DNA from: Squalus acanthias
Taxonomy: Eukaryota
Assembly: GCA_030390025.1 (NCBI GenBank)
Contig: CM059432.1
Location: 37,822,001-37,886,000 of the forward strand
Reading direction: 5' to 3'
DNA length: 64,000 nt
Position 1 is the stretch's first letter; every line of letters begins with the position of its first letter. The translations under genes were made by a program, and so were the position numbers. The notes under the pieces were generated by a model. That model was given only the letters and a program-made list of their open reading frames with translations, had not been told where the DNA came from and made no database searches. Shown piece by piece: positions 1 to 64,000 of the stretch.

Positions 1-99
1 AAAAACACTATTGTTTGCAAAGACTTAGAAAATGGTGCTAAGTTCCATCTTGCCCCAACATGTTTTTATTCAGACAAGTAATCAAGCTCCCTCAACTAC

Positions 100-350
100 T
101 GTAGAGAAGTTAGGAAACGCTTATTCACGCAAAGGGTGGTGGAAGTGTGGAACTCTCTCCCACAAAAAGTAGTAGATGCTAGCTCAATTAATAATTTTAA
201 ATCCGAGAGCGATAGATCTCTGCTGGCCAAGGGAATTAGGGATATGGAGCCAAGGTGAGTGGATGGAGTTAGGATACAGATCAACCATGATCTCATTGAA
301 TGGTGGAATAGGCTCGAGGGGCTGAATGGCCTACTCCTGTTCCTATGTCT
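100..350 (+). mobile_element. CR1-clade LINE 3' end fragment
   Basis: FTQRVVEVWNSLP-type coding remnant and the 3' UTR gatcaaccatgatctcattgaatgg...cctactcctgttcctatgt, shared with other copies in the window. Confidence 0.75.
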
Positions 351-503
351 GTCAAATCTGCTTTTAATTCATTCATTTGCTTCTCCACCTCCAAAACATC
401 TTGCGCTATATAAAACAATCCATCTGGAGTAGTCAGCTTTTTGGCTTCTGCAAAGTTATAATTCTTATATTCAACTAGAATCAGGGGCAGGAGGTAACAT
501 AAT

Positions 504-526
504 ACACACACACACACACACACACA
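504..526. repeat. (CA)n microsatellite
   Basis: Direct (ac)n run. Confidence 0.9.
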
Positions 527-1633
527 GGTAGTAATTTCTACAATATGTCTGAGGAATTACTTATCATCTGACTGGGGTAGTGGTGTATAGGGAATCGAAC
601 CATAATGGCATCAGGCCAAGGAGCCTTATCTCAAAAAACCATGATGCCAAGTCCTGTACTGCATATATAATCACATGTAAAGTGACCGCAGTATATTAAA
701 AAAAAATTAAATTAAAAAATTTAGTGGATGCCTACACGTTACAAGATTGTGTTAGTAGGTATCTACTTTTTGATGGGAGGTCCTGTCAATTTGGAGCGAC
801 TGGTGTAATGATCATATTGTGGAGACTTCATGGACAGTGGGAACAAACAGTTTGCACTGCTTTTAGTTTATTATTTAGAAGTAGCACGTTCATAAGCTGC
901 AGTAATGCCTACAATGCACTCCACCCACGGATGACAGGATGAGCAAACTGATTTATCCAACCGCTACATGTGTAACTGCACCCTATATTGGCATATAATA
1001 AACAACAGTTACGCTTTGGTGCAAGTGATGTGCTTCTTTTTCTTCAAAATATAAATCTTAGTGACTATATTTGTGCTTTTTGTTGACAGGTCTGTTTTGT
1101 GAAAAGCCCCCTTTTATAATCCGCTCATGCGGTATAATGAATATAAAATATTTACATCATTATAATGAGTATTATTTACCGCCTTCCTTGTGTTGCTTAT
1201 CCAATGTTTTTTTTAATTTATAGTTTAGCTTGGCCTAGGCAAATTATCACTTGCACTCTCCTCCTTCCAGCATTGGCAGTCTAGTCGTCATTCTCAAATT
1301 GTTATCTTATCCATGGTACTTGAAGGCTAAGTCATGCAACTCCCCATAGCGAATGAGCATACTTGCTCCTTATGTTTTGAACTCTTCACGTGTCAAACAA
1401 CCTCTTACAGATCCTTTGATCAGAGGAGATGTCACAAAGATAAATGATAAGACCCTCAGGTTCCATTTCCTTTACATGAATAGGTCTCCCTCTCTTTCGT
1501 TAAATGGTTAGTCATAACAACAAATGTAACAAACTAAGTTTTAAAAAAGCTATCACAACAATGGCTCCGTAAACCAAATATAATACTGTAAATGTTGAAA
1601 AATGCAGGCACGGCACATGTACAAGAATCACAG

Positions 1634-2508
1634 GCCTGAATTTCGCCCCCTCCCCCGGCCGCCGCATTGGTGTGTTTACCATTGGATGGTCCTATCACTC
1701 ACCAATGGAAAACTGCCACTAACCCGTCACAATTTCCTCCCAGAACCTCATTAGCCATGTGGGGTGGTTTGGAGGCCAGAAAACTGCCTTCATTTGCCTA
1801 CTGCTACTAGGAAGCAGGAGAATACAGTTCTGGTAAGGTTGCATCCAGTTAAAGCACAACAACACTTTCAGCAAATTGTCAGAAGGAGCAGCAGGTGTGT
1901 CAGCAGCTGGAAGGGCCCACAGACCTTCCAACATCTCCATGGCAGTGCTGTGCGTTGTCTGATCCCACGGTGTTCAATTTTAACCTGCTCTTCCGAGCAG
2001 GCCTCAAGGACACCCGCCTGAAGCCTTCTTTAAATATGCAGATCGGGCCCCGACTGCAATTTTAACAGCGACTTGAGCAAGGAAGCCATTGTGGCTTTCC
2101 AGTCAAGTGACGAGTACGAGAAAAGCAACAGGGACCAGAAGAGGCCAATTAAGGTAAGTCGGACTGCTCCTCAAGACCTTGTGGGACCAGGAGTCATCGG
2201 ACTGCTCCTCAAGACCTCACAAAGAAAGTTCAGGCCTCCCTGCCCAGAGTTCCCTCCCATGAGATCCTCCTTGCAAAATACCTTCTCGCTGACAAGCCTC
2301 CCTTTGCTGCCAGCCAGTGGCCTCCTGGCACCTGAACCTCCACTCTCCTTGCCAGCTAGCTGCCGCATCCTGCCCATTTTGGGTGGGCAGCTGACAGGCG
2401 GCATGCAGATAAGCCCTGGTAGTTAAAAATCACTTGGTCCTCACGCTGCTGAGGTTGGGTTGTGCTGCTCGCCTTGACCAGCCCGCCCGCTCCAGGTTAA
2501 AATCCGAG
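1634..2508. mobile_element. Degenerate non-autonomous DNA transposon (GGCC/GGGC-ended MITE-like family C)
   Basis: GC-rich block starting ggcctgaatttc and ending gttaaaatccgagc. Internal motifs (ttttaacc, aaggtaagt, ccttgtgggaccaggag) resemble 6733-7354 and 17870-18400. Confidence 0.5.
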
Positions 2509-5500
2509 CTTTTGTAACCATGCCACAAAAATCATATAGAAAGAAGTATTTCACACACACAGCAACTTTATTGATTGACCAGGAGGCCTGCTATTGTTGT
2601 CTCAGGTGGTAATCTCCCCAACCGAAAATACCAGGATGTAGGCCCGAGAAACAATCACCATTAGAGTCAATGAGATGCTCACCACTCGTAGAACCTAGCA
2701 GGTCAGAGAATATTTTCCTGATTGTGGGGGGAGGGGGGGGGAAAAAATGCCGAAACTGGGCTTCAAATGCCAGAAACACAAGGTCTTATCCCAGAAGAAC
2801 TCAAAATGACAATACCAGCAGAAACGGTCATGGTGGAACAGACTGACCGACGAAATCTTCAGTGTGACTGAGGCGGGTATGGGAGTGTTCACCAGTACAA
2901 TTGACAGGTGCCTTCTTTTCAATGGCACAGTGTGTACAGCACCGTAACTGATCAGAAATGTAATTTGCCGTAAAAGTTGGCAAATAGCCAATCACTACTT
3001 GCTTTATAGATGATAGGAAGAATTTTCTGGTTTAAGTGCAGCTGGTGATAGTGGGGCCCTGGGGCTTCACGGCTGCTGGAATGGAAAGGGCTAATAACCA
3101 TGTTGGAACTTCAGGGTCCTCCTCATTTTTGCAAGTGCAGCGTGCTCCCAGCATCAAGTATGTCTCGGGACCTTTAAAATCAGTTTCTATTGCCAATTTT
3201 AAAAAAAGAGAGGCCTTTTTTTTGTGTGCTTTTCAGTTTTTATTTTTACCATCAAAAATGGGTGAAACTCAAGTGGAAAAGAATTTAGAGCCCAATGAAA
3301 GGTTAAATTCGGAGAAAATCAGTTATTTGTTTTGAACATCACTAAACCTCACAGTTCCCCAGATATCACTTTTTTTGGGCTTTAACCGCAGTCCCAAGAA
3401 TTCTGGTAAGCGTATGTTCCCAGGAGTTGTGTTAAAGCGTGTAGGAGGGAATGAAGTGATAAATCTAAGCATTCAATTTTGTCACGCTTTGCTATCCACT
3501 TTGAAATGTGAACAGTAGAATTCTTGAAGCCAATGATCCAGCTCAATACTACCATTCTGTGAGACTCCCTAGGCTTCGAGAGAACACAGATGCACCACTG
3601 TGATATCATTAAGGCAAAATAATGCACGTTGATCCACATCCAGCAGGGTTTAAACAGACACTAACCTCTCTCCCTGGTGCAATCTGCCAGTAACATGGAG
3701 GGGGAAATTGAGTATATACTCGCGACTGAATTTCCATGATTGAGGCGCCACCTCTAATAAATCTAATTGGTGTGGTTCCAATCATAGCTGGCACCAGCAG
3801 TATTTTGGTAATACACCCAGTGATGGTACAAGCCAATGCAAATCATCCATATTGAGCAACAACTGGGTGTTCAAAAAATTAAGCTGAATTGGCTCAATCT
3901 GACTCATTCTTTGGGTTAGGAACTAAGGTTTCATGCTCATTCCTGGGGTTCTTAGTGTTGGTGAACTTCCCTTAAGTTGCTTCCCTTCCAGAATTTGGTA
4001 CTGAAGGTCAGGTCTTGAAATGCTAGTGCATTGTGCTATTGATACCTTCACAGATGTTATGCCCATACATCATCAAGCAATGCACGTGATGTCGCTAACG
4101 CGATACGTACGCCTCTCAGGATCCGCTAACAGCAAGGAGAATTCCTCTTTTTGCAGGCCAGGATTGGGCTGAAGTTCAGGATTTCTCTGCCAACCTGGAA
4201 AAATCCTGGAATTTATCAGTAAAGATTGGTAAAGATTTGCAAGGGTGCCTCCCATTGGAAGCTCACCACTTGTGGAGTGAGGTACCTGGCACTGCTTCAG
4301 GATTTAAGAGCCCTACGCCAGCATCTTAAAGGGGAGCTACAATCATTTATTTAAATTAATAAACATTTCCAGCTATTTTTTGGCAGATAAAAATAGAGAT
4401 GGTGAAGCACCACATGTCCCAAAGGTTCCTGCTGCTTCCGTGAAAGACTTATTGGATCAAGTTTGGCACCCAGTGTCCACATGGGGCAGCAACAAAGAGT
4501 GCTTGGTGGTAACACATGTTAATGCAAAGGGCACCACCTGGAGGAGCTGGCTGTCAGTCAGGAAGAACTGATAAGCATTCAAAACAGTATAAAAAGATAT
4601 GGATGGAGTTAAAATACAGATCAGCCATGGTCTCATTGAATGGCGGAACAGGCTCGAGGGACTGAATGGCCTTCTCCTGTTCCTATGAAACCTCACCAAG
4701 GGTCAGCCAAGATAGGACTGACGAGCAGAATGTTATATGAAGTACTGCCCAAACACTAGGGAAAGAGAGGGTGAAGAGCTTCTTCCCCCTCACACTATCT
4801 TAGTCTTACAGTCCACTGAATGCTTACCACATGGCCATTCTACAGCAGAGCACACTATCATTTACATAATTGAAAGGATTTGGCCAAAAATATTCTATGC
4901 CTGCATGATGCATATAAATGTAATCACACCCATGTTGGGCAGCACAGTGGCACTTAATTATCCTCCTGATTATTTCAACTCATCACCTTATCTTCTCCGC
5001 TTTCAGGACAAGATTGCACAGAATAGGCAGGAGGATTCCATAACTTACATCACGCGAGTGACATCGAGACCACCCTCCAGATTAGTGGCTAAAAGAGCAT
5101 AGAGGGAGTAGGGGATGATTAATTCAGCATTCTAGTCGTAGCTCAGCATTAATCTCTCTCTCTCATTTTTCTCACCTACTCAAATCAGTCACCAGTACAT
5201 ACACTGAGCATAATACAGTCTGACTCATTCTGCTGTAAACCATGTTTAAAAAACTGTCTTCGTGACAGCACTGTTTCTCTTCTCTTTCTCCACAGGAACT
5301 TGTGCAGAGTTTCCCAGGCCTGCTGAGCCTCTCATAGGTCACACACTTCTACCCATGCAAGTAACTCGGGTACATCTACCATGGGGGATTTAGAAAGAGA
5401 GAGAGTAGGTTGCAACGAGTGTTACACAAAGCACAGCTACGCAGGTGCAAGAGGAGGAGCAGGAACCAGCTGTCTTAAGGTTCAGCTCACGCCAATTCTC

Positions 5501-5685
5501 AGCTATTGAGCCCCAGGATTTGGACCTAAAAGGGCCTGCTTTTAAAAGGATGCTTTCTGAGCACAGACCTTTGATAGAGTCATTGGAAACTATGCCAAAC
5601 AATTTGCAGCAGCGAAGGGTAGTGTGGAGGAGTCCACTATCCACAGTAGCGTGCCGTGGTGATGGCTGGGTTCCCTGCACTGCAT

Positions 5686-6148
5686 AAGAAAGACTTGCAT
5701 TTATATAGCGCCTTTCACGACCACTGGACGTCCCAAAGCACTTTACAGCCAATGAAGTACTTTTGGAGTGTAGTCACTGTTGTAATGTGGGAAACGCGGC
5801 AGCCAATTTGCACACAGCAAGGTCCCACAAACAGCAATGTGATAATGACCAGATAATCTGTTTTTGTTATGTTGGTTGAGGGATAAATATTGGCCAGGAC
5901 GCCGGGGATAACGCCCCTGCTCTTCTTCGAAATAGTGGCATGGGATCTTTTATGTCCAACTGAGGGAGCAGACGGGGCCTCGGTTTAACATCTCATCCGA
6001 AAGACGGCACCTCCGACAGTGCAGCACTCCCTCAGCACTCCACTGGAGTGTCAGCCTAGCTTTATGTGCTCAAGTCCCTGGAATGGGACTTGAACCCACA
6101 ACCTTCTGACTCAGAGGCAAGTGTGCTACCCACTGAGCCACAGCTGAC
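5686..6148 (-). mobile_element. Full-length tRNA-headed DeuSINE (SacSINE1-like)
   Basis: Minus strand has A box tggctcagtgg, B box ggttcaagtcc, Deu-like core gtgctgcactgtcggaggtgccgtctttcggatgag, and a tail aggcgctatataaatgcaagt matching the L2 3' end at ~50400-50470. Confidence 0.85.
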
Positions 6149-6732
6149 AATATGAAGTGTTTGCCAACTTCACCTGCATCTACAGCAGCATTGCTACTGG
6201 CAGAGGCCTTAAGGCCAGAGTTATTATCCATCATGAATGCACAGACTGCTGCTTTAGAGGCTTGGGGTCCAAAATATTACTGGATACACATGTTGTACCA
6301 GAAGTTACTCGTATAATCACCACTATCATACCAGACAGATACATAGTCACCTTCACCATTAAAACTTAGGGAATTACTAGAACATGGGAGATTCCCTTAA
6401 CCAACATGCATGGCAATCAGATTTTCTGAAACCCCGTTAGTCACGCTCATCTTAAATGATGATTGGAGCCATATGTTAACCAAAATTCACGTTGCTGTCT
6501 TCTTGCTCTGTTTAATGAAGGTTCCCCCCCCCACCCACCCCGTTATCAATAGCTCAAAATTCAACTTAAAAGTGAATTGCACACATGCTCCTCAAATTAC
6601 AGTGTTGCTTACTGAGTTTAACTGGTATTTTCACGACAATTATTCCAACCTGTTTGACATTTTAAGACTATATTTTGGGACCAGATAAACTCTGCTAACC
6701 ATGGACAACTGATCTATGTTCATAGCACTAAT

Positions 6733-7354
6733 GACTTTTAACCCCCAAAAACAGGTGGGTTGGGGTCAGGTGAGATGTAAATTTTTTTAAAATCTCAAAC
6801 CTGATCCCAACATGCCCACTTCCGGGTTTAATGGAGGTGGGCTGGGGGGCATGCAGAGAACCCGCTCCAGGAGACGGGTTGGCCATTTAAATATTATAAT
6901 GAGGCTGGGAACCTCACACTTAACCTGCTTTACAGGTTTAACCCTGGCCGGCCGGGTTTCCCAGGCCTCGGGAAACCCGGCAGCTCAAGGAGGCGAGGAC
7001 TGTTTTGGGGAAAAGTTAAGTGCCTTTGCAGCACTGCTTGTGGGCCAGGAGTAGCAGGAGTGCTTCCCCACGGCCCCCCAAGCTTACCTGCCTCTCTGGG
7101 ATTGGACCTCCCCCACCAAGCTCCCACTCACAGCTGCAGGCTCCTTACCTGCTCCGGAGTGCTCCCCGCCCGATTGAAAACCAACCAAGCCCGTCAACCA
7201 GGCTGACATCCGGGCAGGGATCCTGTCAAAATAAAATACGCACTCTGTGGACTTAAAACTCCACAGCATGCGGGGAAACCTGGACTTCAGGGTTTCCCGA
7301 CCAAACTACCCCCCACCCCCCGGCTCGGAAAACCCGCTCGTCAATATCGGGGCC
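6733..7354 (+). mobile_element. MITE-like element, family C
   Basis: Homologous in inverted orientation to 11960-12963 (ttaacccc..aaa..caggtgggtt, cccacttccgg, gcagcactgcttgt.ggccagga). Ends ...tatcggggcc. Confidence 0.65.
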
Positions 7355-7835
7355 AATGTTTCTGGCTGTCTTTAGGCCATCAGAAATATAGCTGCCACCT
7401 GGATGCTTGACCCTATCGCCCTTATCCTCAGGAACATCAAAAGTCCTATTGTTATTTCAATGATTTCCATGTCAATTTGAACAGTCACCACTATCTCTCT
7501 GCAACAGATACGGTTCAGATTGCTCAAAGTGATTGTCACAAGAAATTCAGCGTTGCTGACAGTTATTAGTAATTTATGCAATAGTGCCCACTTCTGAAAG
7601 GAAAGGCTTTCCTGGCAGAAAAGTAGAATGTTATTTATGAAATAGGATCTAATGCTGTTTGCGGTTACAAGTAAACAGCAGTATAAATCCAGTGCATCCT
7701 GGCTCCTGGGGTGTTGTTCATAATTCAAATTGATGTGAACAATTTCCAATCACCAGGGAGTTCTTTTCTTGAAAGATCAATCAATCACCTCGGCTCACTC
7801 TAGCGCATCTCCTTGTTTGTCACATCGTCCCTCAC

Positions 7836-8375
7836 TAAGGAGGCTGCACCGAAACTTCCACTTTATAAATCACTGGTTAGGCCTCAGCTGGAGTATCATG
7901 TCCATTTCTGGGCACCACACTTTAGGAAGGATGGCAAGGTCTTGGCGAGGGACCAGAGGAGATTTGCCAGAATACCAGGGATGAGGGTCTTCAGTTACGT
8001 GGAGAGAAGCTGGGATTGTTCTCCTTCGAACAGAGAAGATTAAGGGGAGATTTAATAGAGGTGTTCAAAATTACAAGGGGTTTTGATAGAGTAAGTAAGA
8101 GAAACTGTTTCCACTGGTAGGAGGGTCGGTAACCAGAGGACACAGATTTAAGATAATTGGTAAAGGAACCAGAGGGGAGATGAGGAGAAATTTCTTTAGA
8201 GTTATGATGATCTGGAATGCACTGCTTGAAAGGGTGGTGGAAGCAGATTCAATAGTAACTTTCAAAAGGGAATTGGATAAATATTTGAAAAGGAAAAAAA
8301 TTCAGGGCTTTGGGGAAAGAGCAGGGAAGTGGGAGTAATTGGATAGCTCTTTCAAAGAGCCGGTACAGGGATTGA
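7836..8375 (+). mobile_element. CR1-clade LINE 3' fragment; its tail continues at 10875-10925 after a nested LINE
   Basis: LYKSLVRPQLEY...FWAPHFRKD remnant. The 3' UTR breaks at gagccggtacaggg and resumes as gaatggcctccttctgtgctgtaagattctatg at ~10887. Confidence 0.8.
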
Positions 8376-10874
8376 TACATATACATAGAAGATAGGAGCA
8401 GGAGTAGGCCATCCGGCCCTTCGAGCCTGCTCCGCCATTTAATGAGATCATGGCTGATCCTCCAATTCAGTATCCCATCCCCGCCTTCTCTCCGTAACCC
8501 TTCACCCCTTTTGCCTGTAGAAATATATCTAATTCCCTCTTAAATATATTTAATGAGCTGGCGTACACTGCCCTCTGTGGCAATGAGTTCCACAGGTTCA
8601 CCACCCTCTGAGTGAAGAAATTCCCCCTCATTTCTGTCCTAAATGGTTTAGCCCTTATCCTTAAATTATGTCCTCTAGTTCTGTTCTCACCCGCCAAGGG
8701 AAACATTCCTTCTGCATCTAGTCTGTCTAGACCTGTCAGAATTTTATACACTTCTATGAGGTCCCCTCTCAATCTTCTAAACTCCAGTGTGTACATCCCT
8801 AAACTACATAGTCTCTCCTCATAGGTCAATCCCGCCATTCCTGGTATCAGCCTGGTGAATCGCCGCTGCACCCCCTCCATGGCAAGAACATCTTTCCTCA
8901 GATGAGGCGACCAAAACTGTACACAGTACTCGAGGTGTGGTCTCACCAGTGCCCTGTACAGCTGCAGCAAGGTATCCCTGTTCCTGTATTCCAACCCTTT
9001 TGCTATGAAGGCCAGCATACCGTTTGCCTTCTTGACCGCCTGTTGCACCTGCATGCTCGCCTTCAGTGACTGGTGAACAAGAACACCCAGGTCTCTCTGT
9101 ACTTCCCCCTCTCCCAATTTATTGCCATTTAAATAATAATTTGCCCTCCTGTTCCTGCACCCAAGGTGGATAACTTCGCACTTGTCCACATTATAGTGCA
9201 TCTGCCATTTATCCGCCCAATCACCCAGTCTGTCCAAATCGCTCTGGAGCTTCCTGGTCTCCTCCTCTGAGCCCACCCCCCCTCCTAGTTTAGTGTCGTC
9301 TGCAAATTTGGAAATGCTGCATCCGACTCCCTGATCCAGGTCATTAATGTAAATTGTGAACAGCTGGGGACCCAGGACAGATCCCTGCGGTACCCCACTT
9401 GTTACTGCCTGCCATTCAGAAAATGAGCCGTTTATTCCAACTCTCTGTTTTCTATCTGACAGCCAGTTCTCTATCCACGTCAATACTTTCCCCTTTATCC
9501 CATGAGCTTCAATTTTCCCTGCTAATCTTTTATGTGGGACCTTATCGAAGGCCTTTTGGAAGTCAAGGTACACCACATCTACTGGCTCTCCCCCATCTAT
9601 TTTACCAGTTACTCCCTCAAAAAATTCCAATAGATTAGTCAAGCACGATTTACCCTTTGTAAATCCATGTTGACTCTGTCCTATCCTGTCCCCATTTGCT
9701 AAGTGCTCCGCTATTTCATCCTTAACGATGGACTCCAGCATTTTGCCCACAACTGATGTAAGGCTTACAGGTCTGTAATTACCTGCTTTTTCCCTACCCC
9801 CCTTTTTGAATAGTGGGGTAACGTTAGCTACCCTCCAATCCATGGGCACTGTTCCCGAGTCTAATGAATTCTGAAAAATCATACTTAGTGCATCCGCTAT
9901 CTCTAGGGCCACCTCCTTCAGCACCCTAGGATGCATGTTATCAGGCCCTGGGGATTTGTCCGCCTTCAATCCCTTTAGCTTCCTTAACACCATATCCTTA
10001 GAGATATTGATTTGCGTCAGTTCCTCCTTTGCAAATGTCCCTATTTTTCCCGATATCCCAGGGAGGTTTTTTGTGTCTTCCTTCGTAAAGACTGACCCAA
10101 AGTATGCATTTAGTTGGTCTGCCATTTCCTTATTTCCCGTTATATATTCCCCCGTATCTGACTGCAATGGGCCAACTTTGGTTTTCACCAGTCTTTTCCT
10201 CTTGATATACTTATAAAAGCTTTTGGAGTTAGTTTTTATATTTTCCGCCAGCTTGCTTTCGTAAGCTATTTTGCCCCTCTTGATTAAGCCCTTTGTCCTC
10301 CTTTGCTCTATCTTAAACTGTTCCCAATCTTCCGCTCTGGCGCTTTTTTTGGCTATTTTATACGCCCTATCTTTGGATTTTATGCTGTCTCTAATTTCCC
10401 CTGTTATCCACGGTTGAGTCACCTTTTTAGATTTCCTTTTATGCCAGATTGGTATAAACAATTTTTGCAATTTTGTCATTCTATCTTTAAATGCTTGCCA
10501 TTGTTTATCTACCTCCAGTCCTCCCAGGAACGTTGTCCAATCAGACCTACTCAGTTCCCGTCTAATGGCATCATAATTCCCCTTGTTTAAATTCAGGACC
10601 TTAGTATCTGAGTCAATTTCTTCGCTCTCCATTTCGAGTGAGAAATCGATCATGTTATGATCGCTCTGACCCAAGGGTCCCCGTACAACAAGATTACTAA
10701 TTAGTCCCTTCTCATTGCACAGTACCCAGTCCAATATAGCCTGTTCCCGAGTTGGTTCCTCGACATATTGATCCAGATAACCATCCCTTAAACACTCAAG
10801 GAATTCCTCCTCCTCATTATTTTTACTGATTAGGCTAGTCCAATCTATATGTAAGTTAAAGTCACCTATGATGA
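8376..10874 (-). mobile_element. Young 5'-truncated CR1-clade LINE with uninterrupted ORF2 (C-terminal APE endonuclease + reverse transcriptase)
   Basis: ORF 8467-10938 contains GDFN, LDWVL and SDHN (APE) and QHGF, YLDFQKAFDKV, GVPQGSVLGP, FADDTKL (RT). Its first ~20 aa derive from the flanking LINE. The 3' UTR has a short ctatgtat tail. Confidence 0.95.
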
Positions 10875-11344
10875 CAGATGATGAACTGAATGGCCTCCTT
10901 CTGTGCTGTAAGATTCTATGATTCCACTTATCCAACATTTTAGCCAGTTACTTGGAGACTTAAGAGGGAACGGGGAGAAAAATAAAAAATAGCTTACCAT
11001 AAAAATGTTTGATTTTTATATGGAAACAATCAAAAGAACTCAAAAGTTATTGTGATCAGAATAAAAACTATAGTTATGATTTTTATAGTCTGCCCACCCC
11101 CCTGACTCATATGGTGGAGTAGAACTCTCCCCACAATGTGGGTGAAACATCTGTGGAACATATGCAGCAAAGATGGCAATGTATGGATTTGCTTAAAACC
11201 TGGGAAACACCAGGCAGTCTGAAACTCATTGCTGGAACTCACCCACACAGATTCATCAAGAAAATCAGAATGCAACCATAAACTAACCCCACCCCTTGCC
11301 ACACAAGTAACGATTCCCCAACCGTATAAGGCCCAACACCCTAG

Positions 11345-11530
11345 CATCTTACAGCACAGAGACCGAGACCATTTGGCCCATCATGCCTGTGTCAGCTCTT
11401 TGAACGAGCTATCCAATTAGTTCCACTTCCCTGCTCTTTCCCCATAGCCCTGAACATTTTTCATTTTCAAGTGTACATCCAATTCCCTTTTGAAAGGTAC
11501 TACTGAATCTGCTTTTACCACCCTTTTCTG
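11345..11530 (-). mobile_element. CR1-clade LINE 3' tail fragment
   Basis: FKRELDVHLK..QGYGERAGKWN remnant plus 3' UTR. Confidence 0.7.
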
Positions 11531-11959
11531 CAGCATAACAACCATATATGCAGGATTTCTGATACCTCCTGACCTAGCCAAACCCGACAGACAAATCATC
11601 CGGCCCCCCCAAAAAGTGCACTGTTGCCAACATACATGTAGTGTTCTGATCACAATAATCTAAAATTACCATGTGACAAAACAGTACACTGACCTCATAC
11701 ATGCATTGTTTCCATGAAGAAAATTAATACTTTTTAATTTCACTGATTTTTTTCCCCCCACAGAAATTACTATCATTTTAAATTAGTAATTTGACGAGCT
11801 GGTATGTGGTCGCATATATACATCTGCACACTGAGGATTATTAGAGGAACAAAGTGGGGAATTAGAAGAGATTTGTTCTCAGAGTTATTCGAACATGGAA
11901 TGCCTTACTACAAGTGGCTACAACGACATCATTTAAAATTATTTCATGGCGTGGGTGTT

Positions 11960-12963
11960 TTTAAAAAAAATGAAAAACCGAATCCTCGCCCGGAAACCAG
12001 CCTGATTGACGAGCTCGGTTGCCTGCCGGGCGGGGAAAGCTCCAGAAAAGGCCGCAGCTCAGGTAAGTTTTGTGGCTGTTGGGGTAGAGATCACCCGGGG
12101 GGGAGGAGAGGAGAGAAAGGGTAGGAGAGCGTGGTTGGCTGGGTGGGGGTGGGGGTCGGCAAGTGGGGGGGGAGGTGGCAGTGTTTATAGGGTTTGGTTG
12201 TTGGGCCTGGAGGAAACACTTCTGCTCTTCCTGGCCTACAAGCAGTGCTGCAAAGGCATTTACCTGGTGGATCATAGAAACATAGAAAAATAGGAGCAAG
12301 AGTAGGCCATTCGGCCCTTCGAGCCTGCTCCGCCATTCAATATGATCATGGCTGATCCTCTATCTCAATACCATATTCCCGCTCTCTCCCTATACTCCTT
12401 GACGCCTTTTGCATCTAGAAATCTATCTATCTCCTTCTTAAATATATTCAGTGACTTGGCCTCCACAGCCTTCTGTGGTAGAGAATTCCACAGGTTCACC
12501 ACCCTCTGAGTGAAGAAATTTCTCCTCATCTCAGTCCTAAATGTCCTACCCCGTATCCTGAGACTGTGACCCCTCGTTCTAGAGCCCCCAGCCAGGGGAA
12601 ACATCCTCCCTGCATCCAGTCTGTCTAGCCCTGTCAGAATTTTATACGTTTCAATGAGATCCCCCCTCATTCTTCTAAACTCTAGGATCCAGCCCTTCTT
12701 GCCTCCTTTTACCTGCTGGGTTCCCCCGAGGCCCGGGAAATCCAGCCAACATGGGTTAAAAATAGAAACCCTGTAAAAAAAAAAAATGGAGGCACGCAGC
12801 CTCCTTAAAAGGTTTCAACGACCAACCCACCTCCTGAGAGCGGATTGGTCGCCCGCCCCTCGTCCCGCCTCTGTTAAAACCGGAAGTGGGCAGGTTCTTT
12901 CTTCGGATTTTTTACATTTTAACCTCCCAAACCCACCTGGTTTTAGGGGTTAAATTACCCCCA
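11960..12963 (-). mobile_element. MITE-like element, family C, interrupted by a CR1 fragment
   Basis: Reverse-complement homology to 6733-7354 on both sides of 12271-12685. Confidence 0.65.
12271..12685 (-). mobile_element. CR1-clade LINE 3' fragment
   Basis: ORF MRGDLIETYKILTGLDRLDAGRMFP...FFTQRVVNLWNSLP and a (ctatgttt)n tail. Confidence 0.9.
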
Positions 12964-14564
12964 TTGAGACAGAACTAGAAACAGGAACAGGGGGAATAAA
13001 AAGGAACAAAATGAAAAGAAACAAGATTAGATATGAGAACTATATATTTTTTAAAGTTTTACTTTCCACTGCCAGAAGTCAAAGGCCATGAATAATATTC
13101 AGAGTGCTGGCGGGGAGAAGCATAGTAACTGTTGGCAATGGTGTCTCTCCTCCATGATTAATGCGCCACTGAGTCCTTTGCTTGTCATAAAGCGAAGGCT
13201 CATCCGTCGACATGGGCAATAAATTCCACATCCAAACCAATGTAAAACTTTCAATTAGTTTGAAATTTTGGCCTCTGAATCACACAGTGGTGAAAGAGTT
13301 GAACTCTGCAAATAAGTCCTGTAGTTATTTACTACTGCCATTATCTACTTCCCATCCTCTAGCCCGCTTTGAGTGGCCAGCCCTCTGAACAGTCAGTCGT
13401 TTTTAAAATGGGCCTGATGGACTCTGCTTAAGTGCCAATGAGAATCTATTCTGTAGGAATCTGGAATTACTTTTCAGGGCCGATTGGTCCAGGGTAAGTA
13501 AAAACAGAAAACGGCTGGTCTTTGATAGTTACTGATTATGGTTTTATGTAATTTTTCTGTTTGTGCACCCTCCGACTCCTCAGATCTGCTGCTGGTCTTC
13601 ACATTAAAACAATAGGACTTGAACCTGTGCAATGTGCACAATATATAATTTATGAGACACAATCATAGAATGGTTACAGCATGGAAGGCGGCCATTTGGC
13701 CTGTCGAGCCCATGCCGGCTCTCTGCAAGAGCGCCTCAACTAGTCCCATTCCCCCACCCTTTCCCCATAGCCCTGCAAATTTCTTTCCTTCAGATACTTA
13801 GCCATTTCGCTTTTGAAAGCAGTGATTGAATCTGCCTTCACCACCCTTTCAGGCAGTGCATTCTAGATCTTAACCACTCGCTGCATAACATTTTTTCTTA
13901 TGTCGCCTTTGGTTCTTTTGCCAATCACCTTAAATCTCTCGACCCTTCTGCCAATGGGAACAGTTTCTCTCTATCTACTCTGTCCAGACCCCTCATGATT
14001 TTGAACACCTCTATCAAATCTCCTCTCAATCTTCTCTGCTCCAGCTTTTCCAGTCTATGAACGTAACTGAAGTCCCTCATTCCTGGAATCATTCTCGTAA
14101 ATCTTTTCTGCACCCTCTCTAAGGCCTTCACATCCTTCCTAAAGTGTGGTGCCCAGAACTGGACACAGTACTCCAGTTGGGGCCGAACCAGTGTTTTATA
14201 CAGGTTCAGCATAATTTCCACACTTTTGTACTCTATACCTCTATTCATGAAGCCCAGGATCCCATAAGCCTTTTTAACTGCTTTCTCAACCTGCCCTGCC
14301 ACCTTCAACGATTTGTACACACACACCCCCAGGTCTCTCTGTTCGTGCACCCCCTTCAGGATTGTACCATTTAGTTTATATGTCCTCTTCACACTTCACA
14401 GCGTTAAATTTCATCTGCCACGTGTCCGCCCATTTCACCAGCCTGTTTATGTTTTCCTGAAGTCCATCACTCTCCTCCTCACTGTTCACTATACTTCCAA
14501 GTTTTGTGTCATCTGCAAATTTTGAAATTGTGCCCTGTACACCCACGCCCAAGTTATTAATATA

Positions 14565-14785
14565 CAGGAATCCCACCCCAATCGCGGTTTTGCCATACGC
14601 GGATTTCAAGTATACACGGTTTCCTCTCTGCGACAAATTTTGCCAACCGCGGCAGTGAATTTTGCGTATACGCGATTTTTAATTTTCAAGTTTCACGGGT
14701 CGCGCTTCCAAACACGAGACTCCATTCATCCGCGCCGCTCTTTTGAGCATATTTACTACCACGCGTGGTCTCGCTCCACTCGTGG

Positions 14786-14831
<46 letters not shown>

Positions 14832-16771
14832 CGTCGTCTCGTTGCTACCCATTTTGCCTTTAATTACAGTATTGTATTGTTCTGTTTAGCCCTTAATCAT
14901 GGCCCCTAAGCGTAATCTCAGTGGTAAAGGTGAATCAATAGCGAAAAGGGCAAGGAATGTACTAACCTTAGATAGGAAATTAGATGTCGTCAATAGACTT
15001 GCCCGTGGTGAAAGTACAGCGTCGGTTGGACGACTAATGGGGGTTAACGAGTCCACCATCAGAACCACAAAAAGTGAAGTGTCGATAAGGGCTAGTATTG
15101 CGGGTGGCTCTTTGAAAAAAGTGCTTCAGTGTCGTTTTTGCCATGGGACCATAAGCTTGAAAAAATGGAGAAGGCACTTAATATCTGGTTGGAAGACCAG
15201 AACCAGAAAAAAGTGAATGTTAATTCCGTATGGGTACGTAAGAAGGCCCTTAGTATCGACAAACATCTTACTGTGGCTGCCGGGGAAAGTGTAGATGACA
15301 AAATTTCAAGTGAGTAAGGGCTGGTTGGAAAATTTTAAGAGGTTCGCCTTGACTAACCTCAAGATTGTGGGGGAATCGGCCTCAGCCAATCACGAGGCCG
15401 CTGCCAAGTTCCCGGAGGAGCTGAAGAAGTTGATCGCCGAGAAGGGTTACCTGCCGGAGCAGCTATTTAATGCGGATGAGACTGGTCTCTTCTGGAAGCG
15501 GATGTCTTCCCGAACTTTCATCGCGAAGGCTGAGAAGCATGCTTCGGGATTAAAGGTGGCTAAGGATAGGGTGACCCTTCTCCTTTGTGCTGACGCTGAG
15601 GGGGACTGTTTAGTGAGGCCAATGCTGCTCTACCGCTCTCTGAATCCCCGCGCTCTGAAGGGCAAAAACAAAAACTATCTCCCTGTCTTTTGGCGTTCTA
15701 ACCGCAAGGCGTGGGTTACTGCTGCAGTCTTCATGGACTGGTTTCATAACTGTTTTGTGCATGACGTGGAGCGGTACCTTGCGAGACATAAACTGGCCTT
15801 CAAGGTCCTACTCATCCTCGACAATGCCCCCGGCCACCCGCCGGCACTCCAATTCGCCCATCCTAATATCGAAGTTGTCTTCCTGCCTCCCAACACGACT
15901 TCACTCCTTCAACCCATGGACCAAGGTGTGATAGCCACCTTCAAGGCATACTACATACGACACAGCTTTGACCGCATGATGGAGGCTATGGAGGATGACG
16001 CAACACTGACGGTGAAACTTGTTGGAAGGATTACACCATCGCTGACTGCATCACCAACATAAAAGAATCGATGGATGAACTGAAGAAGACGACACTCAAT
16101 GCCTGCTGGGCTAAACTTTGGAGGGAGGCAGTGAATGACTTCCGAGGCGCATTGTGAAGGTTGCGCGACATTTGGGAGGCGAGGGGCTGGCCGACATACA
16201 GCCTGATGATGTCGAGGAGCTCCTTGAGTCGCACGGCGAGGAGTTGACGGAGGAGGACCTTGATGAGCTGATACAGCATTCTAGTGAGGCAGAGGACGAG
16301 GATATGGTGGAGAAGTCAAAGATGACAAGTGCCAACCTTAGCAAGGCAATGCTCCTTGCTACTAATCTCTCGGACCTCTTTATGGAGGTTGACCCATTCT
16401 TGGAGCGTAGTTCAAAATTCAAGCGCGGTTTGGAGGGTTTAATGAGACCATACAAGCAGGTCCAGAAAGATATTCAGAAAAAAATGAGTCAACCATCCAT
16501 CGCAGAATTCTTTAAGAAACCGCCCAGTTGATGGCCCAGTTGCATCAACCAGCCACGATGTCGCTTCTCTGCATTCACCCCCTCGATTGATGATCTTTTT
16601 TATTGTGTTATTTAAAATAAAGCAACTTACTTAGGCTCTGACGAGTGTAAATGCGGCCGCGTTCCTCCTAACCCCATTTTTCCCATAAGGTCTTATATTT
16701 GCCAACCGCGGCTTTTACCAACCACGGGGGTTTTCAGGGACGTATCCCCTGCGGTTGGGGAGGGATTACTG
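14565..16771 (+). mobile_element. Tigger/pogo-family DNA transposon, full length
   Basis: TIRs: left caggaatcccaccccaatcgc, right (revcomp) cagtaatccctccccaaccgc. Inserted at a TA run (right flank reads ggta). (TG)n at ~14792-14829. Confidence 0.92.
14899..16531 (+). pseudogene. Frameshifted pogo/Tigger transposase (CENP-B-type HTH, Tc5 HTH, DDE_1 domain, DD32D)
   Basis: ORF pieces MAPKR..LTLDRKLDVV, MEKALNIW, SKGWLENFK, FNADETGLFW, LILDNAPGH and LQPMDQGVIATFK, with 32 residues between the last two Asp. Split over at least four reading-frame segments. Confidence 0.9.
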
Positions 16772-17869
16772 GGTATATCAAGAAAAGCAGTGGTCCTAGT
16801 ACCGACCCCTGGGGAACCCCACTGGTGTACCTTCCTCCAGTCCAAAAAACAACCGGTCACCACTACTCTCTGTTTCCCGTCACTTAGCCAATTCCGTATC
16901 CATGCTGCCACTGTCCCTTTTATTCCATGGGCTTCAACTTTGCTGATAGAAGAGGTATTAGAAAGGCTCGATTAGATTCCAGCTTGTAATTCGCTTCCGG
17001 GTATCTGTTATAGAAACAGAAAATGCTGGAAATCCTCAGCAGGTCAGGCAGCATCTGTGTCATCAGGAGAGCCGCAATTTCCACCTTCTTTAAAGGCCAG
17101 TCGTGATCTTGCGATGTTAAATGCAAAGTTTGAAATCTTACTAGGTTTTGAATTTAAAAAATGAACCAAGAGTTCTCCTCTTGGGTGCTAGCCTTGTGAG
17201 CATGCTCCAAACCCGCAGTGGTGTTTTTTTCGTTTCCTACCTCTTTTACTATGTGACTGGGTCAAACGTACACTTTGTTTTGTCACCCTTCCTAGCAAGT
17301 TCAAGATTTTCTATATTCCCGTTCAAAATAAAATTTAGAGCTTGTGTTAAGGAAAAGGAAACGTTGCTAAGTCTGGTTGGCTGGCTAATTCACCTCGGCG
17401 GCCTGCCCTCTGCTCATCCGGCCTCCCTCGGTGCCCACGGTCACCCAGAGCTCGCTCCACAATCGTTATTACAACGAGCAAAATGGGGGCTGTTTTTCTT
17501 TAACTCCAGACACCACGCTCTGCTGCTTTTCACTTTAACTTGCCTTCTTGCTAACAGATTATGCGGAGGCATTTTGATCAATCTTAGCCAAAGTTTAATG
17601 ATCACTTATTTCATTCTTCTTTGTAAACGTAGCAAGGCAGGGTTTGTTTAAGTAATAAAATTGATACCCGAAAACAATAATGTTCTCAAGCAGCAAGTGA
17701 TTAAAAATACCCCCAAGATAATACAAAGTCAATTAAAATTGCAAAATGAAAGTGGTTAATGCAAAAGGAGCAGGAGATTTCTGCATTTAGGAGATTGACA
17801 CGACCAATGCCTGCAATCTGTGGAGGAGGAGCAGTTTGTGCTTGGTTGCCTGATTTATATCGATTCTTA

Positions 17870-18400
17870 AGACCGAATTTTAACCCAGCCCATCTGGCAA
17901 GAATGGGGTGGGCGGGTACTGAAAATAGAGGGAAGAGGAGGATCGCGCCTTGTTCCTGACACATTCCTTCCCCACGCCAATTTTACTGCCAGGATTCCAG
18001 CACCGTGGAGGCCGCCCACCTTAGGCAGGCAGGGACCTAATTAAACTTGGAAAGTCGCAGCCTGATGAGGTCATCGGCGCCGCAATGTGATTTTAACTCT
18101 AGGGATTAGGAGGCCTGCACGGCGCTGAACCCACCAGCAAAATCTTGCAGCAATCAACATCGGGTCAGAAGAGCCCAAGGTAGGTATTTTTTTTAACTTC
18201 TGGCCCAACAAGGAAACCTTGGGCTTTACTGCTCCCTTCTCCGGCTATGAGAGACCACCTCCGCCACCCTCCATCTCACTTATCTTGCCTGGCAGCACCG
18301 GCCTCCTGCCTAACTTTGGGAGTCACACTAACATTTGACGGCCTGTATGTAATCGCTGTGACATCCCTGCTAATTTCAGGGGAACAATAAAAACAAAACC
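17870..18400. mobile_element. Degenerate MITE-like element related to family C
   Basis: Starts gaccgaattttaacccagccc. Shares gaagagcccaaggtaggt and ttttaact motifs with 1634-2508. Confidence 0.45.
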
Positions 18401-18610
18401 AATCCAAGCTCCATATTATGAACGTAATTTTTTGAGGAGAATTTCCATGCTCATCAAGCTGAGACAATGCAGGGAAAAATAAACTCCTTGGCATTGTCAG
18501 CACAGGAGACATTCAGGTCAGACATGCTGTGGTTAGATTACAGTAAACCCTCTACTTGGGGCCCCCATAAAATGCCCCAAATCCCAACTCAAAGCATCCT
18601 TATTCCACCA

Positions 18611-19072
18611 AAAGAAAAAAGACTTGCATTTATATAGCGCCTTTCACAACCACTGGACGTCCCAAAACGCTTTACAGCCAATGAAGTACTTTTTGAAGTG
18701 TAGTCACTTTTGTAAGGTAGGAAACACGGCAGCCAATTTGCGCACAGCAAGCTCCCACAAACAGTAATGCGATGATGACCAGATAATCTGTTTCAGTGAC
18801 ATTGATTGAGGGATAAATATTGGCCAGGACACCGGGGATAACGCCCCTGCTCTTCTTCAAAATAGTGCCATGGGATCTTTTACGTCCACCTGAGAGAGCA
18901 AACGGGGCCTCGGTTTAACGTCTCATCCGAAAGACAGCAACTCAGACAGTGCAGCACTCCCTCAGTACTGCACTGTCAGCCTAGATTTTTATGCTCAAGT
19001 CTCTGGAGTGGGACGTGAACCCACAACCGTCTGACTCAGAGGCAAGGGTGCTACCCACTGAGCCACATCCGA
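18611..19072 (-). mobile_element. Full-length DeuSINE (SacSINE1-like)
   Basis: Colinear and highly similar to 5686-6148. Confidence 0.85.
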
Positions 19073-19179
19073 TAATGTAAAGGACTGCCCTTAACTCCCA
19101 CATGGACTGTCCATTTCAGCAAAATCATGGGCGTTTTTAGGATTTTAGTCCACATCTACTAGAAATTGAGTGGCAATGA

Positions 19180-19265
19180 AACTGATTTTGCATCAACCTG
19201 GGCTAGATTCAAATTTAGGCCCCATAGGTGAAAAGGGAGCGTACAAGCTCATGGCCTATCCATTC
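19180..19265 (-). mobile_element. Old tRNA-derived SINE head remnant (LF-SINE-like)
   Basis: Minus strand ccttttcacctatggggcctaaatttgaatctagcccaggttg resembles the recalled LF-SINE head. A weaker remnant lies at ~33395-33465. Confidence 0.4.
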
Positions 19266-19445
19266 TCAATTTTTTTGTTAACATAATTCTCTTAAATCAC
19301 TTTGTTAAACAATCCTCCTTTCACACATGAATCCCTCTCAAGAGAGAAGACAGAATTCCTTCAAACAAGCCTCCAAAATGCCTGTCTTTATCCAGTCACT
19401 AAAGGTGCTTTTACTTTGGTGCTTTCACAATGAAGTAAGGGACTC

Positions 19446-19630
19446 GGGTAGAAATTCATCTTGGGCGCGATTACAAAACGGTCAGCATCACATCAGCGGC
19501 CTGTTACACACCCTGCCCGATATTCAGGTCCACTGACTTCAATGGAGCCGAATATCTGACGGAGTGGATAACAGGTGGCCGATGGGATACCGTCTGTTTC
19601 CCACTTCCGTCCAAGACGTACTTCTATCCC
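19446..19630. mobile_element. ~185-bp palindromic MITE
   Basis: Ends gggtagaaattcatcttgg / ccaagacgtacttctatccc. Arms are imperfectly complementary throughout (ctgtta/taacag, gatattc/gaatatc) around a central ccactgacttcaatgg. Confidence 0.65.
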
Positions 19631-20221
19631 TCTGTTTCAGGTGTGTAGCCTCCACGAGCTATTCTCCCAATTTTACACCCTGCATCGGGAACCAGTCTCT
19701 AGTGATGCTGGGCTTTCCGGTATAATACAGAGATCCCGAGAGCAAACAGGCAGGAGCAAATCCCCATGTTTACTGAAACAGGCAGCCTTAAACTGACAGG
19801 TTTGTACTCCTATATTTTCATGGGTGTCGTGTATGGAATGCAACCATAGTCCATACCATCACATTATGGACCAGATTGCTGCAAGGTTGGTATATGTGGC
19901 TGCCATGGGGTTAAGATCAATGTCTCCTATAGTGTAAAAGTGTCTTAAGTAGTGCATGATGTGACCTGATCAAGGTGAGTGCTGATTAGAAGTTGTTCAA
20001 TTCAATTTGCACTACAAATTCCTATTTTAGGAGCTTGGTTGTACACGATTTACAACACTATTTGCTTTTAACCTCAAGGAGCTATAAATCTCAGTCCATC
20101 TTCATTATTACTGACAGTTTACTATGTTTATCTGAGTATGTTCTACAAGACAAATGGTTTATCGTTGTGGTAGCTCAAGTGAATATTATTGTATTTCACA
20201 TCAACTTACAAACCCCGTTTG

Positions 20222-21150
20222 TAGAGGACACGGAGGATGGGGGATGGAGAAGACGAGAGGATGAGAGAGAAGAGGAGAGGATGCAGAGAGGGAAAAGGAG
20301 AGGATACGTGGGGGAAGGGGAAAGAGGAGAGGAGAGGATGGCGGCGAGGAGAGGCAAGGATATGGAGAGTGAAGAGGAGAGGATATGGGGGGGAGAGAAA
20401 GAGGATACGGGGGGGGTTGTGAGGATAGTGGGTAGAGGAGGAGGAGAGGATGGGGAGAGAGGAGAGGAGGATGGGGGGAGAAAGAGGAGAGGATACTGAG
20501 AGAGAAGAGGAGAGGATACAGAGAGGGAAGCGGCGAGGATATGGGGGAGGGGGGGGGGGGGGGACCAAAGAGGACAGGAGAGAGGAGAGGAGAAGAGAGG
20601 GAGAAGGAAGAGGAGAGGACACGAGGTGGGAGTGTGAGGATGGGGGAGAGAGGAGAGGATACGGAGAGGGAAGAGAGAATAAGGGGAAAGAGGAGAGGAT
20701 ACGGAGAGGGAAGAGGCGAGGATACGAAGAGGGAAGAGGCGAAGATACGAAGAGGTGAGAATATGGGGGGAGGGGTGGAGAAGAGGAGGGATATGGAGGG
20801 GAAGGATAGGAGGAGGGGATACTGGGCAGAAGAGGAGATTGGGGGGGGGGGGGGGGGGGGGGGAGAGAACAAAAGAGGAGAGGATACCGGGTGAGCGGGG
20901 TGCTGAAGAGAGGATACGGAAGGAGAACAAAGCGTAATGAGTATCCCTTGCCCCGTCCCGCTCTCCCTCGTCTCCCCTCCCACTCTCACATTCTCCCCAG
21001 TCTCCCTCTTCCCCATCACACTCCTCTCTCCCTCTTCCCTTTTCCTCCCTCTCACTTCCCCCAATTCCCACTCCCCTCTATATGCTCCTTTTCCTTGCTC
21101 TATGCTCTTTACCCTCACTCTTGCTTCTCTTCCTTCTACCTCCTCTACCT
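20222..21150. repeat. Degenerate purine-rich minisatellite (gaggagaggata-type units, G15 and G23 runs) followed by a pyrimidine-rich tract
   Basis: 20222-20935 is almost only G/A and 20945-21150 almost only C/T. G23 at 20841-20863. Confidence 0.9.
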
Positions 21151-21250
21151 CAGGGGAAGGAAAAAATGAAGGATAATTGGGTGGACAAAGAAGGAACACA
21201 ATCCAGGAAATGGTGCCCAATGGAGCGAGGGGTTTGGGGGAAAAAGAGAC

Positions 21251-23188
21251 TTTTTTTTATTCGTTTATGGGATGTGGGCATCGCTGGCAAGGCCAGCATT
21301 TATTGCCCATCCTTAATTGCCCTGGAGAAGATGGTGGTGAGCCGCCTTCTTGAATTGCTTCAGTCCTTCTGGTGAAGGTTCTCCCACAGTGCTGTTAGGG
21401 AGAGAGTTCCAGGATTTTGACCCAGCGACAATGAAGGAATGGCGGTATATTTCCAAGTCAGGATGGTGTGCAACTTGGAGGGAAACTTGCAGGTGATGGT
21501 GTTCCCATGTGCTGCTGCCCTTGTTCTTCTAGGTGGAAGAGGTCGCAGGTTTGGGAGTTGCTGCCGAAGAAGCCTTGGCGAGTTGCTGCAGTGCATCTTG
21601 TAGATGGTACACACTGCAGCCACGGTGCGCAAGTGGTGGAGGGTGTGAATGTTTAAGGTGGTGGATGGGGTGCCAATCAAGCGGGCTGCTTTGTCCTGGA
21701 TGGTGTTGAGCTTCTTGAGTGTTGTTGGAGCTGCACTCATCCAGGCAAGTGGAGGGTATTCCATCACACTCCTTACTTGTGCCTTGTAGATGGTGGAAAG
21801 GCTTTGGGGAGACACCCGCTGCAGAATACCCAGCCTCTGACCTGCTCTTGTTACCACAGTATTTATGTGGCTGGTCCAGTTAAGTTTCTGGTCAATGGTG
21901 ACCCCCAGGATGTTGATGGTGGGGGATTCGACAATGGTAATGCCATTGAATGTCAAGGGGAGATGGTTAGACTCTTGCTTGTTGGAGATGGTCATTGCCT
22001 GGCACTCGTGTGGCGCGAATGTTACTTGCTACTTATCAGCCCAAGCCTGAATGTCGTCCAGGTCTTTCTGCATGCAGGCACGGACTGCTTCATTATCTGA
22101 CAAATTGCGAATGGAACTGAACACTGTGCAATCATCAGCGAACATCCCCACTTCTGACCTTATGATAAAGGGAAGGTCATTGATGAAGCAGCTGAAGATG
22201 GTTGGGCCTAGGACACTGCCCTGAGGAACTCCTGCAGCAATGTCCTGGGGCTGAAACGATTGACCTCCAACAACTGCAACCATCTTCGTTTGTGCTTGTT
22301 ATGACTCCATCTTGTGGACAGTTTTCCCCGATTCCCGTTGACTTCAATTTTACTAGGGCTCATTGATGCCACACTCTGTCAAAAGCTGCCTTGATGTCAA
22401 GGGCTATCACTCTCACCTCAGGAATTCAGCTCTTATGTCCATGTTTGGACCAAGGCTGTAATGAGGTCTGGAGCCAAGTGGTCCTGGCGGAACCCAAACT
22501 GAGCATTGATGAGCAGGTTATTGGTGAGTAAGTGCTGCTTTATAGCACTGTCCACAACACCTTCCATCACTTTGCTGATGATTGAGTAGACTGATGTGGC
22601 AGTAATTGGACGGATTGGATTTGTCCTACTTCTTGTGGACAGGACGTACCTGGGCAGTTTTCCACATTGTCGGGTAGATGCCAGTATTGTAGCTGTACTG
22701 GAACAGCTTGGCTAGAGGTGCGGCTAGTTCTGGAGCACAAGTCTTCAGCACGACGGTCGGGATGTTCTCGGGGCCCATAGCCTTTGCTGTATTCAGTGCG
22801 CTCAGCCGTTTCTTGATATCACGTGGAGTGAATCGAATTGGCTGAAGACTGGCTTCTTTGATGGTAGGGACCTTAGGAGGAGGCCGACATGGATCATCCA
22901 CTCGGCACTTCTAGTTGAAGATAGTTGTAAATGCTTCAGCCTTGTCTTTTACACTTGCATGCTGGGCTCCGCCATCATGGAGGGTGAGGATATTCATGGA
23001 GCCTCCTCCTCCTGTTAGTTGTTTAATTGTCCACCACCATTCACGACTGGATGTGGCAGGACTGCAGAGCTTTGATCTGATCCGTTGATTGTGGAATCGC
23101 TTAGCTCTGTCTACAGCATGCTGCTTCCGTTGTTTAGAATGCATATAGTCCTGTGTTGCAGCTTCCCCAGGTTGGCATCTCATTTTTA
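21251..23188 (-). mobile_element. 5'-truncated copy of the second CR1-clade LINE family (tRNA-headed family)
   Basis: Fragmented RT ORFs (KTCAPELAAPL, GVPQGSVLGP, MFADDCT, MSAAPTTLKKL) and tail cccataaacgaataaaaaaaa. Confidence 0.9.
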
Positions 23189-23359
23189 AATTTTACTTGA
23201 TGGGGAAGTGGCGATCAGGGAGAAGGTGCTCAGTGAGTGGGACTGGAGAAATCATTGTTCTGTGGCAGAACATGTTCAGTTGTGGGGGGGGAAGGGCGAT
23301 TCTGTGAACTGATGGGGACCGTGGATTGTCCACACATCAGGTAGTGTGGATTATGTACA

Positions 23360-23650
23360 CTTTCCTTTAAGTATTTTTCCAATTCTCTTTTGAAAGTTAC
23401 CACTGAGTCTGCTTCACCACCCTTTCAGGGAGTGCATGCGAGATCATAATAGTCCGCTGTGTTAAAAGTTCTCTCATCTCCTCTCTGGATTTTCTGCCAA
23501 TTATCTTAAATGGTTACCGACCCTCTTGCCAGTGGAAATAGTTTCTCCCCATCTACTCTACCCTCGTAATTTTGAACACCTCTATTTTGACCACCTCTAT
23601 TAAATCTCCCCTTAATCTTCTTTGCTCTAAGGAGAACAATCCCAGGTTTA
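23360..23650 (-). mobile_element. Degenerate CR1 3' fragment
   Basis: Similar to 57555-57960 and 7836-8375. Confidence 0.65.
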
Positions 23651-24026
23651 TTTTCCACATTTATAATGGGAACGGTTTGAGACATTTACACCTTCCCTTC
23701 TCCCAGAGGAGGTGTTGCAGCATCACCACTGGCAGGAGGGTGTAATTACACTGTTACAAGTTTGCAGTTTCCAGTGCCTATGGACGAACAAATTTATCAC
23801 AGATAAAAAAGGTAATAGGATGTGCATACAGTTGTGAGATTTTTAAGATAATAGAGCAATGATGCCCCTGTCCAGCACTCTTATTTTAATTCCTGCAAAT
23901 GCAAACAGCACCATTGAGATCACAAGATTTGTCTGATATATATCTACAGTACAGTGAGCCTGCTCAGAGTGGCAATATATTATTGCAAGTCTTTGTGACA
24001 GAAGTGCATGTGCGATATAAAATATT

Positions 24027-24661
24027 GGCCCATATTGTCCGATCCCTATGGGTGTGTACGAGCTGTGTACACACCCGTAGGGACATCGGAAATGCCGGTT
24101 TCAGGCATGCGAAGTGCATGCGCTGAAAACCGGCATTTCCAATCTGTCAAGGCCTGTTTTTACCAGCATAAGAGTTAAAAAAAAGTTAAAAAAAATATTT
24201 TTTCCCCCACTCATTTATAGTTTAAAAATACTTTTAAAAAGGTAAGTTTATTTTTAGCCCCGTAAAAAACTTTAATTATTTTTTTCAAAAAATTAAATTT
24301 GTTTAAAATATTTAAAATTACATTCAATTAACTCATTTTAAAAACATGATGGTTTTTTAAAAATGTATTTAATGTTTTAGTGTCTTTTTGGGGTGATCTC
24401 CATTCATACTTTTGACAGGTCTATCTGTCAAAAGTGTGAAGGGAGATTCCCTTCTTTCATTGGCTGGCCTGGCCCACGTGACCCCAGGGACGCTTGCGAA
24501 CCGCCTGCTCCCCTGGGATACGTGGGCCCTGCGCATTTCGACTGTGGAGAGGCCCAGGATCGGAAGTGTCCGGACCTCGGGAGCCCTCAGGTAAGTCAGT
24601 AGATTTTTTTCTGATAGGAGGCATCCGCACGCAGGAAGCCTCTTATCGGAAATTACGGGCC
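24027..24661 (+). mobile_element. Hairpin MITE, family A (PIF/Harbinger-like ends)
   Basis: TIRs ggcccatattgtccgat / atcggaaattacgggcc, flanks ATT and AAT. Two subterminal hairpins and an AT-rich centre. Second copy at 55563-57546. Confidence 0.8.
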
Positions 24662-24820
24662 AATGTGATTTAAATATATGATGGGTAGTGTTTCAATTTT
24701 GTCTGTGAAAGAGAAAAGTTTTAAATCATCAGTGCTGTGCCAACTATAGTTCATCCTTTATATGCACATTAACTGATACCACGGTCTCAAATCTATTTAG
24801 GTAATGAAGTGTTTACTCAC

Positions 24821-24885
24821 CAGCAACTTGTAGGTACATTCAAAAGAGTCTCAAAGACAACCAATGACAAACACGCTGCCAAAAC
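24821..24885 (-). CDS. TMEM241: Internal coding exon of TMEM241 (SLC35D4, nucleotide-sugar transporter-like), probable penultimate coding exon
   Basis: Minus strand reads gttgtgtttttag|GTTTTGGCA...AGTTGCTG|gtgagt: canonical acceptor and donor, 65 nt, phase 0 to 2. Translation VLAACLSLVVFETLLNVPTSC(C/W) aligns ungapped with the recalled human TMEM241 segment IITAGLSILLFDAILTSATTGC. Neighbouring exons were not found in the window. Confidence 0.78.
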
Positions 24886-26179
24886 CTAAAAACACAACAA
24901 CAAAAAAATAATTATTTACAGGTTTCTCCTCCTCCATTCTTCCGCTTTTCTACTTGATCTGCAAGAGTGGCTGTGTGGCCTGTGCAGCATCAAGAACCAA
25001 CCCGAAGGAGTCACGTTGAACTATTACAAAGGGACTGCCAATTCTTGGAATGCCCCCCTCTCCCCCCCACCCAATGATCCAGACAAGAACAGACACATCT
25101 CACAATCACTGGCTGGAACCCGTAAATCACAGAGATATGAAGCCAGTTCTTTTACCACTACAATATCAAATTAACAAAGAGATCACTCTAATTGACAGAA
25201 ACTAACATACCAGATCATTTTATTAATCTACAAGTTTATTAATTTTTAAAGTTAGGATGGCAGTTATAAGAATGCTTTGGCGTACTGTACCTGATCAGAA
25301 TATTTAACATACCAAGGTCACGTGGGCAAAGGTGGCAACTGACAAAAACGCAGCAAAATATCCAAACAAAGTTCTGAAGGTGCCCACAGGGCTGTGGTTG
25401 AAATTTAGGTTTTAATACAATTGTATCAACACTTAATTTGGATTTGATATCTGCTTTGTTACCTAAAATAAACCACTCCAAAAAGAAGTTAACCTGTACT
25501 TGGTCATGGGAGGAGCAGCAAAACTGATCATCAGACCATCTGACTGCATTAATAAAAAACACTCAACCATTATCCAGTCAAGACGTGGTCTTAATTACCA
25601 CACATCCTTTCCACCCCATCCCCCACTTTAACACTGTCATTTTCTTAAAGTTTACGCTCACGTGGGCTTCCACCTCCCTATTGTGAACAAGAGTCCAGAT
25701 GCTTTTTTTTCTTCTTATAGTTTCCCTTTTTTGAAACATCAGCCATATTTTCATAGCTGCACTGCTGGAAAACCAGCTGCAATTTTTTTAGATTCCCGCT
25801 GTTAAAAGTTTAGGCGCTTGCCTTAGATTTTCTCTCGGATATAGTGGTGCCAGTCACTCCCACAAAAGGTCTGAGCATTTAGGGGTATGTCCGTCCTGCC
25901 CAACGTACTATACAATAGTATCCCCTTGTGATCTGAACCAGATGTGTGTGTCTTTTACATGTGCACTTCTTCAATCTCTTCAAAAACAGACTGAGATAAC
26001 ATTTGGTCAATCAACATGCTGTGCTGTGGCTGGAAGTAACAGTGCTAATAACCAGCATTTCCTACAATAACAACACATGTGCAATTGACTGATAGACACA
26101 CAGGTTCCTCGGAGCTGAACCTTTCAGCCCAGTTACTTTAATATCTGTACATATGGGAAACCAAGTGCATTCAGACATG

Positions 26180-26500
26180 TGATAGGAACAAAGGAACAGC
26201 AGTAGCCCATTCAGTCCCTCGAGCCTGTTCCACCATTCAATGAGATCATGGTTCATCTGTACCTCAACTCCATTTACCTGCTTTTGCTCCATATCCCTTA
26301 ATACCCTTAAAAAATCGATCCATTTCAGTCTTGAAAATTTCAATTAATCCAGCATCCACAACCTTTTGGGGGCAGCAAGTTCCAGATTTCTACCACCCTG
26401 TGTGAAAAAGTGCTTCCTGATTTCCTAATTGGCCTAGCTCTAATTTTAAGATGCCCTCTTGTTCTGGATTCCCCCACCAGAGGAAATCGTTTCTCTGTAC
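26180..26500 (-). mobile_element. CR1-clade LINE 3' fragment
   Basis: RFPLVGESRTRGHLKIR remnant and 3' UTR. Confidence 0.75.
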
Positions 26501-26791
26501 CCGCCCATCTACCCGACAGGGAAACGTGAAAACAAAAGACAAGAAATAACATTGAAAATAAAATGTAAGCTGTCACAATAGCCGAGCCACGATAGTGAAC
26601 TTACCCCTGCAATTCACTCGCTCTGTAACCTTCAACAATCTGATCTCTCTATATTCAGGGCACCTTTAGGGTAACTATGTGGAAAAAGTGTGAATTTAAA
26701 GAAAATTCCAAAGACTAAATGGTCAAACAGACAAATCCAGTGTCTCTGTTTGAATGTGGTCATTTTTATTATAATTTTATTCATTGATAAT

Positions 26792-27535
26792 GGCCCCAAA
26801 ATTAGTGCCTCTACGCGAGAGTACGCACCGTGTACTCTCGCGTATTCTGTCTCCAATTGCCGGTTTTCTGCATGCACTGCTCATGCGCTGAAAGCCGGCA
26901 CTTGGTGATTTCAAAAGGGGGCGGTTCCTAGGTGAACCGCGTGCGCGCTACAGGCTGCGCACACGCAGTGCACTTAGTGCTTTGAACGCACAGGTAAGCA
27001 TGGAAGATTTTACACATAAAGAAAGGAGGCGTAAGACCCTCTTTTAACAAGGTAAGTAGTCAATTAAGTATTATTTTGAATTTTTTTCAACAGGTATATC
27101 TTTTTTAGAAACTTTAAAGACAGGTAAGTTTATTTTTATAACTTTTTAAAAAGATTTTAAATTTTTTCAAAAATTTAATTTTTTGTTTAAAGTGGTTAAT
27201 TTATTTAACTATACTTATTTTATTAATGTGATGGTTTTTTTTTAAATTTAATTGAGGTTTAGCTGTTCTTTTGGGGGGGTATAGATTCATAGCTTTCACA
27301 GCACTTGATGTGAAAACTATGAATGAAAGATGGTGTGCTGCCATTGGCTCTAACTGAATCACGTGATCCCACAGCTCGCACGAATTAACTGCGCCTGTGG
27401 GATACGCAAGCACTGCACAGCTGCTGTCTAGTAAATCAAGTTCGTGCGAGCTCGGAATAAAAAAGCCGGCGCGCAGTGAGATATCGCGGGGAAGCCTTAC
27501 CCTCGCACGAAGGCTCCCTCACTAATTTTTGGGCC
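26792..27535 (+). mobile_element. Hairpin MITE, family B
   Basis: TIRs ggccccaaaattagtg / cactaatttttgggcc, flanks AAT and ATT. Near-identical to 31639-32379. Confidence 0.85.
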
Positions 27536-27589
27536 ATTGTTTCTCCATTCGTATTTACAAAGCACGATTAAAATAAAAGGAGGGGGGCC

Positions 27590-27935
27590 TTCCAAGGTGG
27601 TCAGTGTGCACGGAGCCAGAAGACCAGGAATTCTGAAAATATCTGGTCTCTATATTGAGTTACTTTCAGGGTCTCTCAGCTCAGGAAAGGTAAAGGTAAA
27701 TCAGCCAGAGTTTCCATTCCTGAATCCTGCTGCAAAGATGTGCCCCTGTGGGTGTGGATGAAGGCAGTGATGCCCCATTCCCCAACAGACAAATAACCTG
27801 CTGGCATTGGCCATCAAAGCTCCATCATGAAGCTTGGACACTTCTGCAAGATACTGGTGCATTGCCAATTCCTGTGGTACAGTATCCCAGCAGGAGTCAG
27901 CAAGTTCAGGAGAGGGGATAAGAAAATTGTGGGGA
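27590..27935 (+). mobile_element. Ancient SINE-like repeat; related copies at 36500-36850 (-) and 50770-50870 (-)
   Basis: Shared aaatcagccag.gttt/cc.ttcctga core. The 36500-36850 copy has a minus-strand B-box-like ggttcgatcc. Confidence 0.45.
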
Positions 27936-29849
27936 AAAATGGTAAACAGCTTTTTTTTTTTAAAACCTCAAATTAGAGGTTGAATTCAGTCTGGCAGAAA
28001 GCAGAATTCTCTTTCTCACTTAAGGATCCAAAGTGAGATGAGTCAGAGTTGTCTGCATCATTTCCAGTGGATGGATTTGCAAAAGAAAATTCCCATAATG
28101 TTACACTAATTGGCCAGTCTTGCTTAGAGAAACCATAATGAATGGGATGAGAGAGAGAAATGCTACACTGTATAGTAGGGCATTTTTCTGAGGTTAAGGA
28201 GAAGGAGCGTATTCTGGAACAGTGGAAGCCATATATTGTATTGACCCCGAACTCCAATTAAGAAACTATTTGTTCTCGGGATATGGATGTCGCTGGCAAG
28301 GTCATATATATTGTCCATCCATAGTTGCCCTGAGGTAGTGATGATGGGCTTTCTTCTGGAACTGCTGCCATCCTTGTAAGAATGCTCTGACAATGATGCT
28401 AGGTAGGGAATGCCATGATATTGACATAGCGAGGGCTGGATGTTATAATGAGAAAAACATGTGCCATTTTCTCTCAATGGTTACCGCATTTTCATTAGCA
28501 TAAGATTCACAAAAATTTGGAAGATAAAAGTAGATGAGCACATTCATGCAAATAAAGCTTCAGAGCATTCATTCCCTTCCTGTTGGTTTGCAAGTATGCT
28601 ATCTGGTAGTTCCAGTGGTAGAGTATCTGAATGCCATTCAGACAGCCTGGGTTTGAACCATGGCTTCAATTGACATTCAAATTCAGCTGTCGAATTCCAT
28701 ACCTCTTTCACTCCCTTCCTACTACAATTGAGACTTTTAAAACGCAAACGTATCACCTAACCACGACTTCTTGATTAATCTCATTTTATCTATTCTTTTT
28801 AAATTTGGTGATGCCAATGCTTGAGCCTGAACACTTCGGTTTTCTTTCTCAGTATTAAAAAAGCTACGTCAGTGGGAGGACATTTCACCGGTTCGTAGCT
28901 GGACTGCTCGACAAATTTTCTCTTAAGTGGTGGGGAGTCTTCACCTCAGCCAGTGAAAAAAGATCATGGATATCCATCCGACCCTTTACTGACTCAAACA
29001 GAATATCAACAGCAACCAGATCCCCTGCTCAAAATATTATTGGCAAAGAGTTCAAGGGGGAAAAAGTTTAAAAGAAAATATATGCACCAATCTAGAGAAT
29101 TGATCTGAAGGTTGGTCATACAGTTAAACGTGGTCATTGTCTCACATTTGATTTTAACTGAGATGTATACATAATGAAGGCAGTAATGCTTTATATTCAC
29201 GAGTGCACTGACCTAGTAACTCTAAAGCAACTGGAAGCTTTAATGGGACAGTTAGGTTTTGATGTGCTGAATGGCCGTTTTTCATCCTTGACTTTTCTTA
29301 TGCAGCAAGTGAGTTCTGGTTAGTGTTATGAATATTATACACAGATATCTATCTCATGGGTCTTCATAATTTCTGTTCATGCCAGATGTTAAACAATAGT
29401 CAGTTAAAGAATAATGAAGGGAAAATAAAGATTGGTTTAATGGTGCAACGAGTCCCTTTGTGGTTTGGCTCAGAGATGCTGGAGGCAGAGTGAGTACTCA
29501 TCGGCCTGTTATTATGGAATGTGGGTTTTGAATGTTTATTCTCTGAACTATCTTACTCCATTGTTGTGGTTTTTGCGTTTAGAATGCTTATTCTTTGAAA
29601 TTCTCTAATTGGATTTTCAAAGGAAGTGTATTTCTGGCAAATACAACATGAGATAATCTCCATGAAATATGAAAACAAAAATTTTAGATATAATATGCAT
29701 AGCAAAAATCAAGACAGTAATTGTTGTTGATAACTATATTAAAGATGGTTGTTAACAGTATGATTATACAATATAATTGTTGTAAATATGCTGGCAAGAA
29801 CCATGACAACATGTTAACCAGAGTCTTGATGGAACAAAATAGGCCACAA

Positions 29850-31210
29850 GTGTTGTTCCCCAGGGATCTGTACTGAGGCCTCAGCTTTTCACCATGTACA
29901 TCAATGACTTGAATGAAGGAAGAGAGAATTGTACATCAAAGTTAGCAGATGACACTATGTTGGGAGGCACAGTAAGCAGTGCAGATGGGAGCAGGACTTT
30001 ACAAAGCAACATAAATAGATTAAGTGAGTGGGCAAAACTGTGGCAAATGGAGCTCAATGTGGGGAAGTGCAAGGTCATTCACTTTGGACTCAAGACAAAT
30101 TGGAATATTTTCTAAATGGTGAGAAACTAGAAATTGTGGAGGAGCAAAAAAAGGTAGGTGTCCATGTCCACAAATCACTAAAAGCTAGTGGACAGGTACA
30201 AAAATGTATCAAAAAGGCTAATGGAATGTTGGCCTTTATCTCAAGGGGGCTGGAATACAAAGTGAAGGAAGTGATGCTTCAGTTGTACAGAGCCTTGGTC
30301 AGACCCCATCTGGAGCACTGTGTTCAATTCTGGGCACTGCACCTCAAGAAGGATATTGGCCTTGGACGGGGTGCAGCGCAGATTCACCAGAATGAACCAA
30401 TAGAATGATACTAGGACTTAAAGGGTTAAATTATGAGGATAGGTTGCATAAACTTGGCTCGTATTCCCTGGAGTAAGAAGATTGAGGGGTGATCTAATGT
30501 AGGCATTTCAAATAATAAAAGGATTGGAGAAGGTAGATACAGTGAAACTATTTCCTCTTGCGGAAAGGGGCATAATCTTAAAGTTAGAGCTAGGCCAGTC
30601 AGGACTGAAATCAGGAAACATTTTTTCCAAACAGAGGGTACTGGAAACCTGGAACTTTCTTCCCCAGAAGGCTGTGGATGCTGGGTCAATTGGTGCTTTC
30701 AAGAGTGAGATGGATAGTTTTTTTTGTTAGGTAAGGGTATCAAGTGATATGGAGCAACAGCAGATAAATGGAGTTGAGGTGCAGATCATCCATTATCTGA
30801 TTGAATGGTGGAACAGGTTCAAGGGGCTGAATGGCCTACTCCTATTTCTATGTTCCTAGAATAGGGCTTGATAGGGTGGATGCTGGGAGAATGTTTCCCT
30901 TGGCTGGGGAGTCTAGAACCAGGGGCCACAGTCTCAGGATAAAGGGTAGGCCATTCAGGACTGAGATGAGAAGAAATTTCTTCACAGAGGGTGGTGAATC
31001 TTTGGAATTCTCTACCCCAGAGGGCTGTGGAGGCTCAGTCATTGGGTATATTCAAAACAGAAGTCGGCAGATTTCTGACTAGTAAGGGCATCAAGGGATA
31101 TGGCAATAGGGCCAGTGAATGGAGTTGAGGCAGAAGATCAGCCATGATCTCATTGAATGACGGAGCAGGCTCGAAGGGCCTACTTCTGCTCCTATTTCCT
31201 ATGTTCTTAT
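29850..31210 (+). mobile_element. Two tandem CR1-clade LINE 3' fragments (29850-30858, 30859-31210)
   Basis: YINDL..SKLADDT and LYRALVRPHLEHCVQFW, followed by a second LDRVDAGRMFPLAGESRTRGH segment. Two 3' UTRs. Confidence 0.85.
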
Positions 31211-31638
31211 GAACTACATTCAAAATGCTAATCGATCTTGTACTGTCACCTTAAATAACCTGTGTACCTGCACACCAAGGTCTTTTGCTACTCTACTACT
31301 TTACCTGTATTTCATTTCCCTATTCTGTAATATGTAATACTGTTCTACATTGAACTATATCAGACACCTATCTGCCGATTTTACTAACCTATCCAAGCCC
31401 TCCTGCAATCTTTCATCATCCTCATGACAATGTGGTGTTATTAGCAAATTTAAATATTGTTTCTTGAATTCCTAAGTCCAGACCATTGTGCTTTTATCAT
31501 TTTATTAACACATGATGAAACCTTCCCAACAGCAGCACAAAACACAAAGGGAAGAATCTGGCCTATATGACCCAAACACTGCACAGACTCAAACCAACCC
31601 CCAAGTAAGAATGGGTTGACTCAGAATGGAGACACAAG

Positions 31639-32379
31639 GGGCCGAAAATTGATCCCGGGACGCGAGAGTACGCACTGCGTACTCTCGCGTATTCCCACTC
31701 CAATTGCCGGTTTTCTGCATGCCCTGCGCATGCGCTGAAAACCGGCAATTGCTCTTCTGAAAAGGGGGCGGGTCCTGGGTGCATCGCGTGCGCGCTACAG
31801 GCTGTGCGCACGCTGTGCACTTCATGCTTTGGACGCGCAGGTAAGTAGGGAAGATTTTGGAAATGTAAAAAGGAGTAAGACCCGCTTTTAAGAAGGTAAG
31901 TAGTGAATTAAGTATTTTTTTGAATTTTTTTTTACAGGTATATCTTTTTTAGAGACTTTAAAGACAGGTAAGTTTATTTTTATAACTTTTTAAAAGATTT
32001 TAAATTTTTTCAAAAATTTAATTTTTTATTTAAAATGGTTAATTTAATTACCTATACTTATTTTATTAATGTGATGGGTTTTTTTTTAAATTTAATTGAG
32101 GTTTAGCTGTTATTTTGGGGGGGGTGTAAGATTCATAGATTTCACAGGGTGCTGTGAAACTTATGAATGGAAGATGGTGTGCTGCCATTGGCTCTAACTG
32201 AGTCACGTGATCCCACAGCTCGCACGAATTCACTACGCCGCTGGGATACGCAAGCACTGCCCAGCTGATCTCTAGAACATGAAGTTCGTGCGAGCTGGAT
32301 CTGAAAAAGCACAAGCGAGGTGAGAGATCGCGGGAAAGCCTTACCCCCGCGGGAACAGAGCGAGATCAATTTCTGGGCC
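31639..32379 (+). mobile_element. Hairpin MITE, family B, with 3-bp TSD
   Basis: TIRs gggccgaaaattgatc / gatcaatttctgggcc, flanked by AAG on both sides. Confidence 0.85.
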
Positions 32380-32749
32380 AAGGTAACAGCCCCACCCACA
32401 AAGGGATATTACTTAATCCTTAAAGAGCCCTCTTTATGTAGGCAGAACCCTTGATATACATCTGACCCAGGGACCAGCACCAAATTATCTTGAACCTGAG
32501 CAGCACTTTGATCTCAAGATGTGAACAACTGTACTGACAAATCTAATGTGACAAAATTATATGGCGACTTTAAAAAAATATATAAATATGCATTTTGTGA
32601 AGAGGAGGGAAGAACAGGACATATTTTGCAACAATCAGCAGGCAAAATTTGGAAAACTTTGCAGAACTTATCCTCAGGAGATTGGAGACTACATGGAAAC
32701 ATCACCTGTCAAATGCAATTTGTCATGGTTAACCAATGTGTGCTGTAGG

Positions 32750-33000
32750 TTACGTAGAATTACACAGAATCTACAGCATAGAAACAGGCCATTCGGCCCA
32801 ACTGCTTTTTGCTGGTGTTTATGCTGTACACGAGCCTCCTCCCACCCCACTTCATCTAACCCCATCAGCATATTCTTCTATTCCTTTCTCCCTCGTGCTT
32901 ATCTAGCTTCCCCTTAAATGCATCAATGCTATTTGCCTCAACTACTCCTTGTGGTAGTGAGTTCCACATTCTTGCCACTTTTTAGGTAAAGAAGTCTTTC
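32750..33000 (-). mobile_element. CR1-clade LINE 3' tail
   Basis: aggccattcggcccaac 3' UTR and an LWNSLP-like remnant. Confidence 0.65.
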
Positions 33001-33861
33001 CTTTACACGTTACATGCATGTATCACATCACTTGTGTGCAAGTTACAACTTTAGATTGTTATCCTGCTGAATTTTTTTATCTCAAGGAGTTGAGCAGACA
33101 TTTATAATGTTTTGTTTTCTTCGGAAGCTTCACCTGCATTTACCACATTTCCCTCAAGCTAGTGTCAATTGTACAATGGCTATTAAAAAGTTCAGGGTTG
33201 ATCAAATTAAACAGCATTTTCTCATTCTGTAACTTCATACAGACCAATGTAATTTGGCATCAATCTCAGAAAGCCATGCCCCACTACACCAGGCATTTCT
33301 AGTTCCACATCAGTCACCCTTGTGGTTTGGATTATGGACAGCTTCTTACGTCCACCAGGAACTGAGTTACAACTAAGAAAGGAGACTTTCACTCGAGTCT
33401 TGGTTGCATTAGAACTCCGGTCCTAAAGTTGAAAGGAAGGCATTCAAATTCACTGTACCGTCCACCCCATTTTATTACCTTTTAAAAACATTGACTTCAA
33501 ACTGTAGGGCACATCTCCAGCAGCTTTATGCAACAAGCTACCTTGAGCTGATGAAGTCATCCATTTATACATAACTACCCTGGAGAGTACAAATCATGTG
33601 TGTTTAAAAACATGTACAAGGAAAATTGCATTTTTTAATTACAGAACTCAAATACAACAATTTCCTGTTTTTAGACCATTTCAGCCAGAATTATGGGCAG
33701 CCGAGATGGGTAATAAGGCTGCAGTTTAATTTCAGGCTTCATATGACATCACCTACTCTAGAGAACCTGGAGATCAAATTGCAGCATTTAACTCATTTCC
33801 CTCCCATCCATTTTTTATATATGGGAAATGGTATGGTCTCAATAATAAAAAATGAGGTAAT

Positions 33862-34345
33862 ATCACCAGACTGATACCTGGGATGGCAGGAATGACGTAT
33901 GAGGAGAGATTGGGTCGATTGGGCTTGTATTCGCTAGAGTTTAGAAGAATGAGAGGGGATCTCATTGAAACTTATAAAATTCTAACAGGACTAGACAGAC
34001 TAGATGCAGGAAGGATGTTCCCGATGGCGGGGGAGTCCAGAACCAGGGGTCACAGTCTAAGGATAAGGGGTAAGCCATTTAGGACTGAGATGAGGAGGAA
34101 TTTCTTTACCCAGAGAGTGGTGAACCTGTGGAATTCTCTACCACACAAGGCAGTTGAGGCCAATTCATTAAATATATTCAAGAAGGAGTTAGATGTATTT
34201 CTTAAGGCTAAAGGGATCAAGGGATATGGGGAGAAAGCAGGGACAGGGTACTGAATTTGGATGATCAGCCATGATCTCATTAAATGGCGGAACAGGCTCG
34301 AGGGGCCGAATGGCCTACTCCTGCTCCTATCTTCTATGTTTCTAT
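33862..34345 (+). mobile_element. CR1-clade LINE 3' fragment
   Basis: Intact C-terminal ORF MAGMTYEERLGRLGLYSLEFRR..., near-identical to 56293-57527. Confidence 0.92.
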
Positions 34346-34721
34346 CAGTTACAAGTGGTAGCCAAATTGCATGGGTTGGACACTGTTTGTAACCGTGACA
34401 TTATTATTGCAGAATTCTGGCACATGATTTACCTGAAGGGTATAATAAGGGAAATATTTTGCAATCAATAAGGAAAATTATGAGAAACAAAATCAAGGTA
34501 CTTCATTATACATTTTTTTTTTTTTACTGTAACAGTAAAACAAATCTAAACAGCACTTTCGCATTCTGTAATTTCACAAACTCCCTCTCATCTGCCCAAT
34601 GCAAAAACAAGTTCATAATAATAATTGCACTAGTCAAATTTAGCATCTTGACAGGATTTTTCTTGAGGAAATGGTTTCAATTGTTTTATATTTTTCCTGA
34701 ATTATTCATGTTAAAGATACT

Positions 34722-35148
34722 GGCCCGGAATTTGCGGTCAGCGGCAAAGAGACGGCGATCACCGCTGAGCTCGGAGAAAGCTGCCCACAAAGATCTTGTG
34801 ATCTCTGTGGCAAAGACTTTAGCTTTCTCGATGTTAAATTTGATTGTAGTGCTGACAAAAGGGGATGGTAGAGTACAGTAGCAGTGATGTCATCAAGCTG
34901 TAAGCAGCCAATCACATTGAAGAATTCAGACAGCAAGCCAGGAAATAAAAAGTACTGATTATCATGTCACTTTAAAAAATTTTTTTACAGAGCGCAAAAT
35001 AAAGATTGGAACATACATATGGGGTTAAGGTAGAAGCTGAAATATCATAAACACACTTTAGCATGCGATAAATCCTGAAGTTACGGTCAGTTTCAGAGGG
35101 GTAATGACGCCGAATGCTGCCAGTTTCGCCGTCATTACCAACGCAAAA
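34722..35148. mobile_element. GGCC-ended MITE-like element whose right end is cut by a LINE
   Basis: Starts ggcccggaatttgcg. cgcaaaa sits at the LINE junction and tcctggcc follows the LINE at ~36388-36395. Confidence 0.45.
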
Positions 35149-35149
35149 C

Positions 35150-36393
35150 ATTTTTTTATATTCGTTCCTGGGATGTTGGCGCGCTGGCAAGGCCAGCATT
35201 TATTGCCCATCCTTAACTGCCCTTAAGAAGGTGGTGGTGAGCCGCTTTCTTGAACCGCTGCAGTCCGTGTGGTGAAGGTACTCCCAAAGTGCTGTTAGGG
35301 AGGGAGTTCCAGGATTTTGACCCAGCAACGATGAAGGGACGACGATATACTTCCAAGTCAGGATGGTGTGTGACTTGGAGGGGAACTTACAGGTGGTGGT
35401 GTTCACATACGCCTTGTCCTTCTAGGTGGTAGAGTTCACGGGTTTGGGAGGTGCTGTCGAAGACTACTTGGCGAGTTGCTGCAGTGCATCTTGTAGATGG
35501 CACACACTGCAGCCACGGTGAGCTGGTGGTGGAGTGAGTGAATTTTTAAGGTGCTGGATGGGGTGCCAATCAAGCGGGCTGCTTTGTCCTGGATGGTGTT
35601 CAGCTTCTTGAGTGTTGTTGGAGCTGCACTCACACCCAAGCAAGTGGAGAGTATTCCATCACACTCCTGACTTGTGCCTTGTAGATGGTGGAAAGGCTTT
35701 GGGGAGTCAGGAGGTGAGACACTCGCCACAGAATACCCATCCTCTGACCTGCTCCTGTAGCCAGAGTATTTATGTCGCTGGTCCTGTTAAGTTTCTGGTC
35801 AGTGGTGACCCCCAGGATGTTGATGGTGGGGGATTCGCCGATGGTAGTGCTGTTGAATGTCAAGGGGCGGTGGTTAGACTCTCACTTATTGGAGATAGTC
35901 ATTGCCTGGCACTTGTGTGGCACGAATGTTACCTGCCACTTATCAGCCCAAGCCTGAATGTCATCCAGGTCTTGCTGAATGCAGGCATGGACCGCTTCAT
36001 TATCTGAAGAGTTGCAAATGGAACTGAACACCGTGCAGTCATCAGTGAGCATCCCCACTTCTGACCTTATGATGGAGGGAAGGTCATTGATGAAGCAGCT
36101 GAAGATGGTTGGGCCTAAAACACTACCCTGAGGAACTCCTGCAGTGATGTCCTGGGGCTGAGATGATTGACCTCAAACAACCATCTTCCTTTGTGCTCGG
36201 TATGATTCCAGCCAGTGGAGAGTTTTCCCCAATTCCCACCGACTTCAGTTTTACTAGGGCTCCTTGATGCCACACTCAGTCAAATGCTGCCTTGATGTCA
36301 AGGGCAGTCACTCTCCCCTCATCTCTGGAATTCAGCTCTTCTGTCCATGTTTGGACCAAGGCTGTAATGAGGTCTGGAGCCGAGTGGTCCTGG
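35150..36393 (-). mobile_element. 5'-truncated copy of the tRNA-headed CR1-clade LINE family
   Basis: Colinear with 41936-43150. ESPTINILGVT and SAAPTTLKKL remnants. Confidence 0.9.
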
Positions 36394-36889
36394 CCATAAT
36401 TTTGTCACTAGGAAAGTCAGCAAAATGTACCACTGTTGCTGGTCATTCACACTCCCATTCTCTCCCTTTCTTTCTACTCATACTGGAATATGATTTCACG
36501 GGCGCTGGATGCCTCTTCTAGCTTGTCTCAGTGGTCAGTCTTCATGTAGGAGTCAGACAGTGAATGCTGGCAGCCGACTCATCTCCCTGGGGTATCAACC
36601 CCGAGCCAGATGCCGTCCTCAACCAATGTCCAAATATACACAATTCCAAGCTGGGGTCACTGGACAGTGATGGGTAGCGGAAACGATATCTGATTTCATC
36701 GCTCTTGCCCAGTGCTGCTCAGGTCAACTGTGGTGCCAACACCACCACCACCACCACCCGAGCTGAAATCACCCAACTTCAGACTGTGGATCGAACCTGG
36801 GACCTTACTGATTGGTACAGGCGGTGCATTAACTAACTGCATCATCAGTGATTAAATTTGCCTGTCCTTTTATGATTTTGAAAGAACGA

Positions 36890-38535
36890 AAAACACTTGC
36901 ATTCATATCGCGCTTTTCATGACCTCAGGATGTCCCAAAGCGCTTTACACCCAATTAAGTACTATTTGAAATGTAGTCACTGTTGCAATGTAGGGAATGT
37001 GGCAGCCAAATCGCACACAAGCTCCCACAAACAGCAATGTGATTATGTCCCCCTCAAATTCGGCTGCCCTCAGAAGTTTGTCACCATCCTCCGCCTGCTT
37101 CACGACGACATGCAAGCCGTGATCCTGACCAACGGTTCCATCACAGACCCAATACATGTACGGACTGGGGTCAAGCAAGGCTGTGTCATCGCACCAACGC
37201 TCTTCTCGCTCTTCCTTGCTGCAATGCTCCATCTCACCCTCGGTTACCTCCCCGCTGGATTGGAGCTAATTTACAGAATGGGAAACTGTTCAACCTCCGT
37301 CGCCTCCAGTCCAGATCCAAGGTCGTCCCTTCCTCTGTCGTCGAATTACAGTATGTAGACGACGCTTGTGTCTGCGCTCACTCGGAGGTCGAACTCCAAA
37401 CCATCGTTAACACCTTCACCGAAGCGTACGAGAGCATGGGCCTTACACTAAACATCCGTAAGACAAAGGTCCTCTACCAACCTGCCCCCGCCACACAGTA
37501 CTGCCCCCAATTATCAAAATCCATGACAAGGCCTTGGACAATGTGGACCACTTTCCATACCTCGGGAGCCTACTGTCAACAAGGGCAGACGTCGACGACG
37601 AAGTCCAACACCGCATTCAGTGTGCCAGTGCAGCCTTCGGTCGCCTGAGGAAGAGTGTGTTTGAAGACCAGGACCTCAAACCCAGCACTAAGCTCATGGT
37701 CTACAGAGCAGTAGTAATACCCGCCCTTCTGTATGCCTCAGAGACATGGACCATGTACAGCAGGCACCTCAAAGCACTGGAGAGGTACCACCAACGCTGC
37801 CTCCGCAAGATCCTGCAAATCCATTGGCAGGATAAGCACACCAACGTCAGTGTTCTCGCTCAGGCCAACATCCCCAGCATCGAAGCTTTGACCACGCTCG
37901 ATCAGCTCCGATGGATGAGTCACACCCGTCCGCATGCCCGATACGAGACTCCCAAAACAAGCGCTCTACTCGGAGCTCCGACACAGCAAGAGAGCCCCAG
38001 GCGGGCCGAGGAAACGCTTCAAGGACACCCTCAAAGCCTCCTTGAAAAAGTGCAACATCCCCACCGACACCTGGGAATCCCTGGCCCAAGACCGCACAAA
38101 GTGGAGGAGAAGCATCCGGGAAGGCGCCGAATACCTCGAGTCTCTTCGCCTGGGAGCAAGCGGAAGCCAAGCGCAAGGAGCGCACGTCAACCCAAGCACC
38201 CCACCCACCCACCCCTTCAACCACCGTCTGCCCCACCTGTGACAGAGACTGTAGGTTCCGCATTGGACTCATCAGTCACCTGAGAACTCATTTTGAATGT
38301 GGAAGCAAGTCATCCTCGGTTCCGAGGGACTGCCTAAGAAGAAGAAGATAATCTGTTTTTAGTGATGTTGATTGAGGGATAAATATTGGCCTGGTGAGAG
38401 GGGATAACTCCCCTGCACCTCTTCTAAATCGTGCCATGGGATCTTTATGTCCACCTGAAATAAGGCATCTCCGACAGTGCAGCACTCCCTCAGCACTGCG
38501 CTGGAGTGTCAGCCTAGATTTTTTGTGCTCAAATC
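36890..38535 (-). mobile_element. DeuSINE split by an RTE insertion (parts 36890-37048 and 38347-38535)
   Basis: SINE sequence aaacagcaatgtgat.atg|..|gataatctgtttttag resumes across the RTE. Confidence 0.75.
37051..38348 (+). mobile_element. 5'-truncated RTE-clade LINE
   Basis: KFGCPQKFV, GVKQGCVIAPTLF, FPYLGS, LYASETW, LPKQALYSEL motifs, C-terminal CPTC..C..H zinc knuckle, and an (AAG)n tail. Confidence 0.9.
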
Positions 38536-40566
38536 GCTGGTGATTGATTTTTGCACTCAATTTTAAAAATGCCTATTGCAACAAAAAGTAATTTGAATGG
38601 TCCAAATAATTTAAACACAGGTAATTTAATGAAATACACATTTTACACCAGTCCTATGATTGAAAATGGCCATCTTATATGAATAAAAATACTGGAAAAG
38701 TATCCTGGTTCTATGAGTGACTTCAAGTTTATATTCAGTGATGAATATGGTAGGTGTTACAAGAAAAATTTGATCAAAAATGATTAGAAGTTGATTAAAA
38801 ATGGCAGCACAGTTTTCTCTCTCTCTCTCTCTCTAATACTACAAGACATACAATGTGCACATGATAACCACAGACTGAAAACAGGAACCCAGCTGAACAG
38901 GACAAATGGCAAAAGAACTAGAGGGGAAATGAGGAGACATTTTTCCACAGAGGGTGCTGGAATCAGATTCCATAGGAACTTTCAAAAGGCAATTGGGCAT
39001 GTTCTTGAAGTGGACTAATTTGCAGGATTATGGGACTAAATTGGACAGCGCTTTCAAAGAGCCGGCACAGGCACGACAGGTGGAGTGGCCTCCCTCTGTG
39101 CTGTAAGATTCTACGATTCTAAGGCTTAACACTTAAATTTTAGCAGGTTCAGAGACTTGCGTCCCCCTGCAGTCACCGGTTTGGTTTGTTTTCAGTTGAC
39201 CTACTGAGACACTGAAATAAACACCAATATTACAGTAATAAAGCTACGCAAACATCAGGAGCAGTTTGTTACTGCAATATTAACCCTGAAGTACTAAATG
39301 AAACATTAGACAGTTCCTCGGCGCTTCTCACATTCTGCCACCATAACATTGCTGGAAGTGCGGCAGAATCTCGCTTACTCGTATAAACAGGGTTTCTGCT
39401 GCACGCTCGTCACAGTTAATGGCAGCGGAGCAGGAGCAGCACTGAGGAAATTCATGGCTGCAATTCTGCACAACAAAATAAAAAGCTTTGGATCCTGTTT
39501 CTTTCCACTTCTCTATCTGCCTTGTTTTTTTCATTGTAACTTTACTCTTTTTATACCCCATTCTGCTTATTCTAACCCCTTTTCTTATTTTTAAACTTTC
39601 AGCTACCTTTTCTCTTTTGCCTCACTGCTCCCATTGTCCCTTAGGGAGTTGAGAGGAAGCTTTTTCTTGCAAAAGACATCTCAACAGCTTAAAACCAGCT
39701 GAAAGCCCGAATTCTGAAAATTGACAAGGTCAATGTAACCAGATCAATCTGTGACAGGAAAACACATCCAAAATACAAAAAAGGCTGCAATTAACAATTA
39801 TATCATCCACAGCACTGAAGGAGTTTTAAAAAGCAAGCAAACTGTGATTTTGTTCACAAGATAGTTCTGGATGAAGAGGACCATTTGGTCTATCTTAGAT
39901 CAGTGATTCAGAAAGATCCCAAAGTCCCAACATTCCATTATCCAATTGGTCCTTAAATGATGCCAGCATTTTCACCTTCATTATCGTATCCAGGAGCCCA
40001 TTCAACAACAACGTGTACTCATATAGTACCGTTAATGTAGTAAAACGTCCCAAGGCGCTTCACAAACGGACCATACTTATTTCATACAGGGCCTTACACC
40101 CCTCAGAGACTGGAGACTTTCATTCCATTAATCTTCCTTTGATTTAAACCCAGGTCTAGTGGAAAAAAAGCAGTGTGCTAATTCACTCACCAGATTCCTT
40201 TGAGGTCAAGTAATTGTAAGGAGTAATAAGCAATATATAATGAGGACATATTTCTTTTATCATAAATCATCAGTGAGAGCTTTGCTATACTAAAAAAAAA
40301 AGCCAATAGTTGTAGCCAAGCCAAAGAATAACCAGCTGCCATAAGCAAAACCGGTACCAAGCCACTCATACAAATAGAATACACAAAGAGTCCAACAAGC
40401 TCACATTTACCAGATTTTAAAAGGAGAAAGCACTTGGCCAACTGTTAAAGCTTTCAGAATGAGAAGCAGTAAATGGAGCACAGTTTATGTAAGGCTCAAA
40501 ACATTAATATAATAGTCAGTAAAATAAAATATACATGGAGTCTCTTTGTTAAAAATAGCCTCGGTA

Positions 40567-40649
40567 GATATAACTCTCCGTTATCCGGTACTTTCGATAA
40601 ACCGGCACCACGCCGGTCCCGTCGATGCCGGATAAACGAAAGTTTCCTG
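40567..40649. mobile_element. ~83-bp Tc1/mariner-type MITE
   Basis: Imperfect TIRs (aactctccgttatccggtac / gatgccggataaacgaaagtt) with TA on both flanks. Confidence 0.55.
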
Positions 40650-41504
40650 TACATCCAAGTGTTACATGGGAATATACTATTTTTACTCTCTCTCCTGCAC
40701 ACAAGCATCAGGTTTTCCAATCTCAGACGAAACAGAATTATATTGTCACTGAAGAATTAGCATTGTGCAATGAAACAATGTGGCTCGGGTCAAATTTGTT
40801 TGATAACGCTCCTGTGAAGCGCCTTAGGATGCTTGTACTACGTTAAAGGCGCTATATAAATACAAGTTGTTGCTGTTATTGACATGCATTACACCGGTTA
40901 GCACTGTGCACGAGGCAGGTCTGTGATTCCCGAGGCAGGATTCTCCTCTCGTTGTTTAATGAGGAACTTTTGGGGTTTTTTAAAAAAAATAAAAAGGCAG
41001 AGCTTCTGAAATTTGATTAAGCTGGAAAATAATTGCAAAACATGCAGCTATCAAATCAGCCTCCGCATTCTTTATAGCTGTTGCCGGCAAGACCTTACGG
41101 AATAATTAAAGTGATGGTGGTGAACAATCACCATTAGCCTAGAGGGGGCTATCATTTCTGCACAGCACCCCTTCAGGATACTAGTCATTTGTGCCAGAAA
41201 AAATTAATATCCAGCACTGCCAAAGGCATCGCATATTTTTCTCAAGTCTTTAACCCTTTCTACTCCATCAATCTAGGAGTTTAAACAGCATACTTTCAAA
41301 ACAAAACTACAGCCAATACAGGAAATAAAGTAGTAGCATTGTTATATTTTCAAAATTCATCCTGGTGTTGCATGTTTATGCATAGCACATAGGGTGGATC
41401 CGCTGAGTTTAGTGGCTGTTGAAGTGAGTCAAGTCATGCATCAGCTTTACACTATATGGGATGTGGGCAAGAAGAATTCTAAGAGTGTAAATATGCTTTT
41501 TAAA

Positions 41505-41755
41505 AAAACAAAATGAGTTTTTTTCTCAGAGGGTCGTGAGTCTTTGGAACTCTCTTCTTCAGAGGGCGGTGGAAGCAGAGTCTTTGAATATTTTTAAGGC
41601 AGAGATAGATAGATTCTTGATAAGCAAGGGGGTGAAAGGTTATCGGGGGTAGGCGGAAATGTGGAGTAATCGGATCAGCCATGATCTTATTGAATGGCGG
41701 AGCAGGCTCGAAGGGCCGAGTGGCCTACTCCTGCTCCTAATTCGTATGTTCGTAG
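41505..41755 (+). mobile_element. CR1-clade LINE 3' fragment
   Basis: FFSQRVVSLWNSL remnant, 3' UTR and (tcgtatgt)n tail. Confidence 0.8.
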
Positions 41756-41935
41756 ACTGTCCAGCAGGGAGAGCAAAATAAATCAGGGCAGAGAATCATT
41801 CTGATGGTCTAGTGCTCACAACAGCCAGCTACAGGGGCAATCATTTATATGTTTGTATATATTAAAAGGCTTGTGTATAGCACACACATCTTGCAAGTGT
41901 CAAATTTACTTCCCGACAAAGTTTAGTCATTGCAC

Positions 41936-44900
41936 TTTTTTTGAAAATTCGTTTATGGGATCAGGGCGTCGCTGGCAATGCCAGCATTTATTGCCCATCC
42001 CTAGTTGCCCTTGAGAAGGTGGTGGTGAGCCGCCTTCTTGAACCGCTGCAGTCTGTGTGGTGATGGTACTCCCACAGTGCTGTTATGGAGGGAGTTCCAG
42101 GATTTTGACCCAGCGACGATGAAGGATCGGCGATATACTTCTAAGTCAGGATGGTGTGTAACATGGAGGGGAACTTGGAGATGGTGGTGTTCCCATGCGC
42201 CTGCTGCCCTTGTCCTTCGAGGTGGAAGAGGTCGCGGGTTTGGGAGGTGCTGCCGAAGAAGCCTTGGCCAGTTGCTGCAGTGCATCTTGTAGATGGTACA
42301 CACTGCAGCCACGGTACGCCGATCAAGCGGGCTGCTTTGTCCTGGATGGTGTCGAGCTTCTTGAGTGTTGTTGGAGCTGCACTCATCCAGGCAAGTGGAG
42401 AGTATTCCATCACACTCCTTACTTGTGCCTTGTAGATGGTGGAAAGGCTTTGGGGAGTCAGGAGGTGAGACACTCGCCGCAGAATACCTAGCCTCTGACC
42501 TGCTCTTGTTGCCACAGTATTTATATGGCTGGTCCAGTTAAGTTTCTGGTTAATGGTGACCCCCAGGATGTTGATAGTGGGGGATTCGGCGATGGTAATG
42601 CCATTGAATGTCAAGGGGAGGTAGTTAGACTCTCGCTTGTTGGAGATAGTCATTGCCTGGCACTTCTGTGGTGCGAATGTTACCTGCCACTTATCAGCCC
42701 AAGCCTGAACGTCGTCCAGGTCTTGTTGCATGCGGGCATGGACTGCTTCATTATCTGTGGAGTTGTGAATGGCGCTGAACACTGCAGTCATCAGCGAACA
42801 TCCCCATTTCTGACCTTATGTTGGAGTTAAGGTCATTGATGAAGCAGCTGAAGATGGTTGGGCCTAGGACACTGCCCTGAGGAACTCCTGCAGCAATGTC
42901 CTGGGGTTATGATGATTGACCTCCAACCATCGCAACCATCTTCCTTTGTGCGAGGTATGATTCCAGCCAGTGGAGTGTTTTCCCCCTGATTCCCATTGAC
43001 TTCAGTTTTACTAGGGCTCCTTGATGCCAGACTCGGTCAAATGCTGCCTTGATGTCAAGGGCAGTCACTCTCACCTCACCTCTGGAATTCAGCTCCTTTG
43101 TCCATGTTTGGACCAAGGCTGTAATGAGGTCGGGAACCGAGTGGTCTTGGCGGAACCCAAACTGGGCATCAGTGAGCAGGTTATTGGTGAGTAAGTGCCG
43201 CTTGATAGCACTGTCGATGACACCTTCCATCACTTTGCTGATGATTGAGTGTAGACTGATGGGGCGGTAATTGGCCTGGTTGGATTTGTCTTGCTTTTTG
43301 TGGACAGGACATACCTGGGCAGTTTGCCACATTGTCGGATAGATGCCAGTATTGTAGCTGTACTGGAACAGCTTGGCTAGAGGCGTGGCTAGTTCTGGAG
43401 CACAAGTCTTCAGCACGATAGCCGGAATGTTGTCGGGGCCCATAGCCTTTGCTGTATCCAGTGCGCTCAGCCATTTCTTGATATCACGTGGAGTGAATCG
43501 AATTGGCTGAAGACTGGTTTCTGTGGTGGTGGGGACCTTAGGAGGAGGCCGATATAGATCATCCACTCGGCACTTCTGGCTGAAGTCTTTTGCACTCACG
43601 TGCTGGGCTCCACCATCATTGAGGATGGGGATATTCTTGGAGCCTCCTCCTCCCGTTAGTTGTTTAATCGTCCACCACCATTCACGACTGGATGTGGCAG
43701 GACTGTTGATTGTGGGATCGCTTAGCCCTGTCTATAGCATGCTGCTTCTGCTTTTTAGCATGCATGTAGTCCTGTGTTGCAGCTTCCCCAGGTTGGCACC
43801 TCATTTTTAGGTACGCCTGGTGCTGCTCCTGGCATGCTCTTCTACACTCGTTGTTGAACCAGGGTTGGTCCCCTGGCTTGGTGGTAATGGTAGAGTGAGG
43901 GATATGCCGGGCCATGAGGTTACAGATTGTGGTGGAATACAATTCTGCTGCTGCTGATGGCCCACAGCACCTCATGGATGCCCAGTTTTGAGCTGCTAGA
44001 TCTGTTCTGAATCTATCCCATTTAGCATGGTGGTAGTGCCAAACAACACGATGGAGGGTGTTCTTAGTGTGAAGACGGGACTTCGTCTCCACAATGACTG
44101 TGCGATGGTCACTGCTACCAATGCCGTCATGGACAGATGCATCTGCGACAGGTAGATTGGTGAGGACGAGGTCAAGTCTGTTGTTCCCTCGTGTTGGTTC
44201 ACTCACCACCTGTCGCAGGCCTTTCAGGACTCGGCCAGCTCGGTCAGTAGTGGTGCTACCGAGCCACTCTTAGTGATGGACATTGAAGTCCCCCACCCAG
44301 AGTACATTCTGTGCCCTTGCTACTCTCAGTGCTTCTTCCAAGTGGTGTTCAACATGGAGGAGTACTGATTCATCAGCTGAGGGAGGGCGGTAATCAGCGT
44401 TTCCTTGCCCATGCTTGACCTGAAGCCATGAGACTTCATGGGGTCCGGAGTCAATGTTGAGGACTCCCAGGGCCACTCCTTCCTGACTGTATACCACTGT
44501 GCCGCCACCCCTGGTGAGTCTGTCCTGCCGATGGGACAGGACATACCCAGGGATGGTGATGGAGGAGTTCGGGACATTCGCTGAAAGGACATACCCAGGC
44601 TGAAAGGTATGATTCTGTGAGTATGACTATGTCAGGCTGTTGCTTGACTCGTCTGTGGGACAGCTCTCCCAATTTTGGCACACGTCCCCAGATGTTAGTG
44701 AGGAGGACTTTGCAGGGTTGACTGGGCTGGGTGTGCCGTTGCCGTGTCCGTAGCCGAGGTCGGGTGGTCCGTCCGGTTTCATTCTTATTATTTTGTTATC
44801 GTAGCGGTTAGTTACAACTGAGTGACTTGCTAGGCCATTTCAGAGGGCAGTTAAGAGTCAACCACATTGCTGTGGGTCTGGAGTCACATATAGGCCAGAC

Positions 44901-45126
44901 CAGGTAAGGACGGCAGATTTCCTTCCCTAAAGGACATTAGTCAACCAGATGGGTTTTTATGACAATCCGATAGTTTCATGGTCACCATTACTGATACTAG
45001 CTTTTTAATTAACTGAATTTAAATTCCCCAGCTGCCGTGGTGGGATTTGAACTCACGTCTCTGGATCATTAGTCCAGGCCTCTGGATTACTAGCCCAGTG
45101 ACATTACCACTAGCGCTACCGTTCCC
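41936..45126 (-). mobile_element. Near full-length CR1-clade LINE with tRNA-derived 5' head, single ORF2 (APE + RT, decayed), no ORF1
   Basis: APE motifs NIWG..PDIVILTESYL, GDFNVH, PTRGNNRLDLVL and SSDH. RT motifs QFGFR, ALDIKAAFDRVWH and GVPQGSVLGP. A box at 45107-45118 and B box at 45043-45054. Confidence 0.9.
45043..45126 (-). promoter_or_regulatory. tRNA-like internal Pol III promoter (A box TAGCGCTAGTGG, B box GAGTTCAAATCC)
   Basis: Consensus-like A and B boxes, ~52 nt apart, at the extreme 5' end of the LINE. Confidence 0.75.
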
Positions 45127-46574
45127 TCAACAAAATCAGATTTGGAGAGGGAATGTTTGAATTAAAAGCGAGGAAAGAGGCTGAAACAAAGTCAGTGGGC
45201 CTGATTGGCATAACATTCCCACAGCTAAAAAAACCACAAGGTTGCCTCCAACTTAAACTGAGCATTGTCACAGGGAGTCTGCTAGTAATACAATATAAAT
45301 GGTACGTCTGATGCACATTTCCTGCAAATATCGGTATCATGCTTTCAAAAAAAACTACAAAGAAATGAAGACAGTCATTTGAAATGCATAAGGGCCCTTA
45401 GCAATTTAAAATACCTTAATTGACACAACAACTTGGATTCATATGTTTATATGAACCAGAATAAGGACCAGAATGTCTATAACCCAGGAATGACCTTACC
45501 AATTATATATTTAAAAAAAGAGAAAGAAAGCCAGGGTTCTGACCTGCAAACTGAAAAGCAATGACCTCACCCAGACTTTATGGTTTTAAAGAGACAAAGC
45601 TTCATCCTAGTTGCAGAATAACACATTATGCATTGCATGGTATAACACTCCATTCCTTATAAAACATTGTCTGATCCAATTTACTGTGAGCAACCCCATG
45701 GGAGATTCACTCATACACACACCGAAGTCTTGCATCTAGTACTCGTTCTGTCTATCAGACTTCAGATATCACACCAACACATCTGCAAATTTCTGTGTTC
45801 CACTTGCTTCTTTCATATTGATAAAACAGCAACAAATTACAACTGAATGGGAGGAAAACAGACCAAAAAAAGGGAAAGGTAAGAATGAGAACTACGAATG
45901 AAAGACTGTTCAGAACGTATGAAAAGAATCAAATCCAACACAAAGCAAACAGCTACCAAAAATACACCAGCAAGAGGGGCGATAGTGACCAACAAAACCA
46001 CTCAATGTTTTTGAAAATCTTTATCACCTTGTTTGGATATGGTAATAAAAATGAGGTTGTTTAGCAAAAGAAAATTATTAGTGTGTATTATTTAATTTTT
46101 TTAAATTTACCCAAAGCACCTATTTTTGGCATTAAACAGGTAGGCCCTAATGTTCCTCAGCGTGCTCTGTCCTCCGGGCCCTTGCTTGCTCGATGACCTA
46201 ACTTCCCCTCCTACTGTGTTCTACTCCGAGGACGGTTTCCCAGGCCCTCCGCTCATTGTGCTCTGTGCCTCAATCCCCTTACCAAATGCCCCCACTCGCC
46301 CCCACCTTGATGTACATTGTTTCCCACTTTGTGCGCTGTTCCGTGGCTCCCTCGAACTGTGCTCACTTCTCCAGCCCAGCTCAGCTCTGCTCCCTGGCAT
46401 CCCAGTGTGCAGTTCACGACCTTGAAATGAGATCATGCTAAACATAGAAACAGGAGGTGGCCATTCAGTCCCTCAAGCCTGTTCCGCCATTGAATTAGAT
46501 CATGGCTATTTAACTCCATTTAACCGCCTCATCACAATTGCATTCCAGATCTCAGACAACCTACTGATTACTAG

Positions 46575-48500
46575 TAATCATAGAAATTTACAGCACAGAA
46601 GGAGTCCATTCAGCTCGTCGTGTCTGTGCCGGCTGAAAAAGAGCTATCCAGCCTAATCCCACTTCCAGCTCTTGGTCCGTAGCGTGCAGGTTACGGCACT
46701 TCAAGTGCATATCCAAGTACTTTTTAAATATGATGAGGGTTTCTGCCTCTACCACCCTTTCAGGCAGTGAGTTCCAAATCCCCACCACCCTCTGGGTGAA
46801 AAGAGTTCTCTCAACTCCCCTCTACATTACAACAGTGACTACACTTCAAAAAGTACTTCATTGGCTTTAAAGTGCTTTAGAAAGTCCGGGGGTCGTAAAA
46901 GGCGCTATATAAATGCAAATCATTCTTTCTTTCTCTAATCCTTCTATCAATTACTTTAAATCTATGCCCCCCTGTTATTGACCTCTCTGCTGAGGGAAAT
47001 AGGTCCTTCCTATCCACTCTATCTAGGCCCCTCATAATTCGATACACTTCAATTAAGTCTCTCCTCAGCCTCCTCTGCTCCAAAGAAAACAACCCCAGCC
47101 TATCCAATCTTTCCTCACAGCTAAAATTCTCCAGTCCTGGCAACGTCCTCGTAAATCTCCTCTACCCTCTCTAGTGCAGTCACATCTTTCCTGTAATGTG
47201 GTGACCAGAGCTGCACGCAGTATTCTAGCTGCGGCCTAACTAGTGCTTTATACAGTTCAAGCATAACCTCCCTGCTCTTATATTCTATGCCTCAGCTAAT
47301 AAAGGAAAGTATCCGTATGCCTTCTTAACCACCTTATCTAACTTTCCAGCTATCTTCAAGGATCTGTGCACATGCACGTGCACTCTAAAGTCCCTCTGTT
47401 CCTCTACACGTCTCAGTATCCTACCATTTATTGTGTATTCCCTTGCCTTGTTAGCCCTCCCCAAATGCATTACCTCACACTTCTCCGGATTGAATTCCAT
47501 TTGACACTTTTCTGTCCACCTGACCAGTCGATTGATATCTTCCTGCAGTCTACAGCTTTCTTCCTCACTATCAATCACACGGCCAATTTTTGTATCATCT
47601 GCAAATTTCTTATTGATATATACCACAAAAAGGAAGGGACCTAGTACTGAGCTGTGGAACCCCACTGGAAACAGCCTTTCAGTCATAAAAAACACCCGTC
47701 GATCATTACACCCTTTGCTTCCTGCCACGGAGCCAATTTTGGATCCAAATTGCCACTTTCCCATGGGCTTTTACTTTTCTGACCAGTCTGCCATGTGGGA
47801 CCTTGTCAAAGACTACATCAAACGCACTATCCTCATCGACCCTCCTCGTTACCTACTCAAAAAATTCAATCAAGTTAGTCAGACATGACAATTCCTTAAC
47901 AAAGCCATGTTGACTGTCCTGGATTAATCCGTGCCTTTCTAAATGACGATTAATACTGTCCATCAGAATTTTTTCCAATAATTTGCCCACCATCGAGGTT
48001 AGGCTGACTGGCCTCTAATTATTCAGTCTATCCCTTTCTCCCTTTTTAAACAACGGTGCAACGTTAGCAGTCCTCCAGCACCAGAGAGGATTGGAAAATG
48101 ATGGCTAGAGCCTCTGCTATTTCCTCCTTTGCTTCTCTTAACAGCCTGGGATACATTTCATCCGGGCCTAGCGATTTATCTACTTTCAAAGATGCTAAAT
48201 CCCTTAATATTTCCTCTCTCACTATGTTTATCTCATCTAATATTTCACACTCCTCCTCAACTACAATGTCTGCATCGTCCCTCTCTGAAGAAAGACGCAA
48301 AGTATTCATTAAGAACCATACCCACATCTTCCGCCTCAACACACAGGTTACCTTTTTGGTCTCCAATAGGCCCTACTCTTTCTTTAGTTATCCACTTGCT
48401 CTTTATGTATTTATAAAACATCTTTGAGTTTTCTTGCCAATATTTTTTCATGCCCTCTCTTTAGTTCCCTAACTTCCTTTTTAATTTCACCCCTGCACTT
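46575..48500 (-). mobile_element. Decayed CR1-clade LINE with an inserted DeuSINE tail (~46825-46935)
   Basis: KFADDTKIGR, KSLGPDEMYPRLL and LEQRRLRRDLIEVY remnants. Confidence 0.85.
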
Positions 48501-49084
48501 GAAGTGCTTCTTAAACCAAATATTAAATGTTTTCAAACTCAAGTACCCCAATTTCCTTTCATTTCACCAACCACACCCCAACAAAATTTGAACTATACAA
48601 TTTGTTGTACAGATGGACAAAAATTGCTTCCTATAGTTACAGAGCAAACAACATTCTGCATGGTGCAGTCACTAAATTTCTCTTCCACTTTTTTTTTTTA
48701 AAACCACCTTGCCAGAAGGTGCTACCTTTTATTTGGATAGAGGTCAAAGGACAACAGCTGCCCATTGAACCTAGGTGGAGTAGCCATTCTTCAAGCATGA
48801 GCCTAGAAACTGAGGCCTTGAAAATCCGTGGGTATTTTGCCACCCCCCCACCATAACTCTGGCAGTATTTTGGCCGAAACCTACTGGAAAAACAGCAGGA
48901 TACAGCTGTGCCAGATCTCGACTGCAGGATTTTCCTGCCAGCCTTGTAAGGGATGTAATGGCCACCCCCCACCCCACCCCGCAAATGATGTCACGTAGAT
49001 GGGAATTCGCTACAATGTTTTCGTGGATCAGGTTTGGGGCCTGATGCTGGTATCTATCGAGTCGTAGCCAGAGAATCACCTGCA

Positions 49085-50472
49085 ATGGCTTCTCTTCCCT
49101 CTCTCGCAGTTACCTCTGGAGTCCCCCAAGGATCTATCCTTGGCCCCCCTCCCATTTCTCATCTACATGCTGCCCCTCAGCGACATCATCCAAAAAACAC
49201 AATGTCAGGTTCCACTTGTACGTTGACGACACCCAGCTCTACCTCTCTCGACCCTTCCACTGTCTCTGATTTGTCACACTGCTTGTCTGACATCCAGTAC
49301 TGGATGAACATAAATTTTCCCAAACTAAATATTGGGAAAACTGAAGCCACTGTCTTCGGTTCCCACCACAAACTCCGGTCCCTAGCCATCGACTCCATCC
49401 CTCTCTCGCCGTCTTTCGGATGAGATGTTAAACCGAGGCCCCGTCTGCTTTCAGGTGGATGTAAAAGATTCCATGGCACTATTTCGAAGAAGAGCAGGGG
49501 ATTATCCCCGGTGTCCTGGCCAATATTTATCCCTCAACCAACATCAGTAAAATAGATTATCTGGTTATTATCACATTGCTGTTTGTGGGAGCTTGCTGTG
49601 TGCAAATTGGCTGCCGCGTTTCTTACATTACAACAGTGACTACACTTCAAAATGTACTTCATTGGCTGTAAAGCGCTTTAGGACGTCCGGTGGTCGTGAA
49701 AGACGCTATATAAATGCAAGTCTTTCTTTATTTCTCTCCCTAGCATCTTTCGCAACCTTGGTGTCATATTTGACTCAAATGAGCTTCCGACCACATATGC
49801 ACTCCATCACCAAGACCGCCTATTTCCACCTCCATAACAACGCCCGACTCCACCCCTGCCTCAGCTCATCTGCTGCTGGAACCCTCATCCATGCTTTTGT
49901 TACCTCTAGACTTGACTATTCCAATGCTCTCCTGGTTGGTCTCCCATCTTCCACCCTCAAACTTGAGCTCATCCAAAGCTCTGCTGCCCGTATCCTAACT
50001 CGCACCAAGTCCTGTTCACACATCACCCGTTCTTGCTGACCTACAATGGCTCCCGATCCAGCAACGCCTTAATTTTAAAATGTTCATCCTTGTTTTCAAA
50101 TCACTCCACGGCCTCACCCCTCACCATCTCTGTAATCTCCTCCAGCCGTACAACCCTGCAAGATCTCTGCGTTCCTCCAATTCTGGCCTCTTGCGCATCC
50201 CCAATTTTAATCGATCCATCATTGGCGGCCGTACCTTCAACTGCCTTGGCCTCAAGCTCTGGAATTCTCTCCCTAAACTTCTCAGTCTCTCTATACCTCT
50301 CTCTCCTCCCTTACGATGCTCCTTAAAACCTACCTCTTTAACCAAGCTTTTGGTCATCTGTCCTAATATCTCATGTAACTTGGTGTCCAATTTTGATTGA
50401 TAACACTTCTGTGAAGTGCTTTGAGACATTTTACTACGTTAAAGGTGCTATATAAATTCAAGTTGTTATTGT
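49085..50472 (+). mobile_element. L2-clade LINE 3' fragment
   Basis: GVPQGSILGP, LNIGKTE and LIHAFVTSRLDYSNALL motifs. 3' end aaaggtgctatataaattcaagttgttattgtt. Tail fragments also at ~40790-40880, 58085-58125 and 62100-62305 (-). Confidence 0.88.
49408..49730 (+). mobile_element. 5'-truncated DeuSINE inserted in the L2
   Basis: Deu core gccgtctttcggatgag through tail cgctatataaatgcaagtctttc. Confidence 0.85.
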
Positions 50473-50929
50473 TAAGCCTAGTGAAATGAAGTGCATCAGC
50501 CTTCAGTGGGTGGTAGTAGATCCCACCAGAAGCATCCAGGTGAGGGAAGTAGCCTTCTCCCCCAAAAATATAGAGACCCCAGCCCGTTTGCATGGGGGGA
50601 GGGGGGGGGGGGGGGGGTGATGGAAGACTGCACGGAGTTTGGTGGGGGCTTTTGCAAATCACCCTATCCCTAAAGGATGCCAGGGTCGCAACCCATAGAT
50701 TTTCAGAGCCCGAGTGCCAGCAGACTATTTGAGCATGTAGACATCATAGACAAGCCTAATTCACCTGATGTTGACTTTCCAGCAGGGATCATACAAGAGT
50801 AGCTTGGAGCAAGAACCCTGGCTCATCCCCCCCAAATCCCTGCCCAGCCTCGGTATCTCCGAGGCCAATTTTCATTGACACGTCTTTTTATAAGTATTCA
50901 TCCCAGTTCAAGTGCAGTAATCAGTCTTA

Positions 50930-52396
50930 AAGTCTACCATTACCATCAAGCCAGGCGACCAACACTGGTTCAATGAGGAGTGTAGAAGAGCATGCCAGGA
51001 GCAGCACCAGGCGTACCTAAAAATTAGGTGCCAACCTGGGGAAGCTGCAACACAGGACTACATGCATGTTATAGACAGAGCTAAGCAATCCCACAACCAA
51101 CGGATCAGATCAAAGCTCTGCAGTCCTGTCACATCCAGTCGTGAATGGTGGTGGACAATTAAACAACTAACGGGAGGAAGAGGCTCCATGAACATCCCCA
51201 TCCTCAATGATGGTGGAGCCCTGCATGTGAGTGCAAAAGACAAGACTGAAGCGTTCGCAACCATCTTCAGTCAGAGTGCAGAGTGGATGATCCATATCAG
51301 CCTCCTCCCGAGGTCCCCACCATCACAGAAGCCAGTCTTCAGCCAATTCGATTCACTCCACGTGATATCAAGAAACGGCTGCGCGCACTGGATACAGTAA
51401 AGGCTATGGGCCCCGACAACATCCCGGCTGTCATGCTGAAGACTTGTGCTCCAGAACTAGCCGCGCCTCTAGCCAAGCTGTTCCAGTACAGCTACAATAC
51501 TGGCATCTACCCGACAATGTGGAAAACTGCCCAGGTATGTCATGTCCACACAAATCCAATTCGGCCAATTACCACCTCATCAGTCTACTCCCAATCATCA
51601 GCAAAGTGATGGATGGTGTTGTCAGCAGTGTTATCAAGCAGCTCTTACTCACCAATAACCTGCTCACCGATGCTCAGTTTGGGTTCCGCCTGGACCACTC
51701 GGCTCCAGACCTTATTACAGCCTTGGTCCAAATATGGACAAAAGAGCTGAATTCCAGAGGTGAGTTCAGAGTGGTTGCCCTTGACATCAAGGCAGCATTT
51801 GACCATGTGGCATCAAGGAGCCCTAGTAAAACTGAAGTCAATGGGAATCAGGGGGAAAACTCTCCACTGGCTGGAGTCATACCTAGTACAAAGGAAGATG
51901 GTTATGGTGGTTGGAGGCCAATCATCTCTGCCCCAGGAAATCCTGCAGGAGTTCCTCAGGGCAGTGTCCTAAGCCCAACCATCTTCAGCTGTTTCATCAA
52001 TGACCTTCCCTTCATCATAAGGTCACCATTGACCAGAAACTTAACTGGACCAACCACATAAATACTGTGGCTACAAGAGCAGGTCAGAGGTTGGGTATTG
52101 TGCAGCGAGTGTCTCACCTCCTGACTCCCCAAAGCCTTTCCACCATCTACAAGTCAGGAGTGCGATGGAATACTCTCCACTTGCCTGGATGGGTGCAGCT
52201 CCAACAACACTCAAGAAGCTCGACACCATCCTGGACAAAGCAGCCCGTTTGATTGGCACCCCATCCACCACCTTAAACATTCACTCCCTCCACCACCTTA
52301 AACATTCACTCCCTCCACCACCGGCGTACCGTGGCTGCAGTGTGTACCATCTACAAGATGCACTGCAGCAACTTGCCAAGGCTTCTTCGACAGCAC
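50930..52396 (+). mobile_element. Internally deleted copy of the tRNA-headed CR1-clade LINE family
   Basis: Reverse-complement of 41936-43890 segments. 25-bp tandem duplication at ~52264-52320. Confidence 0.9.
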
Positions 52397-55300
52397 AAAA
52401 AGTCACAAGCTTTTCATGAAGTGCACAGTCAATTTCATGTCAGGTCCCTGACCTGAAATAGACGTATTCACTTCATCAGTGGACTTGAACTTGCTGCTTT
52501 CTCGGTTTTGAACAGTACTAATGCTCATCAAGTTATGAAGGCTTTTAGGCACTCATGATATAGTCCAGATCAACTCAAGCGAAGCTGTAGAAAAATTTAA
52601 GGCAGATAATAATAACAGCATCTCAATCAACTAGATTCAGGAAATGGGCTTCAGATTTTTTTTTAAAAAGAGAAAAGGACCAAAATACAGATAGTTTAAG
52701 TTTCTACAACAGAGTGATAGCTAAAAATGCATTAATAGGAACTTATTTGGGGCTTTTAGGTCTAAAGATCTTGCTCAATTGATACCTCCTCTGGGAAACA
52801 AGTATTTAAAAATAAACAGTTCTCAGCCCAAATGCCTAAGTATGCACTGTCAGACTTTGACATACTCCACCACAATCTGGGACTGTATTCTGCATTATGT
52901 ATGTTTATCTCCCTTTAATGATGTAATGGAAAGAAAATGACATGGTAAAGATTGCGAGAAAATGGGTCGGATGCCTGAAACCGTCCATTGAGGAGAATGG
53001 CTTTCATCATTTCAAACAAGGCTCAAAATAGTCAAACGTGAACAGATGGTTTTATAATTAAAAGCGAATATATCAAACCTGAAAATTACTGATATTTTAA
53101 AAGAAACTGAGTTATTCATATATAAACTCTCTTCTGCAAACAGCAATTGATGCTAGATCAATTGTTAATTTTAACTCTGAGATTGATTGATTTTTTAAGC
53201 AAAGGTTAATATGTAGTTAGGTCACAGATCAGCCATGATCTCATTGAATGGCCGAACAGGTTGAGGGGTTAAATGGTCTACTCCTGTTCCTATGTAAAAC
53301 ATCAGTAACAGAAAACACAACTTACAGTGCAGTCATCTACTAAATAGGAGTCTGTTATGCAAGAATCGAGAATTTCAAGACACGCATATTCTGCTAAAAG
53401 TATCAGTACTGCAGATCAACTGCAATAAAAGGTACATTAGTAAAAAGGTGTTAATTTAAGAACACCAATAGATTTTATATTAATCAAACAGTTGCTGTAG
53501 TAGCTAAGTACAGTAAGTTGTAAAAAGAAAAAAAAATCCAAATGCTAGAAATCTGAAATAAAAAAGTTCCAGAAATACACAGGTCAGCCAGAATTCATGT
53601 TCTGACAAAGGGCCTATACCCAATACATTAATCTGTATTTTCTCTCTACAGATGCCAATGGAACAATGTATTTCCAGCATTTTCTGTTTCAATTTTAATT
53701 AAGAAACTTGTGTCAGGTAACCATGTACATCACCTATTCAGAAACAAACTGTTCACTTTAGTGTTGCAGAGTTTTCTCAGTAACTGGGTCACTTTCATTT
53801 GAACTGTCTCACCCCAACAAATAATTTCACATTGATAGTTTGGCAATGCTCAGACTACAGCAGTTACTGATCTTATTCATTTGTTTTATATACACAGTTA
53901 CATTTTAGAATACTATGCAATGAGAGCTTAGTCCCTTGGTCTTGTGATTGCCCTGGGTTAGGTACAATCCTCTCCGCCTACCCCCACCCCCGCAAAAAAA
54001 AATACACTAATATCACGATGCAAACACATGAAAACTCAAAACTGTGGCCTAATCATTGCCGAATACAAATCTGCATCCTCAGGTCTCTGTTCTCCCTGCC
54101 CTACGACGTTTTTCCATTCTGTTTATACTGTAATTGTTCGTTATTCCTCCCAAAATGCATTACATCCCACTTCTCTGAATTAAATTGCATAGAAGAACAA
54201 AATTGGACCCAGCACTCTCCCCTGAGGTACATTATTTCCAACCCCAACCCTTCTCCAATCCAAGCAACATCCATCAATTCCAGCCCTTTATTTCCTGTCT
54301 GTTAACCAACTTTTTGTCCATTTTCTCTTCTACCATAGGCCTGAATTTTTCTAACAAGCCTCCGCTGAGACTTTTCTCAAATGCCTTCTGAAAATCCATA
54401 TACACTACTTACTGTATTCCCTTTATCTATACACTCACTTCTTACAAAAACTCCTAAATTTGTCAAACACAATGTGCCTTTAACATGCTGGCCGCCCTTG
54501 ATTATCCCATGCATCTCTAAAGTGCTCATGAATTTTTCTTTTAATTAAAAGCACCTTATTTTTGAAGAGAGGTGTGAAAGTGGTTTTGTAGTATCTTGGA
54601 AGCACGCCAGCTTTAGATAGCTGTATATTACCATCTCTCTCCCCAGCAATCTAAACATGGCACAGCATCACTACAACACAGCCATTATTATCCTTGAAAA
54701 GTCAATGGAAGCAAACTAGCTAACGAGGAATCACACAAAATCTTTAATAAAAAGATGCAAAACTATAAACACAAATATTTTCAAAGATTCCCATTAAGAG
54801 GTGAGCACAATTTAATATTAATGCAAAATCCTCAGCCAGACCATTTGAGAAATCATAAGATACCAAATGCAGTTTTGACTTGGCTAAAGGCTGTGATCAT
54901 CTGTTGGGTGATTAAAATCATGGTTGATTTAAAAATAATGAATTTAAATTTCTATAGCACCTTACGATGTCCTCAGGAAGTCTCAAAGTACTTCATTACA
55001 AAGAATAGCTTGTAATTGCAGACACTTATGCAGGCAAACATGAGTTAATTTGCACACTGCAAAGATCCCACAGACAGAAAATTAAATTGATACTTTAAAA
55101 AAAAACTTAACAAAAGGAAATTCTGACAAAGGGTCACAGACCTGAAACGTTAACTCTGTTTCTCTCTCCATGGATGCTGCCTGGCCTGCTGAGTGTTTCC
55201 AGCATTTTTTGCTGTTATTTCAGATTTCCGGCATCTGCAGTATTTTGCTATTGCATTAACAAAAGGAAACTCCATCTCAAGTTTTACGAACTATTTCTCT

Positions 55301-55562
55301 TATAAAGCCGACTACAGAATTCTCTTGCAGCTACCTGACACCATTGTGGGAGCACCCTCACCACAAGGACTGCAGCGATTCAAGAAGAATGCCCACTACC
55401 ACCTTCTCAGGGCAACTAGGGAATAAATAGCAGCCTCATCAGCAATGCCCGCATCCCGAAGACAAATACATTACAAAATCATAGCCCTTTTAGCTCTAAA
55501 CCTATCATTTTTAAACTTATTTCTGCAAAAGTAACTGTGATGACTTGTTTTCTTAAGATATT

Positions 55563-57546
55563 GGGCCGGATTTTCCGACCCCCACGGGTGTGTACACACC
55601 CGTAGGGGCCTCGCAAGTGCCGGTTTCAGGCATGCGAAGCACATGCGCTGAAACCGGCACTTCCGATCTGTCAAGAATCCTCCTGACAGATCATCCGCCT
55701 GCCTGGGAAAAGGGCCTCCAGGGGCAGCGAGTTCCGCTTTCTGCAGAACCTCCGCCCACTGAAAACCCTTAAAAATCTTACGCCTGGTAAAAGCAGGCGT
55801 AAGGCCTGCTTGTACCAGCATAAGAGTTTAAAAAAGTAAAAAAATTAAAAAAAAGTTCCACTCATTTATAATTTAAAAATACTTTTTAAAAAGGTAAGTT
55901 TATTTTTAGCCCCGTAAAAAACTTTAATTATTTTTTCAAAAAATTAAATGTTTAAAAATATTTAATTTAATGTAATTTTAACTAATTTTAAATACGTGAT
56001 TTTTAAAAAAAGTATTTAATGTTTAACTGTGCTTTTTAATGCGATCCCCATTCATACTTTTGACAGATATATGCGGAGAGACCTGTCAAAAGTGTGCAGA
56101 GGGATTCCTTTCTTTGATTGGTTCCCCATGGCCCACGTGATTCCAGGGACGCTTGCGAACCGCCTGCGCCCCTGGGATACCTGGGCCTCTGCACGCGCGC
56201 ACCAGGAGGGGCCCAGGATCGGATGTGTCGGGACTTACGGAGCCAGCAGGTAAGTTCGTAGATTTTTCCAGATCGGAGGCATCCGCACGCAGGAAACATA
56301 GAAACATAGAAAATAGGAGCAGGAGTAGGCCATTCGGCCCCTTGAGCCTGCTCCGCCATTCAATGCGATCATGGCTGATCATCCAAATTCAGTACCCTGT
56401 CTCTGCTTTCTCCCCATATCCCTTGATCCCCCCTTAGCCTTAAGAAATATATCTAACCCCTTCTTGAATATATTTAATGAATTGGACTCAACTGTCTTCT
56501 GTGGTAGAGAATTCCACAGGTTCACCACTCTCTGGGTGAAGAAATTCCTCCTCATCTCAGTCCTAAATGGCTTACCCCTTATCCTTAGACTGTGACCCCT
56601 GGTTCTGGACTCCCCGGCTATCGGGAACATCCTTCCTGCATCTAGTCTGTCTAGTCCTGTTAGAATTTTATAAGTTTCAATGAGATCCCCTCTCATTCTT
56701 CTAAACTCTAGCGAATACAAGCCCAATCGACCCAATCTCTCTTCATACGTCATTCCTGCCATCCCAGGTATCAGTCTGGTGAATCTTCGCTGCACTCCCT
56801 CCATGGCAAGAACATCCTTCCTCAGATAAGGCGACCAAAACTGCACACAATACTCAAGGTGTGGTCTCACCAAAGCCCTGTACAACTGCAGCAAGACATC
56901 CTTGCTCCTGTACTCGAATCCTCTCGCTATGAAGGCCAACATACCATTTGCCTTCTTAACCGCCTGCTGCACCTGCATGCTTACCTTCAACGACTGGTGC
57001 ACAAGGACACCCAGGTCTCGTTGCACTTCCCTTTCTCCCAATCTATTGTCGTTCAGATAATAATCTGCCTTCCTGTTTTTGCCACCAAAGTGGATAACCT
57101 CGCATTTATCCACATTATACTGCATCTGCCATGCATCTGCCCAATCACCCAACCTGTCCAAATCATCCTGGAGTTTCTCTGCATCCTCCTCACAGCACAC
57201 ACGCCCACCCAGCTTTGTGTCGTCTGTAAACTTGGAGATATTACATCTAGTTCCCTCGTCTAGATCATTAATATATATTGTGAATAGCTGGGGTCCTAGC
57301 ACCGATCCCTGCGGTACCCCACTAGTCACTGCCTGCCACTTGGAAAAAGACCTGTTTATTCCAACTCTTTGCTTCCTGTCTGCCAACCAGTTCTCTATCA
57401 AAGTCAGTACCTTGCCCCCAATCCCATGTGCTTTAACTTTGCACGCTTATCTCTTATGCGGGACCTTATCGAAAGCCTTCTGAAAGTCCAAATACACCGC
57501 ATCCACTGGTTCTCCCTTATCTATTCTACCTCGGAAAATCCAGCCC
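55563..57546 (+). mobile_element. Hairpin MITE, family A, with a nested CR1 LINE
   Basis: Left TIR gggccggattttccga. Right TIR tcggaaaatccagccc at 57531-57546, beyond the LINE. Confidence 0.8.
56293..57527 (-). mobile_element. Young 5'-truncated CR1-clade LINE
   Basis: 340-aa RT/C-terminal ORF 56379-57401 and a (ctatgttt)n tail. Confidence 0.93.
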
Positions 57547-57554
57547 GTTATTCT

Positions 57555-57960
57555 TTCATAGAATGAGACAGCACAGCAGGAGGCCATTCTTGCCTGTGCC
57601 GGCTCTTTGAAAGAGCTATCCAATTAGTCGCACTCCCCTGCTCTTTCCCCCAAAGCACTGCAAATATTTCCTTTTCAAGAATATATCCAATTCCCTTTTG
57701 AAAGTTACTATTGAATCTGCTTCCACCACCCTTTCAGGCAGTGCATTCCAGATCCTCGTAACTCACTGTGTAAATGTTTTTTTTCTTCTGGTTTACTTGC
57801 CAATTACCTTAAATCTGTGTCCTCTTGTTACCAATCCTTCTGCCACTGGAAACAGTTATTCCTTATTTACTCTATCACAACCATTGATGATTCTGAGCAC
57901 CTCTATCAAATCTCCCCTTAACTTTCTCTGCTCTAAAGGAGAAGAACCCCAGTTTCTCTA
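57555..57960 (-). mobile_element. CR1-clade LINE 3' fragment
   Basis: Same subfamily as 7836-8375. Confidence 0.8.
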
Positions 57961-58494
57961 GCCAAAGAAATTTTCTTCGTAACACATTCAAAATCTTCAG
58001 GTTGATGGAAAGGTTGGTTCATAATCAAACTCGAGTTCTTGAAATTTAAAGGGGTACAGTGGAAGTCCGCACATCGGGGCGTCTTACTCTGTTAAAGGCG
58101 CTTTATAAATGCAAGTTGTTGTTGCTACAGTGACCACTAACAAGCAGCCCAGGTAATCAATATAATCGGCTGGTCTGTTCAATGCTCACTGGCACTTTCA
58201 ACAGCCAATTAAACGCTGCTCAGCTTCGCTTCCCAATACATTGCGACAAGAACGTTAGTATTTTTAATTTTATTCTACTCATTGCACTCAACCCAAAATC
58301 AGAACTCTGACTGTAACAACATGTGGGGCTTAGCGACATATTAAATACAAACAACGCTCCATTCAGAGTGGCAGTTTTCAGTTAAGAGCAATGAATAAAA
58401 CAAAATAAAAGTGCTAACATTCCTTTTAAAGCACCAACAACTCAGGGCATCATGGGGGAAGAGGCTGTGCAATTAATTAGCTGATTACCAGCAA

Positions 58495-60115
58495 GTACGC
58501 AGTGGCCCAGTGACCCAGAGTACGCAGCGGCCCAGAGTACGCAGCGGCCCAGAGTACGCAGCGGCTCAGTGACCCAGAGTACGCAGCGGCCCAGTGACCC
58601 AGAGTACGCAGCGGCCCAGTGACCCAGAGTACGCAGCAGCCCAGTGACCCAGAGTACGCAGCGGCCCAGAGTACGCAGCGGCCCAGAGTACGCAGTAGCC
58701 CAGTGACCCAGAGTACGCAGCGGCCCAGAGTACGCAGTAGCCCAGTGACCCAGAGTACGCAGCGGCCCAGTGACCGAGAGTATGCAGCGGCCCAGTGACC
58801 CAGAGTACGCAGCGGCCCAGTGACCCAGAGTACGCAGCGGCCCAGTGACCCAGAGTACGCAGCGGCCCAGTGACCCAGAGTACGCAGCGGCCCAGTGACC
58901 CAGAGTACGCAGCGGCCCAGTGACCCAGAGTACGCAGCGGCCCAGTGACCCAGAGTACGCAGCGGCCCAGTGACCCAGAGCACGCAGCGGCCCAGTGACC
59001 CAGAGCACGCAGCGGCCCAGTGACCCAGAGCACGCAGCGGCCCAGTGACCCAGAGCACGCAGCGGCCCAGTGACCCAGAGCACGCAGCGGCCCAGTGACC
59101 CAGAGTACGCAGCGGCCCAGTGACCCAGAGTACGCAGCGGCCCAGTGACCCAGAGTACGCAGCGGCCCAGTGACCCAGAGTACGCAGCGGCCCAGTGACC
59201 CAGAGTACGCAGCGGCCCAGTGACCCAGAGTACGCAGCGGCCCAGTGACCCAGAGTACGCAGCGGCCCAGTGACCCAGAGTACGCAGCGGCCCAGTGACC
59301 CAGAGTACGCAGCGGCCCAGTGACCCAGAGTACGCAGCAGCCCAGTGACCCAGAGTACGCAGCAGCCCAGTGACCCAGAGTACGCAGCGGCCCAGTGACC
59401 CAGAGTACGCAGCGGCCCAGTGACCCAGAGTACGCAGCGGCCCAGTGACCCAGAGTACGCAGCGGCCCAGTGGCCCAGAGTACGCAGCGGCCCAGTGACC
59501 CAGAGTACGCAGCGGCCCAGAGTACGCAGCGGCCCAGTGACCCAGAGTACGCAGCGGCCCAGAGTACGCAGCAGCCCAGTGACCCAGAGTACGCAGCAGC
59601 CCAGAGTACGCAGCAGCCCAGTGACCCAGAGTACGCAGCGGCTCAGTGACCCAGAGCACGCAGCGGCCCAGTGACCCAGAGCACGCAGCGGCCCAGTGAC
59701 CCAGAGCACGCAGCGGCCCAGTGACCCAGAGCACGCAGCGGCCCAGTGACCCAGAGCACGCAGCGGCCCAGTGACCCAGAGTACGCAGCGGCCCAGTGAC
59801 CCAGAGTACGCAGCGGCCCAGTGACCCAGAGTACGCAGCGGCCCAGTGACCCAGAGTACGCAGCGGCCCAGTGACCCAGAGTACGCAGCAGCCCAGTGAC
59901 CGAGAGTACGCAGCGGCCCAGTGACCCAGAGAATGCAGCGGCCCAGTGACCCAGAGTACGCAGCGGCCCAGTGACCCAGAGTACGCAGCGGCCCAGTGAC
60001 CCAGAGTACGCAGCAGCCCAGTGACCCAGAGTATGCAGCGGCCCAGTGACCCAGAGTACGCAGCGGCTCAGTGACCCAGAGTACGCAGCGGCTCAGTGAC
60101 CCAGAGTACTCAGCA
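58495..60115. repeat. 25-bp GC-rich minisatellite (CAGAGTACGCAGCGGCCCAGTGACC)n, roughly 65 units, with 17-bp short variants
   Basis: Direct periodicity. Short units lack CAGTGACC. Confidence 0.97.
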
Positions 60116-62721
60116 GCAGTGGGGAACCTTGCCCATCACCAGTGTTTAATTGAAAATCACGGACATGCTGCTTGCAATTCCCCATCCTTTGAAACGGTAA
60201 TATGCCCGTGAGTTTCCGATATGTCAGGGTCTTTGTCGACAACCATGAACAGAAAAATTAGGTTATCGAGTTGTCCTCGGGATCCTTTACAGTTAACCAG
60301 TTAAGGCCGATTAAGAATAATAAAGAGCTTATTATTGTCACAACTCATTCATACACTAAAGGATGGAGATTAACAATGTTACAACTGAACCAATATTCTT
60401 TCAGCAATGAGGAACGGTCACTGAAGTGATTAGTACAACCAAACTGCATTGACCACCAGAAATGATCACAATAGCATAGTATCAAGGTAGGTTGTAGTTT
60501 TGGAAAGCAGATTTTGATCATTGTAAGCACTACTGATCACTACAAGTGGTGAGCAGCACCTACAGGTTTCACTGTATACATTTACGGCTTAACTAATTGA
60601 TCATGTTCCCGAAGCTCTTTTGCACTTTCCCCATGTGAGTGAGAGACAATGAAGTAAATGGGAGGCTATTGAGGACTCTAGAAGACAAGCTAGAGGTCAA
60701 TCCTTAACTGTTTGTTCAAAGCATGAGATCATAATCTGTGGGGAGGCAACAGACCCCAGCCATCAGCATCAGTGACAGGAAACAGCTCGCTGCAGTTCAC
60801 AGATAATGAAGTCAGGACTTTTCAACTTGACATCACCCAAAAAAATACAATATGGCTTCTGCAAACCAATGCCCACAGGCTGAAATAGACATAGTGCGAC
60901 ACGACTTTCCTCACTAATGTCAAGGCAGAGCAAGACAGCGAGCGAGAAAGAAGTGAGCAGGAACTCAAGACAATGACAATTTGGGAATAAACGTAGTGGA
61001 AAGGATACATAACAGGCTACGGCAATACAATATTCTCTCATGGGCTGTACTGCCTTGAGAGCAAGTTGACAGAGACAACAAGAGTACGCTGAAATGAAAC
61101 GAGACTGTCAAAAATATATTTTTTCCTCCCTCTAAAGACACCATGCAGAGGGCATTAGGACCTTAATCTACTGATCATGTGGTGCAGCCCGAGTGAGGTT
61201 GAGACAGGCTCCCTCAATGGACAACGTAGTAAAGAGTGACATAACTAGCCCCCCAAGGAGAACAGAGTAGATATGAAATTAGGGCTGGGATCTGAATTCA
61301 AGCTTAATTAATCACTAGCACTGTGTTTTTTTTCCAAATTGAAAATTTCATTAGATCAGGTTTCTTCTTAGTTCCAGCAACAACAACTTGCCTTTTTTAA
61401 ACAAAAATGCAAAATGCAAAATACTGCAGATTCTGGAAATCTGAAACAAAACCAGAAAACGCTGGAGATACTCAGCAGCTCAGGTAGCATCTGTTGAGAA
61501 AACAGGAGATCGTTGAAACTTTTCCTCAATATATAAAACTCTCTCTCAGAGCATCTGTGCAGAGGGACAAAGAAGCTATGACATCATTATCACGATTGGC
61601 AGCCTAGCCCAGCGCCACAGGTGAGCACAGATGGGGTATGCTGCCAGGCATGCTCTCGAAGCTAGTTTATTTTTAAATTTGGAGAAAAGCCGAAGAAAGA
61701 TAGTTCAAAGAATTGTCTTTTTCCAAACATCAATTAGTTCTTTCAATTTCTTTTTTTTTAAATTATTTTTGCGTGGGATGTGGATGATACTGGAAATGCA
61801 GCATTTACTGCCCATCCCTAGTTGCCCTGAGAAGGTGGTGGTGGGCCATCTCTTTGAACCGCTGGGGTCTTTGTGGCAATAGCGCTCCCAACAACTGTGC
61901 TGGTTAGGGAATTCCACGATATTGACCCACCAGCGATGAAGGAATAGCAATACATGTCCAAGTCAGGATGGTGTGCAACCTGGAGGGGAACTTATAAAGT
62001 GACGATGCTCCCACGGCATTTCTTTTCAAAATGTTAAACACCGCCTGTGGTTTGGTAGCTCTTTGGTTAGAATCTGGATGCATTTTGGCAAAAGTTAACA
62101 GCAACAACTTGCTTTAACGTAGTAAAACGTCCCAAGACACTTTACAGGAGCGTTATTAAACAAAATTTGACACCAAGCCACATAAGGAGATGTTACAGCT
62201 GACCAAAAGCTTGGTTAAAGAGATAGGTTTTAAGGAGCGACTTAAGGAGGAGAGGGAAGTAGAGATGCGGAGAGTTTTAGGGAGGGAATTCCAGAGCTTA
62301 AGGCCTGGAGTGACTAACTTTAGTGAGTTTATTAATGGAACAAGGTGGACAAATCCCAGATTAAATATGTATTTTAAATCATAAAAAGGACCTTCGGTCT
62401 GTCTATAATTATCCTCTATGTAATTAAGTTAATGGGGCAGAACTCGCTCATAGTGTAAAAATTGCACAACCCACAATAATAATTCACTTTCCACATTATT
62501 TGAATAGTTGTATTATAGTGCAGTTGCTACACGTCTGCAATGACTATCTGAATTCCGGCCGCCACCAAAAAGGTAAATTTGTTAAAAATACGTAACACGT
62601 GGAGCCGGGAGGAGTGAGAGTGCTCCTTCTGACCTTCACTGCTGACCCCCGCCCCACTCCGATCATGACCTCCATTTCCTCCGACCGCCCCCACACCACC
62701 CACCCCCCCCCCCCCACCGAT

Positions 62722-62840
62722 CGCCCTGAAATGTTAACTATTTTTCTCTCCACAGATGCTGCCTGACCTGCTGAGTATTTCTAGTATTTTCTGTTTTTAT
62801 TTCAGATTTCCAGCATCCACAGTATTTGGCTTTTGTATTA
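62722..62840. repeat. Dispersed ~100-bp repeat (cacagatgctgcctgacctgctgagt.ttt.cagcatt); copies at ~17010-17060, 53520-53690, 55120-55255, 61410-61500
   Basis: The same motif recurs five times in both orientations. Family not determined; possibly a Penelope-like terminal repeat. Confidence 0.6.
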
Positions 62841-63084
62841 AAAGATTGCTGCATGCTTTAGAACAGGGTTAGTCAAAAGAAATCAGCTGTTTATTATACT
62901 AGATGGTGAAGAGCTTGTTCCAAGGCTGTAACTATGGGATTCAACCAGCATCATAAATCATAAGGTAAGGCAAACAAAAGGATATCGGAACCCTCAGCAT
63001 CATGGTCAAATACTCTCGGACAACTTGCATTTTAATGCAGCGGACACAGCCAGGGCTGTTTTCGTTTTGTTAAAGTGGGAAAGC

Positions 63085-64000
63085 AGCACTGGCTGGAGTC
63101 ATACCTTGCACAAAGGAAGATGGTTGAGGTGGTTGGAGGTCAATCATCTCAGCCCCAGGACATCGCTGCAGGAGTTCCTCAGAGCAGTGTCCTAGGCCCA
63201 ACCATCTTCAGCTGTTTCACCAATGACCTTCCCTCCATCATAAGGTCAGAAGTGGGGATGTTCGCTGATGATTGCACAGTGTTCAGTTCCATTCACAACT
63301 CCTCAGATAATGAAGCAATCCATGGCCGCATGCAGCAAGACCTGGACAACATTCAGGCTTGGGCTGTGTGGAATGTGGCAAGTAACATTCGTGCCACACA
63401 AGTGCCAGGTGCTGACTATCTCCAACAAGAGTCTAACCACTTCCCCCTGACATTCAACGGCATTGCCATCGCTGAATCCCCCACCATCAATATCCTGGGG
63501 GGTTACCACTGACCAGAAACTTAACTGGACCAGCCACATAAATACTGTGACAACAAGAGCAAGTCAGAGGCTGGGTATTCTGCGGCGAGTGTCTCACCTT
63601 CTGACTCCCCAAAGCCTTTCCACCATCTACAAGGCACAAGTAAGGAGTGTGATGGAATACTCTCCACTTGCCTAGATGAGTGCAGCTTCAACAACATTCA
63701 AGAAGCTCAACACCATCCAGGACAAAGCAGCCCGCTTGATTGGCACCCCATCCACCACCTTAAAAATTCACTCCCTCCACTACTGGCGCACTGTGGTTGC
63801 CGTGTGTACCATCTACAAGATGCACTGCAGCAAGTCGCCAAGGCTTCTTCGGCAGCACCTCCCAAACCCGCGACCTCTTCCACCTAGAAGGACAAGGGCA
63901 GCAGGCGCATGGGAACATCACCACCTCCAAGTTCCCCTCCAAGTTACACACCATCCTGACTTAAAAATTTATCGCCGTTCCTTCATTGTCGCTGGGTCAA
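63085..64000 (+). mobile_element. 5'-truncated copy of the tRNA-headed CR1-clade LINE family (runs off the window)
   Basis: WLESYLAQRK..GVPQSSVLGP..MFADDCT motifs. Smaller tail fragments at ~28265-28440, 55330-55465 and 61765-62015. Confidence 0.9.

Follow-up and report, generated by a model that had tools for sequence, protein, structure and literature searches.

A CR1-Zenon-like LINE with a tRNA-type head in Squalus acanthias: a candidate for transcription by Pol III

A stretch of 64,000 nucleotides from Squalus acanthias (contig CM059432.1, positions 37,822,001 to 37,886,000; in the following "the window") contains a decayed member of a high-copy LINE family of ~3.25 kb. The LINE has one ORF, behind which come a short 3' UTR and then a tail rich in A; at the 5' end it has inherited a tRNA-derived head that contains A and B boxes, and a leader of ~230 nt lies between this head and the ORF. 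A tRNA-like start signal is normally confined to short non-coding repeats. In the same genome a SINE is present that equals this headed LINE minus its ORF. Moreover, T|T codon junctions (a T-ending codon followed by a T-starting one) and T3 runs are significantly depleted in the LINE, well beyond what codon usage explains, in a strand-specific manner and unlike in the other LINEs of the window. We regard transcription of the headed LINE by Pol III from its head as the best reading of these features, with a probability of roughly one half.

Anatomy of the headed LINE

The features of the family in the window are the following (positions are those of the window):

41936..45126, minus strand: headed LINE, full-length but dead copy of 3,191 nt
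45042..45126, minus strand: tRNA-derived head with A- and B-box-like motifs, element bases 1-85
45107-45118, minus strand: A-box-like motif of the head, disrupted in this copy by a 1-nt insertion
45043-45054, minus strand: B-box-like motif of the head, read from the sequence as GAGTTCAAATCC
44812..45041, minus strand: leader or "body", element bases 86-315, common to the ~400-bp SINE
42001..44811, minus strand: single ORF, broken in this copy, with stop codon TAG at 42001-42003
44068..44684, minus strand: apurinic-type endonuclease domain, approximate, mapped with tblastn from copy L072
42626..43236, minus strand: reverse transcriptase domain, approximate, mapped with tblastn from copy L078
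41936..42000, minus strand: 3' UTR with AATAAA, the inverted repeat GGCAAT...ATTGCC, then GAA-T4-C-A7
21252..23188, minus strand: 5'-truncated copy, element bases 1318-3191
35151..36394, minus strand: 5'-truncated copy, element bases 1976-3191
50933..52396, plus strand: 5'-truncated and internally deleted copy, element bases 1233-2880 in pieces
63074..64000, plus strand: 5'-truncated copy, from element base 2140 and running past the window end

The ORF of ~930 codons combines endonuclease and reverse transcriptase, as is the case in APE-type LINEs; Pfam domains scored on stretches that are naturally open in copies L072, L065 and L078 were Exo_endo_phos_2 (3e-14), Exo_endo_phos (1.2e-9) and RVT_1 (1.2e-38). 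An ORF1 was not found, the ~315 nt upstream of the ORF being devoid of a long frame. The sequence-only reading had described an element that starts with A and B boxes and reaches the endonuclease without an ORF1, and indeed the motifs are present, with the endonuclease frame starting near base 316. Other copies measure 3,210-3,299 nt when insertions are excluded. All 15 aligned copies have a broken ORF, and the longest open piece of the copy at 41936-45126 comprises 274 aa.

The copies are dispersed; they are truncated to different extents at the 5' side but share their 3' end, as seen in the four truncated copies of the window, in start points between bases 1 and 559 in 29 copies and in a 3' end common to 18. 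In each of these 18 the 3' UTR is followed by an A tract of ~6 to 9 or more, sometimes interrupted, and AATAAA lies 40 nt upstream of the A tail. The T run preceding this tail varies from one (eight copies) through two, three and four (three copies each) to five (one copy), so that the T4 at the 3' end of the main copy is not a fixed terminator. No flank repeat above chance, and hence no target-site duplication, was detected in any of 13 full-length copies; elements of the CR1 group are frequently without them.

The head and its short partner

The head is a property of the family. A query extending from head to ORF covered the junction in 40 of 40 scored matches in the genome (91-94% identity). 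In an unbiased sample, for which genome copies were anchored on the endonuclease region alone, 29 copies held the ORF start: 15 of them extend to base 5 or earlier of the head, the remaining 14 are plain 5' truncations (five at bases 25-46, four at 120-258, five at 372-559), and an alternative, headless 5' sequence occurs in none of the 29. Fourteen of 20 copies retrieved from the genome are full length, and 12 of 14 full-length copies other than that of the window start at the same base, with no more than a mismatch or two from GGGAACGGTAGCGTAGTGG, within unrelated flanks. Pairwise identity among copies is equal in head (96%) and ORF (95%). The prediction that full-length copies consistently begin with this head, instead of a head attached to one copy only, has thus been borne out, and the family-wide junction together with the precise 5' ends rules out a chance adjacency of SINE and LINE.

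Within the head, TAGCGTAGTGG is found at element bases 9-19 and GAGTTCAAATCC ~50 nt downstream, corresponding to the A and B boxes of Pol III promoters, the consensus forms of which are general knowledge. The A-box pattern is kept in 10 of 15 copies and GTTCAAATC in 14 of 15, and the 5' end therefore has the boxes by which tRNA-derived SINEs are recognised. The head may be a degenerate tRNA, although tRNA ancestry itself is weakly supported: the Rfam tRNA model yields 22.1-22.6 bits, under its gathering score of 29, ARAGORN and Rfam at gathering threshold detect no tRNA in the window, the fold of the head is no stronger than that of shuffles (z -0.4), and no acceptor-stem pairing is kept.

An old, diverged relative displays the same order of head, leader and ORF, with an endonuclease protein 45-50% identical. 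It lacks close copies, the best matches being 70-80% identical and mostly covering head and leader alone, and one more locus (C2:64918076-64918572) spans the head to the ORF start. The joint presence of head and ORF in this relative indicates that their pairing is long-lived.

Since the 5' ends coincide exactly with tRNA position 1, the head could alternatively be a processing signal, where RNase P cuts the tRNA-like head from read-through host transcripts and thereby provides a defined 5' end. Ribozyme-processed LINEs are a precedent (PMC12203849; for PMC5786205, as far as its available text goes), and R2 possesses an HDV-like ribozyme. Such cleavage is nevertheless very improbable here, given the lost acceptor stem, a fold indistinguishable from shuffles, the sub-threshold Rfam score and the negative ARAGORN result, and it would leave the avoidance of T runs described below unexplained.

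The ~400-bp SINE begins with the head and leader and passes from there directly to the final ~45 nt of the ORF and on to the 3' UTR. A pattern of leader motif, 45-75 nt and tail motif has 1,721 exact matches in the genome, which fall into several recurrent junction forms; in the longest of these the LINE is kept to about bases 315-335 and resumes near 3068 (match C1:241169473; also L081 and L082). The SINE copies L081-L083 are 87-95% identical to element bases 3081-3191. Identical joints occur in contigs, of uncertain kind, from four runs of four organisms, and in run X1 the summed contig depth (which is not copy number) of bin 44800-44913 is ~20-fold that seen in the adjacent bins of the ORF.

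Besides its head, the short element has the second hallmark of tRNA-derived SINEs, a 3' tail common with the partner LINE, and it is short, non-coding and LINE-dependent, which the 3.25-kb element with its ~930 codons under purifying selection is not. It likewise joins the 5' and 3' ends of a LINE without the ORF, as do SIDEs of the Persaeus type; these are described, in the part of the source available, as free of a small-RNA head and of a Pol III promoter (PMC6740152), and here the short element differs. Instead of a SINE fused onto a LINE, as previously proposed, the pair is better viewed as a Zenon-like LINE and, as its short form with an internal deletion, the SINE.

T runs, the reading frame and the transcribing polymerase

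A sense strand free of T4 was the central observation of the sequence-only reading, and our recount gave the same picture: the sole T4 on the minus strand of 41936-45126 is at 41944-41947, and the opposite strand carries 13 runs of T4 or longer ("about a dozen" before). Similarly, the plus-strand copies at 50933-52396 and 63074-64000 have no sense T4, those at 21252-23188 and 35151-36394 have one each (22381-22384 and 36117-36120, positions at which the main copy differs), and another LINE at 8376-10874 has five in 2.5 kb. Runs common to at least eight of 15 copies comprise no T4, 15 A4, 11 C4 and 9 G4 on the sense strand. Sense T4 is wholly absent from nine of the 15 aligned copies, and the five private T4 runs found among the 15 arose as post-insertion changes.

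The element accordingly resembles a type-2 Pol III unit in lacking runs of four or more T from its start to its end, but taken alone this does not exceed chance. The T4 number expected is 4.1 from base composition, 1.5-2.1 in dinucleotide shuffles (P for zero ~0.1-0.2), 2.2-2.4 in codon and synonymous shuffles (P ~0.06-0.1) and 1.4 in a stricter stratified shuffle (P 0.20). The absence of T4 is real, yet by itself only weakly significant (P 0.06-0.2 under codon-aware nulls), and its contrast between strands is mostly due to composition (A 28% vs T 20%).

The wider avoidance of T runs is a different matter. Only eight T|T junctions are observed, compared to 24.8 expected by codon shuffle (eight reached in 0 of 2000), 26.4 by synonymous shuffle (0 of 3000) and 19.5 by stratified shuffle (P 0.0003); T3 or longer runs number five, with 11.6-13.4 expected. 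No comparable lack exists for A|A junctions (ratio 0.87-0.91), and the overall odds are 0.75 for TT vs 1.0 for AA. In three other LINE copies of the window, used as controls, the T|T ratio is 0.89-1.12 and T4 counts are near expectation. The one decayed copy of the old relative has seven T|T junctions vs 11.9 expected (P 0.046) and a single T4. Hence the counter-explanation named beforehand, low T content or codon usage, is half right: with codon usage allowed for, the missing T4 fails to reach significance, and the depletion of T|T junctions and T3 runs goes well beyond it.

Such avoidance might serve another need of the RNA, such as fewer premature cleavage and polyadenylation sites, reduced pausing or evasion of U-specific nucleases, in an ordinary Pol II element with a fossil head, where the leader is a Pol II internal promoter and the tRNA-like head an inherited passenger at the transcription start. 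Transcripts of Pol II ordinarily carry AATAAA and an A tail, and the former stands 40 nt before the latter in our element; the non-significant T4 absence and the head's score under the Rfam threshold point the same way. Furthermore, lepidopteran Zenon is, in the available account, ORF1-less, ~3.3 kb long and ends in a poly-A tail, and has short deleted derivatives without any Pol III promoter (PMC6740152), so the leader might alone drive Pol II. On the other hand, a Pol II start would have to hit tRNA position 1 exactly, copy after copy, and the A and B boxes are kept both in the family and in the old relative. The T|T depletion is not found in the three other window LINE copies, and T|A junctions, once CpG decay is controlled, are not significantly depleted (39 vs 45.9, P 0.07), which argues against a UU/UA nuclease signature and weakens nuclease avoidance as a cause.

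The start of the ORF is an additional difficulty for a fossil head, since a scanning ribosome would find no AUG for this frame and 6-10 upstream ATGs in the leader up to the +1-frame ATG (13 copies). The frame opens directly after a TAA, and upstream of the endonuclease domain an in-frame ATG is missing from all five copies with an open frame there. The first five codons contain no ATG in the most frequent form, represented by 18 of 36 copies, nor in any other listed form except one; the protein of a relative starts with Met at the corresponding place. Taken together, we consider a Pol II element of this kind unlikely. Relative to shuffles the leader fold had z values from +0.5 to -2.0, and with no energy signal in head or leader an IRES-like or tRNA-like fold is without support.

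The ORF of the headed lineage has been under purifying selection, as shown by shared substitutions: those in at least three copies have an N:S of 94:63, private ones of 997:376 (odds ratio 0.56, P 0.001). In a search with a reverse transcriptase piece, 11 of 68 other scored matches had no internal stop, the longest open frame being 874 aa; longer ones, of 975-986 aa, appeared only where stops lie inside the match. Both results bear on the proposal that the RNA of 3.2 kb, though started by Pol III at the head, is a mere template, in effect a very long SINE, copied in trans by a protein from another transcript or from an unsampled headless master. Such a long passenger would accord with an ORF lacking an in-frame AUG, with the breakage of all 15 aligned copies and with the same tail mobilising the short SINE in trans. 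Apart from the selection on the ORF and the stop-free matches, it conflicts with the lack of headless 5' ends among the 29 unbiased copies and with the lasting pairing of head and ORF in the old relative, and is still less likely than the fossil head.

We therefore return to Pol III transcription of a coding element as the preferred reading. In this model the head would be the internal promoter and Pol III would start at its first base, for which reason full-length copies would begin exactly there. The polymerase would then read through the entire ORF, which would be possible because the master sequence is without T4 and its sense strand is kept poor in T runs, and would stop either within the variable T run and A tail or further downstream. 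Low-level translation of the uncapped RNA would do without an AUG and might begin at the ACG of codon 4, and the protein would copy its own RNA as well as the short deleted RNAs by way of their common 3' tail. In favour of the model are a head that belongs to the family and recurs on a multiplied short element, the avoidance of T on the sense strand, and an ORF that mattered to the lineage (N:S) and has no conventional start.

Several observations weigh against it. The T4 absence is not significant alone (P 0.06-0.2), and avoiding every T|T junction exceeds what T4 avoidance needs. To our knowledge, a product of 3.2 kb would exceed every natural Pol III transcript several-fold in length. Uncapped RNA is poorly translated, and here it would have a leader with 6-10 upstream ATGs and a fold no stronger than shuffles. 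Moreover, the head is degenerate (sub-threshold in Rfam, folding no better than shuffles), AATAAA and an A tail are present, and all 15 aligned copies are broken. The idea of an "autonomous SINE-LINE chimera transcribed by Pol III" thus appears to us a good but unproven hypothesis. Its full version, an autonomous LINE lineage with end-to-end Pol III transcription from the head, cap-free non-AUG translation and SINEs born by loss of the ORF, we put forward tentatively, as somewhat short of an even chance.

Comparison with known retroelements

Our full-text literature search found no paper on a LINE with a tRNA-derived head or on its transcription by Pol III. Non-LTR retrotransposons are described as Pol II units, and a Pol III head as defining non-coding SINEs (PMC10886601; PMC5786205, both as far as the available text goes). 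A coding LINE with a long-kept tRNA-type head, a SINE of its own and T-run avoidance would be a candidate for a Pol III-made mRNA.

By its length, absence of ORF1 and A tail, the headed LINE fits the description of CR1-Zenon: it shares with it a size of ~3.3 kb, the lack of an ORF1 and the poly-A tail (PMC6740152, PMC13343379), the last being stated to occur in no CR1-group lineage but Zenon (PMC13343379). The host range of elasmobranch Zenons likewise includes sharks and rays, and they are reported as absent from repeat repositories (PMC13343379). Names from sequence similarity were of little help: the nearest database proteins (35-48% identical) are without names, the 120 homologues listed offered no useful ones for assigning a clade, and the nearest protein-atlas clusters are mostly arthropod, with only RVT_1 clusters and one with ALKBH8_N, a domain that Pfam did not detect in our ORF. 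Lepidopteran CR1-Zenon gives rise to Persaeus, a short internally deleted element, which like ours is composed of 5' UTR, ORF start, ORF end and 3' UTR (PMC6740152). Unlike Persaeus and its Zenon, for which the available account records no tRNA similarity or Pol III promoter (PMC6740152), both LINE and short form carry a tRNA-type head in Squalus acanthias. The elasmobranch account mentions, in its available part, neither such a head nor a promoter (PMC13343379); even if the element were transcribed by Pol II, the shared head, the AUG-less ORF and the strand-specific T|T avoidance go unmentioned there for shark CR1-Zenon-type elements.

Tail-sharing pairs of tRNA SINE and LINE are known from HE1/HER1 in sharks and rays and UnaSINE1/UnaL2 in eel (PMC3747384). 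Their short elements are built in the same way, from a tRNA-type head through a body to a tail derived from the LINE, and HE1/HER1 occurs in the same host group, a comparison made by description. In these pairs, as far as the source is available, the tail alone is reported as common (PMC3747384), whereas our LINE also has the head and the whole body. According to the available text of Kojima 2018, SINE bodies may derive from LINE 5' parts via bipartite deleted LINEs, in RTE and Vingi only; LINE and deleted form are assumed to be Pol II products, a tRNA head being added later to the short form, and SINEs cannot encode protein (PMC5786205). Our SINE agrees with these cases in that its middle part is the same as the 5' portion of its LINE and internal deletion is the route, but here the head sits on the coding LINE itself. 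SINE birth by internal deletion of a headed LINE would require no separate joining of tRNA, body and tail: head and tail would both come ready-made from one LINE.

Pol III promoters derived from small RNAs also occur in another non-SINE class of retroelements, the non-autonomous LTR retrotransposons Cassandra, Helenus and Ajax, with 5S- or tRNA-derived promoters (Kojima 2024, PMC10886601). The headed LINE would be like them in this respect; they differ from it in being short and non-coding, as described in the available text (PMC10886601). Finally, R2 is co-transcribed by Pol I and processed by a 5' ribozyme, is site-specific, and its translation is thought to be cap-independent (PMC12203849). 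The likeness, for the headed LINE a proposal, would lie in a LINE RNA other than an ordinary capped Pol II transcript; the headed LINE differs in being dispersed and in its tRNA-type internal promoter motif. If the Pol III reading is true, LINEs would be known for each of the three nuclear polymerases.

A Zenon-like LINE with an inherited tRNA-type head

The headed LINE comprises a tRNA-like head (element bases 1-85), a leader (bases 86-315), a single ORF, a 3' UTR and a tail; the last is a tract of roughly 6-9 or more A that follows ...CCCATAAACGAAT. Its Pfam domains are Exo_endo_phos_2, Exo_endo_phos and RVT_1, an ORF1 is lacking, and target-site duplications were absent from all 13 copies examined for them. 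Database relatives (35-48% identity, 930-985 aa) lie on contigs of 3.2-3.7 kb, and the atlas clusters nearest to its protein are mostly arthropod. Within the CR1 group, the available text of PMC13343379 describes Zenon as devoid of ORF1 and as the sole member with a poly-A tail, and elasmobranch Zenons as absent from every repeat repository. The headed LINE fits this description in its ORF1 absence and A tail, an assignment made by these described features. Besides the main copy, the window holds four 5'-truncated copies and two tail-only fragments, probably old truncated relatives.

Headed LINE and tail-only fragments in the window
41936-45126, minus strand: main copy, with tRNA-like start, leader of ~230 nt, endonuclease-reverse transcriptase frame, short 3' UTR and A tail
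55338-55422, plus strand, and 61751-61993, minus strand: tail-only fragments, 77-85% identical to the element's last 90-240 nt

A different LINE, at 8740-10770 (minus strand) and with 27% protein identity, has two overlapping stop-free stretches of 522 and 504 codons and may represent a young copy from another family.

The tRNA-type head that the sequence-only reading had placed on this LINE proved to be family-wide and not a one-off. When a query running from head into ORF was compared with the 3.71-Gb genome containing the window, all 40 scored matches covered the junction (91-94% identity; 4,179 first-look candidates). As an unbiased sample, the endonuclease region alone was used as query and the upstream sequence was then inspected in 29 other loci; the element started at base 5 or earlier in 15, at 25-46 in 5, at 120-258 in 4 and at 372-559 in 5, and none of the 29 ran on into an alternative 5' sequence. 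Of 20 places that were anchored on the head and retrieved in full, 14 were complete from head to tail (3,210-3,523 nt), the other six being truncated, internally deleted or interrupted. Twelve of the complete copies begin at the identical base, at most a mismatch or two from GGGAACGGTAGCGTAGTGG, in unrelated flanks, and two are without the first 14 bases. Motifs were called from the consensus forms of the A and B boxes; of 15 copies, 10 have an A-box-like TAGCGTAGTGG and 14 have GTTCAAATC. Pairwise identity is 96.5% in the head, 95.9% in the leader and 95.3-95.6% in the ORF, and this equality implies that the head shares the history of the remaining element. Next to locus L049 lies an old relative, now decayed (45-50% endonuclease protein identity, 4 stops in 278 codons), which has the order of the young family, i.e. 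a tRNA-like head with TAGCCTAGTGG, leader and ORF, so that head and ORF have long been co-inherited; no close copies of this relative were found in the genome. The family is a Zenon-like LINE with an inherited tRNA-type head, which itself resembles a tRNA only weakly: its Rfam tRNA score is 22 bits (gathering score 29), ARAGORN found no tRNA, and its fold is not better than shuffles.

Several further observations concern the head. In the old relative (L084, reverse strand, 460-541) it lacks a duplication of ~20-25 nt (CCAGAGGCCTGGACTAATGATCCAGAGAC region) present in that of the young family (window 45042-45126), and the spacing from A to B box therefore increased within the lineage. Genome-wide, with up to two mismatches, a head 25-mer was counted 16,981 times and one from the ORF start 12,718 times; the former is strand-skewed (10,165 forward, 6,816 reverse) and the latter balanced (6,330 and 6,388). 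On one contig (C1), exact head matches are ~4x sparser than exact ORF matches, despite the larger head total. Directly 5' of a full-length copy (L076:225-250), the end of the flank resembles the first ~25 bases of a second head (ggcaaacggtagcatagtggtaacag), which points to an insertion at a head, either nested or in tandem.

Sense-strand T runs and the transcription of the LINE

The sequence-only reading had regarded the scarcity of T4, a run of four T on the sense strand, as selection against Pol III terminators. Its counts were all correct. The main copy has a single sense T4 (41944-41947) and 13 runs of T4 or longer on the opposite strand, at a sense-strand composition of 28.4% A, 28.3% C, 23.2% G and 20.1% T; two truncated copies have none and two have one each (22381 and 36117), at positions where the main copy has different bases; the unrelated LINE at 8376-10874 has five. 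Across 15 aligned full-length copies, sense T4 numbered 0 in nine, 1 in three, 2 in one and 3 in two, as against 13-18 A4, 8-12 C4 and 7-10 G4 per copy. Run sites common to at least 8 of these copies number 0 for T4, 15 for A4, 11 for C4 and 9 for G4; five T4 runs are private and hence arose after insertion. Base composition predicts 4.1 T4, dinucleotide shuffles predict 1.5-2.1, codon and synonymous shuffles 2.2-2.4, and a stratified shuffle 1.4. Taken alone, the absence of T4 is thus not significant (P 0.06-0.2) and may be partly explained by T content and codon usage; a clearer depletion is seen in T3 runs and in T|T junctions (a T-ending codon followed by a T-starting one).

Both were examined in a pair of natural open pieces that do not overlap (956 codons). 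Eight T|T junctions were observed against 24.8 expected from codon shuffles (0 of 2000 as low) and 26.4 from synonymous shuffles (0 of 3000). The stratified shuffle, which controls for CpG decay by fixing the amino acid, the first two bases and a following G, gave an expectation of 19.5 (P 0.0003); T|A depletion was not significant in this test (39 vs 45.9 expected). Runs of T3 or longer numbered 5 against 11.6-13.4. A|A junctions reach 0.87-0.91 of expectation, and the T|T depletion is therefore strand-specific. The TT odds ratio is 0.75 in the headed LINE (AA 1.0), 1.13 in a control LINE and 1.14 over the whole window, and in four control stretches, taken from three further LINE copies of the window and equally CpG-depleted, T|T ratios lay between 0.89 and 1.12 and T4 counts were close to those expected. 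Depletion beyond the shuffles, together with normal controls, indicates that the master sequence was kept poor in T runs on its sense strand, an avoidance that exceeds the effects of protein and codon usage.

That 5' ends fall exactly on tRNA position 1 through repeated cycles of copying, and that T runs are avoided, would be explained most simply by transcription by Pol III, which would start at the head and read through the entire unit; from these sequence features we put the probability of this account at roughly 0.5. The unit's length, the missing cap, AATAAA and A tail, and the insect Zenon precedent without a Pol III promoter count against it. A Pol II unit carrying a fossil head is a rather unlikely alternative, for which the exact ends and T avoidance would need another account; a Pol III passenger is more doubtful still, and RNase P processing very improbable. 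In the accessible part of PMC2666806, insertion is reported to be faster from templates made by Pol III, which also do not depend on supplemented ORF1p, in contrast to an Alu transcript driven by Pol II, an independence that by analogy would suit an ORF1-less LINE transcribed by Pol III.

The T run that separates GAA from the A tail (window 41936-41950, minus strand, and 17 other copies) measures 1 in eight, 2 in three, 3 in three, 4 in three and 5 in one, independently of subfamily markers as judged from 3' UTR variants. In B2-type SINEs, termination in a T run is followed by A-tailing; the variable run could be a remnant of the same sequence of events, or could reflect slippage.

A constrained ORF that lacks an AUG

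Among non-CpG substitutions in 59 aligned copies, N:S is 94:63 for those in at least 3 copies and 997:376 for private ones (odds ratio 0.56, P 0.001), which indicates purifying selection on the ORF during diversification of the headed lineage; for variants in at least 6 copies (27:15) the result was not significant. None of 15 aligned copies has an intact ORF (longest open piece 635 aa), and the 69 scored matches to a reverse transcriptase piece, most of which contain stops, include open frames of up to 986 aa. The endonuclease frame starts directly after TAA.

ORF start
Window 44760-44811, minus strand: frame LTATKQNNK; same place in L065, L068, L072, L073 and L075

No in-frame ATG occurs upstream of the endonuclease domain in any of the five copies open there. 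The majority start, TAA CTA ACC GCT ACG AAA, is found in 18 of 36 copies, the remaining forms being mostly CpG-decay variants; one copy has ATG replacing ACG, and a related protein starts MATKKN at the position of LTATKQN. The closest ATG lies in the +1 frame, where it opens an overlapping ORF of ~55 codons, and is preceded by 6-10 leader ATGs. The ORF is constrained and lacks an AUG, and a scanning ribosome would be expected to perform poorly on this RNA. In R2, which is co-transcribed with rRNA, translation is thought to begin cap-independently (PMC12203849).

A SINE derived by internal deletion, and its known counterparts

Contigs of four runs from four organisms contain joints that link a point at about 42011-42063 with one at about 44806-44845 and so place the tail directly on the leader; in run X1, summed depth in the leader bin is ~20x that of the ORF start, depth not being copy number. 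A pattern in which 16 leader bases and 16 tail bases flank a spacer of 45-75 bases gave 1,721 exact matches genome-wide and its reversed control 0. Two of three fetched places are elements of ~390-400 bp that start with the LINE's head; the third is 5'-partial, with leader end and tail only.

Short elements
L081:1219-1622: SINE
L082:1239-1632: SINE

Both match the LINE's first 284-314 bases at 86-89% identity, after which come the final ~45 nt of the ORF, then 3' UTR and A tail. The ~400-bp SINE is a deleted form of the headed LINE. At least four recurrent junction forms, counted by eye, occur among 100 places listed, the longest retaining LINE bases ~315-335, first ORF codons included; this suggests that the SINE arose by internal deletion more than once, or that nested deletions followed later.

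Full-text literature searches, with Repbase and Dfam outside their scope, turned up no LINE described as carrying a tRNA-derived head; the LINE and SINE described here may be identical to the HE1/HER1 pair (PMC3747384). In the portion available, Kojima 2018 (PMC5786205) takes LINEs as Pol II units, says that SINEs are unable to encode protein, and names LINE 5' parts in SINE bodies for RTE and Vingi only; Pol II use by non-LTR elements is restated in the corresponding text of Kojima 2024 (PMC10886601). Persaeus, a deleted derivative of insect Zenon, has the same structure as the SINE described here and consists of LINE ends without the ORF. In the accessible text of PMC6740152, however, Persaeus has neither tRNA similarity nor a Pol III promoter, whereas the present SINE carries a tRNA-type head.
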